Sequence record: MT446396.1
DNA length: 64,000 bases
DNA from: Escherichia virus TH22
Reading direction: 5' to 3' (one strand)
Within the stretch, counting starts at the first letter, position 1. Every line of letters begins with the position of its first letter. Position numbers and translations under genes: made by a program. The notes beneath the pieces were generated by a model. That model was given only the letters and a program-made list of their open reading frames with translations, was not told the DNA's origin and made no database searches. Below are positions 1 to 64,000 of the stretch, piece by piece.

Positions 1-12
1 ATTGAACTCTAA

Positions 13-477
13 ATGATTGTTAACTATATTAAGGGCGATATTGTCGCCCTTTTTCTCGAAGGAAACATCATAGCTCATGGCTGTAACTGCTTCCATACAA
101 TGGGTTCAGGCGTTGCTGGCCAACTGGCAAAGGCTTACCCAAAAATTTTAGAAATGGATAAGACAACAACTGAATACGGTTCCCGAGAAAAACTCGGTGA
201 TATGTCTATTGTTTTTAAACATAAGCCAACTGGATTTGGTATGTGCTATAACCTTTATACCCAGTATGAACCGGGTCCAAATCTGGATTATGGCGCTTTA
301 GTAAATTGTATGATAGAATTAAATCTACAAGCAGAAACCCTTTTGTTTAAACCGGTAATTTATATTCCCAGGATTGGCTGTGGTATTGCAGGTGGTGATT
401 GGGATAAGGTTTCCCGGTTAATTGATATGTTTACTCCTGATATTGATTTGATAGTGGTGGATTATGAGTCAAACTAG
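13..477 (+). CDS. macro domain (ADP-ribose binding/hydrolase-like) protein
   Basis: 154-aa ORF; Gly-rich loops HGCNCFHTMGSGVAGQL and RIGCGIAGGDW resemble macro-domain ADP-ribose binding motifs. Confidence 0.65.
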   Translation: MIVNYIKGDIVALFLEGNIIAHGCNCFHTMGSGVAGQLAKAYPKILEMDKTTTEYGSREKLGDMSIVFKHKPTGFGMCYNLYTQYEPGPNLDYGALVNCMIELNLQAETLLFKPVIYIPRIGCGIAGGDWDKVSRLIDMFTPDIDLIVVDYESN

Positions 478-670
478 TATTCTTAAAAATGCTCACTGTG
501 AAAAGTGTAAATGGCCAGTTGTTTTTGCTTTATGCAACGATGAAATGATATGTGATTTTGATTATTGGTGCTATTGTTCTAATAAAGGGTGTGTGAATCA
601 TGCAGGCGCCGGTTTCTATTCCGGGTTTCAACCGTATCCAGACTTTGTAAAACAAGGTGAACCGAAATGA
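464..670 (+). CDS. hypothetical Cys-rich small protein (possible Zn-binding)
   Basis: 68 aa with multiple Cys pairs; start overlaps upstream stop (coupled). Confidence 0.35.
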   Translation: MSQTSILKNAHCEKCKWPVVFALCNDEMICDFDYWCYCSNKGCVNHAGAGFYSGFQPYPDFVKQGEPK

Positions 671-852
671 GTTTAAGTATTAGTCAGAAAAGTAGATTGT
701 TTGAGCTTATCCATGAGCTTTTGGACGAGCATACGGAAGCGAACGCTTTTTATGATGAATACGGCCCGATAGATGCCGAGCATCAGGAAGAATTTGCTAA
801 TCGGTTTGATGAGAAAGAAAACGAATTAATTGCTTATGTGAATACTCTTTAA
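667..852 (+). CDS. hypothetical acidic small protein
   Basis: 61-aa ORF overlapping neighbours; acidic composition. Confidence 0.35.
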   Translation: MSLSISQKSRLFELIHELLDEHTEANAFYDEYGPIDAEHQEEFANRFDEKENELIAYVNTL

Positions 853-861
853 GAAGGTGAT

Positions 862-1434
862 ATGGCGAGTTTAATTTATCATTACGCGGCAATGAATGCA
901 GGCAAAACAGCTTCATTGCTGACTGCAGCTTATTCCTATAAAGAGCGTGGAATGAGTGTGCTTTTGCTAAAACCTGTTATTGATAATCGGGACTCGGAAT
1001 CTGAAATTAAATCACGTATTGGTATTAGCCAGGAAGCAAACCTGGTAACGGCCGACATGAACCTGTTTGAATTCTATAAATGGGCCGAGTCTCAAAAGGA
1101 TATCCATTGTGTCCTGGTCGATGAAGCTCAATTTTTGTTACCAGAGCAAATTGACCAGTTAGCACGAGTGGTTGATAATTATAATATCCCCGTTATGTGT
1201 TACGGGCTAAGAACAGATTTTCGGGGTCAGTTATTTCCCGGTTCGGCCAGACTTCTGGCTATTTCGGATAAACTGGTTGAATTAAAGGGCGTCTGCCATT
1301 GCGGCCGGAAAGCAACCATGACCGCTCGAGTAATCGACGGTGCTGCTGTAAAGGTCGGCGAGCAAGTATTGGTCGGTGGGAATGAATCGTACGTATCTTT
1401 ATGCAGGAAACATTGGCTCGAATTGACAAGCTGA
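862..1434 (+). CDS. tk: thymidine kinase
   Basis: 190 aa; P-loop AMNAGKTASLL, Zn-ribbon CHCGRKA...C; closely matches T4 Tk. Confidence 0.95.
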   Translation: MASLIYHYAAMNAGKTASLLTAAYSYKERGMSVLLLKPVIDNRDSESEIKSRIGISQEANLVTADMNLFEFYKWAESQKDIHCVLVDEAQFLLPEQIDQLARVVDNYNIPVMCYGLRTDFRGQLFPGSARLLAISDKLVELKGVCHCGRKATMTARVIDGAAVKVGEQVLVGGNESYVSLCRKHWLELTS

Positions 1435-1441
1435 GGTCCTT

Positions 1442-1717
1442 ATGATATATAAGATTTGGACGTATATCTCTATTTTTGTTATTGCTGGAATTGCATTTAT
1501 CCCCACACAAACAGATAGCGAGAGATATGAAAGGGAAATTGAAATAGTAGCAAGCACGTACCATTCTGTTAATAAAGAATGCCCGAATAAAAATGGAATA
1601 AATTTACAAAAAGCACATTATATGCTGACTGTTACTAGCCCAGTGCAAAGAATATGGGTTGATAGACATTTTTCTGATTTATTTGCAATATATTGTTTCA
1701 AGTTTAAAAGATTATAA
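1442..1717 (+). CDS. hypothetical membrane protein
   Basis: 91 aa with N-terminal hydrophobic segment. Confidence 0.35.
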   Translation: MIYKIWTYISIFVIAGIAFIPTQTDSERYEREIEIVASTYHSVNKECPNKNGINLQKAHYMLTVTSPVQRIWVDRHFSDLFAIYCFKFKRL

Positions 1718-1720
1718 ATA
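1713..1720 (+). promoter_or_regulatory. T4-type late promoter core TATAAATA
   Basis: exact TATAAATA about 70 nt upstream of the rI-like start. Confidence 0.45.
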
Positions 1721-1791
1721 CAGTTACTAACTAGTATTCCGCTATGTTAAGGCTGCAAAGCGTAATCATGACCAACAATAAGGAGTCCTTT

Positions 1792-2088
1792 ATGGACCTT
1801 ATTCGAGGACTTTCTCTAAGTCTATTACTAATGGGCTGTTTAGGCCCAAATCTGTCCTCTGCTACAGATGGTAAATTTACCCAGTACGCAGATAGTGCGA
1901 TGCAAATCTATTCGCAATTCAAAGAACCCAGCGTCGAGCAGTCCGAACAATTTTGGGCTTTTATTAAAACCGAATGGAACAATAAGAGTCAATGTGTAAA
2001 TGAAATCACATGTCAAATTGATGGCCGGGCTGCTGCAGTCGAATACGCTAAATTAATGAAGGTAAAATTGGAAGATGAAATTCGATGA
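1792..2088 (+). CDS. rI: RI antiholin (lysis inhibition)
   Basis: 98 aa from ATG with AGGAG SD; N-terminal signal/SAR-like segment; C-terminus (SVEQSEQFWAF...C...C...KVKLEDE) resembles T4 RI; downstream of tk as in T4. Confidence 0.55.
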   Translation: MDLIRGLSLSLLLMGCLGPNLSSATDGKFTQYADSAMQIYSQFKEPSVEQSEQFWAFIKTEWNNKSQCVNEITCQIDGRAAAVEYAKLMKVKLEDEIR

Positions 2089-2458
2089 TTTCGTAACAGG
2101 TCGTGGGTCTGAGGTGGATTCATACATTGGGTGGCTATTAGTCTCTTTAGCATATTTTAAGTCCGCCCATCTTGAAACCAAAAGTTACGCCCGCCATAAA
2201 GCTTATGATTTCTACTTCACAGAAATCCAAGGTCCACTCGACCAGTTCAGTGAGCAATGGTTAGGTTACAGCGGGAAACAATACAAAGCTGCATTACCGT
2301 CCGCCTCGGACTTGCCGAAAGATACAATTTTGTTTTTAGATGAAATGATTAAAAGCTCTGAAAGAGTCTATAAAGTTGTGCCCAAGGCTATTCAATCGAC
2401 TCTGGACGATATCGTTGGCGTTTTCTTTCAAACCAAGTACCTGTTAACATTAGAGTAA
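2075..2458 (+). CDS. hypothetical protein
   Basis: 127-aa ORF, coupled to rI. Confidence 0.35.
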   Translation: MKFDDFVTGRGSEVDSYIGWLLVSLAYFKSAHLETKSYARHKAYDFYFTEIQGPLDQFSEQWLGYSGKQYKAALPSASDLPKDTILFLDEMIKSSERVYKVVPKAIQSTLDDIVGVFFQTKYLLTLE

Positions 2459-2462
2459 TTCA

Positions 2463-2492
2463 AAAGGTCTGCCTTCGGGTGGACCTTTTTTC
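2463..2492 (+). terminator. stem-loop + T-run terminator
   Basis: GGTC..TTCGG..GACC hairpin followed by TTTTTT. Confidence 0.5.
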
Positions 2493-2497
2493 ATTTA

Positions 2498-2558
2498 GGG
2501 GTTTACATCCTCATCAAAAGGGTGTACTATTATCCCATCAACTACTGAGGAGAATACA
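2498..2558 (+). promoter_or_regulatory. early promoter with conserved leader (family A: CATCAACTACTGAGGAG)
   Basis: GTTTACA -35-like, TACTAT -10-like, then conserved leader and SD before ATG 2559. Confidence 0.5.
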
Positions 2559-2762
2559 ATGAGAATTAAAAATATCAAGATTGATGCAGTTAATACTGGT
2601 GATGAGGTTGTTATCTATCTTAATGATTATGCAATCTTTATGGACAGTGCCACTGATGAAGAAGTGGTTGAACTCTTACAGAAAGCTCCATTTGAACTGT
2701 GTGAAGAAGATGCTACCCATCTTTCATCAGCAATTTTCTCATTATCATATGTGGTGGAATAA
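2559..2762 (+). CDS. hypothetical protein
   Basis: 67-aa ORF directly after family-A leader. Confidence 0.35.
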   Translation: MRIKNIKIDAVNTGDEVVIYLNDYAIFMDSATDEEVVELLQKAPFELCEEDATHLSSAIFSLSYVVE

Positions 2763-2998
2763 TGAAACTTACAAATACCATGGTTTCATTGGAATATGAA
2801 ACCAATAATCATATTCTTGAAATTAAGATATTTGATGACGGAAGCATATTTGCTGATTACCGCGGATATAGAATTCGCCTGGAAAAGGAACAGCTTAAAG
2901 ATGTTGAGCTTTTTAAAGAAACATTAAAAAGTTGTGGGTGTAAACTGAAAAATACTCAAGTCCAAGAATTAATTTCTACCATCAACAAATACTGGTGA
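2762..2998 (+). CDS. hypothetical protein
   Basis: 78-aa ORF, coupled. Confidence 0.3.
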   Translation: MKLTNTMVSLEYETNNHILEIKIFDDGSIFADYRGYRIRLEKEQLKDVELFKETLKSCGCKLKNTQVQELISTINKYW

Positions 2999-3002
2999 TA
3001 TT

Positions 3003-3185
3003 ATGTTAACTACTGAACAAATTGAAAAAATTATTAAACTCGCCTGGCATATTGAAAATGCATCTAATGACCTGGCAGTGGAATTATGTGAAGGCTATTC
3101 ATATTCTGGAATAGAACAGTGTAAGCGTGATTTGAATAGTTCTAAAGCTAATTTGGTTGAATATCTGAATGGGTTGAAAGCATAA
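3003..3185 (+). CDS. hypothetical protein
   Basis: 60-aa ORF. Confidence 0.3.
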   Translation: MLTTEQIEKIIKLAWHIENASNDLAVELCEGYSYSGIEQCKRDLNSSKANLVEYLNGLKA

Positions 3186-3442
3186 TGGCTGTTGGATTTG
3201 CAAAAGATGGCGCTGAACAGTTAGAGATGGAAGCGGTTGTACAAGCCGCTATCACCCATGCGAGAGCACAGGTTGCAGTTGAAAGGGAGTCTGCTGAATT
3301 CTGTTTTGACTGCGACGAAAAAATTCCTGAAGCGCGGAGACAAGCGATTAAGGGTGTGATATATTGTGTTGGTTGTCAATCAATGCATGATGAAATTTTT
3401 AAACGTGAGCCACGTAACTGTTGGCATAGGAGCATGAGATGA
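3185..3442 (+). CDS. DksA/TraR-type C4 zinc-finger protein
   Basis: CFDC-x17-CVGC spacing typical of DksA/TraR C4 zinc fingers. Confidence 0.55.
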   Translation: MAVGFAKDGAEQLEMEAVVQAAITHARAQVAVERESAEFCFDCDEKIPEARRQAIKGVIYCVGCQSMHDEIFKREPRNCWHRSMR

Positions 3443-3533
3443 TTTACTATCTTGAACCTTGGGCTTGGTTAATAATGGCTGTAGGGCCTGTTTTAATTGG
3501 TTTATTCTTTTCATGGTTAGCGAGGAAACTGTA

Positions 3534-3749
3534 ATGTTATACGACCCAAGTGGTAATTCTGAAAATGGTGTGATTGTTCTGGAGCCTGAGCATCCGACTG
3601 GTGAGGTGTACCGTACCGTTGAAGTGTGTGAATGTAATTTCGTTGAAGGAAATACCGGTGGGATTTCCATTGAGCAAGATGATGATGTTATTTACCTGGA
3701 TGCAAGCCAAGTAGAAGCTCTTTATAGTATTTTAAAACATAACCGTTAA
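3534..3749 (+). CDS. hypothetical acidic protein
   Basis: 71 aa from ATG with GAGGAA SD. Confidence 0.3.
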   Translation: MLYDPSGNSENGVIVLEPEHPTGEVYRTVEVCECNFVEGNTGGISIEQDDDVIYLDASQVEALYSILKHNR

Positions 3750-3761
3750 GAGGAAATTAAA

Positions 3762-4316
3762 ATGATTATTGAAAAATCTGGGTTGTTTGGTGACCTGACT
3801 GCCGATGTAATTGATAATGCAATCGTGCTTAAACAAGAAGATGATACAGTCGTTTTGACCATTCAAGATATTCAGAACCTGTACAAGTTGTCTGTTATTG
3901 ATGCAGAGCAGTATATTCGAACTCATAATCGTGTCTTTAAAATTAACGATGAAGTTGTGGCTTGGTTGTATCGAGGTGAAAATGGCTTTAATCTGGAAAC
4001 CGAATGGGCTTGTTTATCCATTAAAAACCGTTCAGAATTTTTAGAGAAAATTTTTAAACTGTTCCAAGAAGAGTGTGTACCTGAGCTCGAATGGAAAATC
4101 CATGGTTGTGATGCTATTATGCATTCAAGCGAAACCTTTGAAGGTGATGAAGAAGGTGATTATAATACTGAATTCAGTGTCCACCAACATCAAGGTCGCG
4201 ATATGTTATCTATCATCCAGACCCACGATGGTGAAGCTGAAGTAGTATTCACTAAAGACGAATTAAAAGTTCTGGTAAAATACCTGAACACTGTTATCCC
4301 AACTATGAACGCATAA
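3762..4316 (+). CDS. hypothetical strongly acidic protein
   Basis: 184 aa, rich in Asp/Glu. Confidence 0.4.
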   Translation: MIIEKSGLFGDLTADVIDNAIVLKQEDDTVVLTIQDIQNLYKLSVIDAEQYIRTHNRVFKINDEVVAWLYRGENGFNLETEWACLSIKNRSEFLEKIFKLFQEECVPELEWKIHGCDAIMHSSETFEGDEEGDYNTEFSVHQHQGRDMLSIIQTHDGEAEVVFTKDELKVLVKYLNTVIPTMNA

Positions 4317-4325
4317 GGAATTACA

Positions 4326-4778
4326 ATGATTATTAATGAAAACGCCTGGCACGTTAAATTACACGACCGTTTTTATGGCCATTATTCTCGCCCACACTCT
4401 TTGTGTGCTTACTTCTGGAAAATTGTATGGGTCTGCTTTATTTGTTCTGTGCTTGCAGGTAGTACAATCTTCGCCTTAACTGTTGCAGGTGCTGGTGTAT
4501 TGGAGCAGTTCTTTGTATTAAGTACTCCTGTTGGTTTAGGGTTAGGGTTTATTTTAGGACTAGCTACAATGGCTCTTATTTTGGCGGTAGCATTTGGTTT
4601 AATATATGGTCTAATGAATTTATGGGCCTGGTATGATTTACGTAAAGAAGAAAAAGAATGGGAACGAATTAAAGCCAAACGCGAAGGAAAGGAAATTAAA
4701 GAAAACGTTTTCATTCAATATATCAAAGCTCGTAAATCTAAGATGTGTCCGGTAATCCATTTTGAGGCGAAGAAATGA
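4326..4778 (+). CDS. hypothetical integral membrane protein
   Basis: 150 aa; 2-3 hydrophobic helices then charged KEEKEWERIKAKREGKE tail; stop overlaps next start (ATGA). Confidence 0.45.
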   Translation: MIINENAWHVKLHDRFYGHYSRPHSLCAYFWKIVWVCFICSVLAGSTIFALTVAGAGVLEQFFVLSTPVGLGLGFILGLATMALILAVAFGLIYGLMNLWAWYDLRKEEKEWERIKAKREGKEIKENVFIQYIKARKSKMCPVIHFEAKK

Positions 4779-5785
4779 GAACAGTTATGAAGGGATATTT
4801 TGGGTCCCATCTTTATGGAACAAGTACTCCGGAATCTGATGTCGATTTTAAGGAAATCTTTGTTCCACATCCACGTGATATTCTGTTAGGTACGGCAATG
4901 AATCATACAAACTTGAACACGAATAACACGGCATCCAAAAACACTAAAGACGATGTTGACCACGAGCTTTATAGCCTGAAATATTTCTTTAAACTGGCGG
5001 CTGAAGGTGAAACTGTTGCTCTGGACATGATTCACACTCCGGCTAACCTGGTAGTCAAATCCGATTTACCAGATGTATGGAAGTTTATCCAAGACAACCG
5101 TTCACGGTTCTATACGACCAACATGAAAGCATATTTGGGGTACGTCCGTAAGCAAGCTTCAAAATATGGTGTTAAAGGTTCTAGACTGGCTGCTTTACGT
5201 GGTGTACTGGCAATTGTTAACCAGATTCCTGAACAGTGGGTTGACTACCAAGAAGATGGTTCGACTAAACAACGTCGCACTAAAGTTGAAGATATTAAGC
5301 ATCGTCTCCCAGAGAATGAATTCTGTGAATGGGTATTCCATAACCATGAGAAAACCGGTCCTCAAACGTTTTATACTGTTCTCGGTCGCAAATACCAAAC
5401 TACTTTGTCATTAATCGAGCTTAAGCAATCTCTGAATAAACTTGATGCCGAATATGGTGAACGCGCTCGTAAGGCCGAAGCTAACGAAGGTATTGACTGG
5501 AAAGCTCTGAGCCACGCTTATCGTGCTGGATATCAGTTGAAGGAAATTTATATGACCGGTGACCTTCAATATCCTTTACGAACAGCCCCATTTATCCTTG
5601 AAATCAAACAAGGGCTACATGCTTTTAAAGATGTACAAGCTGAACTTGAAGCAATCGTCGATGAAGTCGAAACCAATGCCATCTGGGCGGCCAAGAACGG
5701 CATGCCCGATAAGGTAGACATGAAGTTCTGGGACAAGTTTGTTGAAGAGGTATATCTTGACAACCACAATTCCTATTATCGTTAA
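4775..5785 (+). CDS. Pol-beta superfamily nucleotidyltransferase (family unresolved)
   Basis: 336 aa; N-terminal GSHLYGTSTPESDVDF (GS...SDxD) nucleotidyltransferase signature, further Asp in VALDMIH; long helical C-terminal region. Confidence 0.6.
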   Translation: MRTVMKGYFGSHLYGTSTPESDVDFKEIFVPHPRDILLGTAMNHTNLNTNNTASKNTKDDVDHELYSLKYFFKLAAEGETVALDMIHTPANLVVKSDLPDVWKFIQDNRSRFYTTNMKAYLGYVRKQASKYGVKGSRLAALRGVLAIVNQIPEQWVDYQEDGSTKQRRTKVEDIKHRLPENEFCEWVFHNHEKTGPQTFYTVLGRKYQTTLSLIELKQSLNKLDAEYGERARKAEANEGIDWKALSHAYRAGYQLKEIYMTGDLQYPLRTAPFILEIKQGLHAFKDVQAELEAIVDEVETNAIWAAKNGMPDKVDMKFWDKFVEEVYLDNHNSYYR

Positions 5786-5980
5786 TGAAGAAATGAAGGT
5801 CTTCTTATCATATGGAAGACCCAATAAAGGTCGGCGCTGGTATCTCGAAGCAGTCTGTCGGAAAACTGGCAGACGAATCAACATTAAGTACACGTGTAAA
5901 CCAACTTCCAAACAAACCAGGCGTTTTGTTAACTGGGCTATCAATATTATAAGATTCCATAATTTTTGGAGTGCAATCTA

Positions 5981-6004
5981 AGGACCCTTCGGGGTCCTTT
6001 TTTA
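5981..6004 (+). terminator. intrinsic terminator
   Basis: GGACCCTTCGGGGTCC hairpin + T-run. Confidence 0.7.
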
Positions 6005-6084
6005 TTTTAAAAAGTAGTGTACAACAAGATGGTCATGAGGCATAATGATTCCATACTGAGTTACCAAATAAACTGGAGAATAAA
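6005..6084 (+). promoter_or_regulatory. early promoter with conserved leader (family B: CCATACTGAGTTACCAAA)
   Basis: AGTAGTGTACA, CATAAT -10, conserved leader, GGAGAATAAAATG. Confidence 0.55.
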
Positions 6085-6291
6085 ATGTTAGAATTAATCA
6101 AAGCTGCTGGTGAAAAAGGTCTGATGGTTAACACTCGTGACCCTGAACAACGTCAAGCATTTGGTGAGTTAAAAGCCAAAGGTCTGGTTAAAGCATCCCT
6201 TGGTATTGGTAATGCTTTGCGTGTGACTTTGACCCCTGCAGGTAAAGCAATGTTCTTCCCTAAACCATTACCAAAACGTCGTCGCAAGTGA
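6085..6291 (+). CDS. hypothetical basic-tailed protein
   Basis: 68-aa ORF after promoter cassette. Confidence 0.35.
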   Translation: MLELIKAAGEKGLMVNTRDPEQRQAFGELKAKGLVKASLGIGNALRVTLTPAGKAMFFPKPLPKRRRK

Positions 6292-6297
6292 GGAATT

Positions 6298-6600
6298 ATG
6301 AAAAAGTATGAAATTGACATGATTGATGCATGTCTGAAATCTGCTGACCATTTTAAATTGAAAATGCACAAGTTAAGAGGAATGGTCAAAACTCCAGAAG
6401 AGAAGAAACGTTATGCTCTGAAGGAGAAATGTAAAGCTCTTATCATGATGGATAAGCTGCAAATGGTCGCCGCAGAAGCTCACAGGACAAGAAAAGCAGA
6501 GGCTCTTGGTGTTTATATGGCTGAACAGATTCATCGCGCACAGCAAGCCGTTAAGAGCGCCTGGTTCAGTGGTGAAAATACTGAAAGAACTTTTAATTAA
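6298..6600 (+). CDS. hypothetical protein
   Basis: 100-aa ORF. Confidence 0.35.
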   Translation: MKKYEIDMIDACLKSADHFKLKMHKLRGMVKTPEEKKRYALKEKCKALIMMDKLQMVAAEAHRTRKAEALGVYMAEQIHRAQQAVKSAWFSGENTERTFN

Positions 6601-6602
6601 AT

Positions 6603-6670
6603 GTGTACACAAGTATGGGAGCGTGGCATAATGTTCCTATACTGAGTTACCAAACAAACGGGAGAATAAA
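6603..6670 (+). promoter_or_regulatory. early promoter with family-B leader
   Basis: GTGTACA, CATAAT, CTATACTGAGTTACCAAA, GGAGAATAAAATG. Confidence 0.55.
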
Positions 6671-7195
6671 ATGGAAGCCAAATCAATCTTTAATCTGATT
6701 AATTACAATAATGGTAATTTTAAATCAGAAGCACAAAGCAAGTTCTTTAATGATGTTGCTTGTGCAGGTGAGATTACAGTATCAGGTGGTCAAACTTATA
6801 AAAACGCCTGGAACTGGATTGTGACTGTTGATTCAGTTGGTATTGTTGATGTGTATAAAAACACTAACAAAAACCGCTCTTTGTTCTGGTCAAGAGAGAC
6901 TAATGCTGAGTATCAAGCGGCAAGAGCAAAGAAAAATATGCCAACTGAATCTGATATCCAAAACATCAAATCAGATATCCAATATTATGATGGTCTGATT
7001 GCTGAACAACAAGCAGTGCTTGATAAGTTCAATGAAATCAAAGCATGTAAAGAGATTCCTGAATTCATGCGGGAATCAGTTAATGAACAATACAATCTCA
7101 CTTCAGAGCGTATTGAAACCTATACCAAACAAAGAGCAGAGCGCCAGGTACTCCTTCAGAAGTTTGAAGAGCGTTTAAAGACGGTTCTCGCATAA
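6671..7195 (+). CDS. hypothetical protein with C-terminal coiled coil
   Basis: 174-aa ORF. Confidence 0.4.
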   Translation: MEAKSIFNLINYNNGNFKSEAQSKFFNDVACAGEITVSGGQTYKNAWNWIVTVDSVGIVDVYKNTNKNRSLFWSRETNAEYQAARAKKNMPTESDIQNIKSDIQYYDGLIAEQQAVLDKFNEIKACKEIPEFMRESVNEQYNLTSERIETYTKQRAERQVLLQKFEERLKTVLA

Positions 7196-7204
7196 ACGCT
7201 TTAT

Positions 7205-7258
7205 ACCAAGGATGGTATAATGGTTCTGACCTTTGATTAATCTATTGAGGAAATTATT
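7205..7258 (+). promoter_or_regulatory. early promoter (CCAAGGATGGTATAATGG type)
   Basis: TATAAT at 7216-7221 preceded by CCAAGGATGG; same motif recurs at 9222. Confidence 0.45.
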
Positions 7259-8107
7259 ATGTCACAAGCAATTAATGAAATTCGTTCTGAAGTTAAAAAA
7301 GTTGTTAAATTTAACAGTATTCCAAGCACTAAAGATGTGGTTTTAAATGTTCTATATATGATGTGGAATAAGTTCAATGTTTGTACTAATTCTGCTGAAT
7401 TCACTAAAATCTTTAATAAAACAACGGGCTTGCTTACATTAGAAGACCGAGTCATGAAATCTCTTCAACGTTCAGGTATGTTGTCTCGTGCTAATGTCAA
7501 AATTTTACTTAAAAATTATAATAAAGGTTATGACCTTTATGGTCGTGCGATTAGCACCATGACATTTGATGAAGTGGTCAAAGACCTTCATACTAACCAA
7601 CGACGTTTATTAGCTCTTGGTGCTCGTTTAGCAAGCGGTCAAGATAAACAAATGACCTTTAAAACCAATAATTCTTTAGATTATAAACTATTTAATGTTA
7701 TTAAAGGTCAAAATGAAGGCGAATACAGTATTTCTTCTTTTAGCGGATGTCAATACGAAAACTGGAAATTCCACCTCCGTTTGGCTTTGTCTGAACTCGA
7801 ACATCATGGGGTTCTTACCTTCTATGATGTTAAAACTGGAGGTGTCCAGCGCATTAAACTATGTCAAATTAAAGACCGAGTTGTAGTTGAGAGTCCTTCA
7901 GAGCAAGCTCCTAAAATGGAACCTGTTCCAGTGCGAAGCAATGAAAAATATTCAGAGCAAATTGAGCTTTTCACTAAACAGATTGAAGAACTTAACATCA
8001 CTATCCAGCAGCAAGATGATGAAATTTTCCGTCTGTCAGGACTGAACAATGCAGCGAAAGCCGAACGTCAGAAACTGATGAACGTTATTGAATTGCTTAA
8101 GGATTAA
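7259..8107 (+). CDS. hypothetical protein with C-terminal coiled coil
   Basis: 282-aa ORF. Confidence 0.45.
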   Translation: MSQAINEIRSEVKKVVKFNSIPSTKDVVLNVLYMMWNKFNVCTNSAEFTKIFNKTTGLLTLEDRVMKSLQRSGMLSRANVKILLKNYNKGYDLYGRAISTMTFDEVVKDLHTNQRRLLALGARLASGQDKQMTFKTNNSLDYKLFNVIKGQNEGEYSISSFSGCQYENWKFHLRLALSELEHHGVLTFYDVKTGGVQRIKLCQIKDRVVVESPSEQAPKMEPVPVRSNEKYSEQIELFTKQIEELNITIQQQDDEIFRLSGLNNAAKAERQKLMNVIELLKD

Positions 8108-8108
8108 T

Positions 8109-8324
8109 ATGACCATTTTGATTATCAGTATTATTTTTGGTTATCTTTTGACGGGATTTATTACTACCCTGTTGCTCCACAAGTTTGATAGTCCCTACGA
8201 AAGTGGGGACGAGTATGATGCGGTGTTCACAACATTTTGCTGGCCTATATTCTGGGTAGTCGCTGTTATAATGTGTGTGGCCTGGCCTTTTGCTAAACTC
8301 TATAAAAAATTATTTGGATTATGA
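8109..8324 (+). CDS. hypothetical small membrane protein
   Basis: about 72 aa, two hydrophobic segments; AAGGA SD. Confidence 0.35.
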   Translation: MTILIISIIFGYLLTGFITTLLLHKFDSPYESGDEYDAVFTTFCWPIFWVVAVIMCVAWPFAKLYKKLFGL

Positions 8325-8325
8325 T

Positions 8326-9207
8326 ATGAACATTAAAACACGTAAAGAATATTCTCGATTTGAACAGCGTGAAGGTCGTGCAACCCGTCTTATCGCGATG
8401 AATTCTCTGGTTAACTTTGGTAAAATCAAATCAGGTTCTGCCACCCAGGGGTATGGGCAACGTATTGTAAGAATTAACTCTCTGAATGATTACTGCCGCC
8501 GCCCTGCGTTTTTGTTTGGTGCCACAGTTCGTAAGAGCATTAAGGAAATCCTGGCTGGCGGGCTTCGTATTCGCAAGGCTCCGGTTAACATCAAGAACTA
8601 TAATTTTAACTCTGACAACTTGATTATCAATATCAAGAATGATGGTATACAGATTAAGTTCAAACCAACCACCAAGGGCGACGTTGCTCTTTGTGATACC
8701 TTTAAAGAGGTTATGGGTATCGCGCTGTTTTATATGCGCCATGCTGTTGAAGCATACACGTTTGAAGAAGATACAAATTATATCCACCAAACGGAAAAAT
8801 TCCTTAAAACTATAGTCATTGATATTAAATTAACTAAAGAATATCTTTTGTCTTATGCACCTTATCAAGAGAAAAAGGAACCAGAAATGGCAGAACATAT
8901 CCCTACTGCGACATATAACCCAGCAGTTACAGGTCAGTTTAAATCTTACGACCAGGCTAAAATTTCACCACTGGAAGTTAAAAATATGTATCAATGGAAA
9001 ATCCAGCCAAACAGCTCTCTTGAAATCTTTAACCCACCAATGAAGCCTATTGAGAGCTATCATGCTGATGCTATCCAGGAATCAGTCAACCGCTTAAACG
9101 GTCTGATTGAAGATGAGAAAAAGGGTATTCAGGATGTTCTGAATCGCATCAAGAATATGGAAACACAACGCAATAAATTGCAGGCGGCGATTTTAGCATT
9201 AAAATAA
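8326..9207 (+). CDS. hypothetical protein with C-terminal coiled coil
   Basis: 294 aa from internal ATG of track ORF 8275..9207. Confidence 0.4.
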   Translation: MNIKTRKEYSRFEQREGRATRLIAMNSLVNFGKIKSGSATQGYGQRIVRINSLNDYCRRPAFLFGATVRKSIKEILAGGLRIRKAPVNIKNYNFNSDNLIINIKNDGIQIKFKPTTKGDVALCDTFKEVMGIALFYMRHAVEAYTFEEDTNYIHQTEKFLKTIVIDIKLTKEYLLSYAPYQEKKEPEMAEHIPTATYNPAVTGQFKSYDQAKISPLEVKNMYQWKIQPNSSLEIFNPPMKPIESYHADAIQESVNRLNGLIEDEKKGIQDVLNRIKNMETQRNKLQAAILALK

Positions 9208-9208
9208 T

Positions 9209-9265
9209 GTTTACTTCCAAGGATGGAGGGAGTATAATGAATTCCTACTTTATGAGGAGAACACT
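9209..9265 (+). promoter_or_regulatory. early promoter
   Basis: GTTTAC -35, CCAAGGATGGAGGGAGTATAATG -10. Confidence 0.45.
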
Positions 9266-10255
9266 ATGACACGTAACGAATATATCCAGGCCTTTAACAC
9301 CACTATCGATGCAAAAGTAAAACCATTAATAGGTGAATCGGCTATCCTTTTAATTATCAATTACTGGTTAAATCAGATTGACTCGACGATTGTTGCATCC
9401 GGGCGCTTCAAGAAAGACATTGCGACTATTGCGAGCCGTGCCGGTAAAGATGATATCAAGAAAACTTTTAAAGGTTCCCGAGTCCTGGCATACCTGGTTA
9501 ATAAAGACCTTCTTAATAAGTTTGGCGTTGAATCCAGACATGGTAAAGGTACAATTGGATATCATTGGTTTGGTGATGTTGAAAAATACTACCTTGATAA
9601 ACAAGGCTATACTGTTTCTGAATTCGCAAATTGCTGGGCTCGTGAATTCAGAGATAACAAAATGTCTATCATCAAATCAGCGACAAAATTGATGGGTAGC
9701 GATTATCGCACTATCTCCCATTTGGCTGAGCACATGATAAATGTTAAAGAGTCTGGTGAAAACCAGGTAATTATTACAGTTAAGTATGAATTCTTTACGC
9801 CGGTAGCTACTCCAGAAAATGTCAAAAAGTATCTTGATGCCGCGAGCACGCTTACTTCACAGATGCAGTGCGCCCTTAACTATATGCGCACTGTTGAAAA
9901 AATTAAAGTAGACCCTATCACCAGTACTCATGGTTGGAAAGGTTGGAAAATTGTGGTGACATTACGCGAAGTTAAATGCGCAAAACAACCAACTGATGCA
10001 GAAATTTATAAAAAGAAAAGTGAGGAAATTATGAATGCTCCGCAAGAAACCACCCTTGAAGACCTGATTGATAATCTGAATAATGAGCCAGTGGAACAAA
10101 AAGCGCCTGAAATTGTTGCTCTGGAAATGGCGTATAATAAAGCTCTTGCTGTTAATAAAAAGGCAACTGAAGACTATACCAAAGCCAAGCGACTTTGGGA
10201 AGAATCAACTAATCGTCTGGATAAACTGGAACAGGCTCTGGAGCTACTGAAATGA
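9266..10255 (+). CDS. hypothetical protein with C-terminal coiled coil
   Basis: 329-aa ORF. Confidence 0.45.
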   Translation: MTRNEYIQAFNTTIDAKVKPLIGESAILLIINYWLNQIDSTIVASGRFKKDIATIASRAGKDDIKKTFKGSRVLAYLVNKDLLNKFGVESRHGKGTIGYHWFGDVEKYYLDKQGYTVSEFANCWAREFRDNKMSIIKSATKLMGSDYRTISHLAEHMINVKESGENQVIITVKYEFFTPVATPENVKKYLDAASTLTSQMQCALNYMRTVEKIKVDPITSTHGWKGWKIVVTLREVKCAKQPTDAEIYKKKSEEIMNAPQETTLEDLIDNLNNEPVEQKAPEIVALEMAYNKALAVNKKATEDYTKAKRLWEESTNRLDKLEQALELLK

Positions 10256-10545
10256 AACAACGTTTAGCTGAAGATATTGCAGAAACTGCATTTCCAGAAT
10301 GGACCCCCGCAGCGGGGTTTAATAAAGGTCTTATAAACTGGACTGATGATTATAGTCAGGTTCCCGATTGGGATATGGTAATGGCTATGGTTCGCCGCCG
10401 TGAACGTGCTTCTAAGAGCGTTCCTAACTGTCCAGAATGTGGAACTGAACAGGTCCAGTTAGTCCATTGGCAGACTAGTACTCTTCGTTACAAATGCAGA
10501 CATTGTAAACACAAATTTGAGCGAGACGAAAATGGCAAAGCGTAA
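10252..10545 (+). CDS. zinc-ribbon protein
   Basis: CPECG...CRHCKHKF (CxxC-x(n)-CxxC). Confidence 0.4.
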
Positions 10546-10774
10546 AGAATATCTTGAGACTGCTGATAAGGCGGTCCGTGAATTAACTCTGGCCTATTAT
10601 AAAGAACACGGTAAACTTCCGGATAGTTATTCAGTATTGAAATCTGCTTTAACTCGTTCATATAATAATATGCGTTCAGAAGTTTATGGTATTATGGTCA
10701 AACATAAAGAACAAACCGGTCAATACCCCGATTATACTGAGACCTTCAAACAAGTATTAGGAATTAAGGAATAA
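10517..10774 (+). CDS. hypothetical protein
   Basis: 85-aa ORF. Confidence 0.3.
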
Positions 10775-10775
10775 T

Positions 10776-11039
10776 ATGTTTAAAGTATATGGTTATGATT
10801 CATCTATTCATCGCTGTGTATTCTGCGATAATGCAAAACGTTTTTTGGATGTTAAAAAACAACCTTACGAGTTCATCAACGTTATGCCAGAAAAAGGTGT
10901 GTTTGATGATGAGAAGATTGCCCAACTCCTGGCTGCACTTGGTCGCGAATCTCAAATTGGTTTGACCATGCCGCAAGTATTTGCTCCTGACGGAAGTCAT
11001 ATTGGCGGCTTTGACCAACTGCGAGAATATTTTAAATGA
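10776..11039 (+). CDS. nrdC: thioredoxin/glutaredoxin (NrdC)
   Basis: 87 aa; active site CVFC; closely matches T4 NrdC. Confidence 0.85.
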   Translation: MFKVYGYDSSIHRCVFCDNAKRFLDVKKQPYEFINVMPEKGVFDDEKIAQLLAALGRESQIGLTMPQVFAPDGSHIGGFDQLREYFK

Positions 11040-11203
11040 TTGAATTATCGTTGGGTGTTTTGTATCTTATCATCGGTATTGGTTATGCTAAGACCCTAGC
11101 TAAATTAGATGATTTCGGTGCAGGTGACTTTTGCTGGTGGCTGACGTCTATGATTTGTTGGCCTTTATTTCTGGTTGGTGCTTCATTCTGGAACTTTAAA
11201 TGA
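11036..11203 (+). CDS. hypothetical small membrane protein
   Basis: 55 aa, hydrophobic; ATGA overlap with nrdC; below the ORF-track length cutoff. Confidence 0.3.
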   Translation: MIELSLGVLYLIIGIGYAKTLAKLDDFGAGDFCWWLTSMICWPLFLVGASFWNFK

Positions 11204-11376
11204 CCGAATTTGATATGGCTTATAAAACCTGCGCAAGAGAGTTTGATACTCCTGCGCCTAGTAAAGAAACCGTATTGGCAAATCTCCCGGATTGGTTAAA
11301 AGAAGAAGCCAACGAATGGGGTTGGACTGATACTTGTGTACGCGACCAGTTATTTGAATTTATGGTGGAATTATGA
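11200..11376 (+). CDS. hypothetical small protein
   Basis: 58 aa, coupled. Confidence 0.3.
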   Translation: MTEFDMAYKTCAREFDTPAPSKETVLANLPDWLKEEANEWGWTDTCVRDQLFEFMVEL

Positions 11377-11681
11377 GTGAATTAGACGGACAAACAATTT
11401 ATCTGGGCGATGGCAACGAAGACGACCTGGAATATAAACTATACGAATACATGGTCGCCCTGGCAAAGGAAGAAGGTATTGACTTTGCTGTGGCTAACCC
11501 GTATGGTGAGAACACTGTTGTAATTGGTGGCACTGCTTATGAAGTCCAATGGCAATACGTTGGGCTTGAATCTATAGAATATGAAGAAGATAAGCATGGC
11601 GATTGGCATCCGGTGGGTCCCTGGTACTGGGACGACGGCGAGCCTGATTTTGAAGTATCAAGCTATTGGAGTGACCAATGA
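11373..11681 (+). CDS. hypothetical highly acidic protein
   Basis: 102 aa, Asp/Glu/Tyr/Trp-rich. Confidence 0.35.
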   Translation: MSELDGQTIYLGDGNEDDLEYKLYEYMVALAKEEGIDFAVANPYGENTVVIGGTAYEVQWQYVGLESIEYEEDKHGDWHPVGPWYWDDGEPDFEVSSYWSDQ

Positions 11682-11998
11682 CTATTGAAAATGAATTAGA
11701 TGTTGATGCTGTTTTAAGCGAAATCATTGAAGACCATGATGCGTTTACTGAATCATACGAGTTTGAATTTTCGGACTACCTGGTTCCGGTTGAATTAGGC
11801 GAATGGACACAAACCGGCAAATACCAATATCGCCAGGCAATTTATTTCAGCAAAAAACATAATGTGCATGTGGCTGTAAACGAAACTCGTACCGGTTCTT
11901 ATCATACCGACTGGGACCATATGGTCCCGACTGTTGAACTGGTTAAGCTCCAAGAACGTGTCGTAACCCAAACTATCAGAGAATGGATTACGCTATAA
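11678..11998 (+). CDS. hypothetical acidic protein
   Basis: 106-aa ORF. Confidence 0.35.
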   Translation: MTIENELDVDAVLSEIIEDHDAFTESYEFEFSDYLVPVELGEWTQTGKYQYRQAIYFSKKHNVHVAVNETRTGSYHTDWDHMVPTVELVKLQERVVTQTIREWITL

Positions 11999-12115
11999 AA
12001 CCATGGTATACCGCTCGATGGGAAACCGTCGAGCCAGAGGAACCTGTTTACAACGATTCCGAAATAGATTATAATGAACCTTCAAACAATGATTTAATCG
12101 ATATGGAGTTTGGAT

Positions 12116-12289
12116 ATGAGTACCAAAATTGAAATTGGCCGTCATAAAGGCCGCCTGATTGAAAAATCACTTTATGAACTGTCGGATTCCCGTAAGTTAC
12201 CTGATGAAGAATCTGCTTTAATTTTTGCCGCGGCGGATTATATCCATTGGCTTGAAGCTCAACTTCGCTTTGCTGATGAGGCCTTCTGA
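12116..12289 (+). CDS. hypothetical small protein
   Basis: 57 aa; below track cutoff. Confidence 0.3.
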   Translation: MSTKIEIGRHKGRLIEKSLYELSDSRKLPDEESALIFAAADYIHWLEAQLRFADEAF

Positions 12290-12591
12290 TGAATTTATTT
12301 GAATTTGAAGGTAAAACTGTTCGTATTACTGAAGAAGATGTTGACCATTATGTTGACTGGCCTGAATTAAACGGCAATCGCGGTTTTGAGTCAGGCGAGC
12401 TCTGTGAAGGTGCTGAAGTTAAAATCTTGAAGGTGGAGATTTCTCCATGGGGCAATCCTGAAATCATTGGCGTAACTGCTATCGAATTCAATGGTAAGGT
12501 ATACGAATACACTAAAGAAATGTTTGAAGATACTAAAGCTTCATTCTGGTGTTTTTGGACTAACGATGATAATGAATTTGAGGTCGCATGA
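12289..12591 (+). CDS. hypothetical acidic protein
   Basis: 100-aa ORF. Confidence 0.35.
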   Translation: MNLFEFEGKTVRITEEDVDHYVDWPELNGNRGFESGELCEGAEVKILKVEISPWGNPEIIGVTAIEFNGKVYEYTKEMFEDTKASFWCFWTNDDNEFEVA

Positions 12592-12764
12592 AAACTGCAT
12601 TAGTCTATACCGAAAAGTTAAATGGTGTCAAGGTCTGGAAACTTCTTATTAAAGGAAGTCCTACCGACCAGTTTATGGCCACCTGTGTAGGATTGTATAC
12701 TCGTCCTACTAAAAAGATGATTCGTCAATTTAAACGGTTACACCGCGCGTTTTATAAGATTTAA
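12588..12764 (+). CDS. hypothetical small basic protein
   Basis: 58 aa; below track cutoff. Confidence 0.3.
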   Translation: MKTALVYTEKLNGVKVWKLLIKGSPTDQFMATCVGLYTRPTKKMIRQFKRLHRAFYKI

Positions 12765-12799
12765 TAAATACCCTTATCTAATAATGGTAAGGGTTTATT
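12765..12799 (+). promoter_or_regulatory. hairpin-embedded -10 element upstream of gene 49
   Basis: CCCTTATCTAATAATGGTAAGGG inverted repeat containing TAATAAT. Confidence 0.35.
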
Positions 12800-13273
12800 A
12801 TGTTGTTGACTGGCAAATTATACAAAGAAGAAAAACAAAAACTTTATGATGCACAAGCTGGTAAGTGTCCAATTTGCCACCGTGATTTGGACTCCGATGT
12901 TCAGGCCAACCATCTTGACCATGACCACGAATTGAACGGGCCAAAAGCTGGTAAGGTTCGCGGGTTACTATGCAATCTGTGCAATGGGACAGAAGGACAA
13001 ATGAAGCATAAGTTCAGCCGTTCGGGTCTGAAAAGTCGCGATGTTGACTACCTGGAATGGTTAGAGAGTTTGCTTGTCTATCTGAAATCTGATTATACCG
13101 AAAACAATATTCACCCCAATTTTGTAACAGACAAAGCCAAAGAGTTCGGTCGTCTGGGGAAAGAAGAAATGATTCGGGAAATGCTTTTGAATGGTATGAC
13201 TTATAATGAATCTGACACCAAAACACAATTAATGGCTTCATTTAAGAAGCAGCTTAGAAAGAGTTTAAAATGA
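12800..13273 (+). CDS. 49: endonuclease VII (Holliday-junction resolvase)
   Basis: 157 aa; Zn site CPICH...CNLCN, HLDHDHELNGPKAGKVRGLLC; near-collinear with T4 gp49. Confidence 0.9.
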   Translation: MLLTGKLYKEEKQKLYDAQAGKCPICHRDLDSDVQANHLDHDHELNGPKAGKVRGLLCNLCNGTEGQMKHKFSRSGLKSRDVDYLEWLESLLVYLKSDYTENNIHPNFVTDKAKEFGRLGKEEMIREMLLNGMTYNESDTKTQLMASFKKQLRKSLK

Positions 13274-15087
13274 CAATTGAAAACGAAATTGAAGGATTGA
13301 TTCATAAAACTAATAAAGACCTTTTAAACGAGAATGCTAATAAAGATTCTCGTGTTTTTCCAACTCAACGGGACCTTATGGCTGGTATTGTATCTAAACA
13401 CATTGCCAAAAATATGGTCGCGTCTTTTATTATGAAAGCACATGAAAGTGGAATTATTCATTTCCATGATATTGATTATTCCCCTGCTCTTCCATTTACT
13501 AATTGCTGTTTAGTAGATTTAAAAGGAATGCTTGAGAACGGATTTAAGCTTGGTAATGCACAGATTGAAACTCCTAAATCAATCGGTGTTGCTACTGCAA
13601 TTATGGCACAAATTACTGCACAGGTTGCTTCTCACCAATATGGCGGAACGACTTTTGCTAATGTAGACAAAGTATTTTCTCCTTATGTTAAACGTACATA
13701 CGCAAAACATATTGAAGATGCAGAAAAATGGCAAATCACTGATGCATTGAATTATGCCCAATCTAAAACAGAAAAAGACGTATACGATGCATTCCAAGCT
13801 TATGAATATGAAGTAAATACGCTCTTTAGTTCAAATGGGCAAACGCCTTTTGTGACAATTACGTTTGGCACGGGAACTGACTGGACTGAACGAATGATTC
13901 AGAAAGCAATTCTGAAAAATCGTATCAAAGGTCTTGGTCGCGATGGGATAACTCCTATTTTCCCTAAACTTGTTATGTTCGTTGAAGAAGGTGTTAATCT
14001 TTATAAAGACGACCCGAACTATGATATTAAGCAGCTTGCTCTAGAGTGTGCAAGCAAAAGAATGTATCCTGATATTATTTCAGCTAAGAACAATAAAGCT
14101 ATCACTGGTTCATCTATTCCTGTTTCTCCAATGGGTTGCCGTAGTTTCTTGGGCGTATGGAAAGATTCGACTGGTAATGAAATTCTTGATGGACGTAATA
14201 ATCTTGGTGTTGTAACACTGAATCTTCCTCGCATTGCGTTAGATTCTTATATTGGAACACAGTTCAATGAACAGAAATTTATCGAATTGTTCAATGAGCG
14301 AATGGATTTGTGTTTTGAAGCTTTGATGTGTAGAATTAGTTCTTTAAAAGGAGTTAAAGCGACTGTTGCTCCTATTCTTTACCAAGAAGGTGCATTCGGG
14401 GTTCGTCTTAAACCTGATGATGATATAATTGAGTTATTTAAAAACGGTAGAAGTTCAGTGTCTTTGGGATACATTGGTATTCACGAATTGAATATTCTTG
14501 CCGGTCGTGATATTGGGCAAGAAATTTTAACTAAAATGAATGCTCGTCTTAAGCAGTGGACTGAAAGAACCGGTTTTGCTTTTAGTTTGTATTCTACACC
14601 TGCTGAAAACCTTTGTTATCGCTTCTGTAAACTTGATACTGAAAAATATGGAAGTGTAAAAGATGTTACCGATAAAGGATGGTACACTAACAGTTTCCAC
14701 GTTTCAGTAGAAGAAAATATTACTCCGTTTGAAAAGATTTCTCGCGAAGCCCCATATCATTTCATTGCGACAGGTGGTCACATTTCTTATGTTGAACTTC
14801 CTGATATGAAAAATAACTTAAAAGGTCTTGAGGCTGTATGGGATTATGCCGCGCAACATTTAGATTATTTTGGTGTTAATATGCCAGTAGATAAATGTTT
14901 TACGTGTGGAAGTACCCATGAAATGACTCCTACTGAAAACGGATTTGTTTGTTCTATTTGTGGAGAAACTGACCCTAAAAAGATGAACACAATAAGAAGA
15001 ACTTGCGGTTATTTGGGAAATCCGAACGAACGTGGATTTAATCTCGGCAAAAATAAAGAAATCATGCATAGGGTTAAACACCAATGA
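13270..15087 (+). CDS. nrdD: anaerobic ribonucleoside-triphosphate reductase
   Basis: 605 aa; C-terminal Zn ribbon CFTCG...CSICG and glycyl-radical region RTCGYLG. Confidence 0.95.
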   Translation: MTIENEIEGLIHKTNKDLLNENANKDSRVFPTQRDLMAGIVSKHIAKNMVASFIMKAHESGIIHFHDIDYSPALPFTNCCLVDLKGMLENGFKLGNAQIETPKSIGVATAIMAQITAQVASHQYGGTTFANVDKVFSPYVKRTYAKHIEDAEKWQITDALNYAQSKTEKDVYDAFQAYEYEVNTLFSSNGQTPFVTITFGTGTDWTERMIQKAILKNRIKGLGRDGITPIFPKLVMFVEEGVNLYKDDPNYDIKQLALECASKRMYPDIISAKNNKAITGSSIPVSPMGCRSFLGVWKDSTGNEILDGRNNLGVVTLNLPRIALDSYIGTQFNEQKFIELFNERMDLCFEALMCRISSLKGVKATVAPILYQEGAFGVRLKPDDDIIELFKNGRSSVSLGYIGIHELNILAGRDIGQEILTKMNARLKQWTERTGFAFSLYSTPAENLCYRFCKLDTEKYGSVKDVTDKGWYTNSFHVSVEENITPFEKISREAPYHFIATGGHISYVELPDMKNNLKGLEAVWDYAAQHLDYFGVNMPVDKCFTCGSTHEMTPTENGFVCSICGETDPKKMNTIRRTCGYLGNPNERGFNLGKNKEIMHRVKHQ

Positions 15088-15554
15088 ATTATGATAGATT
15101 TTATCCTTGTGATTTTGTGAATGGCCCTGGATGCAGGGTCGTTCTTTTCGTTACAGGTTGTTTGCATAAATGTGAAGGGTGTTATAATAAATCAACATGG
15201 AATGCTAGAAATGGGGTTCCATTCACTGGTGAAACACTAGAACAATTAATTGAATGTTTGAATAATGATTATATAGAAGGATTAACTATAACTGGAGGAG
15301 ACCCTCTCTATCCTGATAACCGAGATGTTATTCACTCTGTGGTTCAAACTGTTAAAAATCTTTATCCAAATAAAAGCATTTGGATGTGGACAGGATATAA
15401 GTTTGAAGATATTAAACAACTAGAAATGCTTAAATATGTTGATGTTATTATTGATGGGAAGTATGAGAAAAATCTTCCGACCAAAAAACTGTGGCGAGGG
15501 TCAGATAATCAGCGACTTTGGTCAAATACCGATGGGGTGTGGAAACATGATTAA
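15084..15554 (+). CDS. nrdG: anaerobic RNR activating enzyme (radical SAM)
   Basis: 156 aa; CxxxCxxC-type cluster CLHKCEGCYN; coupled to nrdD. Confidence 0.9.
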   Translation: MNYDRFYPCDFVNGPGCRVVLFVTGCLHKCEGCYNKSTWNARNGVPFTGETLEQLIECLNNDYIEGLTITGGDPLYPDNRDVIHSVVQTVKNLYPNKSIWMWTGYKFEDIKQLEMLKYVDVIIDGKYEKNLPTKKLWRGSDNQRLWSNTDGVWKHD

Positions 15555-15668
15555 ATTTAATTATATTATGGATACTATAAATGATATGATTTTTCATTTT
15601 GGTCCAGAATTTTATTCGCAGTATAGTTTAGTGCTTATCAATGCTTGGTTAATCAATTAAGGGTAAAT

Positions 15669-15884
15669 ATGAATAAATTTCGTAATGCTGTTTCTGATAT
15701 CCTGGCCAATATTACATTTGTCCTGTTTATTGTGTGCCTTTTAATCCTGGTTATCCCATTTGGATTGCTGTTTGTGATGATTGGTGCCCTGAGTACTGAA
15801 AAGGGCCTTGAAGGGTCTGAGTTCGACAAACGAATCCAGGCTGTCCATAGTGTTATTGCTAAAATGATGAAGGTGAAAGAATGA
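15669..15884 (+). CDS. hypothetical membrane protein
   Basis: 72 aa, one long hydrophobic segment. Confidence 0.4.
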   Translation: MNKFRNAVSDILANITFVLFIVCLLILVIPFGLLFVMIGALSTEKGLEGSEFDKRIQAVHSVIAKMMKVKE

Positions 15885-16180
15885 AACGTTTCGAAGAATA
15901 TGTAGCTACTAATTGGACCGCATGGGACAAGTTCGGTGATGAATGGTACTTCCATGACTGTGACTTGGACCCGAAATTCTTTGCTGATAAAGAAGAAGAC
16001 CTTAAAGATATCTATGCTCTATCTGAGATTCATGGAATCAAACCGACGGTTTATTTCTCTTTCGATGACACAGGTTTCCTTATTCAGGTTTATGTCCCGT
16101 ATGCAACCGCCAGCGATGAAGAAGTTATTAAAACCTGGAACTACCAAGGAGTGATTTCCTGTGGGCCAAAACTCGACTAA
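15881..16180 (+). CDS. hypothetical protein
   Basis: 99-aa ORF. Confidence 0.35.
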   Translation: MKRFEEYVATNWTAWDKFGDEWYFHDCDLDPKFFADKEEDLKDIYALSEIHGIKPTVYFSFDDTGFLIQVYVPYATASDEEVIKTWNYQGVISCGPKLD

Positions 16181-16478
16181 GATTGAAATCTATGGTATCC
16201 CCGAAGAAGTCGGTCGATGCCCTGGTTGTATGCACGTCAGGAGCCTTCTGGGCTCCTTAAACCTTCCTTATACATTCTATTCAGTCCTTAACAAACAAGG
16301 CTCTGAAATCGCTTATGACAGGCCTTTAATCGTGTCTTTGGCTAAGCGTGGTGGATATCCTACTCTTAACATTCGTTACCCGGTGATTTTTGTCAATGAT
16401 GAAAAAATGACCAATATTCCTGCCTTTAAAACAAAACTGATATCCCTGGGGTACGACCAGGACTTAATTGAAGATTAA
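16161..16478 (+). CDS. thioredoxin-fold redoxin (NrdH-like by position)
   Basis: 105 aa, GTG start with AAGGAG SD; CPGC redox motif; lies between nrdG and gene 55 as nrdH does in T4. Confidence 0.45.
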   Translation: MGQNSTKIEIYGIPEEVGRCPGCMHVRSLLGSLNLPYTFYSVLNKQGSEIAYDRPLIVSLAKRGGYPTLNIRYPVIFVNDEKMTNIPAFKTKLISLGYDQDLIED

Positions 16479-16480
16479 AA

Positions 16481-16545
16481 AGGGGTGTACAAGCCCCTTT
16501 GAACGGTGTATCATTATCCCATCAACTACTGATGAGGAAAACAAA
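16481..16545 (+). promoter_or_regulatory. stem-loop + early promoter with family-A leader
   Basis: AGGGGTGTACAAGCCCCT hairpin, TATCATTAT, CCCATCAACTACTGATGAGG. Confidence 0.5.
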
Positions 16546-16722
16546 ATGGTTATTGAAGATAAAGAAATTAAAGTCAACCAGTATTATTCAATCAACGGCA
16601 AAGCTGTTTTAGTAACTGAAATATCTAGCCTGGATGTGTGGTATACCATAATTGACCTTGGTATTAAAATGATTTGTGACCGTGGAGTGTTTTGTTCGAT
16701 AGCTAAGGAAATTAAATTATGA
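16546..16722 (+). CDS. hypothetical protein
   Basis: 59 aa from ATG after family-A leader. Confidence 0.35.
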   Translation: MVIEDKEIKVNQYYSINGKAVLVTEISSLDVWYTIIDLGIKMICDRGVFCSIAKEIKL

Positions 16723-16973
16723 GCCTGAAATTACACTCAATGAAAAATATCATTACCCTTAATCTGGATGATGAGCGCCTAATTTTTCTCACCGTCACTG
16801 ATAAGAATATTGAAATTGCAAATGGTCCTAAGACTTATTGTTGCCCAGTGAAGAATTGGAAGCATGTAACCTTTTTGACCCTGTGCGACCGTCTGAAAGA
16901 CCTTAAGTTGGATTTGGATGTCAAAGATATTCAGTACATTAAAAATCTTATTGGATACAAACTGTTGAGGTAA
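16719..16973 (+). CDS. hypothetical protein
   Basis: 84-aa ORF. Confidence 0.3.
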   Translation: MSLKLHSMKNIITLNLDDERLIFLTVTDKNIEIANGPKTYCCPVKNWKHVTFLTLCDRLKDLKLDLDVKDIQYIKNLIGYKLLR

Positions 16974-16975
16974 CT

Positions 16976-17269
16976 ATGGGTAAAACTATTCGTCGTAAAG
17001 ATTTGTCTTCTAAAGATTTTAATTGCATAGCTAGACGTAAAGCGCCTGATGGTGTATCAGAAGAAACTTTAAACGAAAATATCTTCCGTTCAGACAAATG
17101 GAAGCGTATGCGTGGCGTTGATTCAGAAGTCAAGAATGAGATGAATCGTCAACTGCGTAAAGAAGTTCGTCAGTTGAAAAAAGATGTATACGTTGAGGAT
17201 GATTTGGATTATAATACTTCTCATCTTGTTGCAAAACGTAAATCAAACGAGTGCTATCGTTACAGCTGA
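16976..17269 (+). CDS. hypothetical basic protein
   Basis: 97-aa ORF. Confidence 0.3.
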   Translation: MGKTIRRKDLSSKDFNCIARRKAPDGVSEETLNENIFRSDKWKRMRGVDSEVKNEMNRQLRKEVRQLKKDVYVEDDLDYNTSHLVAKRKSNECYRYS

Positions 17270-17276
17270 GGAAAAC

Positions 17277-17408
17277 ATGAATATCAAACGAATGCTTTTT
17301 AAACAAGGATTATACGCTTTAAATTCTGCTCCAAAAGGCGATACAACTAAGTGGTCAGTAAATGACTGGATTAAATTTATTGATGAAAACGGTAACTGGA
17401 AAATTTAA
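17277..17408 (+). CDS. hypothetical small protein
   Basis: 43 aa from ATG with GAGGA SD. Confidence 0.25.
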   Translation: MNIKRMLFKQGLYALNSAPKGDTTKWSVNDWIKFIDENGNWKI

Positions 17409-17606
17409 ATGAATCCTGAATCTAAATTATCACAGCGAATTGTTGAATCTCGTCGTCAGTTCTTTGAAAATATGATAGCTCAAGGTATTGATGATGAAGT
17501 TTTTCTGAACTGGTTTTGGAATCTCTATTATTCAAAATGTGCAGGAACAATATTATTATCGGCCGCATTGATGTACGAAGGCTGGAAAGGCGCTAAAGCG
17601 CAGTAA
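17409..17606 (+). CDS. hypothetical protein
   Basis: 65-aa ORF. Confidence 0.3.
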   Translation: MNPESKLSQRIVESRRQFFENMIAQGIDDEVFLNWFWNLYYSKCAGTILLSAALMYEGWKGAKAQ

Positions 17607-17611
17607 AAACC

Positions 17612-17678
17612 AACGGGGTCATGGTATAATGACCCTAGGATAATAAAATTTTAATTTAATGAGACTGAGGAATATATC
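17612..17678 (+). promoter_or_regulatory. PeSL-type element (-10 inside a stem-loop)
   Basis: GGGGTCATGGTATAATGACCC hairpin with TATAAT in the loop. Confidence 0.5.
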
Positions 17679-18005
17679 ATGACTGCATCTATCACTAACA
17701 TCATCGCTAATTTCGCATTTGCTAAAGTTAACACTCTGATGAAATCTGGTTTTGTTACTCCTGAGATTCTGGACCAGTGGGAAGGCGATGTACAGAAACT
17801 GATTATTGCAGAAGGTCAGACAATGGGCAAAGCGCGTATTCGTGAAAGCCTTGTCCAGTATATCCTGAATGAATTTGATGTAGTAGCGTTTGGTTTACCG
17901 CTTCTGCGTGAAAACAAAGAAGTTTCTGATAAAGCTATCAAGCGTATGAAGGCCCAGCGCAAGAAGGGGTTTGTTGACCTGAAAATTGTTAAGGGTGCGA
18001 AATGA
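17679..18005 (+). CDS. hypothetical protein
   Basis: 108-aa ORF. Confidence 0.35.
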   Translation: MTASITNIIANFAFAKVNTLMKSGFVTPEILDQWEGDVQKLIIAEGQTMGKARIRESLVQYILNEFDVVAFGLPLLRENKEVSDKAIKRMKAQRKKGFVDLKIVKGAK

Positions 18006-18259
18006 TGTGTCCTGCTATTGAATTACCTGAAGGTGTTGCGGTAATAGTATCTTACAAGTATGCTAATGGAATTCGCCGAGCTCATAAAATTAGTCACGGT
18101 TACTATTTACAAAGGATTTTAAATTATTTCATTTCAATGGGATATGAATTCAGAATCTATCCTATGTGTACTAAAACCAAGTACACTAAAATCGATGCTT
18201 GGGAAGCTTGGGGGGAAGGTATGACATTAGACGAATTCCTGGACTACTTAAATGATTAA
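18002..18259 (+). CDS. hypothetical protein
   Basis: 85-aa ORF. Confidence 0.3.
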   Translation: MMCPAIELPEGVAVIVSYKYANGIRRAHKISHGYYLQRILNYFISMGYEFRIYPMCTKTKYTKIDAWEAWGEGMTLDEFLDYLND

Positions 18260-18518
18260 AATTAAACTCTCTCATTATGAGAAAAACCTGGAAATGATTG
18301 CTATGAAAGAAGAACTCCTGAATGATGTACGTCTGGCAGGTTATGCTGTTTGTGTCAATGATGTTGGTGTCCTCCAGATTGAAGGTGACCACTTTATTAT
18401 TGAATATGAATTTCATCAGTATTGGTTGTATGCTAAAGATGAAGTAGGTGGGATTGATTATGTTGACCAGTTTGATAAGCTTGACGATGTTTTAGAAGCT
18501 GCTCAGATGGTGTACTGA
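18252..18518 (+). CDS. hypothetical acidic protein
   Basis: 88-aa ORF. Confidence 0.3.
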   Translation: MIKIKLSHYEKNLEMIAMKEELLNDVRLAGYAVCVNDVGVLQIEGDHFIIEYEFHQYWLYAKDEVGGIDYVDQFDKLDDVLEAAQMVY

Positions 18519-18784
18519 TGCACATCAATCATACAATGATATCCGTCCAGGACCTGGGAACGTTTTGGGTGGATGAATTTATGAAAATAACATTCTTCCC
18601 GCACGCAGAAGGGTACGGCTCTTGGGAGTCCCATATTAGTATGCTGAATGAAGGGCAATACCGCAACGAACATGACCGCCTGATGGAATTCATTAGCGAT
18701 GCCGAGGTTATCCCTTATATTGACATTCATGAATTTAAGGCAATTATGGAGAAGGTCTTTCAGGCTTACTGTTTACTTCGCTAA
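18518..18784 (+). CDS. hypothetical protein
   Basis: 88-aa ORF. Confidence 0.3.
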   Translation: MHINHTMISVQDLGTFWVDEFMKITFFPHAEGYGSWESHISMLNEGQYRNEHDRLMEFISDAEVIPYIDIHEFKAIMEKVFQAYCLLR

Positions 18785-18794
18785 TGCTTTGTAT

Positions 18795-18832
18795 TAAGGA
18801 TGATATAATATTCATATACTAAGCGAGGCGAT
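18795..18832 (+). promoter_or_regulatory. promoter upstream of gene 55
   Basis: AAGGATGATATAATATTC; TATAAT at 18809-18814. Confidence 0.4.
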
Positions 18833-19390
18833 ATGAACGAAATTAAATTAACCAAGAATAACTATGTAAATAATAAAGAGCTTCTGAAAGCTATTTCGGA
18901 GTGGAAACAGAAGCTGAATGCGAACACCGACCCGAATAAAATTATTCGCCAGAACGACGTTATTGGTCTGGCAATTATGCTTATAGCCGAAGGTCTTAGC
19001 AAACGTTTCAACTTCTCCGGATATACCCAATCCTGGAAGCAAGAAATGATTGCAGACGGAATTGAGGCCGCAATAAAAGGTCTTCACAACTTCGACGAAA
19101 CAAAATACGATAATCCACATGCTTACATAACAATGGCTTGCTTCAATGCTTTCGTTCAGCGTATCAAAAAAGAACGTAAAGAAATGGCAAAGAAATATAG
19201 CTACTTCGTCCATAACGTGTATGATTCACGTGATGACGATATGGTGGCTCTGGCTGATGAAACATTTATCCAGGACATCTATGACAAAATGACACAGTAC
19301 GAATCCTCTTTAGTTAAAGCGCCAGGGTCTGATAAGAGCGCCAAAGATAAAGAAGGTGATTTGGATTTTTTATATGGAACATCAATTTGA
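18833..19390 (+). CDS. 55: late-transcription sigma factor gp55
   Basis: 185 aa; near-collinear with T4 gp55 (NYVNNKELL...[36 protein letters not shown]). Confidence 0.9.
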
Positions 19391-19607
19391 TATTACCGAT
19401 TTTTTAGATAAAATCGAGGAAGACTTTACTGCGCTCCCATATTTCATTAAACTTTATCTGCGAGACATAAAAGGTCTTCCAATTGATATCGACCCTTTAA
19501 ACGTCCGGAATCTGGAATTTACTTCACCGGATAATAACGTTGATTACCGTTATCATGTAGATAATGCTAATCTATATTTTACAATTGAGTTAACTCCCAA
19601 GGATTAA
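19374..19607 (+). CDS. hypothetical protein
   Basis: 77 aa; occupies the T4 alpha-gt interval. Confidence 0.3.
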
Positions 19608-19608
19608 T

Positions 19609-19920
19609 ATGCAAGCTCCAGATATTTCTCAACTGACCGATAAGCAGATTGAAGAAGCACAGGAACGTCTCGAAGAAGCGAACGCACTCGAAGCACAGAG
19701 TCAAGCGGCAAAGATTCTGAAAAAGAATGCTCGTGAAATTGCACGACTGAATAAGCATGCTCAAGGGGCAGTGCTGGAAAACAATTTTGAAGCATACAAA
19801 TATGCTTTAGTTAAACTGCGTGGAATTTACCGCCAACCAGTTACGGAAGACCTGATTAAGTTGATGTGGGAAACTACTCGCAAACAAATTTGGGAAATCG
19901 TAAATGGCATTAGTAAATAA
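19609..19920 (+). CDS. hypothetical protein
   Basis: 103-aa helical ORF. Confidence 0.35.
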   Translation: MQAPDISQLTDKQIEEAQERLEEANALEAQSQAAKILKKNAREIARLNKHAQGAVLENNFEAYKYALVKLRGIYRQPVTEDLIKLMWETTRKQIWEIVNGISK

Positions 19921-20104
19921 ACCTTTTAAACGGCTTCTTGTTGGAGCCGCTTTCAGACTTCGCTCATATGGTAATATCTGTATCAAGCAGACTGAAACCG
20001 AATATAAAATGGTTGGGCAGTATTCCGATGAAATTTTTCGGATTGAGCCTGTAGCCAAGGTTTGGGTGGATTCACATCAACTTAAGAAGTGGTGGCAACG
20101 ATGA
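19904..20104 (+). CDS. hypothetical protein
   Basis: 66-aa ORF. Confidence 0.3.
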   Translation: MALVNKPFKRLLVGAAFRLRSYGNICIKQTETEYKMVGQYSDEIFRIEPVAKVWVDSHQLKKWWQR

Positions 20105-20259
20105 TAACATGGACTGCCGGTTAATGAATGACGAATACGAAAAAGTTTAAGAGGTGTATTATGACTATTGATGATGTAAATATTCTTACTTCCGACGAAT
20201 TAAAACGATTGGGTAATATATTTCAAGACGAACATCCTGATTTTTAAGAGGTCATATGA

Positions 20260-20433
20260 ATGACGAATTCGACGGATTTTGATAAGATTAAATCTGATAA
20301 AAATGAGATGATACTTCAATTTGAAGCCGCTCGTATTAAAGCAGAAAATGAAGGTACTATTACCCATAAGAAAATCAAGTTCAAGTCTAATCGCGAACCT
20401 CTGTATGGTGTATTAATTGGAAAGGAAGCCTAG
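20260..20433 (+). CDS. hypothetical small protein
   Basis: 57 aa; below track cutoff. Confidence 0.3.
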   Translation: MTNSTDFDKIKSDKNEMILQFEAARIKAENEGTITHKKIKFKSNREPLYGVLIGKEA

Positions 20434-20446
20434 TGCTTCCTTTTTG
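20423..20446 (+). terminator. intrinsic terminator
   Basis: GGAAGCCTAGTGCTTCC hairpin + TTTTT. Confidence 0.6.
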
Positions 20447-20629
20447 CTTTATATTCGGGATGATAAAATGAACCAACTGAGGAGATTATATGGAATTATT
20501 TTTAGGATATGTTGTGTTATTCATGGCATTCTACACATTCACACGAGCTTGTTGGATAGGATTCTTTTCTACTCCTGACGGGTTCATTTCAATAATTTTA
20601 TTTTGCACTGCGATAACGGCGCTTGGCTT

Positions 20630-21649
20630 ATGAAAATTTTAAATTTAGGTGATTGGCACTTGGGTGTCAAAGCTGACGACCCATGGGCTCAAAACATTCA
20701 ACGTGATGGTATTTTACAGGCGATTGCATATTCCAAAGCAAATGGAATTAAAGTCTGGATTCAATATGGTGATATTTTTGACGTCCGTAAGGCTGTAACG
20801 CATAAGACAATGGAATTCAGCCGCGAGATTATGGAACTCCTTCGTGAAGCAGGAATTACTATGCACACGATAGTCGGGAACCATGACATGAATCTGAAGA
20901 ATAAGATTCATCCTAATGCTATCACCGAACTCCTGAATAAGTATGACCATGTTAAAATCTACGACAAGCCAACGACTGTTGATTTTGACGGTTGTCAGAT
21001 TGATATGATTCCATGGATGTGTGACGAGAACGCGACTGACATTCATCAACACATCAAAACTTCTGGTGCCGAATATTGCATCGGTCACTGGGAATTAACC
21101 GGGTTTTATTTCTATAAAGGATTGAAATCCCACGGGCTTGAGCCTGATTTCCTTAAGAAGTACAAGCAAGTTTGGTCTGGGCACTTCCATACCATTTCGG
21201 AAGCTGCGAACGTTAAGTACATAGGAACGCCATGGACATTAACAGCAGGTGATGAGAATGACCCGCGCGGATTCTGGGAATTTGATACAGAAACCGAAGA
21301 GATGAAATTTATTCCGAATGAAACCACTTGGCATCGGAAGATTTTCTATCCAAACGAAACTATTAACTACGACGACTTCAAAGACTTATCAGTCCGTGTT
21401 ATTGTAGAAAAAGTCGATAAAGACCTGACCAAGTTCGAATCTGAATTAGAAAAGCGTGTACATGAATTGCGTGTTGTCAATAAGGTTGATAACAGTGTTG
21501 ATACGACTGACTCCGAAGAAGAGTTAGACATAAAACGCTTAACTGATATGATGGCAGAATATATTGATGCATTACCTGACACCAATGAGAAAGAATCAAA
21601 AGCTCTTAAAGCATTGGCCAACAAATTATATCTTGAGGTGCAACCGTGA
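20630..21649 (+). CDS. 47: recombination endonuclease subunit gp47 (Mre11-like)
   Basis: 339 aa from ATG; phosphoesterase motifs LGDWHLG, GDIFD, GNHD; collinear with T4 gp47. Confidence 0.9.
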   Translation: MKILNLGDWHLGVKADDPWAQNIQRDGILQAIAYSKANGIKVWIQYGDIFDVRKAVTHKTMEFSREIMELLREAGITMHTIVGNHDMNLKNKIHPNAITELLNKYDHVKIYDKPTTVDFDGCQIDMIPWMCDENATDIHQHIKTSGAEYCIGHWELTGFYFYKGLKSHGLEPDFLKKYKQVWSGHFHTISEAANVKYIGTPWTLTAGDENDPRGFWEFDTETEEMKFIPNETTWHRKIFYPNETINYDDFKDLSVRVIVEKVDKDLTKFESELEKRVHELRVVNKVDNSVDTTDSEEELDIKRLTDMMAEYIDALPDTNEKESKALKALANKLYLEVQP

Positions 21650-21909
21650 GACTTTATGATTTTAATGAAGCGGGGCTTGAACATATCCGCGAATGTGATG
21701 TGGTTGACGACGATAATCAACCGAATACTATTAAGTATTGGTTTGAAGCTATCACTGACCGGGAAACCGGTCAACTTATCAAAGTCTATGTAGTCACCGA
21801 TTGGGCCGTAGAATTTAGTTTTAATGTAATGGAAGATGATACTCCAGAGACATTAATTCATATGGCTGAATCATGCATCAAGGATGCTTATTACGATGAA
21901 GACTTTTGA
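21646..21909 (+). CDS. hypothetical acidic protein
   Basis: 87-aa ORF. Confidence 0.3.
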   Translation: MRLYDFNEAGLEHIRECDVVDDDNQPNTIKYWFEAITDRETGQLIKVYVVTDWAVEFSFNVMEDDTPETLIHMAESCIKDAYYDEDF

Positions 21910-22102
21910 ATTTAATCTTGATGATGAATTTGTAGCAAATATTGATTATACCGAAGAAGATTCTAGATATGTCGGAATAATTTATATCACATCAAAAACG
22001 GCGCAGGGAGTGGTTTGCATGGCTGAATTTGATGAATGCTTTTTAGATTATGATGATATGATAGAATGGTCTAAAAGATACATTAAAAGGAATCTTTTGT
22101 GA
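21884..22102 (+). CDS. hypothetical acidic protein
   Basis: 72-aa ORF. Confidence 0.3.
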   Translation: MLITMKTFEFNLDDEFVANIDYTEEDSRYVGIIYITSKTAQGVVCMAEFDECFLDYDDMIEWSKRYIKRNLL

Positions 22103-23781
22103 AGACTTTTAAGCTTAAGAAAGTTATCTATAAAAATATTATGTCGGTTGGTGCTCAACCGATTACTGTTGAACTGGATAAAGTCCAGAAAACTCTTGTA
22201 ACTGGCAAGAATGGCGCAGGTAAATCTACGTTCCTTGAAGCGGTTACCTTTGCTATGTTCGGTAAGCCTTTCCGTGATGTAAAGAAAGGTCAGCTGATTA
22301 ACTCGAGCAACAAAAAAGATATGCTCGTTGAATTGTGGATGGAATATGATGGAAAAGAATACTATATCAAACGCGGGCAAAAACCCAATGTTTTTGAAAT
22401 CTCTTGTGGCGGTAAACGTCTTGATGAATCTGCCAGCAGTAAAGACTTCCAAGCGGAATTTGAACAGCTTATCGGAATGTCCTACGCAAGCTTCAAACAA
22501 ATTGTCGTACTCGGCACAGCTGGATATACCCCTTTTATGGGCCTATCCACTCCTGCAAGAAGAAAACTCGTCGAAGACCTGTTAGAGGTTTCTGTACTGG
22601 CCGATATGGATAAGCTGAACAAATCTCTTATCCGCGAAGTCAATAGTCAAATCCAGGTAATGGATGTGCAGCATGATGGTATCGTTCAACAGATTAAAAT
22701 CTATCAGGACAACGAAGACCGTCAAAGAAAATTGTCAGGTGATAATCTGTTGCGGCTGCAAACGATGTATGATGAACTTGCTACAGAAGCACGTGGAATC
22801 AAGGCAACTATCGAAGAAGCAACAACAAGACTGACCGAGATAATTTTGGGAGAAGACCCCGAGCACGAACTCACAAAGTTAAAGCAGGAATCATTCCTGA
22901 TTAAATCGAAGATTGACGATTACCGAAAGGTTGTTGGTCTGTACGAGAAGGGCGGTTGTTGTCAGACTTGTGCCAGTCAGTTGCATCCAGGAGACCCTAT
23001 TGTCGCCAGGATTGAGTCAAAGATTGAAGAATGTAATGCATCAGCTGATAAGCATAAAGCTCGCCAGAATGCTGTTCAAGAGCAATTTGATGCGTATACC
23101 AAGGCAAGACAAAACCAGCGTACAATAGCTCAAGACATTCAAACTAAGAAACAAACCTTAGTCCAGACTGTCGAAAAAGCTAAAAAGGTTAAAGCATTAA
23201 TCGAGCAAGCTAAGTCAGAATTTATTGACCATGCAGCAGACATTAAAATGCTTCAAGACCAGCTTGATAAAATAGTCAAACAGAAATCCGACCTTGTGAT
23301 GGAAAAATATCAACGTGGTATCCTAACGGATATGCTGAAAGATTCTGGTATTAAGGGCGCGATTATTAAGAAATATATTCCTATCTTTAATAAGCAGATA
23401 AACGCTTATCTTAAAGTTATGGAAGCTGATTATAGCTTTACGTTAGATGAAGAGTTCAACGAAACGATTAAATCTCGTGGTCGTGAAGACTTTAGTTATG
23501 CATCATTTAGCCAGGGTGAAAAAGCTCGTATAGATATTGCATTGCTGTTTACATGGCGCGATATTGCTGCGAAAGTATCTGGTGTTAATATTAACACATT
23601 GATTCTGGATGAAGTTTTTGACTCGGCCACTGACGTAGAGGGTGTTAAAGCAATTGCTACCATCCTGAACAAATTGGAAGACACCAACATCTTTATCATC
23701 AGCCACCGAGACCATGACCCGGAAGCATACGGGCAACATCTCCAGATGAAAAAAGTTGGTCGATTCACTGTTATGGAATAA
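22099..23781 (+). CDS. 46: recombination endonuclease subunit gp46 (Rad50/SbcC-like ATPase)
   Basis: 560 aa, GTG start; Walker A GKNGAGKST, central coiled coil with CxxC hook (CCQTC), signature/Walker B region LILDEVFD. Confidence 0.9.
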   Translation: MKTFKLKKVIYKNIMSVGAQPITVELDKVQKTLVTGKNGAGKSTFLEAVTFAMFGKPFRDVKKGQLINSSNKKDMLVELWMEYDGKEYYIKRGQKPNVFEISCGGKRLDESASSKDFQAEFEQLIGMSYASFKQIVVLGTAGYTPFMGLSTPARRKLVEDLLEVSVLADMDKLNKSLIREVNSQIQVMDVQHDGIVQQIKIYQDNEDRQRKLSGDNLLRLQTMYDELATEARGIKATIEEATTRLTEIILGEDPEHELTKLKQESFLIKSKIDDYRKVVGLYEKGGCCQTCASQLHPGDPIVARIESKIEECNASADKHKARQNAVQEQFDAYTKARQNQRTIAQDIQTKKQTLVQTVEKAKKVKALIEQAKSEFIDHAADIKMLQDQLDKIVKQKSDLVMEKYQRGILTDMLKDSGIKGAIIKKYIPIFNKQINAYLKVMEADYSFTLDEEFNETIKSRGREDFSYASFSQGEKARIDIALLFTWRDIAAKVSGVNINTLILDEVFDSATDVEGVKAIATILNKLEDTNIFIISHRDHDPEAYGQHLQMKKVGRFTVME

Positions 23782-23815
23782 TGCTTTAAACAAGGATGTT
23801 ATAATAGAGGCTATT

Positions 23816-24007
23816 ATGGCTGACTTCTTAACCGGGCAGCATTTACTGGCTGTCCCTGAAATTAAACGGTATGTGTTAGTTAATACCTTTTCGAAAGATG
23901 AACACCTTGTCACTGAACGTGACTTGCAAAACGCTTTCGGTGAAGAATATGTTAAAATAATCGCGAACAGACACAATGCCTGGTTCGCATATGAATACTT
24001 TGATTAA
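23816..24007 (+). CDS. hypothetical protein
   Basis: 63 aa from ATG after CAAGGATGTTATAAT promoter-like element. Confidence 0.3.
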   Translation: MADFLTGQHLLAVPEIKRYVLVNTFSKDEHLVTERDLQNAFGEEYVKIIANRHNAWFAYEYFD

Positions 24008-24031
24008 TTGATAATGAATAGAGAGAATATT

Positions 24032-24439
24032 ATGAACAACGTAACTGCTAAAGATATCCAAGTTAAAACCATCCGCACCGACGCTAACCCACATAACCAA
24101 AACCGTGTGCGCAAATCCTGGGTTCTGGCCTGTGATGAAGCATCTGCTACCCGTCTGCAGTCTCTGCCGCAAGAAATTAAATTCATGCTGTACGGTGTGA
24201 TTGATACTGATGTATCTGATAAGTGGATTGAACTGATGCGTAATCACTACAACGATTCACTGGCTGCTGGTGCTAAACTGGTTATCGACCGTGACGGTTC
24301 CGAACGTCTTGAAGATGATTATTGTGTTAATTCTGACGACCATCTGGTGCAAGCTGGTTCTATTATTGCTGCGCAACTTCCAGAGTATATTGAATCTCTT
24401 CCGGAAGCTATCCGCAAACAAATGGCAGTTGTTGCTTAA
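24032..24439 (+). CDS. RpbA-like protein (by position only)
   Basis: 135 aa between genes 46 and 45 where T4 rpbA lies; no motif support. Confidence 0.3.
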   Translation: MNNVTAKDIQVKTIRTDANPHNQNRVRKSWVLACDEASATRLQSLPQEIKFMLYGVIDTDVSDKWIELMRNHYNDSLAAGAKLVIDRDGSERLEDDYCVNSDDHLVQAGSIIAAQLPEYIESLPEAIRKQMAVVA

Positions 24440-24469
24440 TTAATTTTGATTTGAATAAAAGGTAATTAA

Positions 24470-25165
24470 ATGAAATTCTCTAAAGACACTATCACAGTTC
24501 TGAAAAACTTCACTTCCATTTACTCTGGCATTATGCTTAAGCCAGGTAATACCATCCTGACTCGTTCCGTAACTGGAGCGTCATACGGCGAAGCCGAAAT
24601 CAATGATACAATTGACTTTGAAGCTGCAATTTATGACTTGAACGGCTTCTTAAGTATTCTTAGCCTGGTAACTGACCAAGCTGAAGTATCTCTGGCTGAA
24701 GACGCATCAAACATCATTATCAAAGACCAACGTTCAACGATTCACTGGCCTGCAGCAGACCCGAGCACTATCGTGTTCCCTGCTAAGAAGATTCCTTTCC
24801 CGGTAGCTAAGGTTATCTTCGACCTGAAAGGTAGTGACCTGCAGCAGCTTCTGCGTGTGGCTGGTGGTTTGTCTCTGGATACTTTTGCAATCACCAACAA
24901 AGACGGTAAGATTGTTATCCATGGTTATAATCAGCTCGAAGATAAAGAGTTAGCGCGTCCATTGTATTCCCTGGTGTGCGGCGACTACGAAGGTGATGCA
25001 GCGTTTAAATTTATCATTAACAAACTGAACATGAAAATGATTCCGGCCGATTACCGTGTTATGCTTTGGGCGAAAGATGATAAATTTGCTACGAAGTTTG
25101 AAGGCACACAAGCAAGCTATGTGATTGCAATGGAACAAGGCTCTAGCCACGAATTCCAAGATTAA
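24470..25165 (+). CDS. 45: sliding clamp gp45
   Basis: 231 aa; collinear with T4 gp45 (LKNFTSIYSGIMLKPG..., FKFIIN). Confidence 0.95.
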   Translation: MKFSKDTITVLKNFTSIYSGIMLKPGNTILTRSVTGASYGEAEINDTIDFEAAIYDLNGFLSILSLVTDQAEVSLAEDASNIIIKDQRSTIHWPAADPSTIVFPAKKIPFPVAKVIFDLKGSDLQQLLRVAGGLSLDTFAITNKDGKIVIHGYNQLEDKELARPLYSLVCGDYEGDAAFKFIINKLNMKMIPADYRVMLWAKDDKFATKFEGTQASYVIAMEQGSSHEFQD

Positions 25166-25221
25166 TAAATGGGGCTTCGGCCCCATGGAGTACAAAGTAG
25201 AAACTAATATGAGGAAAATAT

Positions 25222-26181
25222 ATGTTAACGGTTAATGACAAAGAATTCATGTGGGAACAAAAATACCGCCCAGGTACATTATCAGAGTGTATTCTTCCGG
25301 CTCATGATAAAGAAACATTAGAGGCGATTGTTAAAAAAGGTTTGATTCCCAACTTGATTCTGGTCAGTAGTTCCCCTGGTACTGGTAAGACAACAGTTGC
25401 GAAAGCTATGTGTGCGGATACAAATTCCGATATGCTGTTTGTTAACGGCTCCGATTGCCGAATTGACTTTGTGCGTAATGAATTGACTCGCTTTGCATCA
25501 TCTAAATCAATCGAAGGTCGCCGCAAGGTAATCGTTATCGATGAGTTCGACCGCGCGGGTCTGGCTGAATCACAACGACACCTTCGTAGCTTTATGGAAG
25601 CTTATTCGAGCAACTGTTCAATCATTATGACCGCGAACAATATCGATGGCATCATCACTCCGCTGCAGTCTCGTTGTCGCGTAATTAAGTTTGGTGAAGC
25701 AACTCCAGCTGACCAGACCACTATGATGAAAGAGATGATTCATCGTGCAGTCGCGATATGTAAAAACGAAGGCGTTGAAATCGAAGACCTGAAAGTTGTT
25801 GCTGCTCTGGTTAAGCATAATTTCCCGGACCTGCGTAAGACAATTAATGAGCTTGACCGTTACTCCGCAAAGGGTGTTATCGATTCTGGTATTCTAAGCA
25901 TCGTGACAAACAATCGCACACCAATTGATGATGTGATTGATGCCCTTAAAGACCGTAACTTTAAAGTTCTCCGTGGCCTGGCTCCTAAGCATGCAAATGA
26001 TTATTCAAGCTTCATTGCAAAGCTGGCTGATGAAATGTATGGCAAACTGACTGGTGCAAGCATCATCCGTATGTATGAGATTGTGGGTGAGAATAATCAG
26101 TACCATGGCATTGCAGCCAATACCGAAGTTCACTTGACTTATCTGTTTGCTCAACTGGCTGGGGAAATGAAATGGCTGTAA
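25222..26181 (+). CDS. 44: clamp loader large subunit gp44
   Basis: 319 aa; AAA+ Walker A SPGTGKTT, Walker B VIVIDEFD. Confidence 0.9.
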   Translation: MLTVNDKEFMWEQKYRPGTLSECILPAHDKETLEAIVKKGLIPNLILVSSSPGTGKTTVAKAMCADTNSDMLFVNGSDCRIDFVRNELTRFASSKSIEGRRKVIVIDEFDRAGLAESQRHLRSFMEAYSSNCSIIMTANNIDGIITPLQSRCRVIKFGEATPADQTTMMKEMIHRAVAICKNEGVEIEDLKVVAALVKHNFPDLRKTINELDRYSAKGVIDSGILSIVTNNRTPIDDVIDALKDRNFKVLRGLAPKHANDYSSFIAKLADEMYGKLTGASIIRMYEIVGENNQYHGIAANTEVHLTYLFAQLAGEMKWL

Positions 26182-26750
26182 GTCTCTTTGATGATGACGT
26201 TCAATTAAACGAACATGAGGTTGCGTGGAAATCACGCGACTTTAACAAAATTCAGGAATTGTCCGATTCATACAAAGAGAAAGCAGAAAATGAATTGTTC
26301 GCGATTCTTAATGACATAACCGTTAGTAAAAAACCACGAAACCTGATTCAATCGGAAAACTACAATAAATTCTGGTTAGAAAACGCATTGAGCCAACATG
26401 TCGATTGCATCATGCAGGTGAACGTGATGAACTTAATCGGTTCCGGGTTAACAGACCAACAGCATTATAATTATTTGCTGCATGCGGTTCCACAAGGCAA
26501 GCGTTATGGCAAATGGGCTAAGGCTGAGCCGGATGTAGTCAGCGTCCAGCTTGTGTTAAAGCTTTTAATGAAATATTATACAATTAATGCAGATGATGCT
26601 TTGATGTATATGGAAACATTGAAAGTCAAAGGTAGTCTTAAAGATGTTTTGAAAAAGACAAAAGGTCTGGTGACGGATGAATTCTTAAAGACCGTTACCA
26701 GTAATGTGAAAGAACAAAAAGAAATTAAAAAACAAATATTGGAATGGTAA
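26172..26750 (+). CDS. 62: clamp loader small subunit gp62
   Basis: 192 aa; overlaps 44 stop; synteny 44-62-regA. Confidence 0.8.
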   Translation: MAVSLFDDDVQLNEHEVAWKSRDFNKIQELSDSYKEKAENELFAILNDITVSKKPRNLIQSENYNKFWLENALSQHVDCIMQVNVMNLIGSGLTDQQHYNYLLHAVPQGKRYGKWAKAEPDVVSVQLVLKLLMKYYTINADDALMYMETLKVKGSLKDVLKKTKGLVTDEFLKTVTSNVKEQKEIKKQILEW

Positions 26751-26751
26751 A

Positions 26752-27120
26752 ATGATTGAAATTACATTAAAGCAACCTGAAGACTTCCTGAAAGTTAAAG
26801 AAACTCTGACCCGTATGGGCATCGCAAATAATAAAGACCGTGTACTTTACCAGAGCTGTCACATCCTCCAAAAGCAAGGCCGTTACTATATTGTTCACTT
26901 CAAAGAAATGCTGCGCATGGATGGCCGCCAGGTGGATATTGATGGTGAAGACTATCAGCGCCGTGATTCCATCGCTCAACTGCTCGAAGACTGGGGCTTA
27001 ATCACTATCAAAGAAGAAGAGCATAATGAATTGTTTGCAGTAACAAACAACTTCCGTGTTATCTCCTTTAAACAAAAAGACGACTGGAAGCTCGTAGCCA
27101 AATACACAATTGGCAATTAA
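26752..27120 (+). CDS. regA: translational repressor RegA
   Basis: 122 aa; near-collinear with T4 RegA (MIEITLK...NNFRVISFKQK...KYTIGN). Confidence 0.9.
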   Translation: MIEITLKQPEDFLKVKETLTRMGIANNKDRVLYQSCHILQKQGRYYIVHFKEMLRMDGRQVDIDGEDYQRRDSIAQLLEDWGLITIKEEEHNELFAVTNNFRVISFKQKDDWKLVAKYTIGN

Positions 27121-27129
27121 TTTAAAGCA

Positions 27130-27151
27130 AAGGGACTTCGGTCCCTTTTGT
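27130..27151 (+). terminator. intrinsic terminator
   Basis: AGGGACTTCGGTCCCT hairpin + TTTT. Confidence 0.6.
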
Positions 27152-27209
27152 AGTATAATAACATCAAGTCATAAACAAAAGTCAATCACTCGACTATAAA
27201 GGAAACCAA

Positions 27210-29924
27210 ATGCAAGAATTTTATTTAACTATCGAACAAATCGGTGACAACCTACTCGAACGATACATTGACAAGAATGGTCATGAACGTGTTCGTGAAA
27301 TCCCCTATGCCCCGTGCCTGTTTATGCATGCCCGCGAAGACCAAGCTGCAAAATATACAGACATCTATAATAAAGGTTGCGTGAAAAAAGAATTCGATTC
27401 CATGCGTGATGCATCCCAGTGGATGAAGCGAATGAATGACATGGGTCTCGAAGCTATGGGTATGGATGACTTTAAACTCGCATACTTGTCCGACCGTTAC
27501 CCGCACGAAATCAAATACGATTCAAGTAAAATCCGTGTGGCTAACTTCGATATCGAGGTGACATCTCCTGATGGGTTCCCTGAGCCGTCTGAAGCACGTC
27601 ACCCTATTGATGCCCTGACGCACTATGATTCGATAGACGATAAATTCTATGTCTTTGACCTTTTGGGCTCACCATACGCCACTGTGGAGCAATGGTCTAT
27701 CGATATTGCTGCTAAGCTGCAAGAAGATGGCGGTGATGAAGTCCCTGAAGAAATCCTGGAAAAAATTGTTTATATGGCTTTCGATTCAGAAGAAGAAATG
27801 CTCCAACAGTATTTGGTATTCTGGAACGAGAAAACTCCGGTTATGTTAACTGGTTGGAACATCGAGAAGTTTGATATTCCATATATCTACAACCGCCTTA
27901 AAAATGTATTTGGTGAAGCTACGGCAAAACGTTTGAGTCCACATCGTCGTACAAAAGTTAAGGTCATTAACAACGGTTTCGGTGAAGAACAAGAAATCGT
28001 TCAGATTCTGGGTATCTCTGTTCTGGATTATCTGGACCTGTATAAAAAGTTCAGCTTCACAAACCAACCGTCTTATTCGTTGGATTATGTTGCGGAATCT
28101 GAGCTGGGTGTTGGTAAACTCCCGTATGATGGCCCGATTTCTAAACTGCGCGAATCAAATCACCAACGGTATATTTCTTATAACATCATCGATGTTTATC
28201 GTGTTGTACAGATTGACCGTAAGCGTCAGTTTATTAACCTTAGCCAGTCAATGGGTTATTATGCAAAAATGCAGATTCAGTCTGTATTCAGCCCAATCAA
28301 AACTTGGGATGCGATTATCTTTAACAGCCTGAAGACTCAAAATAAAGTCATTCCGGAAACCAAATCACATGTTCGTCAATCGTTCCCAGGTGCATTTGTT
28401 AAGGAACCGATTCCGAACGCATACAAATACGTTATGAGCTGTGACTTAACATCTCTGTATCCGAGCATCATCCGACAGATTAACATTAGTCCAGAAACGA
28501 TTGCCGGGTCATTTACACCAGCGCCAATGTACGAATACATCGCAGGAACTGCTGACCGTCCATCTGATACATTTAGTTGTGCTCCAAACGGTATGATGTA
28601 TTTTAAAGATGTTGCGGGTATTATTCCAACAGAAGTCACCAAGGTGTTTAATCAGCGTAAAGAGCACAAAGGTTATATGCTTGCGGCTCAACGTAATGGT
28701 GAACTGATTAAGGAAGCCCTGCGTAATCCAGGAACTGGTACAACCGAGCCTGAAGTTGATTATCGTTATGACTTTGATGATAATATGAAAACAACCTTGC
28801 ATGGTCTGAATCAAACAGTTCTGAATGGTATGTTGTACAAAGCGCAGATGGAAGAAGTTGCAGGCATGACCGCACAGATTAACCGTAAACTGCTTATCAA
28901 CAGTTGTTATGGCGCTCTGGGTAATATCTGGTTCCGTTACTTTGACCTGCGAAATGCAACCGCGATTACATCTTTCGGACAACTTACATTGCAGTGGATT
29001 GAGCGTAAAGTTAACGAATATTTTGATAGTGTTTGTGGTACAAGTGGTGAAACATATGTATTCTATGGCGATACTGACTCCATTTATATCCAGTGCGATA
29101 ACCTGATTAAAAAGGTTGGTGGCGAATCTAAATTCCGCGATACAAACCACCTGGTTGACTTCATGGACAAGTTTGCGAAAGACCGTCTGGAACCAGCAAT
29201 CGATAAAGCTTTCCGTGAGCTGGCTGAATACATGAACAACAAACAGCACCTTATGTTTATGGACCGTGAAGCGATTGCATGTCCTCCGTTGGGTTCTAAA
29301 GGTGTTGGTGGATTCTGGACGGCGAAGAAGCGTTATGCTCTGAACGTGTACGATATGGAAGGCACCCGATATGCTGTTCCGAAACTGAAAATCATGGGTC
29401 TGGAAACTCAAAAGTCGAGTACGCCAAAAGCATGTCAGAAAGCCCTGAAAGAATGTATCCGTCGCATGCTGCAAGAAGGTGAAGAATCTCTGCAGACATA
29501 CTTCAAGGAATTCAATAAGGAATTTAATGAGCTTAACTACATGACAATCGCAGGTGTATCATCGGTTAACAACATCCAGAAATATAATGAGGGTGGTTTC
29601 CCTGGATTTAAGTGTCCGGCTCATATCAAAGGCGTGCTCGCTTACATGCGTGCAACCAAAGGGTTGAAGACTGTTCCACAAATCATGGAAGGGGAAAAGG
29701 TGTATGTGCTTCCTCTTAAAGTTGGTAACCCGTTTGGCGAAACTGTGATTGCATGGCCATCAGGGATTGAACTCCCGATTGAAATTCGTGACCAGGTTCT
29801 GCAGTGGATGGACTACAACACACTGTTCCAGAAGACTTTTGTCAAACCGTTAACGGGGTTCTCTGAAGCAGCAAAGGTTGATTACGAAAAGAAAGCAACT
29901 CTTTTTGATATGTTTGACTTTTAA
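27210..29924 (+). CDS. 43: DNA polymerase gp43 (family B, 3'-5' exonuclease)
   Basis: 904 aa; exo motif FDIEV; polymerase motifs YPSII, YGDTDS. Confidence 0.95.
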   Translation: MQEFYLTIEQIGDNLLERYIDKNGHERVREIPYAPCLFMHAREDQAAKYTDIYNKGCVKKEFDSMRDASQWMKRMNDMGLEAMGMDDFKLAYLSDRYPHEIKYDSSKIRVANFDIEVTSPDGFPEPSEARHPIDALTHYDSIDDKFYVFDLLGSPYATVEQWSIDIAAKLQEDGGDEVPEEILEKIVYMAFDSEEEMLQQYLVFWNEKTPVMLTGWNIEKFDIPYIYNRLKNVFGEATAKRLSPHRRTKVKVINNGFGEEQEIVQILGISVLDYLDLYKKFSFTNQPSYSLDYVAESELGVGKLPYDGPISKLRESNHQRYISYNIIDVYRVVQIDRKRQFINLSQSMGYYAKMQIQSVFSPIKTWDAIIFNSLKTQNKVIPETKSHVRQSFPGAFVKEPIPNAYKYVMSCDLTSLYPSIIRQINISPETIAGSFTPAPMYEYIAGTADRPSDTFSCAPNGMMYFKDVAGIIPTEVTKVFNQRKEHKGYMLAAQRNGELIKEALRNPGTGTTEPEVDYRYDFDDNMKTTLHGLNQTVLNGMLYKAQMEEVAGMTAQINRKLLINSCYGALGNIWFRYFDLRNATAITSFGQLTLQWIERKVNEYFDSVCGTSGETYVFYGDTDSIYIQCDNLIKKVGGESKFRDTNHLVDFMDKFAKDRLEPAIDKAFRELAEYMNNKQHLMFMDREAIACPPLGSKGVGGFWTAKKRYALNVYDMEGTRYAVPKLKIMGLETQKSSTPKACQKALKECIRRMLQEGEESLQTYFKEFNKEFNELNYMTIAGVSSVNNIQKYNEGGFPGFKCPAHIKGVLAYMRATKGLKTVPQIMEGEKVYVLPLKVGNPFGETVIAWPSGIELPIEIRDQVLQWMDYNTLFQKTFVKPLTGFSEAAKVDYEKKATLFDMFDF

Positions 29925-29925
29925 G

Positions 29926-29996
29926 TGTTTACAACGGCAAAGGATTGCCGTATGATTACTCCATCAACTACTGATGATTAAATTAAGGATATTAAA
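29926..29996 (+). promoter_or_regulatory. early promoter with family-A leader
   Basis: GTTTACA, TATGATTACT, CCATCAACTACTGATGA. Confidence 0.5.
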
Positions 29997-30239
29997 ATGG
30001 AAACATTAATTGCAGGTACTGTTGTTCTTGGTGCTGGTTCTTTCTTCCTGGCTGCACTGGCATATTTTCTGCCGTGGATTATCGCGCTACTGCGAGGAAC
30101 CAAAAGTAATTGCGGAATCTTCTTTGTTAACCTCCTGTTAGGTTGGACAATGGTCGGGTGGTTTATTGCATTTATCTGGGCACTCGTTGCTGAACGTAAA
30201 TCAAACGCACAAGTAATTATCATCAAGGAAACCAAATGA
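29997..30239 (+). CDS. imm: superinfection immunity membrane protein (Imm-like)
   Basis: 80-aa two-helix membrane protein immediately downstream of gene 43, as T4 imm. Confidence 0.45.
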   Translation: METLIAGTVVLGAGSFFLAALAYFLPWIIALLRGTKSNCGIFFVNLLLGWTMVGWFIAFIWALVAERKSNAQVIIIKETK

Positions 30240-30379
30240 AGATGATTACAATTATTGTACTGATTGCATTTTTTGGTATGTCAATCTATTGGGCAATAAT
30301 GACTCCACATATGATTCCAACTTTAATTTTGGGTTGGGTATTTTTGGGGCTCCAAGCCCGCTATGAATGTTTTAATTGA
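30236..30379 (+). CDS. hypothetical small membrane protein
   Basis: 47 aa hydrophobic; ATGA overlap with imm; below track cutoff. Confidence 0.3.
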   Translation: MKMITIIVLIAFFGMSIYWAIMTPHMIPTLILGWVFLGLQARYECFN

Positions 30380-30389
30380 GGAAAATACA

Positions 30390-30893
30390 ATGAAAAAGTT
30401 AGCTATCGCAGCTGTTATACTGTTATCTGGTTGTGCTTACCAGGGTGATGTAGTTAATGCCAGTGAGATTGGTAAAGCGCGAATTGCTGCAGACCGTCAG
30501 GTGCATAATGGTTCCTTTGATTTCAAAGGTGGTACTGGACTTATCTACAAACGCGACAACAATCAATGTGGAAATAACTGCGCGAAATATGCTCAACAAG
30601 AAATTGAGTACAAACGCGAGCAAGCTGCGAAGCATGATGAAGTAATCGCTAAATTAGAAGCAGAAACTAAGCGACAAAATGACTTGGATACTGTTAACCA
30701 GATTTCACAGGTCTGTATGTCATACATCAATATGCAGATAAACATCATGCGCGCGGAAGCTTATCAGGCAGCAGAGGCTGGTTCTCCAAAAGCTAATGAG
30801 TATCGCGATATGTATCAGCGTTCTGCTCAAAACCGTCTGAGCTATATTAATAAATGTGTAGCTAAAGAGAAAGCACGCCAAGGTATTAACTAA
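30390..30893 (+). CDS. putative lipoprotein
   Basis: signal peptide with lipobox LLSGC; coiled-coil-like C-terminus; occupies the interval where T4 has 42/beta-gt. Confidence 0.5.
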   Translation: MKKLAIAAVILLSGCAYQGDVVNASEIGKARIAADRQVHNGSFDFKGGTGLIYKRDNNQCGNNCAKYAQQEIEYKREQAAKHDEVIAKLEAETKRQNDLDTVNQISQVCMSYINMQINIMRAEAYQAAEAGSPKANEYRDMYQRSAQNRLSYINKCVAKEKARQGIN

Positions 30894-30978
30894 CATTAAT
30901 TGCTCTAAAAATACAGTGATATAATTATCCTATCTTAAACCTGTGAGAAAAATATAATGGTGCCTATGGAAAAAATGA

Positions 30979-32157
30979 ATGTCTATTGCAGATTTGAAAT
31001 CCCGTTTGATTAAAGCTTCTACATCCAAAATGACTGCGACTCTTACTAAGTCCAAGTTTTTTAATGATAAAGATGTAGTTCGTACAAAAATCCCGATGCT
31101 GAACATTGCAATCAGCGGTGCACTAGATGGTGGTATGCAGTCAGGTTTGACTATTTTTGCTGGTCCGTCAAAACACTTTAAATCCAATATGGGTTTAACG
31201 ATGGTCTCTGCATATATGAACAAATACCCCGATGCAATCTGTTTGTTCTATGATTCAGAATTTGGTATCACAGAAGCATATCTTCGTGCAATGAAAGTTG
31301 ACCCGGAACGTGTTATTCACACACCAATCCAGTCGGTTGAACAATTGAAAGTTGATATGGTTAACCAGCTTGAAGCAATTGAGCGTGGTGAAAAAGTCAT
31401 TATCTTTATTGACTCAATCGGTAACATGGCGTCTAAAAAAGAAACAGAAGATGCGATGAACGAAAAAGTCGTTGGCGATATGACTCGCGCTAAATCCCTG
31501 AAATCTCTATTCCGTATTGTTACCCCATATTTTAGTATCAAGGATATCCCTTGTGTCGCGGTTAACCATACAATTGAGACGATTGAGATGTACAGCAAAA
31601 CCGTTATGACCGGTGGTACAGGTGTTATGTATTCTGCAGACACCGTATTCATTATCGGTAAACGTCAGATTAAAGAAACTGGTAAAGAACTTGAAGGTTT
31701 CCAATTTGTTCTGAACGCCGAAAAATCTCGTATGGTCAAAGAGAAAAGTAAATTCTTCATTGATGTAAAATTCGATGGGGGTATTGACCCGTATTCTGGC
31801 CTGCTTGATATGGCAATGGAAATTGGATTTGTGGTGAAACCGAAAGTTGGTTGGTATAACCGTGAATATCTTGATGTTGAGACCGGTGAAATGGTCCGCG
31901 AAGAAAAATCATGGCGTGCAAAAGATACTAACTGTACCGAATTCTGGGGTCCATTGTTCAAGCACGAACCTTTCCGTGATGCAATCAAACGACATTACCA
32001 GCTGGGTGCAATCGATAGCAATGCTGTTGTTGACGCCGAAGTTGATGCGCTTATTGCCTCCAAGGTTGAAAAATACTCTGCCCCTGAAGGTAAGGCAAAA
32101 CCATCTGCGGCAGATATCGAAAACGATTTAGATATGATGGAAGACCTTGATGAATGA
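30979..32157 (+). CDS. uvsX: recombinase UvsX (RecA-like)
   Basis: 392 aa; Walker A GPSKHFKS; collinear with T4 UvsX. Confidence 0.95.
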   Translation: MSIADLKSRLIKASTSKMTATLTKSKFFNDKDVVRTKIPMLNIAISGALDGGMQSGLTIFAGPSKHFKSNMGLTMVSAYMNKYPDAICLFYDSEFGITEAYLRAMKVDPERVIHTPIQSVEQLKVDMVNQLEAIERGEKVIIFIDSIGNMASKKETEDAMNEKVVGDMTRAKSLKSLFRIVTPYFSIKDIPCVAVNHTIETIEMYSKTVMTGGTGVMYSADTVFIIGKRQIKETGKELEGFQFVLNAEKSRMVKEKSKFFIDVKFDGGIDPYSGLLDMAMEIGFVVKPKVGWYNREYLDVETGEMVREEKSWRAKDTNCTEFWGPLFKHEPFRDAIKRHYQLGAIDSNAVVDAEVDALIASKVEKYSAPEGKAKPSAADIENDLDMMEDLDE

Positions 32158-32491
32158 TATCGATTTATCTGATTTAGATAATTTCGAGAAAGATGCGGAG
32201 GGAGCTAAGGCTCCTTCTGTGCCTTACTACGAAAAAAGTTTGGAGATTATCCGGCAATCCATGGGAACCGTACGACAGGAAATTCTGTTATCACTCCCTG
32301 ATGGGTCCAATCACATTGTGTACGTAACCGGAATTAAAATTGAACCATCTGGAAAAGTTTCAGTTGATTTCGGCACCCCTTCTGAAGACCGCAAAGCGGA
32401 GCTTGCAGTGCATGTAGAAAAGTGTGTTACAATGCAAATACAAGATGAAATTGATAAGATTAAAATGAAAAAGAGGTGGTGGAAGTGGTAG
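32147..32491 (+). CDS. 40: gp40-like head vertex assembly protein (by synteny)
   Basis: 114-aa ORF between uvsX and 41. Confidence 0.5.
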   Translation: MMNDIDLSDLDNFEKDAEGAKAPSVPYYEKSLEIIRQSMGTVRQEILLSLPDGSNHIVYVTGIKIEPSGKVSVDFGTPSEDRKAELAVHVEKCVTMQIQDEIDKIKMKKRWWKW

Positions 32492-33915
32492 AAACTATTT
32501 TATCCCAGCTACTCTTTAACAAGGAATATTTTGTTAAAGTCTGGCCATATCTGAATAGCACATATTTTGAAAAGGGTCCCGCGAAGACCCTTTTTAATAC
32601 GATTAACGAACACGTAAAAGAATATCAAGCTGTACCAACTAAGACTGCACTTGATATTGCACTTGACAACTCTGACCTTTCTGAAGTCGAATATGAAGGC
32701 ACAAAGAAACTTTTAGGAGTCCTGGCCGATACTCCAGAAGACCAGGAATGGTTGGTTAGAGAAACCGAAAAGTATGTACAGAAGTCTGCGATGTTCAATG
32801 CCACATCCAGGATTATCGAAATCCAGAGTAATGCCGAACTTCCTAAAGATAAACGTGATAAACGAATCCCGGATATCGGTGCTATCCCTGACATCATGCG
32901 TGATGCATTGTCCATCTGTTTTGATTCTGCCCTTGGTCATGACTGGTTAAACGATTACGAGGCTCGATTCCAGACTTATCTGAACAAATCGAAGAAAGTT
33001 CCGTTCCGCATTAACATCCTGAATAAAATTACGAAAGGCGGGGTTGAGTACGGTACAGAGAACGTTTTACTAGCCGGGACGAATGTCGGTAAATCTCTGG
33101 GGCTTTGTTCGTTAGCGGCTGACTATCTTCAGACTGGTCATAACGTTCTTTATATAAGCATGGAAATGGCCGAAGAAGTATGTGCCAAACGTATTGATGC
33201 CAACTTGCTGGATGTATCTCTGGATGATATTGATGAAGGTCATATATCATGGGCGGAATATAAAGCTAAGATGGAAAAATGGCGTGCTTCCGGGACTCTC
33301 GGGACTCTGAAGATAAAACAATATCCAACTGGTGGTGCTCATGCGGATACCTTCCGTGCATTACTGAACGAGTACAAACTGAAGCAAGGGTTTGTACCGG
33401 ATGTGATTATTGTTGACTACCTGGCAATCTGTGCAAGCTCAAGACTGAAAACGTTTACCGAAAACAGTTACGGCCTGATTAAGATGGTTGCAGAAGAACT
33501 TCGTGGTCTGGCAGTTGAGAAAAATGTGGTCTTGTGGACTGCAGCGCAGACAACCAGGGGCGCGAACGTTGCAGCCGAGATTGATATGGCTGACATTGCA
33601 GAATCCTTTGGTATTGCTCACACGGCTGACTTTATGCTGGGTGTTGTTGAGACCGAAGAATTCGCTCAAATGGGGCTGCAGTTAATCAAACAGCTTAAGT
33701 CTCGTTATGGTGATAAGAACTACTATAATAAATTCAAGATGGGTGTTAAGAAAGGTAATCAGCGCTGGTATGAGGTTGATGATGATTCGGCTCCTAAACA
33801 AGGCCCTACGGTTAAAGAAGCCACCGGTGAGATGAATCGCCAGGCCGAAATGAATCGACAAACCAGGGTCAACAGGAGCGACCTGGATGACCTTGCTGCT
33901 CAAATGAAATTTTAA
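32485..33915 (+). CDS. 41: replicative DNA helicase gp41 (DnaB-like)
   Basis: 476 aa from GTG with AAGAGG SD; Walker A GTNVGKS; collinear with T4 gp41. Confidence 0.9.
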   Translation: MVETILSQLLFNKEYFVKVWPYLNSTYFEKGPAKTLFNTINEHVKEYQAVPTKTALDIALDNSDLSEVEYEGTKKLLGVLADTPEDQEWLVRETEKYVQKSAMFNATSRIIEIQSNAELPKDKRDKRIPDIGAIPDIMRDALSICFDSALGHDWLNDYEARFQTYLNKSKKVPFRINILNKITKGGVEYGTENVLLAGTNVGKSLGLCSLAADYLQTGHNVLYISMEMAEEVCAKRIDANLLDVSLDDIDEGHISWAEYKAKMEKWRASGTLGTLKIKQYPTGGAHADTFRALLNEYKLKQGFVPDVIIVDYLAICASSRLKTFTENSYGLIKMVAEELRGLAVEKNVVLWTAAQTTRGANVAAEIDMADIAESFGIAHTADFMLGVVETEEFAQMGLQLIKQLKSRYGDKNYYNKFKMGVKKGNQRWYEVDDDSAPKQGPTVKEATGEMNRQAEMNRQTRVNRSDLDDLAAQMKF

Positions 33916-33925
33916 AATATTTTAA

Positions 33926-33949
33926 AAGGGGCTTACGGCCCCTTTTTCT
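33926..33949 (+). terminator. intrinsic terminator
   Basis: GGGGCTTACGGCCCC hairpin + TTTTT. Confidence 0.65.
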
Positions 33950-33986
33950 TATGTTATAATGACCCTATCAACTACTGGAGAATAAA
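33950..33986 (+). promoter_or_regulatory. early promoter with family-A leader
   Basis: TATAAT 33955-33960 then CTATCAACTACTGGAG. Confidence 0.5.
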
Positions 33987-34304
33987 ATGAAAACTATTGA
34001 TTGCAAGGCGGAATACAAAGTTTATTATCATGGCTCAAGCTCTAATGCTGGAATCCAAAATATGCTTTGCCCTCCTGATGCAACTGGTGTTCTGTCAGAA
34101 GTTGGGCGTAAGAAAAATTTAGGGCGTGTGTTTTTTACTGAAGATATTGGTTTGGCGCGTATCTATGCAGGAAGAGCAGCTCGCTCATATGGAGGAGAAC
34201 CCCGTCTTTATCGTGTGATTGCACCTGTTGACGTGGTTTGTTTAAATGATACTAAAGGCGCAACCGTTTATCACGCCGCCTGGGCCTTCTGTGAGGAAAT
34301 CTAA
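33987..34304 (+). CDS. hypothetical protein with PARP-like HGS / G-x-[VI]-[FY]-F-[AT]-[DE] motifs
   Basis: 105 aa; YYHGSSSNAGI ... GRVFFTEDIGLARIY resembles the NAD-binding signature of H-Y-E class ADP-ribosyltransferases; too short for a full catalytic domain. Confidence 0.4.
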   Translation: MKTIDCKAEYKVYYHGSSSNAGIQNMLCPPDATGVLSEVGRKKNLGRVFFTEDIGLARIYAGRAARSYGGEPRLYRVIAPVDVVCLNDTKGATVYHAAWAFCEEI

Positions 34305-34508
34305 ATGTATAAATTAGAGAACGTAGTGTTTATTGGTTGGTTTGAAAATGGTAATATGTTTACCAAAGAAACCGCGCTGGATGTTAGTGACCAAAATATG
34401 ATTGAATGGGTTACAGTGCAGTATGCAGAAGTGAATAATGCGCTGGTTAAAGCCTTTGTTAATGACAATAAAGTTTTTGAATATGATGCCCGCATTGAGG
34501 AAATTTAA
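34305..34508 (+). CDS. hypothetical small protein (Dmd-like by size/position only)
   Basis: 67 aa in the 41-61 interval where T4 carries dmd. Confidence 0.25.
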   Translation: MYKLENVVFIGWFENGNMFTKETALDVSDQNMIEWVTVQYAEVNNALVKAFVNDNKVFEYDARIEEI

Positions 34509-34748
34509 ATGAATATCACATTAATGAAACCTACCCCTAGTTCTTTTTGGAATAAATCTTTTGGTAAGCATAATATGTTTATCCAACGCACCGTAAGCAG
34601 CTGGGAACTAGTTCTTTCGGAAGACCATGGCGGTTATGAACAAGAATACGTAGAGTTCTTCGAATTTCCTGTGAAACCTACCAAGCGTCAGATTCGTCAG
34701 ACAAAACGCAAATTCCGTAAAATTTATCTGGAAGATGCATTAAAATAG
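34509..34748 (+). CDS. hypothetical protein with basic C-terminal tail (PTKRQIR)
   Basis: 79 aa; tail motif shared with ORF 35901..36122. Confidence 0.3.
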   Translation: MNITLMKPTPSSFWNKSFGKHNMFIQRTVSSWELVLSEDHGGYEQEYVEFFEFPVKPTKRQIRQTKRKFRKIYLEDALK

Positions 34749-34805
34749 TGTACAACAAAGGGATAATGCTGTATATTATCCATATCAACTACTGAGGAGA
34801 TTGAA
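34748..34805 (+). promoter_or_regulatory. early promoter with family-A leader
   Basis: GTGTACA, TATATTAT, CCATATCAACTACTGAGGAG. Confidence 0.5.
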
Positions 34806-35099
34806 ATGAAAAAGTTATTAATCGCGGCAATTCTTACCGTAGCATCATGTGGTACAGCTCCAGTTACTGCTGGACTTGATAAAAACCTTTGTGAGTGGTC
34901 TATGACTGCGGACCAAACTGATGTTGAAACTCAAATTCGCGCTGACATCATGAATATTACTAAACGTGACCGCCCTGATATGGTTAAAGAAGTATCTGAC
35001 CAATTGACTTCTGGTGACGTTATGCAGTATAACTATGTTCTGTATTGCGATGCTTCATTTGACAATAGCAAAATTGTTCAATGGGTTACAGGTGAATAA
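34806..35099 (+). CDS. sp: Spackle-like periplasmic superinfection-exclusion protein
   Basis: 97 aa, signal peptide (LTVASCG); size and position (61.3 slot between 41 and 61) match T4 Sp. Confidence 0.5.
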   Translation: MKKLLIAAILTVASCGTAPVTAGLDKNLCEWSMTADQTDVETQIRADIMNITKRDRPDMVKEVSDQLTSGDVMQYNYVLYCDASFDNSKIVQWVTGE

Positions 35100-35100
35100 A

Positions 35101-35538
35101 ATGATTAACAGAAATTTGGTTATCAAAAAACTTCGTTGTAAAAATCCAAATGCGCAGGCATACAGGGTGTTTTGGAGCGACGAAATTCAATATCTGGGTT
35201 ATTTTCTTGTTGATAGTGATGATAGAATTACGTTTGCTCATAAACTTCTTAACAAAGAATTAAACCATTGGAAAGAACTTATTGCAGTCAAGTCTAAATT
35301 ATTTTCGCGCAATACAATGCACCAATTGGTTTATTTTTTCGCTGATGGTATTCCTGACAAGGTTGAGTTTGAAGGGTTTGAATTTAAAGACATCAACCCT
35401 GACAATGAATTGAATGACAGTATTGTTAATATGGGTATCCCTGGCAAGTACATCAAAAACAGTCTTTTGAAAATTCTGGAAAATCCTGTTTATTCAGTTG
35501 ACGACCAGATTTTTAATGCCTTCATGAAGCGAGATTAG
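35101..35538 (+). CDS. hypothetical protein
   Basis: 145 aa; C-terminus DDQIFNAFMKRD repeated in next ORF. Confidence 0.35.
   Translation: MINRNLVIKKLRCKNPNAQAYRVFWSDEIQYLGYFLVDSDDRITFAHKLLNKELNHWKELIAVKSKLFSRNTMHQLVYFFADGIPDKVEFEGFEFKDINPDNELNDSIVNMGIPGKYIKNSLLKILENPVYSVDDQIFNAFMKRD
35499..35536 (+). repeat. 36-38 bp direct repeat, copy 1
   Basis: GACGACCAGATTTTTAATGCCTTCATGAAGCGAGATTAG; near-identical to 35860..35897. Confidence 0.8.
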
Positions 35539-35539
35539 T

Positions 35540-35899
35540 ATGAGTTATTATAATTTTCTGAATTTTGAACTGGTGAGCAATAATAATGGTAATGCTCACT
35601 ATGAATTTCGTGAGCCCCGTTATAATCAGGCGATTGGTTATATCATCGTTAAAGATGGTGTTATCATAAAGGCTCGTTCGTTTATGACAATGAATGGGCC
35701 TTGTGAAGATAATCGTGGTTATCCATTTGATAAAAAGAACGTACGCGATTGTGCAGTATGGATAACCGGAAACCCTGAAATTGGGGTCATGATATCTACT
35801 GAAGCAAATGACATTCTGGAAGGGGCTTGGGTTAAAGCTCAAGAACCGCCTACTGATATTGATGACCAGATTTTTAATGCCTTCATGAAGCGAGGTTAA
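35540..35899 (+). CDS. hypothetical protein (bracketed by direct repeats)
   Basis: 119-aa ORF ending DDQIFNAFMKRG. Confidence 0.35.
   Translation: MSYYNFLNFELVSNNNGNAHYEFREPRYNQAIGYIIVKDGVIIKARSFMTMNGPCEDNRGYPFDKKNVRDCAVWITGNPEIGVMISTEANDILEGAWVKAQEPPTDIDDQIFNAFMKRG
35860..35897 (+). repeat. 36-38 bp direct repeat, copy 2
   Basis: GATGACCAGATTTTTAATGCCTTCATGAAGCGAGGTTAA. Confidence 0.8.
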
Positions 35900-35900
35900 T

Positions 35901-36122
35901 ATGTTTGTTTTGACCCAATTCTCTAAAGCAATATATAGTTACTCTTGTCAGTGGGAAGTCTTTATTGATACTCCGTCTCCCAAGTATGGAGTTTTTGGAC
36001 GAGTAACTACTCAAGCTTATGTTGCACGACCGACCAAACGTCAGATTCGTAAACTTAAAAAGGCACATCGTCAATTGATTAAAAGAAGGGAACAATATGA
36101 GTGCAATGTGTACGGGCTCTAA
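35901..36122 (+). CDS. hypothetical protein with basic C-terminal tail (PTKRQIR)
   Basis: 73-aa ORF. Confidence 0.3.
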   Translation: MFVLTQFSKAIYSYSCQWEVFIDTPSPKYGVFGRVTTQAYVARPTKRQIRKLKKAHRQLIKRREQYECNVYGL

Positions 36123-36288
36123 GATTTCGGTCTTCCAGATTTTTGAAGAATATGAAATCGTGTCGCAAGACCAAGAAGCAATCCATGTTATCGCTGATGA
36201 TGGTGTTACCTGGATTATTCCGTTGTATCATGAAGACACTTATGAAGTGACTGATGCAAATGGTGATAAAGCTATCTTCGTTGTATAA
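36097..36288 (+). CDS. hypothetical acidic protein
   Basis: 63-aa ORF. Confidence 0.3.
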   Translation: MSAMCTGSKISVFQIFEEYEIVSQDQEAIHVIADDGVTWIIPLYHEDTYEVTDANGDKAIFVV

Positions 36289-36291
36289 ATA
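36284..36291 (+). promoter_or_regulatory. T4-type late promoter core TATAAATA
   Basis: exact TATAAATA 17 nt upstream of a small ORF. Confidence 0.4.
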
Positions 36292-36307
36292 GCGGAAAGG
36301 GGGTGTT

Positions 36308-36475
36308 ATGAAAACATTCAAAGATTTTATCAACGAAGATATGGCTGCCGGTGATGCAGGTGGAAACCCAACTAATATCGCAACAGGTACCACTTCCGGG
36401 GCAGTTGTCAATAAAGGCCCTGAACAAATCCCATCAAAAAAGCGTAAGAATAAAGACGATAAACCTACAGTATAA
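36308..36475 (+). CDS. hypothetical small Gly/Lys-rich protein
   Basis: 55 aa with GGGGTG-containing SD; followed by hairpin; below track cutoff. Confidence 0.3.
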   Translation: MKTFKDFINEDMAAGDAGGNPTNIATGTTSGAVVNKGPEQIPSKKRKNKDDKPTV

Positions 36476-36507
36476 TGGTCCTTCGGGGCCATTGAAATGA
36501 GGAAACT

Positions 36508-37536
36508 ATGTCATATATTGATAGAGAATTTGCAGTCAGAGCTTTATCGTATCAACCACGTTATAGAGAAGTCACCGGGAGCACATTTAAGGCAAACTGT
36601 CGTTGCAAGGTTTGTGGTGACTCCCAGAAAGATTCGCACAAGGCTCGATTCTGGGCGTATACCAATCCGTCTGATGGTGCGGTTTACGTGAAATGTTTTA
36701 ACTGTGACTACTCCACGCATATAAGCAAATACATAAAAGAGTTTGAGCCGGATTTGCACCGGGAATATATGGTTGAGAAGTACAAGGAAAACGCCTTCGG
36801 TCGACAACGTAATGAAGTTGCAGAAGCTCCGAAAGAACAAGAAAAAACTCCGGTTATTGAAGAGCTTGCTTTTTGCGAAAGAATCGATACTTTACCAGAA
36901 GCGCATCCGATAGTTAAGTATGTGAAAAGTCGGTGTATTCCGAGCAATGTTTGGAACCGGTTATGGTTTACAAACAAATGGCCTGCATTAGTTAACTCCG
37001 TTAATCCTGGGACGTATAAGAATGAAACGAATGAACCACGCTTGGTTATTCCTATCTTCAACGGCAAAAAAGAAATCGAATCTTTCCAAGGACGAGCTCT
37101 TCGCAAAGATGCACCACAAAAATATATCACAATCAAAGCTCACCCAGAAGCTTCCAAAGTCTATGGCGTAGACAAGATTGATGAGCGCAAGCGCGTGTGG
37201 GTAATGGAAGGTCCGATTGATAGTTTGTTTATCCCTAACAGCATTGCGATAACCGGTGGAACATTAGCATTGGAAGCCGTTCCTTATGCTGAAACCCGAG
37301 TATGGGTAATGGACAACGAGCCAAGACATCCGGATACGATTAAACGTATGAAGAAGCTCGTTGAAGCGGGTGAAGCCGTTATGTTCTGGGACAATGCACC
37401 ATGGCATACGAAAGACATAAATGAGATGGTTAAATCGGAGGGCGCAACCCCTGAACAAATCGAATCATATATGGCCGATAACATTGCTCAAGGGTTGATG
37501 GCGAGAATGCGACTTTCGAAGTACGCAAAAGTTTAG
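36508..37536 (+). CDS. 61: DNA primase gp61
   Basis: 342 aa; N-terminal Zn ribbon CRCKVCG...CFNCD, TOPRIM-like EGPIDSLF / VMDNEP. Confidence 0.9.
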   Translation: MSYIDREFAVRALSYQPRYREVTGSTFKANCRCKVCGDSQKDSHKARFWAYTNPSDGAVYVKCFNCDYSTHISKYIKEFEPDLHREYMVEKYKENAFGRQRNEVAEAPKEQEKTPVIEELAFCERIDTLPEAHPIVKYVKSRCIPSNVWNRLWFTNKWPALVNSVNPGTYKNETNEPRLVIPIFNGKKEIESFQGRALRKDAPQKYITIKAHPEASKVYGVDKIDERKRVWVMEGPIDSLFIPNSIAITGGTLALEAVPYAETRVWVMDNEPRHPDTIKRMKKLVEAGEAVMFWDNAPWHTKDINEMVKSEGATPEQIESYMADNIAQGLMARMRLSKYAKV

Positions 37537-37654
37537 GAAGGGATTCCGGTAAGTTCCACAGAAAAACATCAAGAGCTAAAAAGCCCATGATGTTTCTTGT
37601 CTTTCTTACTGGTTAATTTCCAAATCCGATGGAATAATATTCACATTATTCCAT

Positions 37655-37852
37655 CTATATAAGGCCGATTAATGCCAGTAAAATATCTACAACTGATTCG
37701 AGTGCAATGACTGGTAATATAACACCATGTGTCAATGCAACAGGGGCAACAACGAAGTTCCAGAGTAGAACTAAACAGAGTATCGAAAGGACCAGAATCG
37801 TTCGCTTACGACTGCCTTTGATGGCTTGAATTAGACTAGATAGTTTGAGCAT
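37655..37852 (-). CDS. hypothetical small membrane protein (opposite strand)
   Basis: 65 aa from ATG with GGAGGA SD (track ORF 37655..37882 -); two hydrophobic helices; CATAAATA late-promoter-like element upstream on the - strand. Confidence 0.4.
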   Translation of the reverse strand: MLKLSSLIQAIKGSRKRTILVLSILCLVLLWNFVVAPVALTHGVILPVIALESVVDILLALIGLI

Positions 37853-37879
37853 ATATCCTCCTTCCGTGTATTTATGCTT

Positions 37880-37937
37880 CAAACCAATATGATATAATTA
37901 ACATACAAAATAACATGAATTGATAAGGAAAAATATA
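37880..37937 (+). promoter_or_regulatory. promoter upstream of gene 56
   Basis: TATAAT at 37893-37898. Confidence 0.4.
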
Positions 37938-38456
37938 ATGGCTCATTTTAATGAATGTTCACAACTGATTGCCGGTGTTGATAAAGCTGAAGAAGCTTAT
38001 GACAATGCAATTACAAAAGGTACTGACCCGCTGCAGATTATGCTTGATATGCAGAAATCATTGCAAGTTCGTCTGGCTACTGAAAAACCAGAATATAACT
38101 CACATCCAGATGAATTGGCTACTGCAGGTGATGTTGTTGCATGGCTTCGTAACCAGAAAGATTATGTCGACGACGAATTCCGTGAACTTCTGACTTCTCT
38201 CGGTGGTATGTCTAATGGCGAGAAAGCTGCATCTAGTGTATGGAAACCATGGAAAGTCCAACATGCTGAATTCCGTAATCGTCGTATTGATGAGTTGTCT
38301 CCCGAAGACCAGCTCGAAATTAAATTTGAGATGATTGATATCCTGCACTTTGTTCTGAACATGTTCCATGGCCTTGGACTGACTGCAGAAGAAATCTTTA
38401 AATTGTATTACCTGAAAAACGCTGAGAACTTTGCTCGTCAGGACCGGGGTTATTAA
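37938..38456 (+). CDS. 56: dCTPase/dUTPase-type NTP pyrophosphatase gp56 (MazG-like)
   Basis: 172 aa from MAHFNEC; collinear with T4 gp56 (EFRELLTSLG, MIDILHFVLN, FARQDRGY). Confidence 0.8.
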   Translation: MAHFNECSQLIAGVDKAEEAYDNAITKGTDPLQIMLDMQKSLQVRLATEKPEYNSHPDELATAGDVVAWLRNQKDYVDDEFRELLTSLGGMSNGEKAASSVWKPWKVQHAEFRNRRIDELSPEDQLEIKFEMIDILHFVLNMFHGLGLTAEEIFKLYYLKNAENFARQDRGY

Positions 38457-38458
38457 GT

Positions 38459-38466
38459 TATAAATA
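38459..38466 (+). promoter_or_regulatory. late promoter TATAAATA for soc
   Basis: exact TATAAATA about 30 nt upstream of the soc start. Confidence 0.55.
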
Positions 38467-38497
38467 CACCCGTAATTAAACAACAAAGGAGTTAATT

Positions 38498-38731
38498 ATG
38501 GGTGGTTTCGTTAATATCAAAACCTTTACGCATCCAGCTGGTGAAGGTAAAGAAGTTAAAGGTGTTGAAGTATCTGTTCCGTTTGAAATCTATTCAAATG
38601 AGCATCGTATTGCAAATGCACACTATCAGACTTTTCCTTCCGAAAAGGCCGCTTATGTCACCGTAGCGTCTAGTGCAGCTGATTGGCGAACTAAGAACGC
38701 GGCGATGTTTACGCCTACCCCAGTAGTTTAA
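38498..38731 (+). CDS. soc: small outer capsid protein Soc
   Basis: 77 aa; GFVNIKTF...AHYQTFPSEKAAY matches T4 Soc. Confidence 0.75.
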   Translation: MGGFVNIKTFTHPAGEGKEVKGVEVSVPFEIYSNEHRIANAHYQTFPSEKAAYVTVASSAADWRTKNAAMFTPTPVV

Positions 38732-38735
38732 TTAT

Positions 38736-38759
38736 AGGGACTCTTCGGAGTCCCTTTTT
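38736..38759 (+). terminator. intrinsic terminator
   Basis: GGGACTCTTCGGAGTCCC hairpin + TTTTT. Confidence 0.7.
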
Positions 38760-38807
38760 GCTTTTAATAGAAGCGGTATAATTATTTCAATTACAGAGGA
38801 GAATACT

Positions 38808-39005
38808 ATGTTAAACCGTTGGATTAAACCAAACAAAGCTTTAGATGAAATTATTGCGCATGATGTCCATTTTAAGTATGGTCTGGGTGTGTTTGATGAA
38901 GTTATCGTACATTCATTCATGATGCATGACGATGACTCTTTAGAATTCAATATTGAAATCAGTTATGATGATGGTCAAGTTGAATTTAAACGAGGTTTCC
39001 TATGA
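38808..39005 (+). CDS. hypothetical protein
   Basis: 65-aa ORF. Confidence 0.3.
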   Translation: MLNRWIKPNKALDEIIAHDVHFKYGLGVFDEVIVHSFMMHDDDSLEFNIEISYDDGQVEFKRGFL

Positions 39006-39343
39006 TTAGTTGGCTCAAGAATTTATTCAAGACTAAACCAAACGAGGGCGTGGTTCCAGTTAGCCCGCCAGATGTTAAGCTAAGAGAATATGCTTACATG
39101 GGTGATGGTATGATGGAAGAAGTGGTCAAATCGAAATCAAAAGACCTATATTCTACAATGTCAGAAGAAGACTTACAAAAACGTTTAACTCGACTGCAAG
39201 AACAAAGAGCCCAAGCGCAAAGCAGTATCGATACTACTTCGATTGTGGTCACCGCTGCCGCAGTTAGTTCGTGGACCGGTGATTCGTCTTATTCCTCCTA
39301 TGATTCGGGAAGCTGTGATTCGTCTTCCAGCTCGTGTGATTAA
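39002..39343 (+). CDS. hypothetical protein with Ser/Cys-rich low-complexity C-terminus
   Basis: 113 aa ending SSYSSYDSGSCDSSSSSCD. Confidence 0.3.
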   Translation: MISWLKNLFKTKPNEGVVPVSPPDVKLREYAYMGDGMMEEVVKSKSKDLYSTMSEEDLQKRLTRLQEQRAQAQSSIDTTSIVVTAAAVSSWTGDSSYSSYDSGSCDSSSSSCD

Positions 39344-39538
39344 ATGAGAATTACAAGTTGGCTTAAAGATTGGTTGGTTACTCCAGGGATTGATGATTCC
39401 TGGGTGGCCAGAGCCGAGGAAGAAATGCAGCGCGAAGCCGAAGAATGGGCCGTTAACGGGCTTAAAGCCATGCAGGAAAAGAAGACCGAACGAGCAGCGC
39501 TTAAACTGATGCGTGATATCTACGGAGATAAATCATGA
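39344..39538 (+). CDS. hypothetical protein
   Basis: 64-aa ORF. Confidence 0.3.
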
Positions 39539-39684
39539 CACAAGAAGATGCTGAACGCCGAGCAAAAGAAGCACTGGATTTGCTTTTGAAAATTGGCAGT
39601 AAAATGATGGAAGAAAACGAAAAGTACATCAAGGAAAATAAAGTTCCTGATGGTCCATTAGTCGGTAAGAGGAAAACATTATGA
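39535..39684 (+). CDS. hypothetical small protein
   Basis: 49 aa; below track cutoff. Confidence 0.25.
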
Positions 39685-40163
39685 AAGTATATGAATTAGA
39701 ATTCTATGTCCGTGATTCGGCAGGTCAAACACGACCTTACGATGCTACCGCATGCCTTATCATGGTTTACAATGGCATGGATTCGGTCACTGCATTGGAA
39801 ACAAAATTAATGAACTTGACGATGCCAGAAAACGTTATGCTGAAGGTATTTCATAGAAAAAACGTTGATGTTGCCGAAGGGTGTCCGTTTACTGTTTCTG
39901 AAGCTCTGCACATCAAAGGCTATCGTCACCCAGACCTTTATGGCGAAGATACCATTTTCTATAAAGATAGAGATAAAATGGCCACTGAACGTCTTCAAGG
40001 TCGCACATATCTGATTTCCACTACCGACGACCTTGCTGAAGTCGAACGTCAGATTTGGAAACACTTTGATATTGGTCTGCGCTTTACTTTAACAGAAGAA
40101 GCTCTGCACGATACTAAAGTCCGAGCTCGTATGTATGGTTACGGCCCTATCGGTGGTTACTAA
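39681..40163 (+). CDS. hypothetical protein
   Basis: 160-aa ORF upstream of the mod genes (T4 mrh region). Confidence 0.35.
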
Positions 40164-40340
40164 TGGATTTATTTGAACTTTTTGAAGAGCCTAAAGCTCC
40201 TACGGAAGCCCGTGTGGACCTAGTTGACGAACTTGATGCGATTATACAGAAGCACGGTTTTAGCCTCCCAATGGAAGTTCTACGCGACCTGGCCTCATAT
40301 TACGATGACCCACCTCCATGGGCACCATGGGTGAAACAAT
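40164..40340 (+). CDS. hypothetical acidic protein
   Basis: 58 aa; below track cutoff. Confidence 0.25.
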
Positions 40341-40587
40341 GAACTGGTTAACAAATATTCCCACATCGGCGCTGGATATCGACCGTAAACATGCTCATAA
40401 GGAAATCGAGCAACAAAAAATTAATCGTTTACAAAGGCTTAAGACTGAATCCGAGACAATTAAAGTCGAAACCCCGATAAAATCGAAAAGTTCTTACTCA
40501 TCATATCAATCTCCATCATACCAATCTCCGATTGGTATGGCCGTAGACATTGCAGTCTTTGGCGTTCCACTTGGAGTGTTTAAGTAG
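40339..40587 (+). CDS. hypothetical protein with Ser/Tyr-rich segment
   Basis: 82 aa; SSYSSYQSPSYQSP then hydrophobic tail. Confidence 0.3.
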   Translation: MNWLTNIPTSALDIDRKHAHKEIEQQKINRLQRLKTESETIKVETPIKSKSSYSSYQSPSYQSPIGMAVDIAVFGVPLGVFK

Positions 40588-40643
40588 TTTACTTACTCCC
40601 CTCCTAATGACATAATGGTCTTTCTTACAACAGAGAGACCATT
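40586..40643 (+). promoter_or_regulatory. promoter + hairpin abutting the modB-like start
   Basis: GTTTAC, CATAAT; inverted repeat AATGGTCT...AGACCATT ends at the ATG. Confidence 0.4.
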
Positions 40644-41204
40644 ATGAACATCATCAAATCTGATACCGAACCCAACCAGTTAAAATTTAGTGAAATGGAG
40701 ATAGCTTCATTATTTGAATGCCGTACATCAAAGGTTGATAAGACCTTGCATTCAAATGTCAACTCAATCATCAAGTCAAGGTTGTCTATACCCGATACAG
40801 TCTTGTGGCGCGGGGTAACCCAGCAAGAGATTGATTTGTTAGATGAAGCAAAAGAATCAATGCAACCTTTTGAATTTGGACGGATAACCTCCTTTACAGA
40901 AGACTATGGTATTGCCAGGGATTTTGCTGCAATGGAATATGTGACTAGGACTATCGTCAGATTGAATCAGACCAAAGCTTTTTGTTACCATGATGCGATG
41001 CGCAAAATCGCACTTGATGTTCCACTTGAATTCTTCAATACAGCTTCTGGTTCCGCACGGGCAGCTACATTAAGGCGTGAAGAATACATGGACATGATTG
41101 ATTCCGAGCTTGAATGGTTTGTTCCAGTTGACCAGAAATTCGTGGTAGTTGATGCTGGATTTATTGATGATTATTATGTTCTTGACTGTGTACAAGAGCA
41201 ATAA
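40644..41204 (+). CDS. modB: ADP-ribosyltransferase, ModB-like (R-S-E class)
   Basis: 186 aa; R in LWRG, S-x-T in SFT, E-x-E in ELEWFVP; upstream paralog as modB is in T4. Confidence 0.65.
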   Translation: MNIIKSDTEPNQLKFSEMEIASLFECRTSKVDKTLHSNVNSIIKSRLSIPDTVLWRGVTQQEIDLLDEAKESMQPFEFGRITSFTEDYGIARDFAAMEYVTRTIVRLNQTKAFCYHDAMRKIALDVPLEFFNTASGSARAATLRREEYMDMIDSELEWFVPVDQKFVVVDAGFIDDYYVLDCVQEQ

Positions 41205-41248
41205 GACACGTTAAGATGTTCCTATCAACTACTGATGAGGATAATAAA
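41182..41248 (+). promoter_or_regulatory. early promoter with family-A leader
   Basis: TTGACTGTGTACA ... CCTATCAACTACTGATGAGG. Confidence 0.45.
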
Positions 41249-41863
41249 ATGCTGTACACTGATGACGTTTTGAATGGAATTATTGACACTGCCGCTTCTA
41301 GTGAGTCTTTTCGTAACCAATGCCAAGCGGAGATTGATGCTCTTTATACAGATAATGAGCAATCAGTACTCTGGCAGTGTATGGAAAATAAACCTGACCT
41401 GATTCAAGAAGACTTGTCCAGGATTATCCGCAACAATCTGAATACTGCACCACCCCCGGCGTTGTTCCGTGGTATATCAAAGAAAACTATGGAATACCTG
41501 GAAGATTTAAGATATGTTGGTGCAACGATTGAATTCAATCGTGTAATGAGTTTTTCCAGGGACTGGCAGGTTGCAAGAAATTTCGCATCATACAGTTTCT
41601 ATGGAACAAGGAATATTTTCTGCATAAACAATGCACCATATGCGTATAACTATCAGGAAGCAATCTTCAAAATGATTTGTGGTGCTCCTCCTGAAGAGTT
41701 CAATGGTGCATATCCAGAAGCAACCAGGAAGTCAAACTTGCACCTGGTTAATGATGAAGATGAGTTTATGTTTCCCGCTGGGACTACGCTCCGCGTAGAC
41801 TTGATTGAAACACACCCATTGAATAACCTGTATACTGTTTGGCATTTGACTGTTTTGAACTAA
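41249..41863 (+). CDS. modA: ADP-ribosyltransferase, ModA-like (R-S-E class)
   Basis: 204 aa; LFRG, SFS, EDEFMFP; paralog of the upstream gene. Confidence 0.65.
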   Translation: MLYTDDVLNGIIDTAASSESFRNQCQAEIDALYTDNEQSVLWQCMENKPDLIQEDLSRIIRNNLNTAPPPALFRGISKKTMEYLEDLRYVGATIEFNRVMSFSRDWQVARNFASYSFYGTRNIFCINNAPYAYNYQEAIFKMICGAPPEEFNGAYPEATRKSNLHLVNDEDEFMFPAGTTLRVDLIETHPLNNLYTVWHLTVLN

Positions 41864-41922
41864 CCAAAGACCTTAGAACCATTATACACAGTAAAAATAA
41901 AAGCGTTAAAGGCGAAAAAGTG

Positions 41923-41998
41923 GTGTACATGAAAGATGAACGGTGTATAATAATTTCATACTGAGTTACCAAATCGTCCGTAAGATGAGAAAAATATC
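41923..41998 (+). promoter_or_regulatory. early promoter with family-B leader
   Basis: GTGTACA, TATAAT, TTCATACTGAGTTACCAAA. Confidence 0.5.
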
Positions 41999-42745
41999 AT
42001 GACTTTATCAAAAACCAAAACGCTGAAAGTTAAACGTCGCCTGGAACACACTCAAGCTTCTGCTAAACGTCGTGGCAAGGACTTTAACCTGGATTTCAAT
42101 TACCTGGTTAACATTCTTGACCAAAAAGTTTGTGCTTATTCTGGTGAAACATTTAATAACTCTATTGAAGGTGAGAAGTTATCATTAGAGCGTTTTAACA
42201 ATGACATTGGTTATATCAAAGGTAATGTTATTCCTGTTAAAAAGAAATACAACACCATGCGTTCTGATTGGTCCCTGGATGAGCTTAAACAACGTCGTGA
42301 TGATGTTGCTGTAAAAATTGCTCGTCCATCTGTCAAGAAGATTGAAAAGTTAAATCTGACTGCAGAGAAATGGGAACAGATTAAAAAGTCATATACCCAT
42401 ATCAAGAACATCCAACACAAACGTGAGAATCGCGTTAAGCATTATGCTCAAATGAGTAAATCAGAGCAGTCCAAAGAAAACCAATTAAAAATGGTTGCTC
42501 TGAAGGCTCGCATTGATGGTTCCCGTATTGCGGAAGGTCATGAGCTTACTAAATTGAACGTCTTGCTCAAAGGTAATGACTGGAAAGTTACCAAGAAATT
42601 AACTAATGCTGAAACGCTTTTTGATTGCTATGATAAAATCATTCAAGGTCTTGAGCGTTTTGAGAAGATTGGTTTTATTGGTAAATTAAAACTGAAACGT
42701 GGTCTGCCTTTGAACGCGTCAATTTTTAAACTGATTAGAGGTTAA
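41999..42745 (+). CDS. srd: Srd-like protein (by synteny) with degenerate HNH-like N-terminal module
   Basis: 248 aa between mod genes and dda; CAYSG...LSLERFNNDIGYIKGNV resembles an HNH motif lacking catalytic His; Lys-rich C-terminal half. Confidence 0.35.
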   Translation: MTLSKTKTLKVKRRLEHTQASAKRRGKDFNLDFNYLVNILDQKVCAYSGETFNNSIEGEKLSLERFNNDIGYIKGNVIPVKKKYNTMRSDWSLDELKQRRDDVAVKIARPSVKKIEKLNLTAEKWEQIKKSYTHIKNIQHKRENRVKHYAQMSKSEQSKENQLKMVALKARIDGSRIAEGHELTKLNVLLKGNDWKVTKKLTNAETLFDCYDKIIQGLERFEKIGFIGKLKLKRGLPLNASIFKLIRG

Positions 42746-42746
42746 T

Positions 42747-43046
42747 GTGATGTACTACGCATATGTGCTGGTCCACAAAGATAAAGATGGTTTTGAACAC
42801 CCATTGGAGTATGATGGAAAGGTTACCTTATACACCACAAAAGTGGGCGCAGAATATGAACTTGCCAACTATTCATATACTACAAGCCGCTATTTACGCA
42901 TGGGACGTATTGAAACAGTATGCACACCTAGAAAATGGTGGTTTGATAAGTGGGAAACAAAAACTGTTTTTCCTACTGAAGAACACGCACGAGAATTGAA
43001 ATTAATTTTAGATACTTTATATGTTAAGCGAGTAAAATTGGCATGA
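42747..43046 (+). CDS. hypothetical protein
   Basis: 99-aa ORF coupled to dda. Confidence 0.35.
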   Translation: MMYYAYVLVHKDKDGFEHPLEYDGKVTLYTTKVGAEYELANYSYTTSRYLRMGRIETVCTPRKWWFDKWETKTVFPTEEHARELKLILDTLYVKRVKLA

Positions 43047-44371
43047 TTAAATTTGAAGACTTGAACACAGGACAAAAAGAAGCTTTTGATTATATTACTG
43101 AAGCTATTCAGCGACGTTCAGGGGAATGTATCACTCTGAATGGTCCAGCTGGCACAGGTAAGACCACTCTGACAAAATTTGTCATTGACCACTTAGTGCG
43201 TAATGGAGTTATGGGAATTGTGCTTGCTGCACCAACTCACCAGGCGAAAAAAGTTTTATCTAAATTGTCTGGTCAAACAGCGAATACAATCCATAGTATC
43301 TTGAAGATTAACCCAACGACATATGAAGACCAAAACGTTTTTGAACAGCGCGAAATGCCTGACATGTCAAAATGCAATGTTCTGGTTTGTGATGAAGCAA
43401 GTATGTATGACGGGTCTCTGTTTAAGATTATTCTTAACTCTGTTCCTGAATGGTGCACTATTCTTGGAATTGGTGATATGCACCAGCTGCAGCCAGTTGA
43501 CCCGGGAAGCACACAGCAAAAGATAAGCCCGTTCTTTACGCATCCTAAGTTCAAACAGATTCATCTGACTGAGGTCATGCGAAGCAATGCTCCTATCATT
43601 GAAGTGGCGACAGAAATTCGCAATGGCGGCTGGTTCCGTGACTGTATGTATGAAGGTCATGGCGTGCAAGGTTTCACCTCACAAACCGCTTTAAAGGATT
43701 TCATGGTAAACTATTTCAGTATTGTAAAAGATGCTGATATGTTGATGGAAAACAGGATGTATGCATACACGAATAAATCAGTTGAAAAACTGAACAATAT
43801 TATTCGTCGCAAGCTCTATGAAACGGATAAAGCATTTTTACCGTATGAAGTCCTGGTTATGCAAGAGCCGCACATGAAAGAGCTGGAATTTGAAGGTAAG
43901 AAATTCAGCGAAACCATTTTTAATAATGGTCAGTTGGTTCGCATCAAGGATTGCAAATACACTTCCACTATTCTCCGCTGTAAAGGCGAATCGCACCAGT
44001 TAGTGATTAATTACTGGGACCTGGAAGTTGAGTCAATTGATGAAGATGAAGAATATCAGGTTGACCGCATCAAAGTTTTACCAGAAGACCAGCAACCAAA
44101 ATTCCAGGCATATCTGGCGAAAGTTGCTGACACATACAAACAGATGAAAGCCGCTGGTAAACGTCCAGAGTGGAAAGACTTCTGGAAAGCGCGCAGGACC
44201 TTCTTGAAAGTCCGTGCTCTTCCGGTCAGTACAATCCACAAGGCCCAAGGCGTTTCAGTGGACAAAGCATTCATCTATACTCCATGCATCCATATGGCCG
44301 AAGCTTCATTAGCGAGCCAGTTGGCTTATGTTGGAATCACACGAGCGAGGTACGACGCATATTATGTATAA
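43043..44371 (+). CDS. dda: DNA helicase Dda (SF1)
   Basis: 442 aa; Walker A GPAGTGKTT, DEASM; collinear with T4 Dda. Confidence 0.9.
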   Translation: MIKFEDLNTGQKEAFDYITEAIQRRSGECITLNGPAGTGKTTLTKFVIDHLVRNGVMGIVLAAPTHQAKKVLSKLSGQTANTIHSILKINPTTYEDQNVFEQREMPDMSKCNVLVCDEASMYDGSLFKIILNSVPEWCTILGIGDMHQLQPVDPGSTQQKISPFFTHPKFKQIHLTEVMRSNAPIIEVATEIRNGGWFRDCMYEGHGVQGFTSQTALKDFMVNYFSIVKDADMLMENRMYAYTNKSVEKLNNIIRRKLYETDKAFLPYEVLVMQEPHMKELEFEGKKFSETIFNNGQLVRIKDCKYTSTILRCKGESHQLVINYWDLEVESIDEDEEYQVDRIKVLPEDQQPKFQAYLAKVADTYKQMKAAGKRPEWKDFWKARRTFLKVRALPVSTIHKAQGVSVDKAFIYTPCIHMAEASLASQLAYVGITRARYDAYYV

Positions 44372-44609
44372 AGTACATAAAGAAGATTTAGATAATCTTA
44401 TCTATGGTATTCAGGACGCGGTTGAATTTTTCGAAGATAATCCGACTATCGTCGTGCAGGGTAATTACGTTTTGCTGGAACTGAATCTTATTCGGAAACG
44501 TATGGCCGCGATTGAATATTTTAACAATGAAGAGCCAGGGATTTTTATCTCCGACTATGTTGCTGGTGAAATTCAGAAATTAAAAGAGATGTGCGATGGT
44601 TGCTGGTGA
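44364..44609 (+). CDS. hypothetical protein (3' end extended by tandem duplication)
   Basis: 81 aa from ATG overlapping dda stop; C-terminus runs through the 40-bp duplication. Confidence 0.35.
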   Translation: MYKVHKEDLDNLIYGIQDAVEFFEDNPTIVVQGNYVLLELNLIRKRMAAIEYFNNEEPGIFISDYVAGEIQKLKEMCDGCW

Positions 44610-44640
44610 AATTCAAAAATTAAAAGAGATGTGCGATGAT
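44561..44640 (+). repeat. tandem direct duplication, 2 x 40 bp (38/40 identical)
   Basis: TGCTGGTGAAATTCAGAAATTAAAAGAGATGTGCGATGGT followed by TGCTGGTGAAATTCAAAAATTAAAAGAGATGTGCGATGAT; copy 2 carries the dexA SD and ATG. Confidence 0.9.
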
Positions 44641-45319
44641 TGATGCTATTATTGACTTTGAAACTCTGGGAAACGGCTCGAAGGGAGCCGTTATTGACCT
44701 GGCTCTGATTACATTCGAATCTGACCCTGCTATTGTGGAATCATTCGAAACCCTGGTTAATCGCGGCAAACGTATCAAGTTTAGCCTTGAATACCAAAAA
44801 GGTAAGCGTCTGTTCGATACAACAACCATGGGTTGGTGGAAAAAGCAATCAGCAGAAGCCCGTGTTAACTTGGCTCCTTCTGCGCAAGATGTTGATACTC
44901 TGACCGGTATCCAACAGGCAATTGATTATCTGAATGGTAATGGAATTAACAAATACGAAAGCCTTATGTGGTGTCGTGGAATGTCTTTTGACTTCCCGTT
45001 GTTTGTTGACCTTATCCGTGACCTACAGCGCAATGAGGGTATTCCCGAGCGTGAATTGAATACCTATGGCCTGGAGCCGGTTGTATTCTGGAACCAGCGA
45101 GATATCAGGACAGCAATCGAAGCCCTATCACTCGTCCGTAAGATGTGTGAAACTCCATTACCAAAGGGGACTTTAGATGGATTTGTGGCGCATGATTCGG
45201 TGCATGACTGCGCGAAAGATATTTTGATGCTTAAGTACGCCCAGCGCTATGCTCTTGGTTTAGATGAAGTTCCTTCCGAAGAAGATGCAGACCCGTTATC
45301 TTTACCGAAAAAACGATAA
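44636..45319 (+). CDS. dexA: exonuclease A (DnaQ/DEDD-like)
   Basis: 227 aa; exo I motif IIDFETLG, C-terminal HDSVHDC; downstream of dda as in T4. Confidence 0.8.
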   Translation: MIDAIIDFETLGNGSKGAVIDLALITFESDPAIVESFETLVNRGKRIKFSLEYQKGKRLFDTTTMGWWKKQSAEARVNLAPSAQDVDTLTGIQQAIDYLNGNGINKYESLMWCRGMSFDFPLFVDLIRDLQRNEGIPERELNTYGLEPVVFWNQRDIRTAIEALSLVRKMCETPLPKGTLDGFVAHDSVHDCAKDILMLKYAQRYALGLDEVPSEEDADPLSLPKKR

Positions 45320-45325
45320 AAAGTA

Positions 45326-45386
45326 GTGTACAAGGCCAATGGAAAGAGACATAATCATCTCATCAACTACTGATGAGGATAACAAA
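45326..45386 (+). promoter_or_regulatory. early promoter with family-A leader
   Basis: GTGTACA, CATAAT, CTCATCAACTACTGATGAGG. Confidence 0.5.
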
Positions 45387-45644
45387 ATGATTACTTCTTT
45401 TGAAATTGGCCAACAATATGAAATGTCTGCTCTTCAAGCTGCTGAAGCAGGTCTGACTGAAGCGTTTGAATGTGCATTTACAAATATTCGTGGTAAAATC
45501 TTTACTGTCAATAAAATTGCGGTATATGATAAAGAAACAGACATGAACAAAGGCATCTACCTGAACGTGTCAAACGCCAAAGGTCGTCGTGAAATTATGG
45601 TTGTACAACCTAATCAACTGGCGATGTTCAATAAGGTTGCATAA
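45387..45644 (+). CDS. hypothetical protein
   Basis: 85 aa from ATG after family-A leader. Confidence 0.35.
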   Translation: MITSFEIGQQYEMSALQAAEAGLTEAFECAFTNIRGKIFTVNKIAVYDKETDMNKGIYLNVSNAKGRREIMVVQPNQLAMFNKVA

Positions 45645-46396
45645 TGAAACCAGAATTTATTGACTTTGATGTTGTAAGTATGTATGTTCGCCCAATTAAA
45701 CCATTAAAACTTGAGAAACAAAATATGACTATTGAAATTAACAAAACTTATCATCTGGTTAAACCTATTACTCAAAACGCAGCTATGATTTCTGGGTATA
45801 ATACTCTGGCTGATGCTTTAGGTGAAGGTGAATTTATTGTTGAAACTTTTGTAAAAAGTAACTGGTTTTATAACGCATATATTCTGCATGCACGTCGCCT
45901 TGATACTAATGAAGTAGAAAAAATTATTGTTTATGAAGCTGAGATTGAGCTCTTCAAGGAAGTTGAAGAAACTCCTATCAAAGTTGGCAAAATCTATCAA
46001 CTTGTTGGATATGGTGATTTTGATAATACTAATGCATTGAATGCCGGTTGGCGCGTACTGAAAGGTATTTTTGGATTTGCTCCATTTACCGTTAAAACAG
46101 TTAAGTACCACAATCACCAAAGCATCTTTGAATTTACTGCGGTCAATGAATCAGGTGACAATCTTGAAGCTATCCTTTATCCGCGTGAATCTGTACTGCT
46201 GGAAGAAGTTAGCGAACTGGGTGACCCTATTGACTTGTTATGTAAACCAGTTCAAATCAAACGCCCATTTAACAGTTCCATTTGTGGTTGGGTAACAGAC
46301 CAGTGGATTGAAGATGGCGTTGAACTCCTGAACGTTGTTCATGCTGGTGAATTTACTGTTGTTCCACGTTCCATGGTTGTTGAAATTTTTAATTAA
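45644..46396 (+). CDS. hypothetical protein
   Basis: 250 aa; C-terminal about 40 aa paralogous to that of 46475..46966. Confidence 0.4.
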   Translation: MKPEFIDFDVVSMYVRPIKPLKLEKQNMTIEINKTYHLVKPITQNAAMISGYNTLADALGEGEFIVETFVKSNWFYNAYILHARRLDTNEVEKIIVYEAEIELFKEVEETPIKVGKIYQLVGYGDFDNTNALNAGWRVLKGIFGFAPFTVKTVKYHNHQSIFEFTAVNESGDNLEAILYPRESVLLEEVSELGDPIDLLCKPVQIKRPFNSSICGWVTDQWIEDGVELLNVVHAGEFTVVPRSMVVEIFN

Positions 46397-46402
46397 ATTT
46401 AA

Positions 46403-46474
46403 GTGTACAAACTCTTGGGGTCAGAGTATAATGACCCCACTGGAGAATAAACTTATTAACCAAGAGAGAAAATT
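46403..46474 (+). promoter_or_regulatory. PeSL-type cassette (family C)
   Basis: GTGTACAAACTCTTGGGGTCAGAGTATAATGACCCCACTGGAG; 43 nt identical to 57280..57322. Confidence 0.6.
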
Positions 46475-46966
46475 ATGAAAGTTGAAGCTGGTGATATTGT
46501 ACGTGTTTCTAAAGAATCTCGTTCTAAAGCTGCTGGTCGTTTTGTTGAGGTTGTGGGTCTTCGCACTAATTTAGTAGGTGGAATTAAAGAAGTTAAAGTG
46601 CGTATTATTCCTAAAAATGGTCAGACTGAAACTCAATTGGCTTATGTGCATCCTAAATTCCTGGAATCAACCGAATTTACTGGGTACATCGCTCCTGTGA
46701 CCGAAGAAGTTGAAACCATTGACCAGTCTCATGTTGGGGTTGATTTTAAATGGAAATTGGGCAAAGGTGTCTTTTTTGTTTCACCTAAACCGTTTGAATA
46801 TGTTGACGAACCTTTTGGTACTTATGAAACCACTAGCATGTCTGGTTACATCACAGACCAGTGGGTTGAAGAAGGCGTTAAGCTCTATAACATTGTGTTC
46901 CTTGGAACCTTTAAGGTGGTTCCTGAAAGCTTTATCGTTGAGTATGCTGATATTCATCGTGCCTAA
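46475..46966 (+). CDS. hypothetical protein
   Basis: 163 aa; shares C-terminal module with upstream ORF. Confidence 0.4.
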   Translation: MKVEAGDIVRVSKESRSKAAGRFVEVVGLRTNLVGGIKEVKVRIIPKNGQTETQLAYVHPKFLESTEFTGYIAPVTEEVETIDQSHVGVDFKWKLGKGVFFVSPKPFEYVDEPFGTYETTSMSGYITDQWVEEGVKLYNIVFLGTFKVVPESFIVEYADIHRA

Positions 46967-47014
46967 ATTATAAAAATGATAGGGTAATTTTGCCCTATCA
47001 ATGAGGAGAATATT

Positions 47015-47239
47015 ATGTTTAATGAAGATTGTGTGACCACTTCCCTGACCGCTGAAGAGTTTTGGGACACTGCTGAAAGTGATAAAGTGATTGTGAAGAA
47101 AAACATCAATGAATTTCTTTGCACCACTGATATCATTTATGTGTATGCAGACAAAGACGCAGAATTACCTAGCTATGCGCTGTTCCGCGAAGAATCAGAA
47201 GATGGTACAGATTTTTGGAAGGAGATTTATAATGTCTAA
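47015..47239 (+). CDS. hypothetical acidic protein
   Basis: 74-aa ORF. Confidence 0.3.
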   Translation: MFNEDCVTTSLTAEEFWDTAESDKVIVKKNINEFLCTTDIIYVYADKDAELPSYALFREESEDGTDFWKEIYNV

Positions 47240-47603
47240 ATTTGAAACTGATAAGTGGTATTATTTTAAAGATAATGTTGCTGAAAGCAGATTCCGTTTG
47301 TTATGCACAGATAATGATAATATAGCCAATGCTATAATCAATGGCGAGGGATTTAGACCAGTCAGAATTGAAGATGGTGATGTGTATAAAATGGAATTAT
47401 CAACTGGTGAATTTGTGAGTCTATTCATAAAGGAAGACGAATTCCGTTTCTTTGAAGAAGAAAAAGATGACGATACTGAAGATGAATGCGAAGACGCAGC
47501 TACATCTGAACCAAGCGAATTCCCTTTGACTAAAATCACCATTTCTAATAACTCTGAAGCCTGGACCGTTTACCAGATGTTGAAAGCACACTTTAAGGAA
47601 TAA
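47232..47603 (+). CDS. hypothetical protein with poly-acidic segment
   Basis: 123 aa from ATG with GGAG SD; EEEKDDDTEDECEDAATSE stretch. Confidence 0.35.
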   Translation: MSKFETDKWYYFKDNVAESRFRLLCTDNDNIANAIINGEGFRPVRIEDGDVYKMELSTGEFVSLFIKEDEFRFFEEEKDDDTEDECEDAATSEPSEFPLTKITISNNSEAWTVYQMLKAHFKE

Positions 47604-47604
47604 C

Positions 47605-47781
47605 ATGCCACTTTATGATTACAAATGCCAATCTGATGACTGCGCGAAAGAATACGAAAAAATCAAGAAAATCTCTGAAAGAGATAATGATGTTTGTCCT
47701 GATTGTCATCGGCTGGCTGTTCGGTTAGTCTCGGCTCCCAAACATGTTAATGGCGGTTTTTACGACCTGCTGACTAAGTGA
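47605..47781 (+). CDS. FmdB-like zinc-ribbon protein
   Basis: 58 aa: MPLYDYKCQSDDC...VCPDCH; below track cutoff. Confidence 0.45.
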   Translation: MPLYDYKCQSDDCAKEYEKIKKISERDNDVCPDCHRLAVRLVSAPKHVNGGFYDLLTK

Positions 47782-47787
47782 GAAATT

Positions 47788-48048
47788 ATGAAATACATTA
47801 ATCGTTCTATTGCTGCGCTGGTTCTGGCAGTTTCATTAGCTGGTTGTACTGATGCAGATAACGCCATTCGTGTATTAGATGCAAACGGCTATGAGCAAAT
47901 CCAAATCACCGGATATAATTGGTTCTCTTGTGGTAAAGATGATTTCCAACACACAGGCTTTACGGCCGTGGGTCCAACTGGTAAGAAAGTTGAAGGAACT
48001 GTTTGTTCTGGTTTGTTGTTCAAGAATTCAACCATCCGATTTGAATGA
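47788..48048 (+). CDS. putative lipoprotein
   Basis: signal peptide with lipobox SLAGC. Confidence 0.45.
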   Translation: MKYINRSIAALVLAVSLAGCTDADNAIRVLDANGYEQIQITGYNWFSCGKDDFQHTGFTAVGPTGKKVEGTVCSGLLFKNSTIRFE

Positions 48049-48055
48049 GGATATT

Positions 48056-48460
48056 ATGTTTAAAATTGGAAAGAGTTATTGCATTAAAGATTTAGATGGC
48101 TTCCTTAAACATGTCGGTATGCCCGGTTGCATTTTGAACCAGCAAGGAACCTCTATTATTGATTTGATTACTACCAAAGAGTTTTCAGTCACCAAGATGG
48201 AAGCAAATGTTGTGACGGAATTTAGTACTATCGATGGAACTGGATTTTCTTTCCATAGTCGTAATGGAACCGGTCTTATTTTTGGTGATGAATTTAAATA
48301 TTTTGAAGAAGCTCCGGTAAAGGAATGTGATTCTGAAATAACCGAACAGGAATCAAAAGAGGATATCGTTGTTACCGGTGGCGATGTTATTATTACGGTT
48401 AAAACTGAAGCCGGTCGCCTACAAGCTATTAAAATGTTAGAGCAGCTTCGATTCAAATAA
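48056..48460 (+). CDS. hypothetical protein
   Basis: 134 aa from internal ATG of track ORF 47879..48460. Confidence 0.35.
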   Translation: MFKIGKSYCIKDLDGFLKHVGMPGCILNQQGTSIIDLITTKEFSVTKMEANVVTEFSTIDGTGFSFHSRNGTGLIFGDEFKYFEEAPVKECDSEITEQESKEDIVVTGGDVIITVKTEAGRLQAIKMLEQLRFK

Positions 48461-48480
48461 AAGGCCTTCGGGCCTTTTTG
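48461..48480 (+). terminator. intrinsic terminator
   Basis: AGGCCTTCGGGCCT hairpin + TTTT. Confidence 0.7.
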
Positions 48481-48525
48481 CTTTAAAATATGTGACTTAT
48501 AATACCTCCATACACAAGAGGAAAG

Positions 48526-50358
48526 ATGATGATTAATAATGAAATTAAAGTACTCTCGGACGTCGAGCATATCAAAAAACGTTCCGGGATGTATATTGGT
48601 TCCAGTTCAAATGAAGCGCATGAGCGATTCTTGTTTGGTGAATATAAGTCCGTAAGCTATGTTCCTGGTATTGTAAAACTGATTGATGAAATTATTGATA
48701 ACTCTGTTGATGAAGCAATTCGCACCAGTTTTAAATTTGCCAATAAAATTGATGTTCAAATTAAAGACAATCAGATTTCGGTTTCTGATAATGGCCGTGG
48801 TATTCCACAAGCAATGGTTACAGACCAAAACGGTGAACAAATCCCTGGCCCTGTTGCAGCATGGACTATTCCAAAAGCAGGTGGCAACTTCGGTGATGAT
48901 GCTGAACGTAAAACTGGCGGGATGAATGGCGTCGGGTCTTCTCTGACCAATATTTTCTCTGTATTGTTCACCGGGATTACCGCTGATGGTGCAAATGAAA
49001 TCACCGTTAACTGCTCCAATGGTATGGAAAACAAAGGTTGGTCTACCAAGAAATCTAAGGGTAAAGGTACAACTGTTATTTTTGTTCCGGACTTCAGTCA
49101 CTTTGAAGAAAATAGTCTGTCCCAGATTTATCTGGATATTACATTGGACCGTCTGCAGACTCTTGCGGTTGTTTATCCGGATATTCAGTTTACCTTTAAT
49201 GGTAAAAAGGTTGATGGCAATTTCAAGAAGTTCGCCAAGCAATTCGGAACCGAAGTTGTTATCCAGGAAACTGATACAGTATCGATGGCCTTTACGACTA
49301 GCCCGGATGGTTTCCGCCAGTTGACTTATGTCAACAACATTCATACAAAGAATGGTGGGCACCACGTTGAATGTGTTATGGATGATATCTGTGAACATCT
49401 TCAGCCAGCCATTAAACGCAAATATAAAGGCATTGAGGTGACAAAGGCACGAGTTAAAGAATGCCTCACCATGCTTATGTTCATCCGCGATATGAGCAAC
49501 ATGCGATTTGATTCCCAGACTAAGGAGCGATTGACTTCTCCGGCTGGTGAAATTCGAAATCACATTAAGATTGATGCCAAGAAAATCGCACAAGCTATTC
49601 TGAAAAATGAACCGCTGATTATGCCGATTGTTGAAGCTGCATTAGCCCGTAAATTGGCTGCAGAGAAAGCAGCAGAGACCAAGGCGAATAAGAAAGCTTC
49701 AAAGGCCAAGGTGCAAAAGCATATCAAGGCTAACGAATGGGGCAATGATAAGCTGGAAACGACTCTGTTCCTGACCGAAGGTGATTCTGCAACCGGTCCA
49801 TTTATCAAGGTCCGCGACCGTGAATTACAAGGTGCTTATCCGTTACGTGGTAAGTTCAAAAACACATGGGGTCTGAAAGCTGTTGACGTTATGAAGAACG
49901 CCGAAGCCTTTGATGTTTGTGCGATTACTGGTTTAACGATTGGACAACCGGCCGAGAATATGAATTACCGAAACATTGCTATCATGACAGATGCGGATGT
50001 GGATGGTGTTGGTAGTATCTATCCATCGTTATTGGCGTTTTTCAGTAACTGGCCGGAGCTGTTCCATGAAGGGCGAATTCGCTTTGTGAAAACTCCTGTT
50101 ATTATTGCGCAGCTCAAAGATAAACAAGAATGGTTTTATTCTCTTCCTGATTATGAAGAAGCTAAGGATAAACTTCCGAAGCATACTATCAGATATATAA
50201 AGGGACTTGGTTCTCTGGAAGATGCCGAGTACAAACGCGTATTGCTCGAACCGGTATTCGAAGTTGTTCAATTGCCCGACAACTGGAAAGAACTGTTCGA
50301 AATGCTCTTCGGTAAAGATTCCCAGCAGCGTAAAGATTGGATGAATGCAACACTATAA
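48526..50358 (+). CDS. 39: DNA topoisomerase II large subunit (GyrB-like), fused 39+60 type
   Basis: 610 aa; GHKL ATPase and TOPRIM; single uninterrupted ORF covering the part T4 encodes separately as gene 60. Confidence 0.9.
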   Translation: MMINNEIKVLSDVEHIKKRSGMYIGSSSNEAHERFLFGEYKSVSYVPGIVKLIDEIIDNSVDEAIRTSFKFANKIDVQIKDNQISVSDNGRGIPQAMVTDQNGEQIPGPVAAWTIPKAGGNFGDDAERKTGGMNGVGSSLTNIFSVLFTGITADGANEITVNCSNGMENKGWSTKKSKGKGTTVIFVPDFSHFEENSLSQIYLDITLDRLQTLAVVYPDIQFTFNGKKVDGNFKKFAKQFGTEVVIQETDTVSMAFTTSPDGFRQLTYVNNIHTKNGGHHVECVMDDICEHLQPAIKRKYKGIEVTKARVKECLTMLMFIRDMSNMRFDSQTKERLTSPAGEIRNHIKIDAKKIAQAILKNEPLIMPIVEAALARKLAAEKAAETKANKKASKAKVQKHIKANEWGNDKLETTLFLTEGDSATGPFIKVRDRELQGAYPLRGKFKNTWGLKAVDVMKNAEAFDVCAITGLTIGQPAENMNYRNIAIMTDADVDGVGSIYPSLLAFFSNWPELFHEGRIRFVKTPVIIAQLKDKQEWFYSLPDYEEAKDKLPKHTIRYIKGLGSLEDAEYKRVLLEPVFEVVQLPDNWKELFEMLFGKDSQQRKDWMNATL

Positions 50359-50361
50359 ATA
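50354..50361 (+). promoter_or_regulatory. T4-type late promoter core TATAAATA
   Basis: exact TATAAATA followed by perfect 16-bp palindrome GGGAGAATATTCTCCC (50367-50382) and SD. Confidence 0.4.
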
Positions 50362-50400
50362 GATGTGGGAGAATATTCTCCCGTCTTATAGGAGAAGTCC

Positions 50401-50553
50401 ATGAAAAAGTGGTGGGTTACGTTGTCAAATGGCGAATACGGTTATCTGTGGGCCGAGACTAAACCTCTGTTTGCATCCTTTGTCACCATTATGTGCGAGA
50501 CCTGGGATGGTGAATACTATACCGCATATGGGCAAGTCTATAAAGTTGAGTAG
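50401..50553 (+). CDS. hypothetical small Trp/Tyr-rich protein
   Basis: 50 aa; AGGAGAAG SD; followed by terminator; below track cutoff. Confidence 0.3.
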   Translation: MKKWWVTLSNGEYGYLWAETKPLFASFVTIMCETWDGEYYTAYGQVYKVE

Positions 50554-50557
50554 CCAA

Positions 50558-50580
50558 AAGGACCTTCGGGTCCTTTTTTA
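50558..50580 (+). terminator. intrinsic terminator
   Basis: AGGACCTTCGGGTCCT hairpin + TTTTT. Confidence 0.7.
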
Positions 50581-50629
50581 TTATGTACAAGCCACAAAAA
50601 TTGTGTTAAGATATCCTTGAGGTGAACAT

Positions 50630-50914
50630 ATGATTATGTCTGACGGAAGTTTAGTTAATCTGCAGAATGTTGCACGTTGTATTATGGAAGCTGGTCTGAG
50701 GAAGGTACAGGAACTCCCAGATAGCGACAGGAAGCGAAGTTACTTGTTGGCTGTAAGAACAGCAGCCATGAGCATTAAGGCTGGTCAGAAGGTCCCTGAG
50801 GAGCGAATTGAAGCACTCCTTGCATTGATATACCATGGCCAAGAACATAAAGCTACCATGCGTAGTATGAGAAAAATATTGCAGGAGATTGGAAATGACA
50901 AACTTCAAAGTTAA
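50630..50914 (+). CDS. hypothetical protein
   Basis: 94-aa ORF. Confidence 0.35.
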   Translation: MIMSDGSLVNLQNVARCIMEAGLRKVQELPDSDRKRSYLLAVRTAAMSIKAGQKVPEERIEALLALIYHGQEHKATMRSMRKILQEIGNDKLQS

Positions 50915-51098
50915 TATGGAACTGTTTGATAAAGCTGTCCATAAAGAATACCGTGTTATCCAACGATTTTTTGATATAAGAGAAGCTGAAGAGTTTAAAG
51001 AACGCTTCAAAGAAATCCGTATTAAAATAGCTTCAGACACCGCAACAAAGGATGAACTTCTTGAAGTTGCAGAATTAATCAAACGTAACATAAAGTGA
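50895..51098 (+). CDS. hypothetical protein
   Basis: 67 aa from ATG with GGAG SD. Confidence 0.3.
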   Translation: MTNFKVNMELFDKAVHKEYRVIQRFFDIREAEEFKERFKEIRIKIASDTATKDELLEVAELIKRNIK

Positions 51099-51105
51099 GA
51101 AAAAC

Positions 51106-53340
51106 ATGATTTTAGAAACTGAAAAGGAAACAATCCTTGGTAATGGTGCCAAGGCATCAGCATTCACAATCCAGGCATCTCCAAAGGTGTTTAAGATTCT
51201 GACCAGTGACCTTTATACAAATAAGGTGCGCGCGGTTGTTCGTGAGCTGATTACCAATATGATTGATGCTCATATGCTCAATGGTTGTCAGGATAAATTC
51301 ATTGTTCAAGCTCCTGGTGAACTGGACCCACGCTTTGTGTGTCGTGACTTTGGTCCAGGTATGAGTGATTTCCAGATTCGTGGTGATGAAAACACTCCAG
51401 GTCTGTATAACAGTTTCTTTGCATCATCCAAGGCCGAATCTAATGATTTTATTGGTGGCTTTGGTTTGGGCTCTAAATCTCCGTTCAGTTATACAGAGAC
51501 GTTTAGCCTGATTTCGTATCATGATGGTCAAGTTAATGGTTATGTCGCTTATATGGACGGCGATGGTCCACAGATTAAGCCAACCTTTAGCGAACCAATG
51601 AAACCTGGCGACCGCACAGGGATTGAAGTTGTTGTCCCGGTTGATAGTAATGATTTTGGTAAGTTCCGCCACGAGATTGCATATATCATGCGCCCATTTG
51701 CTGGACTGGCTGAAGTACAAGGCGTAGGCGAAATTAATTATTTCCCGGAATTTGATGATTATTATGCTCCAGAGCGTATTAATTATAGCAGTCCAGAACG
51801 TTATGGGCTTTATGCAATTTACGGTGGAATTGTTTATCCAATTGCTGACGGTTATACAAAGAAAACCTGGATGACTGCCAAAAATGATGTTGTCTTTATT
51901 AAGTTCCCGATGGGTTCGTTGGATATTGCACCTTCTCGCGAAGCATTATCACTGGACAAACGTACTGTAGCAAATATCGTTGAACGTATTGAATCGCTTG
52001 ATAAGAAGGTCATGGAAGATGATTGTAAGAAATGGCAGGAAACAGAATGTATCCGCCATACGTATCGCGAATTGCAGAGTCTGAGTTATGAAGCTCGTAA
52101 TTTTCTGAAAGCTCGTAATGCTGAAACGAAATTTACGAAATCGCAATTGACCTTTAACCAGATGTACGAAATGTTCGAGCTGGATAAAGACCTTATTAAT
52201 GCCGGGGTTGTCTATGATATCTATAGCACTACCCGTCTGAAACGTCTGCGCAACTCAAGCTCGAACACGAATACTGCAAGTCTGACGAGCATGTTTGGTA
52301 TTCAGAATAATACCTTGAACATTGTTATTGACGATGCTAAAGGGCGAATTGCGATGATTCGTGGTATCAGTTCAATGCTATATGACACCAGCGCGAAAGC
52401 CAAAAAGCTCAAAGCATCTGGTAAAGTCCCGACTGTACAAGGTAGTAGTCTATTGTTCGTTGACCCAACCAGCGAAATTCAAACATGTCTGATGGTTCAA
52501 CTTCAAGAACGATTTAAAGGCGATACAGTTAATATCTATCGTACGTCTGAACTGACCGCCCTTGTAAAAGACTGGATTCCGGTTGCTGACCCGAAAGCGC
52601 GCGTTAAGTCAAAGACTCCATCATTGATTCGTTGGACTAAAACTAATGGCAAATGGCAGTCTGTTGAAGAATTTACATGTGCAGCTGATGCAGAGGAAAT
52701 CGATGGTTATGCTGTATTCATTAACCGCAGTAGCATTTCCCCGTTGAATCAAGAATATGGCACCACGACCTTCGGGACCCAGACATTGTGTAAACTGGCA
52801 AACCTGTTGGAAATCAATGAATTCTGTGTTATTCGTCCACAGCTTCAGAAAAAGATTACCAAGCTGGCGCAGTGTGATTGTCTGATTGAAGCTGCAGTCA
52901 ATCGTTATGTGGAATTGATTGATGCGGTTGATGCGGACCAGTACATTGCCGCTTCAAGCCGTTCACGTTATTATATTCCTATCCTGTCTGAATATGCAGA
53001 ACTGAATTTTATGTTCAAGTATTTTTATGCAAAAGATGTTCAGAAAGATGTGAATACTGACTATGCCGAACTAATGCAGTTCAATAAGTTCTTTGCTTAT
53101 AACGCATATAACAGTGGAACAGTTGATAAGACCATGCAGGAAACTCTGGTCCTTTGTAATAAGATTTATGACGACCTGACCAAAAACGCTTCGGTAACAA
53201 GCGATAAAATGGTTTTTGAATTTGAAAAGAATCACCCGATTGTTTCACACTTTTTATATAACCGTAACGCCATGTCAACTGAACAAGTACAGAACGTTGC
53301 TCAAATCATGAAGGCCGTGGAAGCGGCCAATAAGGAATAA
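51106..53340 (+). CDS. rIIA: rIIA (membrane-associated lysis-inhibition/exclusion protein, GHKL-like N-domain)
   Basis: 744 aa; N-terminal 300 aa near-collinear with T4 rIIA (TEKETILGNG..., RAVVRELITNMIDAH, GGFGLGSKSPF). Confidence 0.95.
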   Translation: MILETEKETILGNGAKASAFTIQASPKVFKILTSDLYTNKVRAVVRELITNMIDAHMLNGCQDKFIVQAPGELDPRFVCRDFGPGMSDFQIRGDENTPGLYNSFFASSKAESNDFIGGFGLGSKSPFSYTETFSLISYHDGQVNGYVAYMDGDGPQIKPTFSEPMKPGDRTGIEVVVPVDSNDFGKFRHEIAYIMRPFAGLAEVQGVGEINYFPEFDDYYAPERINYSSPERYGLYAIYGGIVYPIADGYTKKTWMTAKNDVVFIKFPMGSLDIAPSREALSLDKRTVANIVERIESLDKKVMEDDCKKWQETECIRHTYRELQSLSYEARNFLKARNAETKFTKSQLTFNQMYEMFELDKDLINAGVVYDIYSTTRLKRLRNSSSNTNTASLTSMFGIQNNTLNIVIDDAKGRIAMIRGISSMLYDTSAKAKKLKASGKVPTVQGSSLLFVDPTSEIQTCLMVQLQERFKGDTVNIYRTSELTALVKDWIPVADPKARVKSKTPSLIRWTKTNGKWQSVEEFTCAADAEEIDGYAVFINRSSISPLNQEYGTTTFGTQTLCKLANLLEINEFCVIRPQLQKKITKLAQCDCLIEAAVNRYVELIDAVDADQYIAASSRSRYYIPILSEYAELNFMFKYFYAKDVQKDVNTDYAELMQFNKFFAYNAYNSGTVDKTMQETLVLCNKIYDDLTKNASVTSDKMVFEFEKNHPIVSHFLYNRNAMSTEQVQNVAQIMKAVEAANKE

Positions 53341-53341
53341 T

Positions 53342-54313
53342 ATGTTTAATATCAAATGTATGTCTAAAGCCGAACAAGCTGATGTGGTCCAGATGTATTC
53401 AACGGGCAATTATACCCAGCCTGAATTGGCAGAATATTTTGCTGTGTCCGTTGACACCATTCGCCGCGTTTTGAAAAATGATAAAGAATCAAAATTAGCT
53501 AAAACCATTTCTGCATCACTGAAAGCAGCTGTTGGTGTGGCGATTAATGCTCCGGTGACAGTAACGGTTGAAGTCCCGGTTACTGATACAATCGGCGGAA
53601 GCCGACCGGAAATCGTATGGAATGCATCAAGCAAATTCGTTTCCATCACTGAAGGCCGTACAGTCTGGAACGCAACAAAAGACCATAAACACTTTGATGA
53701 TATTATTCAGGCACTCAAAGAATCTCGTTTTGACGATGCTATCGAGTTTATCTCAATCAAAGCTGCAGTACAAAAATATGTGAAAGGCGATGTGCGTATT
53801 GAAGGCGGTAGTCTGTTCTATCAGGGAATTGAACTGCGCTCTGGTCTGGTTACTCGTATCATCGATTCAATGCAAAATGGCGAAGACTTTGAATTCTATC
53901 TGCCGTTCCTTGAGAATCTCCTTGAGAACCCGAGTGAGAAAGCTGTGCAGCGTTTGTTTGACTTCCTGGTTGCAAACGATATCGAAATCACCGAAGACGG
54001 TCATTTCATCGCATGGAAAATGGTTCGTGCAACTTACAAAGATTGTCACTCAAACACATTCGACAACAGCCCTGGTCAATATGTTAAAATGCCGCGCTCT
54101 CGTGTGAATGACAACGACGAACAAACCTGTTCAACTGGACTGCACGTTTGTTCTAAAGGTTATATCGGAAGTGGTTTTGGTCATGGTGATGGACGCATCG
54201 TATCCTGTAAAGTTCACCCGCGTGATGTTGTAAGTATCCCGGTTGATTATAACGATTCCAAAATGCGGGTCTGTGGTTACTTAGTCCTTGATGATGTAAC
54301 TGAACAATTCTAA
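53342..54313 (+). CDS. rIIB: rIIB
   Basis: 323 aa; collinear with T4 rIIB (MFNIKCMSK..., SPGQYVKMPRSRVNDNDEQTCSTGLHVCSKGYIG). Confidence 0.95.
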   Translation: MFNIKCMSKAEQADVVQMYSTGNYTQPELAEYFAVSVDTIRRVLKNDKESKLAKTISASLKAAVGVAINAPVTVTVEVPVTDTIGGSRPEIVWNASSKFVSITEGRTVWNATKDHKHFDDIIQALKESRFDDAIEFISIKAAVQKYVKGDVRIEGGSLFYQGIELRSGLVTRIIDSMQNGEDFEFYLPFLENLLENPSEKAVQRLFDFLVANDIEITEDGHFIAWKMVRATYKDCHSNTFDNSPGQYVKMPRSRVNDNDEQTCSTGLHVCSKGYIGSGFGHGDGRIVSCKVHPRDVVSIPVDYNDSKMRVCGYLVLDDVTEQF

Positions 54314-54346
54314 ATTAATCGGGGCTTCGGCCCCTAATGAGGCTTT

Positions 54347-54544
54347 ATGTTAGGTTTCCAAGCACGTGCAGTTGAAGAACATGACCAGCTGGTTTTGAAA
54401 ATTAATGCTCTTGAAGAATTTATTAAGGGCGGTGTTTTTGAAACTCTCGATGCTCGTCAACAAGGTCTTTTGATTGCCCAGTTAGATGCGATGGGTGCTT
54501 ATGCTCATGTACTGGCAACTCGTATCTCTTATTTTGGTGAATAA
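54347..54544 (+). CDS. hypothetical protein
   Basis: 65-aa ORF. Confidence 0.3.
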   Translation: MLGFQARAVEEHDQLVLKINALEEFIKGGVFETLDARQQGLLIAQLDAMGAYAHVLATRISYFGE

Positions 54545-54547
54545 ATT

Positions 54548-54868
54548 ATGATTAACTATATGAACGTTGGCGATGAATCTATTAACGAAATTCGATTGCA
54601 TGGTAATCATGTTGCGGATATTGTTTATTGTGTTGATTGTCATTATGCTTCCACAAAGTCAACTGGCCGGTTATATGCGAGAGACATCATTCTTGCAACG
54701 AAAGAAGAACTTCGTAGTCTGGACCATTCTACTCTAGCCGAAAGTGCCAGAATTTATTATGGCGTCGTTCATGTAGACAAAGTTTATATTGGCAGTGATT
54801 ATCAAGAGCAAGCTGAGCAAAATTCTTTGGATGTTGTCGAAAAATCCGATATGTATTTTAAAGGATGA
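54548..54868 (+). CDS. hypothetical protein
   Basis: 106-aa ORF. Confidence 0.3.
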   Translation: MINYMNVGDESINEIRLHGNHVADIVYCVDCHYASTKSTGRLYARDIILATKEELRSLDHSTLAESARIYYGVVHVDKVYIGSDYQEQAEQNSLDVVEKSDMYFKG

Positions 54869-54872
54869 GCTG

Positions 54873-55466
54873 ATGATTCAGAAGAGTAAAACATGGGAGC
54901 ATCTGAAAAAGATGCCCTCCTTTCTTTATACAAAGGAAGACTTAACCCCCGAATCCCTGCAAAAGATTGTAGACACTGCCAGGTATTCATTGCGTAAAGA
55001 CCCAGGTCAGGACCGTGAGCAAGTCATGCAAAGATGTATGGTGGCTACAATGGCTGAACAAGCTATTGCTAAATGGACTTCAGGTTTTTTATGTGGTGGC
55101 GATGAAGATTACGATAATCCTTATTCCTTTGCATTTGATGTAGTTTCGAAGGAAGGGGTGAGAATCGAAGTCAAGACCCACCAGTCTGGTTCCAAATGGA
55201 TATCCGTGCATACTGGTCACCAGGGTGATTATCCGCATGGTTACGGGATTAATCTTGGTCCTTTTATGCAGCACAAGCTTGCCGACCTTATGATTATGCT
55301 CGATGTAAAAGAGACTCTCAAAGGTTGTAGATTTAAACCAAAATTCCTTGCTGGACCTGGTGCTTTCGTTCCTGAGTCTGGTCTTGTGCAGAAGTCACAA
55401 GGGGATGGTTGGTACCTCCGTTCTTGTTCAGAAGAAAAATTTCCCTATCACCGGTTTACAAGCTGA
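54873..55466 (+). CDS. hypothetical protein with PD-(D/E)xK-like motif (candidate nuclease)
   Basis: 197 aa; FDVVSKEGVRIEVK fits the D-x(n)-E-x-K pattern; in the interval where T4 has denB. Confidence 0.35.
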   Translation: MIQKSKTWEHLKKMPSFLYTKEDLTPESLQKIVDTARYSLRKDPGQDREQVMQRCMVATMAEQAIAKWTSGFLCGGDEDYDNPYSFAFDVVSKEGVRIEVKTHQSGSKWISVHTGHQGDYPHGYGINLGPFMQHKLADLMIMLDVKETLKGCRFKPKFLAGPGAFVPESGLVQKSQGDGWYLRSCSEEKFPYHRFTS

Positions 55467-55513
55467 ACCAACTATGTAATAATGTCCTCATACCAACAAA
55501 TGAGGGCATTATC

Positions 55514-55789
55514 ATGGAACACGTTACTACTCACAACATCAAACAAATTCTTATTCAAGCACTCAAAAACAATAACATCAATTTTCCAACCCATGAAATT
55601 TTTGATGTGGTATTCAACGAAGTTCAGGGTCAAGTTGCATATTATGACGTTATCGTTTATCTTTCAGAATTTGAAGTCTATCACCTGACTGAAATTGCTT
55701 TCTATCTCTATCGTGGGACTGCAGATTTCACTGGGGTTGTGAATGCAGTTGGTGCATATAAAGAAGTTAAAGAACAAATGCAAAATTAA
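55514..55789 (+). CDS. hypothetical protein
   Basis: 91-aa ORF. Confidence 0.3.
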   Translation: MEHVTTHNIKQILIQALKNNNINFPTHEIFDVVFNEVQGQVAYYDVIVYLSEFEVYHLTEIAFYLYRGTADFTGVVNAVGAYKEVKEQMQN

Positions 55790-55799
55790 TTAAAAAGTA

Positions 55800-55864
55800 G
55801 TGTACATCAGTATGGAGTCTATTGTATAATGATTCCATACTGAGTTACCAAACTGGAGAATAAA
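55800..55864 (+). promoter_or_regulatory. early promoter with family-B leader
   Basis: AGTAGTGTACA, TATAAT, TTCCATACTGAGTTACCAAA. Confidence 0.55.
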
Positions 55865-56020
55865 ATGAAACCTGCTCAATATGCAATGACTTTATACCTT
55901 GAAGTTAATGGCGATATTACTGAATTTTTTAAATTAATGCAACAACGCGGAAAAAGTTTTGCAGTTACTGAGCGTCAATTTTACGCTTGCCGTAAAAATA
56001 CATACAATCGTTATGCGTGA
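55865..56020 (+). CDS. hypothetical small protein
   Basis: 51 aa; below track cutoff. Confidence 0.25.
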   Translation: MKPAQYAMTLYLEVNGDITEFFKLMQQRGKSFAVTERQFYACRKNTYNRYA

Positions 56021-56030
56021 GGAAAACAGA

Positions 56031-56291
56031 ATGGATATTAAATTATACTACGCCAAACACAAAGTTACAGGTAAAGTTGTTGCCGCCATGTACGATGCAT
56101 CAGGTGAAGATGTTATTACGGAATTATCCCTTTCTAATTGTAGATTTCTTCGTCCTTTGCTAGCATCAAAAAAAGATTTACAAAAACTTATCGACGGTAA
56201 ATTAGATAATGTCGATGGTATAGATATTCATTATGAACTCCGCCATGCACTGAATGATGGGTTTATGGAAATAAAAGAGATAGTATTATGA
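56031..56291 (+). CDS. hypothetical protein
   Basis: 86-aa ORF. Confidence 0.3.
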   Translation: MDIKLYYAKHKVTGKVVAAMYDASGEDVITELSLSNCRFLRPLLASKKDLQKLIDGKLDNVDGIDIHYELRHALNDGFMEIKEIVL

Positions 56292-56381
56292 GTAGCAAAA
56301 CCTGGTGTCTTATCTGGATGTTGTGTATCCCAGTAATTTGCGTTTGTTTTAGTTTATTATTATTGAAACTTGCATAAAAGA

Positions 56382-56436
56382 GTGTACATCTCCAGTGGTT
56401 GTAGTATAATGAACCTATCAACTACTGGAGATGATT
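56382..56436 (+). promoter_or_regulatory. early promoter with family-A leader
   Basis: GTGTACA, TATAAT, CCTATCAACTACTGGAG. Confidence 0.5.
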
Positions 56437-56547
56437 ATGAAAAACTTACTTAAAGCAATTTGGAACATGTTTGTGTTGTTAATGGTATTGAGCATTTTCC
56501 CAATCGTTTTTATGATTGACCATGTACGTGTATTCTTTAACTTCTGA
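56437..56547 (+). CDS. hypothetical small hydrophobic peptide
   Basis: 36 aa, one transmembrane-like helix; GGAG SD. Confidence 0.25.
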   Translation: MKNLLKAIWNMFVLLMVLSIFPIVFMIDHVRVFFNF

Positions 56548-56557
56548 GGAAAATATT

Positions 56558-56704
56558 ATGGGTAATCGAATTTATAAAGTAAAGCTGCACGGTAAAGTGA
56601 TTGCAACCCTTAGCTTTAATGCTTATATCAGTGCTGATTGTGCTCGTGATATCCTCATTGAGGAAGGTTATAGCAAATACATCCAAATTGAAGAAATTCT
56701 TTAA
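56558..56704 (+). CDS. hypothetical small protein
   Basis: 48 aa; TTCTGAGGAAAATATTATG leader, the same leader repeated before 56722. Confidence 0.25.
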   Translation: MGNRIYKVKLHGKVIATLSFNAYISADCARDILIEEGYSKYIQIEEIL

Positions 56705-56721
56705 CTTCTGAGGAAAACATT

Positions 56722-56925
56722 ATGAAACTTTTTAAAGATGTTGCAGTTGGTGAGAGCTTTGTATTACATAATGGTCAACAACTGATTCGTATTTCTCCTT
56801 TACAAGTTGGCGGCGAATTACAGCCTGTAAATGCTACAGACCTTTATGATTCAACTAAGCGTTTTTGCGTAGGCCCTAGTGTACAGTGCCTTACCGTTGA
56901 TGAACTGATGGCTATTTCTGAATAA
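56722..56925 (+). CDS. hypothetical protein
   Basis: 67-aa ORF with the same leader. Confidence 0.3.
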   Translation: MKLFKDVAVGESFVLHNGQQLIRISPLQVGGELQPVNATDLYDSTKRFCVGPSVQCLTVDELMAISE

Positions 56926-56935
56926 GGAAAATATT

Positions 56936-57280
56936 ATGTCTAAAGTATTTTTTGGTAATCGCAACATTATGTTCTTTAAACAGATTAGCGTATCAGAAGC
57001 ATTTGATTTAAGTTATTCAGGTGGTACAAAAGCTGTTAACCTTAAAAATTTGATGTCTGCAGAATTTGCATTCTATCAGGACCCTGAAACTGGTTTCTAC
57101 AAATTTATTAAGTTCCGCATGACTATGGACCGAGATTATCGCGATGTTTATTATACAAGTTATGAGAGTGTTATCAATGCAATTCGCGAAGCTTATGGAT
57201 TGGATTCGTTGTCTCTTGACCGCTTGTATAATGCTACTTTTTATACGAGCGGATTTATTTTAGAACAACTTCAAAAATAG
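56936..57280 (+). CDS. hypothetical protein
   Basis: 114-aa ORF. Confidence 0.3.
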   Translation: MSKVFFGNRNIMFFKQISVSEAFDLSYSGGTKAVNLKNLMSAEFAFYQDPETGFYKFIKFRMTMDRDYRDVYYTSYESVINAIREAYGLDSLSLDRLYNATFYTSGFILEQLQK

Positions 57281-57353
57281 TGTACAAACTCTTGGGGTCA
57301 GAGTATAATGACCCCACTGGAGCACAAAACTTTAACTTACTGAGGAAATTAAT
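57281..57353 (+). promoter_or_regulatory. PeSL-type cassette (family C)
   Basis: 43-nt core identical to 46403..46445. Confidence 0.6.
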
Positions 57354-57803
57354 ATGACTACTTACATGACCCGTCGTGACGTACTGAATGCTGGCGCTAC
57401 CACTGTTGCTTACATCCATAATGGTAATTATGTCGCAGGGCGTCCAACTAAAGAAGCTATCACCCAACCAGGTTTTTATTTCGTGGTTAAAGGTGAAGGC
57501 GAATCACGTATTGTTGCTGCACGTTTTTACGTTGGTAACCAACGTTCACAACAAGGGTTTGACACTGTATTAAGTCACATCCGCAAACAGCGTTCTCAAC
57601 TGTCTCGCACAATGGCGAACAATGGTGTTATCTATGAAGTCCTGTTTGTTCCAGTTTCTAAAATGAAACCTCTGACAACTGGTTATGGTAAAGGTCAAAT
57701 TGCGATGGCGTTCACACGCTCGCATAGTTCTGATTGCCAGACCCTTTCAGAAATGAATCGCATGCTTGCTGATAACTTTAAATTCATTCTGCAGAGTTAT
57801 TAA
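57354..57803 (+). CDS. ndd: nucleoid disruption protein Ndd
   Basis: 149 aa; position upstream of stp/52 and recalled similarity to T4 Ndd ([31 protein letters not shown]). Confidence 0.55.
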
Positions 57804-57804
57804 T

Positions 57805-57978
57805 ATGAGACATTTCTTTGCAATGGGTTACTTATTTGTTTTAGCACTATTTGTTATTACAGGAGCCTTTATAGCCTTTGGCGCTCCATTTAATGATAAA
57901 GTTGCTGTTACTATGTGCTTTAGTGGTGGGTATATCTGTTTTGAACGCTTATGCAAAATGTGTGGTATATATGAGTAA
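57805..57978 (+). CDS. hypothetical small membrane protein
   Basis: 57 aa hydrophobic; below track cutoff. Confidence 0.3.
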
Positions 57979-58051
57979 TTTCCATAATGAACATGTGATG
58001 CAATGGCATCGTCATAATCTGAAATTAACTGGCGTCTTCGGGCGCCCTTGA
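57971..58051 (+). CDS. stp: Stp peptide (activator of host anticodon nuclease PrrC via EcoprrI)
   Basis: 26-aa [29 protein letters not shown]; length, position (ndd-stp-52) and sequence match T4 Stp as recalled. Confidence 0.6.
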
Positions 58052-58058
58052 GGAAAAT

Positions 58059-58220
58059 ATGATTATCCTAGTTTTTATTGAACTTATTATAGCTATTGTT
58101 TGTTCGGTTTGCTTCTTTTTAGGCGTGTGGACCCCTGGTCCGCTATTCTTAAGTTTTCTGTTTATTGGCTGGATTCTTTCTACTTTTGTCGGTTTACTTA
58201 AGATGATTAAAAATGATTAA
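58059..58220 (+). CDS. hypothetical small membrane protein (ac-like by position)
   Basis: 53 aa hydrophobic, between stp and gene 52; below track cutoff. Confidence 0.3.
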   Translation: MIILVFIELIIAIVCSVCFFLGVWTPGPLFLSFLFIGWILSTFVGLLKMIKND

Positions 58221-58361
58221 GAAAATCCTGGGCTACTCGTTAGCCCTTGCTGCCTTATTGGTAGCGCTGTATTATGGAGTTGTATTTGCATTAGTGCAGA
58301 TTGTGCTTTTTATTTCTGATGCTATAATGGCAGTACATTCGTTAATCTGGTAAGGTGATAT

Positions 58362-59741
58362 ATGTCTGACGTTTTAAGTATGATGTCCAAACAGTTCAGT
58401 GATTCCATGGGGACCCTTAACCCACGCAGTCTAAAAGACATTATTGATGTGGAAGCATTGTCATATGCTATCTACACTGTGGAAGGTCGTGCCATCCCAA
58501 ACATGATTGATGGTTTTAAACCAGTTCACAGATTTGTTATGGCGAGAGCATTAGACCTGGCACGCGGTGATAAGAATAAATTTCATAAGGTTGCATCCAT
58601 CGCAGGTGGCGTAGCTGATTATGGTTATCACCATGGTGAAGCATCAGCGGAAGAAGCAACTTCTGGTCTGGTTGCAACATATAAAAATGAATATCCTATG
58701 TTTGATGGGCAAGGTAACTTTGGTTCCAGAATGGTGCCAGAAGCATCATCAGCTCGTTATGTATTCGCAAGGGTTTCAAAGAACTTTTATAACTTGTTTA
58801 AGGATACAGAATATGCTCCGGTCCATCCTGATGAAGAACATAAGCCTCCTGCTTTTTATCTTCCTGTTATTCCTACTGTATTACTTAACGCCACTTCTGG
58901 GATTGCTGTTGGCTTCGCTACTGATATTCTGCCTCATTCGTTCCAGGACGTCAAGGAAGCTGTTAAAGCTATCGTGGAAGGTCGGGAACCGGTTGCTCCG
59001 AAAGTAAAATATCCAGAATTCCGCGGTAAAGTGGTTGAGCTGGAAGAGCCTGGCAAGTATGAGCTTCATGGCACATACAAAATGACTTCCAGGACCCAAA
59101 TGGAAATTACTGAAATTCCGGTCCAATGGAACCTGGAAAAGTATACAAGTAAAATACTTGACCCGTTGGAAGAGAAAGGTTTTATCACCTGGAAAGATAA
59201 CTGCGGTGAGCATGGTTTTGGGTTTAAGATTAAATTCCGCAAAGAATACAAGTTGGATGGTACTGAACAAGAAAATCATGAGAAAATCATGAAAGACTTT
59301 GGTCTGATTGAGAAGCTCTCCCAGAACTTAACGGTGCTTAATCACAAAGGCAAACTGGCCGAATACACCAACACGCTTGACCTGATTCGCGATTTCGTTG
59401 ATGTTCGTAAGACTTATGTTCAAGTGCGAATTGACAGTAAGATTAAAGAAACTGAAGCAGCGTTTAAACTGGCCCGGGCAAAAGTATTCTTTATTAAAGA
59501 AGTGATTGACGGTAAGGTTGTTATCCAGGGGAAACCTCGTAAGAAGTTGATTGAGGAACTCCAGGCGAGTGAAATATATGGCGATTATGCAGAGAAGTTA
59601 GTGGCGATGAACATCTACCATATGACCTCTGATGAAGCCAAGAAGCTTGCAGACGAAGCAAAGGCTAAGAAAGCTGAGCATGAGTACTGGAAGACAACTG
59701 ATGTTAAAACTGAATACCTTAATGATTTGGAGGCTCTATGA
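58362..59741 (+). CDS. 52: DNA topoisomerase II medium subunit gp52 (GyrA-like)
   Basis: 459 aa; collinear with T4 gp52 (AIPNMIDGFKPV.RF, active-site region SSARYVFARVS). Confidence 0.9.
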   Translation: MSDVLSMMSKQFSDSMGTLNPRSLKDIIDVEALSYAIYTVEGRAIPNMIDGFKPVHRFVMARALDLARGDKNKFHKVASIAGGVADYGYHHGEASAEEATSGLVATYKNEYPMFDGQGNFGSRMVPEASSARYVFARVSKNFYNLFKDTEYAPVHPDEEHKPPAFYLPVIPTVLLNATSGIAVGFATDILPHSFQDVKEAVKAIVEGREPVAPKVKYPEFRGKVVELEEPGKYELHGTYKMTSRTQMEITEIPVQWNLEKYTSKILDPLEEKGFITWKDNCGEHGFGFKIKFRKEYKLDGTEQENHEKIMKDFGLIEKLSQNLTVLNHKGKLAEYTNTLDLIRDFVDVRKTYVQVRIDSKIKETEAAFKLARAKVFFIKEVIDGKVVIQGKPRKKLIEELQASEIYGDYAEKLVAMNIYHMTSDEAKKLADEAKAKKAEHEYWKTTDVKTEYLNDLEAL

Positions 59742-59834
59742 GTTTTGGAGTGGAGTTTGCATTGCTTTGTATTTTTGCGGCAATCGCAGGTGTGATTGTT
59801 GGTATGTTTATTGGTAATAAGATAGATAAAGACT

Positions 59835-59858
59835 AGGACCCTTCGGGGTCCTTTTTTA
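59835..59858 (+). terminator. intrinsic terminator
   Basis: GGACCCTTCGGGGTCC + TTTTTT; same hairpin as at 5982. Confidence 0.7.
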
Positions 59859-59949
59859 TTTTAAAAAGTAGTGTACAATCCCCTTGACCCGCTGCATAAT
59901 AATTCCATACTGAGTTACACAATGAATCACAAAAACTTTGGAGAATAAA
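59859..59949 (+). promoter_or_regulatory. early promoter with family-B leader
   Basis: AGTAGTGTACA, CATAAT, TTCCATACTGAGTTAC. Confidence 0.5.
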
Positions 59950-60165
59950 ATGTTTACTGCACAACAGAATGAAGGTCAAGAATACATTAACATCAAATTC
60001 AAATCTAACAAAGAAGCTTGCTATTACTACTTTGACATGTTCAAACTGGCGAATTCTAAAGAAGAACGTAAACAAGCGATTGATGTGATTGTTTCTACTT
60101 CCCATATGAAACGTACTGTGGTACAATCATATGCATCAAATTACATGAAATCTATTAAGGGATAA
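59950..60165 (+). CDS. hypothetical protein
   Basis: 71-aa ORF. Confidence 0.3.
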   Translation: MFTAQQNEGQEYINIKFKSNKEACYYYFDMFKLANSKEERKQAIDVIVSTSHMKRTVVQSYASNYMKSIKG

Positions 60166-60167
60166 TT

Positions 60168-60776
60168 GTGAACAAGTTAAATTATATCGTTAAATGCTCC
60201 CAGAACGCGCTGCATGAGACTGATGTCAATGCTCTGGTGTTTGTATACAAAAACAACTTTGTGAGTCCAGAGGTTGTTTTAGACCAGCAGAACACATCAA
60301 TTGATAGTGTGCAGACCTTGTTGAATAACAACTATGTTGAAGCTTCTGGTGATGGTTTGATGATTACAGAAAAGGGTGTTGGCCTTATTCTGGATGCAGC
60401 TGAACTTTGGGCGAATGAAAATAATCCTGACCTTCTGGAAGTGAAGAAGACAAGAACAAAACGCGGTGTGACTGATGAAATGGAAGCGACTGCAGAATAT
60501 ATCAAAGAGCAATTGTTGTCTATTGATATTGACTTTAAGAGCATTTCAGAAGACCGCAGCAATCTGATTGTGAAGTTCAAGCGTATCAAGACATTAAAAC
60601 AGATTGATGTACGTCGTGATGGTCAGATTCGCGTACATGCGTATAATACTGAACAAAAGATAGTAAAACAGTTTACAGACGTGGGATTTAGCGTTAAAGT
60701 GGGTGGATTGAATACCTACATTGACAACGTTATGTCAACTGAAAACATTCAACATGTTATTAACATCTTAAAGTGA
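60168..60776 (+). CDS. motA: MotA-like middle-transcription activator (by synteny)
   Basis: 202 aa, GTG start with AGGGA SD; between gene 52 and asiA as T4 motA. Confidence 0.45.
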   Translation: MNKLNYIVKCSQNALHETDVNALVFVYKNNFVSPEVVLDQQNTSIDSVQTLLNNNYVEASGDGLMITEKGVGLILDAAELWANENNPDLLEVKKTRTKRGVTDEMEATAEYIKEQLLSIDIDFKSISEDRSNLIVKFKRIKTLKQIDVRRDGQIRVHAYNTEQKIVKQFTDVGFSVKVGGLNTYIDNVMSTENIQHVINILK

Positions 60777-60783
60777 GGAAATT

Positions 60784-61116
60784 ATGAATAAGCTGAATAT
60801 TGTTAATGAATTGCGCGCTTGTGTAGAACCTACTCAAGAGGGTTGGGATGTTTGGTATCATGGCGCTTACCTTGGAACTATTATCAAGGTCAAAGCTGGT
60901 CAGTATCTTATCCATCGTCAGGATGATGCAGTAGCTCCGTTTGGTGCACGCAAGAACTTCATGGCAGCGATTGGTGCCTTTGTTCCAGCAGCATATGAAG
61001 TATATAAAGCTGACTACAAAGAATACCAGGAATCACAACCAGTTATTCGCTCAATTGGTGTTAATAAAGCTCAACAGAAAAGTCTGTGGCAACGTGTTAA
61101 AGGTTGGTTCAAATGA
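60784..61116 (+). CDS. hypothetical protein
   Basis: 110-aa ORF. Confidence 0.3.
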
Positions 61117-61601
61117 ATCCATTAAAAGGTAAAGAATTATCCTTTAAAGACCGTATAGCTTTATTAGATAAAGCTCTTTCTCGCGAGACTCCAGAAAGCC
61201 TCGCTGCTAAATTACGGGCATATGGTGATTACACCGAATATAATGAAGAAGATGTCCTGGAAGAAGTCCCGGAAATCTGTTGGCAGATTGCTCATTGGAA
61301 CAACAATGAAAAATATCAGCGCCGGATTGTGTGCGCAGCCAACCGCTTCAGGTTAAAAGATGGTGGGACTCTGGTTATTCCTGGTGCCAGACATTATTCA
61401 AAAGATATGGCAGAAGTTCTTGACCAGGTAAGTGATAAACTTGTGTCAGACCATGTTTGTGGTGATAATCAAGGATTCATTGACCAATACAGCAATTACT
61501 GGACCCGCGAAGAAGCAATGATTATTGCGACTTATGCAAATCAGGTGCGCATTGAACGTGGCGGTAGTGAGAAAGAACTTTATTCAGAGGACCTTTACTA
61601 A
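61104..61601 (+). CDS. hypothetical protein
   Basis: 165-aa ORF. Confidence 0.3.
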
Positions 61602-61879
61602 TGAACCTTAAACAACTCCAAATTGATGCGATTGAAAACCATATTAATCATATCAAACGGCTGAATACCATGATGGAAGACAACTGGGGAACTTATGTTA
61701 ACCAGCCAGGTTGGGATGCCCTAGACCATGAATATATAAAGGATATTAGTGATAACACATATAGAGTTAGAGAAGGCCTGAAACCATTCCTGCGTGATAT
61801 GTATATTGCGACCAATAAAGAAATTATTAGTTCTCTTGAATACCAATTAAGGAAATTGTATGAACAACCTGGTAGCTAA
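61601..61879 (+). CDS. hypothetical protein
   Basis: 92-aa ORF. Confidence 0.3.
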   Translation: MNLKQLQIDAIENHINHIKRLNTMMEDNWGTYVNQPGWDALDHEYIKDISDNTYRVREGLKPFLRDMYIATNKEIISSLEYQLRKLYEQPGS

Positions 61880-62191
61880 ACACGATTTCAATAAGGCGTC
61901 TGTCCATAAGGACAAGAAGAAAACAGAAATGCAGTCCAAACGTAAGCAGAAGCACAAGGGGAATCACTATGAGTCATAACTTAGAGAATGCCATCACTGG
62001 TCAGCGTACACGCGAGCAGGCTTGCTTTGAGGAATTCCTTGGAGCTGATTTTAAGTTCCAGGAACCAGTTGAACAGATGTATCAGGAATATGTTGTACAG
62101 ATGGAAAATCATGTGTACAACCCAGAGGAATAATAGTACAATATCCTTACTGAATAATTGAATGTCTTATTGAATACTTGAGTAAATTAAA

Positions 62192-62467
62192 ATGACTAAA
62201 TTTGAAATCGTTTCTGAAATTGTTACTGTAACTTCAATTTTGATTAAAACCGACCGGGAAGATATTACGATGAAGCGTGATGTGTTTATCGCGTTTTTGA
62301 ATGAGTTGGGATTGAGGAATGAGAATGGTAATGAGTTAAACAATGTATCGTTTAACAAGTTGTTTAAAAGTTTATCTGAAGATGAAATTGAACAAATCAT
62401 TGAACAATTTAACGAAGGATTCGAAGATATACACCGTTATCTTATGATGTATACCTCCGGATTCTAA
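62192..62467 (+). CDS. asiA: anti-sigma70 factor AsiA
   Basis: 91 aa; EIVTVTSILIK..REDI...FIAFLNE.G...FNEGFE..HRYL.MYT matches T4 AsiA; convergent with t. Confidence 0.75.
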   Translation: MTKFEIVSEIVTVTSILIKTDREDITMKRDVFIAFLNELGLRNENGNELNNVSFNKLFKSLSEDEIEQIIEQFNEGFEDIHRYLMMYTSGF

Positions 62468-63117
62468 CGTGTACGCCCAAGCGTACGACCTGCTTGTCCA
62501 CACATAGCAGAAAGCCTATCAAAACCAAGGATAGGTTTTTGCTTATACCAGTACAGCGAGACTGTACCTGCATAAACGTTTTCCAAATTAAAGAATGGGC
62601 AGCTGAACATATATGAGAAGCTGCTTTTTTTCTTTGTTGGTAAGAATACAGATTCCGTACTGGATTCAAAATAATTACCATTAACCCCCGCCAAATATTC
62701 TGCTGAAGTTTTATCTATTGGAAACCCACCCAAATTTTTTTCGTCGACTGTATCAGGCAATATCCCCTCATATCCCACCATATCCACAAAGTAGTTAAGG
62801 TTAGTTGGTCTAAAAGAATATATTGCTGTAAAGTCTGCTCCACTTGACGAGTGGACTATCTGGATTTGCTCGATAGCTGCAATTTTAAATCTGTTATCCT
62901 GGTCTTGCCTTATCATTTCTGTGTACGAGGCATATGAAGCATCCCTGTACGCATCTAAAATTGCATCACCTTTATACCAGATTACCACCATTAAAAATAA
63001 TAGAACAATAACTAGTACCCGGGAAAAAACAACTTTCCCGGTCGCATTATCTTTAAAAATTCTATCAAGAAGTCCAAAAAGTAGATCGGGTATTGATATT
63101 CCTACTTTTGGTTCCAT
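62464..63117 (-). CDS. t: holin T
   Basis: 217 aa; single N-terminal TM; near-collinear with T4 T (DLLFGLLDRIFKDNATGKV..., YSFRP.NLNYFVD, YMFSCP.FNL.N.YAGT). Confidence 0.9.
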   Translation of the reverse strand: MEPKVGISIPDLLFGLLDRIFKDNATGKVVFSRVLVIVLLFLMVVIWYKGDAILDAYRDASYASYTEMIRQDQDNRFKIAAIEQIQIVHSSSGADFTAIYSFRPTNLNYFVDMVGYEGILPDTVDEKNLGGFPIDKTSAEYLAGVNGNYFESSTESVFLPTKKKSSFSYMFSCPFFNLENVYAGTVSLYWYKQKPILGFDRLSAMCGQAGRTLGRTR

Positions 63118-63139
63118 ACTTTCTCCTTAACTTTAAAGA

Positions 63140-63147
63140 TATTTATA
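63140..63147 (-). promoter_or_regulatory. late promoter TATAAATA for t
   Basis: - strand TATAAATA 20 nt upstream of SD AAGGAGAAAGT-ATG. Confidence 0.55.
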
Positions 63148-63152
63148 AGTTC

Positions 63153-63937
63153 TTAACTAAGCCAAGGACCATAAATCGTACCTGTCGCGCCCCATGCAGG
63201 AGCAGAAACGGCAACAGCAGCTCCAGAACCGCCACCGGCGCCGACTTTTAGAACTTTACCGCCATCGTGCCATGCGTTCTGGCCTGCACCACCGGCATCG
63301 CCGCCACGACCCGAGTGGGCATTACCATAATCGTATCCACTGCCAGGGCTTTCATAAGAAGCACCACCGCCGGAGTATGCACCACCACCACCTGGACCAA
63401 ATGGGCGTCCGCCTCCACCGCCGATATCTTGCCAGTTTGCACCCGAGTGAGGCCGATAAGCAATGGCACCGCCACCACCACCGCCGCCACAGATAACCCC
63501 ATAGTTCCAAATACGTAGTCTATGACCTATATGGTTGACTATACAATCACCACCCCATTGACCGTTACCGTCTCCACCTGAGTGGGTCCAACCACCGTGT
63601 CCACCACGTCCCCACATATGAACCCCGCCATGAATAGTCAAATTGACATATTCATTAGGTGTATCGCCGTTCATAAAGAACAATGGAACGTTACGGTCGT
63701 AAGATACTATATCGCCTACAATATTGAACACAATAGGCGCGCTACCAGCTTCAAAGCAGCGGTCTCATTAAAGTTATGGTTTGCCGTTATAGTGTGAATT
63801 ACTTCAACAGACCGACCTATCATATTGCCCATCCAAAACGGAGCACCCATTCTCAATCGCTGGGCGGCGCCGCCCATCCAATTTTGTCCAGTATTAACTA
63901 CTGCAGACCACCCTACCCACGGTCCTTCAACTGCCAT
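63153..63937 (-). pseudogene. 38: receptor-recognising adhesin gp38 (T2-type, Gly-rich motifs), split across two frames
   Basis: N-terminal part (63716..63937, ATG with GGAGG SD) and Gly-rich C-terminal part (63153..about 63764) are in different frames; the C-part frame shows TAA TGA directly upstream of [18 protein letters not shown]. Confidence 0.6.
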
Positions 63938-63949
63938 ATAAACCTCCAA

Positions 63950-63966
63950 GGGGCCGAAGCCCCTCT
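63950..63966 (-). terminator. GC hairpin between genes 37 and 38
   Basis: GGGGCCGAAGCCCC palindrome directly upstream of the gene 38 SD. Confidence 0.4.
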
Positions 63967-64000
63967 TATTATTTTAACAATGATTTAATTAATGCTTTAA

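Follow-up and report, generated by a model that had tools for sequence, protein, structure and literature searches.

Organization of the locus and of the repeated leaders

The window analyzed here, a stretch of DNA of 64 kb, comes from a T4-like phage of the genus Gaprivervirus. The 3-kb piece around the focal copy of the element described below shows 100% identity with Escherichia phages UPEC07 and TH55 and 95-98% identity with SP18-like phages, and the window as a whole is 98.2% identical over its full length with UPEC07, which is classified in Straboviridae, Tevenvirinae, Gaprivervirus. The genes near the focal copy all lie on the + strand and are all orthologs of T4 early or middle genes (tk, rI, nrdD/G/H, 55, 47, 46, 45, 44, 62, regA, 43, imm, uvsX, 41, dmd, sp, 61, modB, modA, srd, dda, dexA, motB, cef, 39, rIIA/B, ndd, 52, motA and asiA). 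The window contains regA (26752-27120, PF01818); regB is found in UPEC07 (PF10715, E = 2.9e-72) and falls beyond the limits of the window.

An earlier note on this DNA listed eight ATGs (2559, 16546, 29997, 33987, 34806, 41249, 45387 and 56437) behind a shared leader, and each of them is indeed preceded by an exact copy of the 11-mer ATCAACTACTG, hereafter the core. The copies and their parts are as follows.

2501-2561, + strand: copy before a small ORF at the mobD.5 position (-35 GTTTAC at 2501, -10 TACTAT at 2525, core 2537-2547, GGAG at 2549, ATG at 2559)
16485-16548, + strand: copy before the ORF after nrdH (-35 GTGTAC at 16485, -10 TATCAT at 16509, core 16521-16531, GAGGAA without GGAG/U, ATG at 16546)
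29927-29999, + strand: copy before imm (-35 GTTTAC at 29927, -10 TATGAT at 29951, core 29963-29973, 34-nt leader, GGAT at 29987, ATG at 29997)
33924-33989, + strand: copy after gene 41 (-10 TATAAT at 33955, core 33967-33977, ATG at 33987)
33924-33946, + strand: terminator-like hairpin AAAAGGGGCTTACGGCCCCTTTT of the copy after gene 41, with the -35-like GCTTAC in its loop
33977-33987, + strand: Shine-Dalgarno (SD) part GGAGAATAAAA of the copy after gene 41, an exact RegB/S1 consensus
34748-34808, + strand: copy before sp (spackle) (-35 GTGTAC at 34748, -10 TATATT at 34772, core 34784-34794, GGAG at 34796, ATG at 34806)
41188-41251, + strand: copy before modA (-35 GTGTAC at 41188, -10 TAAGAT at 41212, core 41224-41234)
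41239-41249, + strand: SD part GGATAATAAAA of the modA copy, ATG at 41249
45326-45389, + strand: focal copy, the whole element from the -35 G to the ATG
45326-45331, + strand: focal -35 GTGTAC of a T4-type early promoter
45350-45355, + strand: focal -10 CATAAT
45362-45372, + strand: focal core ATCAACTACTG, beginning at the predicted +1
45377-45387, + strand: focal SD and A-rich spacer GGATAACAAAA, fitting the RegB/S1 consensus GG↓A(G/U)RAYARAA (PMC3014915)
45377-45380, + strand: focal GGAT
45387-45389, + strand: focal ATG, overlapped by GGATAACAAAA
56382-56439, + strand: copy before a small membrane-protein ORF in the ndd region (-35 GTGTAC at 56382, -10 TATAAT at 56405, core 56417-56427, GGAG at 56427, ATG at 56437)

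The 11-mer has eight exact matches in the window, 8/8 of them on the + strand, where shuffles lead one to expect 0.04, and the full 17-mer is found six times when up to three mismatches are allowed, compared with 0.06 expected; chance is thus ruled out as the origin of the repeat. The copies at 33987 and 56437 read ATCAACTACTGGAGA instead of the 17-mer form. The pattern [CT]CATCAACTACTGA[GT]GAG proposed in the earlier note therefore describes six copies and fails for these two, and what is truly invariant is the 11-mer. The motif is also not confined to eight genes. UPEC07, 98% identical, carries 13 copies of the core in its whole genome (12 exact and one ACGG variant), all behind early-type promoters on the early strand and none at promoter-less genes.

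All eight copies share one layout, in which 17-18 nt separate a -35 hexamer from a -10 hexamer and the core follows after exactly 6 nt. The 6-nt gap between -10 box and core is found in 8/8 copies of the window, in 13/13 copies of UPEC07 and likewise in the 10 ATCAACT promoters of T4. The distances from core to ATG in the window are 20, 20, 22, 22, 25, 25, 25 and 34 nt and reach ~37 nt in T4. Because of this register and of sigma-70 geometry, the core starts at the predicted +1, the seventh base after the -10 box, and the first transcribed base would be the A of ATCAAC. The leading [CT]C, which had been counted as part of the 5'-UTR, sits at -2/-1 and hence 5' of the predicted start. The -35 hexamer is exactly GTTTAC or GTGTAC in seven of the eight copies, the remaining one (33931) being GCTTAC, and a correctly spaced TAnnnT-type -10 hexamer is present in all eight, one of which reads CATAAT. 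Among 46 predicted UPEC07 promoters, the -11 A and the -7 T show no variation. An A-rich, UP-like tract upstream is discernible in most window copies, and A occupies -40 in 32 of the 46 predicted promoters of UPEC07 and in 35 of 40 in T4. The core-bearing promoters are co-oriented with, and lie 5' of, imm, sp, modA and the ORFs after 41, dexA and nrdH, and in every copy (8/8) the conserved element terminates in an SD and a start codon. The element consists of two modules, a promoter-locked initial transcribed sequence (ITS) and a Shine-Dalgarno part.

To set the core apart from ordinary ribosome-binding sites, ~130 SD-led ORFs on the + strand of the window (35-aa minimum) were divided by the presence of a promoter. 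The core precedes seven of the 17 starts that have a promoter and none of the 113 that lack one, the eighth copy fronting an ORF shorter than the minimum. Generic SD context, the reading against which the earlier note had set its claim, is thereby ruled out, and the enrichment at promoter cassettes stands. A generic sigma-70 scan, which reports TGTACA-17-CATAAT (45327-45355) at the focal copy, yields 12 promoters compared with 11.5 expected and does not distinguish early promoters from background, whereas the T-even-specific pattern separates them.

The start region in T4 and other T4-like phages

A 37-nt probe reaching from the -10 box to the ATG matched 825 phage records, almost all of them T4-like, with 10-12 places per genome in Gapriverviruses, 1-3 in T4-type phages and 1-2 in Klebsiella T4-likes. 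A scan of IMG/VR for TAnnnT-N6-core gave at least 120 matches, mostly single, which by our estimate is about the chance level for 14 specified bases, and a literature search with the motif strings returned unrelated primers only. In T4, early-type promoters carry ATCAACT at +1 in ten cases and ATCAACTACTG in six, in the same -10 register, and the promoters that share the start include those of imm.1, nrdC.9, denV, e.8, trna.4, motA, ndd.6 and cef. The copies at imm.1, e.8, motA, cef and ndd.6 show a long form (e.g., ATCAACTACTGA-TACGGATTT-GGAGAATAAAATG); the 25-nt leader of trna.4, ATCAACTACTGAGGAGAATAAAATG, is identical to one UPEC07 copy; and the T4 sp promoter has ATAAACTACTGAGGAG.

When the 40 predicted early promoters of T4 are aligned on the -10 box, the consensus from +1 to +9 is ATCAACTAC, and the 46 predicted early promoters of UPEC07 give a close variant of it. 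Positions -3 to -1 are C-rich in UPEC07 and more weakly so in T4, where T is commonest at -1; the C-richness in UPEC07 agrees with the preference for C at -3 to -1 in several T4-like phages, for which promoter logos are available (Nolan 2006, PMC1524935). "Additional regions of consensus" besides the UP, -35, TGn and -10 elements have been mentioned for T4 early promoters in a review of these (Hinton 2010, PMC2988021). On these comparisons of sequence, "family A", as the earlier note named the group, is a near-consensus version of the T-even early-promoter start region, and there is very little doubt that it represents the start of T4-type early promoters. The "family-A leader" makes up the 3' half, the transcribed one, of the cassette at T-even early promoters by which the immediate-early genes of T4 are driven. 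Work by Liebig and Rueger in 1989 on promoters and ribosome-binding sites reportedly gave a T4 early consensus that probably includes the +1 region.

The likeness to T4 early promoters extends over the GT(T/G)TAC -35 box, the 17-18 nt spacer, the TAnnnT -10 box and the A-rich upstream tract; ATCAACTAC(TG) at +1 recurs at motA, imm.1, trna.4, denV, e.8, ndd.6 and cef, and both the orientation and the gene neighbourhoods (sp, imm, trna.4, denV) are equal. The C-rich -3..-1 of the present phage is that of T4 trna.4, denV and ndd.4, whereas the main T4 class has ACAACT there. The two phages differ in that -34 is usually G in this phage (GTGTAC), and in that T4 has 6 exact copies, compared with 12 exact copies plus the ACGG variant in Gaprivervirus. 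Moreover, Gaprivervirus has sub-variants of its own, ACTGATGAGGA and ACTGGAGA, and lacks the T4 long form ACTGATACGGATTTGGAG.

Orthologous promoters can also be compared between genera. The sp promoter has ATCAACTAC in Gaprivervirus and Dhakavirus, ATAAACTAC in Tequatrovirus and ATCAAATCAACTAAGGAG in Mosigvirus, and Jiaodavirus differs; its -35/-10 spacers are unrelated between most genera, and ATCAAC at +1 is retained in several. The T4 early-promoter module, including its predicted first 11 transcribed bases, is thus kept across several genera of Tevenvirinae. Some orthologous promoters of T4 have other starts, namely ATGAATTACC after nrdH, GTCGGTTAAATG before dmd and ATCGGATAAAG before mobD.5, and because these promoters function with other starts, the core is dispensable for an early promoter.

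The Shine-Dalgarno part and stems at the promoters

The SD part contains GGAG in four of the eight copies, GGAU in three and GGAA in one, and thus GGAG or GGAU in 7/8. RegB cuts GGAG/U within early translation-initiation regions (PMC3014915), and strong intergenic RegB/S1 sites have the consensus GG↓AGRAYARAA (Durand et al., as cited in PMC3014915). The whole consensus GGAG/U-RAYARAA is found in three of the eight copies (33977, 41239 and 45377); over these 11 bases the first is exact, the other two are exact with U at position 4, and the remaining five copies have one to four mismatches. GGAKRAYARAA occurs nine times on the + strand of the window and never on the - strand, compared with 0.94 expected for both strands combined, and at least seven of the nine sites lie inside leaders of family A or of family B (ATACTGAGTTAC; nine in UPEC07, none in T4). 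The strict GGAG form shows a strand ratio of 10:0 in UPEC07. The GGA of these RegB-type sites is predicted to be unpaired, as the leaders from +1 onwards are essentially unstructured.

The SD part is therefore a likely RegB/S1 target on its sequence. The earlier suggestion of a RegB-type site fits this 3' part, given GGAG/U in 7/8 copies, the full consensus in 3/8 and regB in UPEC07, and does not fit the invariant core. The sites resemble the T4 RegB/S1 sites in having GGAG or GGAU in the SD of an early leader, followed by an A-rich RAYARAA and predicted to be unpaired, in their strong strand and leader bias and in the presence of regB in the genus. They differ in that only the 3' part of the element is covered, with one copy reading GGAA and five deviating from the 11-base consensus, and in that an invariant core, for which no RegB determinant has been described, lies 5' of the site. 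The eight sites are of value for annotation, since they mark immediate-early transcription units and probable RegB-controlled ribosome-binding sites.

As for other partners of the SD part, we reason that UGAGGAG can pair with seven bases of the 3' end of 16S rRNA. A pairing extended into the core was rejected from the known 3' end, since UGAGGAG alone pairs and the core lies past the rRNA terminus. RegA sites overlap the AUG and have no discriminating consensus (PMC3014915); the spacers between SD and AUG are A/U-rich (AAUAAAAUG), and the invariant core is 9-23 nt distant from that region.

Stems are found at the promoters themselves. In both UPEC07 and T4, the last bases of the -35/-10 spacer, at its 3' end, can pair with positions -6 to +6, and the resulting stem surrounds the -10 box; the mean best stem is 4.57 in UPEC07, compared with 3.70±0.15 when partners are permuted, and 5.0 in T4, compared with 3.64±0.17. 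In the sp copy of the window, the -10 box is flanked by the stem GGATAAT/ATTATCC, and across genera the sp stem is retained while its sequence changes (GGATAAT/ATTATCC, GGGGTAAT/ATTACCCC, GGACTA/TAGTCC and AAGGCCAT/ATGGCCTT). In the 56437 copy, the spacer CCAGTGGTTGTAG is complementary to its own leader. These stems are the stem-loops of the PeSL cassettes (Arbiol 2010; Comeau 2014), in which a stem-loop is combined with an early promoter and an SD and ATG form the 3' end (PMC2839356, PMC4122927). The -35 hexamer at 16485 lies within a GGGG..CCCC inverted repeat. A stem-loop or terminator is present at some cassette copies and not at every one. Pairing of the ACTACT of the core with AGTAGT upstream of the -35 box was discarded by eye, AGTAGT being present in only 2 of the 13 family-A copies, and inspection of ATCAACTACTGA for a sigma-70 pause element in the ITS revealed no TAnnnT-like hexamer.

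Constraint on the core and probable spread of the cassette

The core is held as tightly as the promoter boxes. Among orthologous copies in four relatives, substitutions number 0/352 in the core, 0/192 in the -35 box and 2/192 in the -10 box, compared with 27/576 in the spacer and 55/768 upstream; the core has changed only in the imm copy, by a slip deletion of 3 nt (ACT). The conservation past the -35 and -10 hexamers on which the earlier note had insisted is thus borne out (core 0/352, spacer 27/576). Paralogs share only islands (-35, -10 and core) separated by unrelated spacers, and between genera, too, the core persists where spacers are unrelated. For the core, this conservation does not imply the post-transcriptional signal that had been deduced from it, the core being fixed in register to the -10 box, variable in distance to the ATG and absent from promoter-less ribosome-binding sites. 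Its promoter register and this absence suggest a role linked to initiation or to the transcript's 5' end rather than to SD geometry.

In T5 N25 and T7 A1, the start-proximal ~10-20 nt are functionally part of the promoter and govern escape, and T7 A1 likewise begins CC-ATC. Those are single promoters, whereas here one predicted ITS is common to many promoters in several genera. Because initial transcribed sequences usually tolerate many sequences, an exact 11-mer exceeds what promoter escape alone would predict; in addition, the core is not purine-rich, unlike the ITSs that favour escape. Why an exact 11-mer next to the start should be conserved as strictly as the -35 and -10 boxes bears on escape from very strong promoters and on early shut-off, as well as on the promoter cassettes that move genes in T4-like genomes.

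The sub-variant ACTACTGATGAGGA is found four times in UPEC07 and not in T4, whereas ACTACTGATAC and ACAACTATCAAC are found five and six times, respectively, in T4 and not in UPEC07. Sub-variants are thus lineage-specific yet common to paralogs, which argues that cassettes spread or convert within genomes, as has been described for PeSL cassettes. Tracts of identity among the window copies are 12-21 nt long, and T4 copies share identical tracts of up to 43 nt that reach into the first codons (imm.1 and ndd.6). The tracts of 12-21 nt are plausible recombination substrates because T4 recombines at microhomologies of 6-10 bp (PMC9391042) and PeSL crossovers have been mapped between the -10 box and the SD/ATG (PMC2839356, PMC4122927). 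Immediately upstream of the 33987 copy, TH41 and TH44 have a 724-bp block that is absent in the window and that contains a terminator, a family-A promoter and leader, an ORF, a family-B promoter and a further ORF. Among 14 indels of at least 130 bp between the window and TH41, TH57 and TH44, one or two adjoin a cassette (this block and one indel beside a family-B promoter), none of the 14 has a breakpoint inside the leader, and most lie at ORF boundaries. The earlier idea of a mobile promoter cassette is thus in line with the PeSL literature and with the lineage-specific sub-variants, whereas few of the indels adjoin a cassette. The present copies resemble PeSLs in that an early promoter, SD and ATG are combined with a stem-loop or terminator many times over among early genes, in that the stem-loops overlap the -35 box or span the -10 box, and in one indel of cassette plus ORF; they differ in that indels of the window relative to its relatives are mostly away from cassettes. 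In excerpts of the PeSL papers, the promoter boxes and the stem-loop are stressed, and the invariant +1..+11 is not singled out there.

The spread of cassettes raises the possibility that the core itself is neutral, a dispersed repeat homogenized by duplication and short-patch gene conversion that provides portable homology for PeSL-type shuffling. The lineage-specific sub-variants common to paralogs, the orthologous T4 promoters with unrelated leaders, the exact T4 tracts reaching first codons, the cassette-sized indel adjoining a family-A copy, and the coincidence of PeSL crossovers and short T4 microhomologies with this region are all as such a repeat would have it. Conserved islands among unrelated spacers, however, are the pattern of selection and not of recent copying, the core is kept at orthologous sites across genera with fully diverged flanks, the identity tracts of the window are only 12-21 nt, and no indel of the 14 breaks within the leader, so that we regard neutrality as unlikely. 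Another reading of the exact 11-mer is that a phage or host factor binds it sequence-specifically, either as a DNA operator at +1..+11 for the shut-off of early promoters or as a 5' RNA tag for recruitment of S1/RegB, repression by RegA or control of decay. Besides the absence of substitutions among orthologs, such a site would account for the restriction of the core to the early promoter class; the mechanism that shuts off T4 early promoters is stated to be unknown (PMC2988021), and both RegA and RegB are encoded. About two-thirds of the predicted early promoters nevertheless lack the core, as do orthologous promoters of T4; the determinants described for RegB/S1 are located 3' of GGAG, the sites of RegA overlap the AUG and not the 5' end, no candidate for the binding protein emerged, and the core is without the internal symmetry common in operators. 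A factor site is accordingly an improbable explanation, and the more specific notion that the +1..+11 core is a recognition element by which a phage factor marks or shuts off a subset of immediate-early units is decidedly improbable. If true, it would offer a handle on the shut-off of T4 early promoters.

A 5' hairpin fares worse. The palindrome CATCA-ACTAC-TGATG could be read as a 5' mRNA hairpin that stabilizes the transcript or masks the SD, as the arms CTCATCA/TGATGAG of the 45387 copy are perfectly complementary and two copies give good folds when taken as read-through versions (-15.4 kcal/mol). However, part of the 5' arm precedes the predicted +1, the hairpin is impossible in the TGAGGAG and TGGAG copies, and the read-through stem at 56437 joins the leader to the promoter spacer, the palindrome occurring only in the 45387 version. 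Folding of the eight leaders between +1 and codon 5 gives minimum free energies of 0 to -2.1 kcal/mol, at most 0.1 kcal/mol below the mean of their own shuffles; the leaders show no stable stem from +1 and no covariation, the G/T difference between copies being uncompensated. The palindrome was thus rejected, and a 5' hairpin is extremely improbable.

Compared with these alternatives, it is probable that the element is a composite, the start module of the T-even early-promoter (PeSL) cassette, conserved both by its function in initiation or at the 5' end and by cassette spread and conversion. Host sigma-70 RNA polymerase would bind the A-rich upstream tract, the GT(G/T)TAC -35 box and the TAnnnT -10 box and begin transcription at the A 7 nt past the -10 box. 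ATCAACTACTG(A), a near-consensus ITS of this promoter class, would then make up the first 11-12 bases of the transcript, and the product would be a G-poor, unstructured 5'-UTR of 20-34 nt that leads into a strong SD (UGAGGAG, GAGGA or GGAG) and an A-rich spacer. RegB, together with ribosomal protein S1, may cut this SD between GG and A(G/U), and the early mRNAs would be turned off minutes later. Two causes could together account for the exact conservation of the core. One would be selection on the choice of start site, on escape from a very tightly bound promoter and on a leader open to ribosome loading; the other would be the spread of the cassette and gene conversion among promoters within a genome, which may also be why uniformity is genome-specific. 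Elements of this kind are already known as the T4 early consensus, the PeSLs and the RegB sites; Gaprivervirus adds new members to them, in more exact copies than T4 has.

A second leader family and inverted repeats around the −10 box

Besides family A, the early-promoter leader with an invariant 11-mer core at the predicted +1, we found a second leader family (family B) of the pattern ATACTGAGTTAC(C/A)(A)AA...(C/T)TGGAGAATAAAATG, which starts 6 nt 3' of the −10 box, in the same register as family A. It is present in five copies in the window and nine in UPEC07, the near-identical complete genome, and is absent from T4 (0 copies). The 3' end of the family B leader is an exact sequence match to the RegB/S1 consensus, and the leader resembles the T4 long form ATCAACTACTGATAC...TTGGAGAATAAAATG without CAACT.

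Family B leaders in the window, by predicted +1
6053, family B leader
6639, family B leader
41958, family B leader
55837, family B leader
59907, family B leader

At early promoters of the window (34757-34781 among them), of T4 and of other genera at sp, the −10 hexamer is straddled by inverted repeats, in which the 3' end of the spacer is matched to positions −6 to +6. These repeats are significantly longer than those of permuted-partner controls in both UPEC07 and T4, and at the sp (spackle) promoters of four genera the inverted repeat is kept while its sequence is altered. They are probably the stem-loops of the promoter-early stem-loop (PeSL) cassettes of T4-like phages. Because no U-tract follows the repeats on their 3' side, simple terminators were ruled out.

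Near-identical promoters at separate loci

Two T4 promoters share an exact 43-nt tract from −15 to +28, and the likeness continues, near-identical, into the first codons (ATGAAAATCGCT), so that unrelated T4 loci open with the same N-terminal codons. This is evidence for copying of the cassette along with the gene start. The window also holds a pair of promoter copies, before motB and ndd, that are identical over 43 nt (GTGTACAAACTCTTGGGGTCAGAGTATAATGACCCCACTGGAG); their −10 box is enclosed by a GGGGTC/GACCCC stem, the predicted transcript start is ACTGGAG, and T4 motB has a promoter of the same design.

Promoter copies
about 27044 (AF158101), T4 imm.1 promoter
about 167050 (AF158101), T4 ndd.6 promoter
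46403-46445 (window), 43-nt copy before motB
57280-57322 (window), 43-nt copy before ndd

Differences among relatives and predicted read-through folding

Between gene 41 and the family-A cassette of ATG 33987, an extra 724 bp is present in TH41 and TH44 relative to the window. The inserted block comprises a terminator hairpin, followed by a family-A promoter/leader and its ORF and, after these, by a family-B promoter and a further ORF. This difference is a gain or loss by cassette in the dmd/tifA "anti-toxin island" region. In most of the gene-content differences from TH41, TH57 and TH44, a single small ORF is precisely inserted or deleted at an overlapping stop/start junction (ATGA, TAATG) and not at a promoter.

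Sites of difference
33916-33925 (window), site of the 724-bp insertion
35217-35939 (TH41) and 35584-36308 (TH44), insertion in the joined sequences
27119-27129, 38454-38456, 60780-60783, 61109-61120 and 61960-61972 (window), small-ORF sites, among others

In the imm copy of family A (core at window 29963-29973), one ACT of ACTACT is missing in TH41, TH57 and TH44, giving ATCAACTGATG, and T4 nrdC.10 carries the same short core. This suggests that the ACT repeat has undergone slippage and that shortening of the core is tolerated to some degree.

At the family-A copy of ATG 56437 (window 56388-56427), the leader CTATCAACTACTGG is complementary to the promoter spacer CCAGTGGTTGTAG. A read-through transcript is predicted to fold at −15.4 kcal/mol, compared with −7.7 for shuffles, and this fold would bury the leader start beside the SD; similar read-through behaviour is predicted by folding for the 45387 copy.

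Follow-up and report, generated by a model that had tools for sequence, protein, structure and literature searches.

Composite elements in which an early promoter is joined to a stem-loop are known as PeSLs (promoter-early stem-loops). In these intergenic composites, a strong sigma-70-like early promoter is combined with an A/T-rich tract and a stem-loop, the latter generally of the form GGGG...CCCC (Arbiol et al., 2010; PMC2839356). One of the five PeSL subclasses has stem-loops "overlapping the -10 box", and recombination between nearby PeSLs was found to give mini-circles in about 1 in 1e5 virions (PMC2839356). In the expression assays, for which RB49/phi1 elements alone were used, one PeSL promoter reached about 13,000 Miller units and one stem-loop lowered lacZ expression like the rrnB T1 terminator (PMC2839356). 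The class was later extended to T4/PST and KVP40/nt-1 (Comeau et al., 2014; PMC4122927). The T4 early promoter consensus has GTTTAC at -36 to -31, and relatives favour C at -3 to -1 (PMC1524935). T4 motB is an early gene whose protein is abundant at 1–3 min (PMC6070864).

The DNA analyzed here is a 64-kb stretch (the window), which by its sequence is that of a T4-like phage of the genus Gaprivervirus (Straboviridae, Tevenvirinae). A preliminary description had drawn attention to a 43-nt segment present in two identical copies. Over the 2 kb surrounding each copy, the sequence matches Escherichia phages UPEC07 and TH55 at 100% identity, and SP18, VR20, VR25, VR26, and other Gaprivervirus members at 92–97%. 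We confirmed the identity: the 43-mer has two exact occurrences in the window (46403–46445 and 57280–57322, both on the plus strand), while by chance none is expected (0 in 100 shuffles). When A46402 and A57279 are added at the 5′ end, the exact repeat grows to 44 nt (copy 1, 46402–46445; copy 2, 57279–57322; same strand), and 48 of 50 positions match over 46402–46451 vs. 57279–57328. The copies lie 10,877 bp apart, start to start. Exact direct repeats of 24 nt or more number only four in the 64-kb window, and three of the four belong to early-promoter cassettes. A 31-nt exact direct repeat (35503–35533 and 35864–35894; 45 nt at 93%) is probably a tandem gene duplication; its copies, separated by 361 bp, terminate two small ORFs that adjoin each other, each copy being at a 3′ end.

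Both copies occupy intergenic positions. Copy 1 is placed in a 78-nt gap between the stop codon (TAA, 46394–46396) of a gene for a 250-aa MotB-domain protein in the motB.1 position (45644–46396, plus strand) and the ATG (46475) of motB (46475–46966, plus strand), the gene it would serve. The C-terminal coding ends of the 250-aa ORF and motB are 77% identical (46279–46338 vs. 46837–46896), and copy 1 thus stands between two tandem MotB-domain paralogs. Copy 2 overlaps the stop codon (TAG, 57278–57280) of a 114-aa ORF (56936–57280, plus strand; annotated with a KTSC domain in EAWsc9) and ends 31 nt before the ATG (57354) of ndd (57354–57803, plus strand), which encodes the nucleoid disruption protein. 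Between the copies there are motB, cef, goF, 39.2, 39.1, gene 39, rIIA.1, rIIA, rIIB, denB.1, denB, and several small ORFs, all transcribed in one direction; the gene content is as given in the preliminary description, which had named a 39-rIIA-rIIB block.

Each copy matches a sigma-70 promoter (TGTACA, 17 bp, TATAAT; 10/12 to the consensus). The -35 element GTGTACA is found at 46403–46409 in copy 1 and at 57280–57286 in copy 2, and the -10 element TATAAT at 46427–46432 and 57304–57309, respectively (all plus strand). A 7-bp G+C-rich stem, GGGGTCA/TGACCCC, encloses the -10 box. According to folding and covariation, its 5′ arm occupies 46417–46423 (positions -22 to -16) and its 3′ arm 46432–46438 (-7 to -1) in copy 1; the arms of copy 2 are at 57294–57300 and 57309–57315 (plus strand throughout). 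TATAAT therefore forms the loop together with the first base of the 3′ arm, which is the last T of the box, in line with the earlier claim of a -10 box within a G+C-rich stem-loop. From the spacing only, transcription is predicted to start at A46439, 7 nt past the -10 box, and at A57316 in copy 2. Numbered relative to A46439 as a T4 early promoter, G46403 is -36, GTGTAC (46403–46408) covers -36 to -31, CCC falls at -3 to -1, and an A-rich tract is present at -44 to -40 (aaatt in copy 1, caaaa in copy 2), all of which are features of T4-type early promoters (Pe). A/T-rich tracts, ttaattaaattta in copy 1 and cttcaaaaata in copy 2, lie directly 5′ of the cassettes. We found no paper in which the transcription start of the T4 motB promoter had been mapped by experiment.

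The stem arms coincide with the spacer and the discriminator, the promoter segments with the least sequence constraint. As RNA, the cassette has a folding energy of -18.3 kcal/mol (z = -4.3), a stability reached by 0 of 200 shuffles; its minus strand folds too, at -15.7 kcal/mol. An Rfam scan of the whole window gave no covariance-model match at the gathering threshold. Promoters of the N4 virion-RNAP and F-plasmid Frpo type have elements formed only by the hairpin itself and are active on single-stranded or extruded DNA. This single-strand type was considered and rejected, as the -35 element of the cassettes lies outside the hairpin and the duplex is already a complete sigma-70 promoter.

The sequence-level features of PeSLs, i.e., an early promoter, an A/T-rich tract, a stem-loop, intergenic placement (stop 46396/cassette/ATG 46475; stop 57280/cassette/ATG 57354) and repetition, are all found at both copies. 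By these features the paired cassettes are members of the PeSL class, subclass "stem-loop overlapping the -10 box", and the earlier view of both copies as promoter plus hairpin cassettes holds, with a T4-type early promoter carrying the GGGGTCA/TGACCCC stem; that they belong to this published class went unrecognized in that description. We consider it quite probable that in these two copies a T4-like phage carries paralogous early-promoter cassettes of the PeSL type. The data show the repeat and its anatomy, orthology across genera at both sites, compensatory changes in the stem and a bias of wobble pairs towards the sense strand; promoter activity, the role at the RNA level and the cause of the identity are what we infer.

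With the PeSLs of RB49/phi1, PST/T4, and nt-1/KVP40 the cassettes share the promoter/stem-loop composite, its repetition in the genome and the adjoining small variable ORFs; like PeSLs, they are candidate sites of homologous exchange, as proposed for the class (PMC2839356, PMC4122927). There are also differences. The -35 element is GTGTACA here, whereas published PeSLs have TTGACA or TTTACW. What lies between the identical copies is 10.9 kb of conserved genes (39, rIIA, rIIB), whereas published PeSLs flank a single ORFan, and mini-circles were shown only for PeSL copies 0.4–1.4 kb apart. Gaprivervirus is outside the genera covered in the available text of PMC2839356 and PMC4122927, and the same text does not report cross-genus covariation, a sense-strand wobble bias or a constant GGA(G/U) motif. 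A further paralog, accompanied by a different upstream ORF, occurs in MN01, DK-13, P896, P8, TH44, and VR26 and is absent from the window genome. Its presence or absence beside copy 2 is the kind of cassette-associated replacement described for PeSLs. This third paralogous cassette has the stem GGGAGCA/TGTTCCC (TGCTCCC in TH44) and is located 5′ of the 114-aa ORF together with a 246-nt DUF2829-type ORF (retrieved stretches L004, 24226–24269; L005, 12589–12632; L008, 23184–23227; L009, 23267–23310; L010, 12588–12631; L033, ~715–760). The window genome has neither the third cassette nor the 246-nt ORF; instead, a 67-aa ORF (56722–56925) abuts the 114-aa ORF.

In the window, about 20 plus-strand cassettes with GTKTACA and a -10 box were found. 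Modules recur among them: UP/-35 blocks, Shine-Dalgarno blocks, and blocks of a -10 box plus leader, for example CCATCAACTACTGATGAGGA and CCATACTGAGTTACCAAA. Stems in other cassettes of the window are positioned over the -35 element (16476, 33922), between the boxes (29927) or over the -10 box (6603, 9209, 34748). At 6603–6640 the early promoter reads GTGTACA...CATAAT, and its -10 box lies inside a 13-bp stem with G·U pairs (AGTATGGGAGCGTGGCATAATGTTCCTATACT, -18.1 kcal/mol), a hairpin as stable as that of the motB/ndd cassette. A degenerate third copy of the repeat at 17600–17649 (plus strand; core 17615–17636) is located among small hypothetical ORFs in the nrdD-to-gene 49 region. Its stem arms GGGGTCAT (17615–17622) and ATGACCCT (17629–17636) surround TGgTATAAT and are followed by GGAUAAUAAAA, and the GTKTAC -35 element is missing.

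Several of the shared modules are repeated. The leader module CCATCAACTACTGATGAGGA has six copies (2501, 16485, 29927, 34748, 41188, 45326), and the -10-plus-leader module ATAATGATTCCATACTGAGTTACCAAA has five copies at 74–85% (6042–6068, 55826–55852, 41941–41974, 6622–6655, 59890–59923), the first two being identical over 27 nt. Both are conserved 5′-UTR blocks found 3′ of early promoters. A second exact 44-nt direct repeat (AGGACCCTTCGGGGTCCTTTTTTATTTTAAAAAGTAGTGTACAA; 5981–6024 and 59835–59878, 53.8 kb apart) comprises a canonical terminator hairpin with a T-run, followed by a UP-like block and an early-promoter -35 element. It fits the classic "stem-loop upstream of the promoter" form of PeSL, and its copy at 59835–59878 is located after gene 52 and before a motA.1-like ORF and motA.

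For comparison with other phages we used segments no longer than 26 kb from 12 Gaprivervirus relatives (11 with both sites, TH15 with the ndd site only), with a Hamming scan of the loci, and additional regions upstream of motB and ndd retrieved from IMG/VR by protein homology. Of the other Gaprivervirus genomes, 15 were examined at both the motB and the ndd site, and all 15 have the cassette at both. In Dhakavirus (Bp7, JS98-like phages), too, promoters with a hairpin over the -10 box occupy both sites, with different stems, GAGAGCCAT/ATGGCTCTC and GAGAATCAT/ATGGTTCTC. Kanagawavirus has the cassette at ndd (stem GAGGACA/TGTCCTC), Mosigvirus at other loci (GAGAGCA/TGCTCTC), and T4 and other Tequatrovirus 5′ of motB. 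The search of related genomes suggested in the preliminary description has in this way recovered the cassette in five genera. Its scaffold, AGTKTACAAACTCNTG...CAGAGTATAATG, is nearly invariant in Tequatro-, Gapriver-, Kanagawa-, and Mosigvirus.

A close counterpart is the T4 early promoter 5′ of motB (AGTTTACAAACTCTTGGGACCAGAGTATAATGGTCCCGTGGAG; about 7,170–7,215, minus strand), the ortholog of copy 1. Scaffold, stem register, downstream GGAG and gene are common to it and copy 1, but it differs in its stem (GGGACCA/TGGTCCC) and -35 element (GTTTAC). T4 has no second cassette at ndd; at this site T4-type phages carry only a promoter-less hairpin, followed by TTGGAG. This hairpin, GGCCG...CGGCC (T4, L016 4050–4100, minus strand; also L039–L044), has a variable loop and a covarying stem and is followed by TTGGAGTAGAAAA. 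The "hairpin + GGAG + A-rich" part thus persists without a promoter in T4-type phages.

Covariation was scored on an 8-pair stem in 26 distinct 32-mers anchored on the -10 box. Among these sequences, 97.6% of stem cells are paired and six of the eight pairs have changed on both sides; double-change cells numbered 41 vs. 11.7 ± 3.9 in shuffles (0/500). Slid registers gave only 35–49% pairing, and the pairing register relative to TATAAT is identical in all genera. The non-Watson-Crick cells comprise 19 G·U and one A·C, with about ten wobble states as independent events. On the complementary strand the 19 G·U cells would be C·A mismatches, which would bring pairing down to about 89%. The filter used for sequence collection accepted G·T; as all motB and ndd sites retrieved by protein homology or as whole loci passed it, the wobble bias is not a product of the filter. 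The sense-strand G·U bias favors a structure read in the sense (read-through) RNA over a symmetrical DNA cruciform, and indicates that the stem is selected as RNA and not as DNA.

This asymmetry bears on the idea of a DNA-level element, i.e., an inverted repeat that would be a cruciform or a recombinase or regulator site, modulating promoter melting or catalyzing site-specific cassette exchange. The -10 box is indeed located in the loop, the minus strand folds as well, and the PeSL authors speculated that a recombination protein might bind GGGG...CCCC, one crossover having been mapped by them to the loop (PMC2839356). Yet, the wobbles are almost all on one strand (19 G·U vs. one A·C), and a stem sequence that varies between genera speaks against a sequence-specific binding site. 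A 7–8 bp stem with an 8-nt loop is, moreover, short for cruciform extrusion, and we regard such an element as unlikely. It is also quite improbable that the hairpin ends transcription of the upstream gene as a canonical intrinsic terminator and only happens to overlap the promoter. Like Rho-independent terminators, the cassette places a stable G+C-rich hairpin directly after a stop codon, and the reduction of lacZ expression by a PeSL stem-loop (PMC2839356) would agree with this. However, such terminators have a U-tract, whereas here ACUGGAG follows the stem, and the terminator scan was silent on the cassette although it called true terminators, e.g., 59835–59852 and 50556–50577. Several GenBank records imply instead a small protein-coding gene across the cassettes: UPEC07 has a 32-aa ORF annotated across copy 1 (QUL77748.1; L001 2481–2579, corresponding to window 46380–46478), and VR7, CJ20, and others have "hypothetical proteins" across copy 2. 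We find this scarcely credible, as strand and frame of the annotations conflict between records, substitutions are compensatory in the stem and not codon-patterned, and the same 44 nt stand in two unrelated reading contexts. The annotated small ORFs are most likely spurious gene calls, which the cassettes attract.

As the predicted start is the first base past the 3′ arm, the cassette's own transcript would not contain the 5′ arm and could not form the hairpin. Its leader is essentially unstructured according to folding, and the complete hairpin is present only in RNA reading through from upstream. In the early-promoter reading that we prefer, host RNA polymerase would start the motB and ndd transcripts at the cassettes (predicted A46439 and A57316) immediately upon infection, giving transcripts with a GGAG plus A-rich motif at +4. 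In RNA arriving from the upstream genes, the complete hairpin would be a 3′-end element, either an attenuator or an exonuclease barrier, that insulates neighboring early units.

A constant motif follows the stem: GGA(G/U) is found 1–3 nt after it (8 nt in one case) and is followed by an A-rich tract in all 23 family members examined. The strong intergenic RegB-site consensus is GG*AGRAYARAA, and secondary structure protects GGAG from RegB (review by Uzan and Miller; PMC3014915). Both copies (GGAGAATAAAC, 46442–46452, and GGAGCACAAAA, 57319–57329, plus strand) and most of the 23 family members match this consensus at 10 of 11 positions. In the identical UPEC07 genome, the annotation places regB about 1 kb ahead of the first position of the window. 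The cassettes resemble T4 RegB target sites in having GGA(G/U) and an A-rich tract, in predicted early mRNA of a phage with an annotated regB. They differ in that classical RegB sites are part of the Shine-Dalgarno sequence of the regulated gene, whereas the cassette motif is at +4, 25–30 nt 5′ of the real Shine-Dalgarno.

In the predicted read-through RNA, the GGAG of copy 1 pairs with CUCU (46412–46415). Pairing at the hairpin base is CUCU:GGAG in Gapriver-, Tequatro-, and Kanagawavirus and CUUUAU:AUGGAG at Dhakavirus motB, so that GGAG is predicted to be paired when the RNA comes from upstream and free when the transcript starts at the cassette itself. This pattern suggests that sensitivity to RegB, and with it a putative cleavage, may depend on the origin of the transcript; the GGAG motif could equally be a fossil ribosome-binding site. 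The fullest form of the former idea is a three-part switch in at least five Tevenvirinae genera, in which the hairpin would hide the RegB motif in read-through RNA and leave it exposed in the cassettes' own transcripts. CUCU:GGAG pairing at the hairpin base would shield the motif in read-through transcripts. The own transcript, starting one base past the stem and lacking the 5′ arm, would expose GGAG at +4 to RegB, and a RegB cut would then be followed by PNK-triggered decay. We put this switch forward as a speculative and, on balance, doubtful model.

As regards the identity of the two copies, we compared the stems within the genus. In every Gaprivervirus genome the stem at ndd is GGGGTCA/TGACCCC. 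At motB, the copy is equal to that at ndd in the window genome, P8, EAWsc9, and TH40, and from GTGTACA onward also in 212, P896, and VR20, which have T for A one base 5′. In CJ20 the motB copy is T4-like (GGGACCA/TGGTCCC), and it is intermediate in PSD2001, VR25, and VR26 (GGGGCCA/TGGTCCC), DK-13 (GGGGCCG/TGGCCCC) and TH44 (GGGTCCA/TGGTCCC). These motB stem states are interleaved on neighbor-joining trees of the flanks. The upstream and downstream trees disagree, and the flanking region is too mosaic for trees to count whether the ndd-type stem arose at motB once or several times.

Recent copying or gene conversion had been suggested as the origin of the identity. A recent duplication, in which one copy was lately pasted into the other site in the lineage of this genome, would fit both the 44/44 identity and the unrelated immediate flanks of the two copies. 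It is nevertheless very improbable, as both sites are filled in the 15 other Gaprivervirus genomes and in Dhakavirus, the motB-site cassette is common to T4 and the ndd-site cassette to Kanagawavirus. The T4 motB and Gaprivervirus ndd cassettes differ at eight positions, mostly covarying pairs; as most of the 44 positions are conserved across genera, identity of the scaffold reflects purifying selection and not the youth of a copy. Could selection alone, acting at every position, have kept ancient paralogs identical with no gene conversion? The near invariance of the AGTKTACAAACTCNTG...CAGAGTATAATG scaffold in four genera and of the ndd copy within Gaprivervirus speaks for this. However, at the four or five stem pairs that are free to vary, no fewer than seven sequences occur within the family, and motB copies of sister genomes bear other, equally paired stems. 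In view of this variety at motB, GGGGTCA/TGACCCC is not dictated by selection and a chance match of all stem pairs is unlikely; selection alone is conceivable, though we would not expect it to suffice. We infer instead that the 44/44 identity results from strong purifying selection on the five-genus scaffold combined with at least one gene conversion that carried an ndd-type stem into the motB site.

The Gaprivervirus mosaic is most simply read as the ndd copy having converted the motB site at least once, with the outcome then spreading via ordinary phage-phage recombination. Less probably, the mosaic would come from stepwise compensatory mutation converging on the same stem. The gene-conversion part of the earlier suggestion is thus partly supported by the mosaic of T4-like and ndd-identical motB stems interleaved on the flank trees, while the recent timing has to be given up, since the sites were anciently occupied. 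In Dhakavirus the paralogs differ from each other at 11 positions and each from its Gaprivervirus ortholog at 14–18. These distances are consistent with concerted evolution, to which a genus-specific promoter consensus could contribute; the derived states that the two Dhakavirus copies have in common could reflect such a consensus in place of conversion.

The copies had also been described as a substrate for deletion or inversion of the intervening block. As direct repeats, they would allow deletion, duplication or circle excision of the 10.9-kb block, but not its inversion, which is impossible for repeats in the same orientation. Gene 39 mutants are of the DNA-delay type, and rII/denB deletions are classical. 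As, in addition, the T4 region from 69 to 39 is dispensable (PMC6070864), the 10.9-kb deletion might be viable but unfit. For the T4 recombination system short homology suffices (Singer et al., 1982, as cited in PMC2839356). In an IMG/VR search, neither the deletion junction (left flank of the motB site, cassette, right flank of the ndd site) nor the reciprocal junction gave a match (0 each), although rare molecules would escape assemblies. In a scan of a single metagenome, all that turned up were ordinary copies of the ndd site, located at the ends of contigs.

Escherichia phage DCP80 (141 kb), in which ndd is present twice with different genes 5′ of the cassette, was considered as a natural recombinant and rejected: an N run directly 5′ of the cassette marks an assembly artefact in a gapped scaffold. 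This "complete genome" (L052 ~2440–2490) has the N run beside the cassette and a duplicated ndd region, and the metagenome contigs OBRI01002304.1 and OBRI01002173.1 (L056, L057) both stop right at the cassette. It appears that short-read assembly breaks or goes wrong at the 44-nt repeat.

Taken for what they imply, these results extend PeSL-type cassettes, as probable organizers of early transcription, to the SP18/VR7 group, beyond RB49/phi1, T4/PST, and KVP40/nt-1. In five genera, one cassette scaffold has been kept at motB and ndd; its stem covaries around the -10 box without any shift in register. The two promoter copies 11 kb apart may be a clear example of concerted evolution. Selection of the stem at the RNA level, as indicated by the wobble bias, bears on what PeSL stem-loops are for. 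If masking of the RegB motif were true, the lifetime of the mRNA of one and the same gene would be set by where its transcription began, which would provide these phages with a built-in early-to-delayed-early timer.

Follow-up and report, generated by a model that had tools for sequence, protein, structure and literature searches.

This study has paired the DNA endonuclease of a T4-like coliphage with a candidate for the base that would protect the phage from it. The open reading frame (ORF) concerned, 54873..55466 of the window (the whole 64,000-nucleotide stretch of Escherichia virus TH22 that was analysed, sequence record MT446396.1), is, as judged from its sequence, a true orthologue of T4 DenB, or endonuclease IV. 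We consider it highly probable that the protein is DenB and that it separates cytosine from modified cytosine, a judgement that does not extend to the identity of the modified base. For that identity, residues of the phage Td protein, its only thymidylate-synthase (TS) homologue, tip the balance towards 5-methylcytosine (5mC) made at the nucleotide level.

The denB ORF adds nothing new in itself: it is annotated already, and a 2025 paper reported its PD-(D/E)xK motif. The genus to which the phage belongs, Gaprivervirus, keeps an anti-cytosine arsenal (dCTPase, DenA, DenB and Alc) without a hydroxymethylase, a combination that papers of 2021 and 2025 flagged as unexplained. An Asp-for-Asn substitution in Td offers a concrete and cheaply testable hypothesis, that of a T4-like coliphage with a 5mC genome. 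Should it hold, it would resolve the puzzle of the 'unknown non-canonical base' raised in 2021 and 2025, would bear on phage therapy, transduction risk, Type IV restriction and BREX sensitivity, and would show with what precision DenB and Alc sense C5 of cytosine.

The denB locus and its product

The 197-aa product matches PHROG 1360 ('DenB-like DNA endonuclease IV') with an E value of 9e-80, its residues 1-196 aligning with positions 1-203 of the 203-position profile, and blastp aligns it with T4 DenB (NP_049887, from NC_000866) at 46% identity over 178 aa (E 2e-57). The original prediction had placed a candidate nuclease in the denB slot; the slot was right, and the ORF is more than an occupant of it, being DenB itself at full length. 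All 25 DenB homologues carry Pfam PF26887 in precomputed annotations, the sole source of that assignment. A local Pfam-A scan of the ORF returned a sub-threshold chance match only, and NCBIfam holds no family for either DenB or gp56.

The gene bears the annotation 'DenB DNA endonuclease IV' in UPEC07 (MW250787; Straboviridae, Tevenvirinae, Gaprivervirus), a genome 98.9-99.9% identical to the window over bases 4050-64000, most of its length, and DenB is likewise annotated in TH55, another near-identical Gaprivervirus genome in GenBank. The family is small, with 25 clusters in an indexed search and 38 matches when its profile was run against 1.84 billion representative proteins; no bacterial relatives of DenB were found among those 38 matches. 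The 90%-identity cluster that contains the present protein holds 78 member sequences, with a representative that is 99% identical.

The reading frame opens with ATG at 54873 and closes with TGA at 55464-55466, and AAGGA lies 8 nt 5' of the ATG. In MW250787 the GenBank start corresponds to window position 54831, 14 codons earlier, and overlaps the preceding ORF. Since all DenB homologues begin with MIQ or MIR, and since a Shine-Dalgarno sequence precedes 54873, this start is better than the one at 54831.

Gene order around denB is that of T4: 39, rIIA, rIIB, denB.1, denB, small ORFs, ndd, an stp-like peptide, 52.1 and 52. The block running from rIIB through denB.1, denB and ndd to gene 52 is thus present, with one extra ORF between denB.1 and denB that encodes a DUF7418 protein and for which no T4 counterpart was found (Table 1). 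The gene had been described as lying just after rIIB; it does lie downstream, but two small ORFs, the DenB.1 homologue and the DUF7418 ORF, stand between them.

Table 1. Features of the denB locus and of the cytosine-related gene inventory (window positions)
Feature	Position	Strand	Remarks
Empty alpha-gt slot	19391..20629		between gene 55 (18833..19390) and gene 47 (20630..21649)
Empty gene 42 / beta-gt slot	30240..30978		between imm (29997..30239) and uvsX (30979..32157)
Gene 56, dCTPase/dUTPase	37938..38456	+	68% identity to T4 gp56, full length
rIIB	53342..54313	+	60% identity to T4 rIIB; upstream synteny anchor
denB.1 homologue, 65 aa	54347..54544	+	48% identity to T4 DenB.1; Pfam crAss001_48, E 2e-17
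DUF7418 ORF, 106 aa	54548..54868	+	Pfam DUF7418, E 9e-26; PHROG 2237
denB ORF, 197 aa	54873..55466	+	endonuclease IV orthologue
ndd, nucleoid disruption protein	57354..57803	+	61% identity to T4 Ndd; downstream synteny anchor

Promoter-like sites around denB were no commoner than in shuffled sequence, while terminator-like hairpins were somewhat enriched (6 against 1.6 in shuffles), and the promoter and terminator scan singled out no specific regulatory site there. The rIIB stop and the denB.1 start are 33 nt apart, and the gap contains a GGGGC-TTCG-GCCCC hairpin with a UUCG tetraloop (54321..54334) that resembles intercistronic hairpins of the mRNA-stabilising kind.

Several other observations concern the wider neighbourhood. 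T4 Stp, which activates the host anticodon nuclease PrrC, shares 80% identity with a 26-aa peptide (57971..58051) contained in an ORF annotated only as hypothetical in UPEC07. One gene of 610 aa (48526..50358) encodes the topoisomerase large subunit where T4 has the split genes 39 and 60, and the unsplit gene is therefore without the translational-bypass element. Two adjacent ORFs (35035..35538 and 35540..35899) have the C-terminal sequence DDQIFNAFMKR in common and match T4 gp61.2, or AdfA (anti-DarT factor), weakly and only at its C-terminus.

Catalytic residues and predicted fold

From its conserved residues and a structural model, DenB is a PD-(D/E)xK-type nuclease. This assignment is correct but not new, the motif having been described in 2025 (PMC12405507) and an AF3 model with Mg2+ in 2026 (PMC12916289). 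The stretch in which a D...ExK core had been read, FDVVSKEGVRIEVK, is present in the ORF as residues 88-101. The bare motif was rejected as evidence for a nuclease: the pattern D-x(5,20)-[DE]-x-K is found in 46 (71%) of the window's 65 plus-strand ORFs of 100 aa or more and arises in 74% of shuffles of the DenB protein. In DenB it gains meaning because D89, E99 and K101, together with E62, are invariant in homologues, as are T102 and H103 (21 DenB homologues compared).

An AF2 model built on the homologue alignment (mean pLDDT 89, pTM 0.86) places E62 in a long helix (48-68), D89 just before strand 90-91, and E99 and K101 within strand 97-103. This is the PD-(D/E)xK layout, with an acidic residue at the start of beta2, ExK on beta3 and a Glu in the first core helix, and the model together with its Foldseek matches in the PDB displays the restriction-endonuclease-like alpha-beta-beta-beta-alpha-beta core. 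The best of these matches are NhoI and the N-domain of Eco15I (E 1e-4 to 1e-3, probability 0.99-1.0), followed by MvaI, SwaI, HincII, BcnI, NlaIV, PvuII, MutH and RecE, so that PD-(D/E)xK enzymes dominate. TM-scores to solved structures are low (0.3-0.47), and the superfamily assignment therefore draws on the consistency of the hits and on the motif. Independent DenB models in BFVD fit the AF2 model with an rmsd of 1.9 A, and a sequence search of the PDB with the DenB family profile found no credible match. The original prediction of a nuclease fold is thus upheld by both invariant catalytic residues and a match to restriction endonucleases.

Sites defined by mutation are also kept. T4 S176 corresponds to S175 here, and the T2 escaper positions G71, G180 and W181 correspond to G71, G179 and W180. 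Replacing W88 of T4 DenB by Arg inactivates the enzyme; the present protein has Phe there, and throughout the DenB family the residue is F, W or Y, always aromatic. T4 endonuclease IV needs a divalent cation, Mg2+, cuts single-stranded DNA (ssDNA) 5' of dC and leaves glucosyl-hmC DNA uncut (PMC1635256); Mg2+-dependent, dC-specific ssDNA cleavage that leaves the phage's own modified DNA intact is known for T4 and T2 DenB only (PMC1635256, PMC12916289). We found no mention of methylated substrates in PMC1635256. By orthology with T4, the phage protein would be a Mg2+-dependent PD-(D/E)xK endonuclease that cuts ssDNA 5' of dC, and it would help to destroy host DNA and block the replication of any dC-containing DNA.

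Cytosine modification and the candidate protecting base

The phage had been supposed to carry unmodified cytosine, and the basis for this was real. Neither the window nor the whole 170-kb UPEC07 genome gave a tblastn match to T4 gp42, alpha-gt or beta-gt, or a phmmer or HMM match to gp42. Of the places these genes occupy in T4, that between imm and uvsX has only a 176-aa lipoprotein ORF (30363..30893, PHROG 1754), and the largest ORF in the gap between genes 55 and 47 is one of 103 aa.

The conclusion drawn from these absences is not supported. Gene 56 is present; its product eliminates dCTP and provides dCMP, the mark of a phage that keeps plain dC out of its DNA. Outside the window, the genome also has alc (52% identity to T4) and denA (74%); its gene complement further includes cd (87%), gp1, frd and ndd. 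Among T4-related coliphages, all Tevenvirinae genera have both denB and alc, whereas Krischvirus and Pseudotevenvirus, whose DNA is C-DNA, have neither (PMC12115623), and dC DNA is impossible in T4 unless denB is inactivated (PMC1635256). By restriction analysis the close relative VR7 has 'modified cytosines' that are unglycosylated (PMC6326788 and its supplement); that experiment labelled the T4 147 control, but not VR7, as hydroxymethylated (PMC6326788). For Gaprivervirus, with its DenA, DenB, Alc and dCTPase and no hydroxymethylase, an unknown non-canonical base has been proposed (PMC8056088, PMC12115623). The DNA of the phage is almost certainly without plain cytosine. If the cytosine were unmodified, a nuclease in this position had been expected to need a different self/non-self logic. 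Given gp56, alc and denA, the C-DNA genera without DenB and the modified cytosines of VR7, the logic is most likely that of T4, cytosine against C5-substituted cytosine, with another substituent.

No homologue of T4 arn or dam was found in the window or the genome. Homologues of arn.4, arn.3 and arn.2 lie at 60784..61879, while neither arn, which encodes the McrBC inhibitor, nor arn.1 was detected. As for dam, it is missing from its T4 place between genes 61 and 56 (36505..38456) and, by tblastn, from the rest of the genome. Outside the window, at 114280..115985 of UPEC07 (MW250787.1), are encoded a 319-aa protein with DUF7277 and DUF7275 and a 228-aa protein without a family, neither with a T4 homologue.

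The gene td lies outside the window and was for this reason read from near-identical public genomes. In UPEC07 it occupies 32227..33087 of MW250787.1 and is the only TS-fold ORF of the genome; searches of the six-frame translation with a TS-family HMM, with T4 gp42 and for a homologue of the RB69/JK45-type 5-hydroxy-dCMP synthase found no second TS. The protein matches TIGR03284 with 283 bits and shares 68% and 59% identity with the two exons of T4 Td. In place of the T4 Td sequence LPFNIASY it has GLPFDIGSY, which puts an Asp (Td Asp187) at the position of E. coli ThyA Asn177, and it keeps Leu143 (MALPPCH) and Asp169 (RSVDVF). These three motifs are common to the Td proteins of UPEC07, VR7 (td at HM563683 142489..143349), CJ20, P8 and SP18. 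Among the best 120 Td clusters, Asp is found in four of Gaprivervirus type (including SP18 and vB_YenM_P8; 86-99% identical) and in one metagenomic cluster, against Asn in 114 from other T-even genera. Every Gaprivervirus checked has the Asp and no gp42-bearing relative does; VR5, whose DNA is glycosylated, is not among the 32 records with an Asp-type td.

In ThyA, Asn177 governs the choice between dUMP and dCMP, and its replacement by Asp turns a TS into a dCMP methylase; most TS genes on viral contigs with modified cytosine encode Asp at this position (PMC8670742). According to published rules, Asp177 denotes dCMP as substrate, a hydrophobic residue 143 denotes methyl and an acidic one hydroxymethyl, and Asn169 denotes 5-hydroxy (PMC13326640). 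Td combines the sequence features of an XP12-type dCMP C5-methyltransferase, namely the TS fold, the catalytic Cys, Asp177, a hydrophobic residue 143 and Asp169. Its residues suggest a dCMP methylase, a signature that predicts the substrate and is not proof of the product, and by virtue of this signature self-protection would probably proceed via 5mC. No earlier report of 5mC or of a dCMP methylase in Gaprivervirus was found in the literature searched, the coverage of which is incomplete.

In the pathway that we propose, gp56 would convert dCTP to dCMP, Td with its Asp187 would convert dCMP to 5-methyl-dCMP while Frd recycles dihydrofolate, and gp1 together with host NDP kinase would carry 5-methyl-dCMP to 5-methyl-dCTP and so into 5mC DNA. 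The source of dTMP could be the deamination of 5-methyl-dCMP by Cd (dCMP deaminase) or, instead, host ThyA. The phage would tolerate DenB because its own DNA holds no plain cytosine. For Gaprivervirus as a whole (SP18, VR7, VR20, UPEC07 and others), we put at about even the chance that 5mC has fully replaced cytosine by way of the Asn-to-Asp Td after loss of gp42, with DenB, Alc and DenA telling host from self by the C5 methyl group. Alc is reportedly blocked by CpG methylation (Kashlev 1993, as cited in PMC8056088). Relatives of the phage have been propagated on K-12; since arn is absent, an unglycosylated 5mC genome would need some other measure against McrBC.

The missing Arn would fit better with a base unseen by McrBC, and this is one of the points in favour of a modified cytosine other than 5mC, produced by an unrecognised enzyme and blocking DenB as in T4, with Td still acting as a dTMP synthase. 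Such a base is the view taken in PMC8056088 and PMC12115623, the VR7 restriction data say only 'modified', and several ORFs without a T4 homologue have only DUF matches or no family. A candidate enzyme was not found, however: the genome ORFs without a T4 homologue yielded only DUF7275/7277, DUF7338 and family-less proteins, with Td as the sole TS-fold ORF. The distribution of the Td Asp, universal in the Gaprivervirus genomes checked and foreign to gp42-bearing relatives, also argues against this reading, as does the statement, attributed in PMC8670742 to Liu & Santi 1992 and Hardy & Nalivaika 1992, that efficient dTMP synthesis is not expected with Asp. We hold such a base to be possible and distinctly less probable than 5mC.

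Ordinary cytosine DNA, with DenB restrained by an inhibitor or immunity protein (DenB.1 or the DUF7418 protein, for example), by timing or by a strict ssDNA context, would agree with the absence of gp42, alpha-gt and beta-gt and with the extra small ORF directly upstream of denB. It is very unlikely, given that a gp56 so similar to that of T4 would remove dCTP, that alc and denA accompany it, that no T4-like genus with C-DNA has DenB or Alc (PMC12115623), that the cytosines of VR7 are modified by experiment (PMC6326788) and that T4 needs denB inactivated for dC DNA (PMC1635256). Even fainter is the prospect that denB is a decaying or repurposed relic that does not cut dC DNA. Nothing specific favours it apart from the Phe in place of T4 W88, a position that is aromatic throughout the family; the gene is of full length, the catalytic residues and Ser175 are all conserved, and the cluster of 78 sequences speaks against decay as well. 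The reading that we prefer remains a DenB that would spare a modified cytosine, probably 5mC.

Comparison with known systems

The closest parallel is T4 itself. Phage and T4 DenB are similar in length and share the E/D/ExK catalytic residues, the Ser176 equivalent and the gene surroundings rIIB-denB.1-denB...ndd. The phage protein differs in a C-terminus 12 residues longer and in the F that replaces W88, and its locus differs in the DUF7418 ORF, which is inserted upstream of denB in the phage only. Of the T4 hmC pathway, gp56, gp1, cd, frd, denA, denB, alc and ndd are all in the phage too, whereas gp42, alpha-gt, beta-gt, arn and dam are missing. Since the phage has neither gp42 nor the glucosyltransferases of T4, its protecting base cannot be glucosyl-hmC.

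The best structural matches, NhoI and the N-domain of Eco15I (PDB 8rpx, 8q5n and 8q5o), have the superfamily core in common with DenB. At 9-17% sequence identity and TM-scores of 0.3-0.47, they have no sequence-level relationship to it. They also differ in logic: both need methylated cytosine (5mC-dependent), while C5-substituted cytosine blocks DenB, an enzyme that cuts ssDNA.

For Td, the comparison is with the dCMP methyltransferase of XP12, a Xanthomonas phage with a 5mC genome, and with the engineered enzymes ThyA N177D and L. casei N229D. The TS fold and the Asp are common to all of these, and 5-methyl-dCMP would be the predicted product. In contrast to the XP12 and engineered enzymes, the phage Td is a sister of the ordinary T-even Td proteins, 64-70% identical to them, and the Asn-to-Asp switch therefore looks recent.
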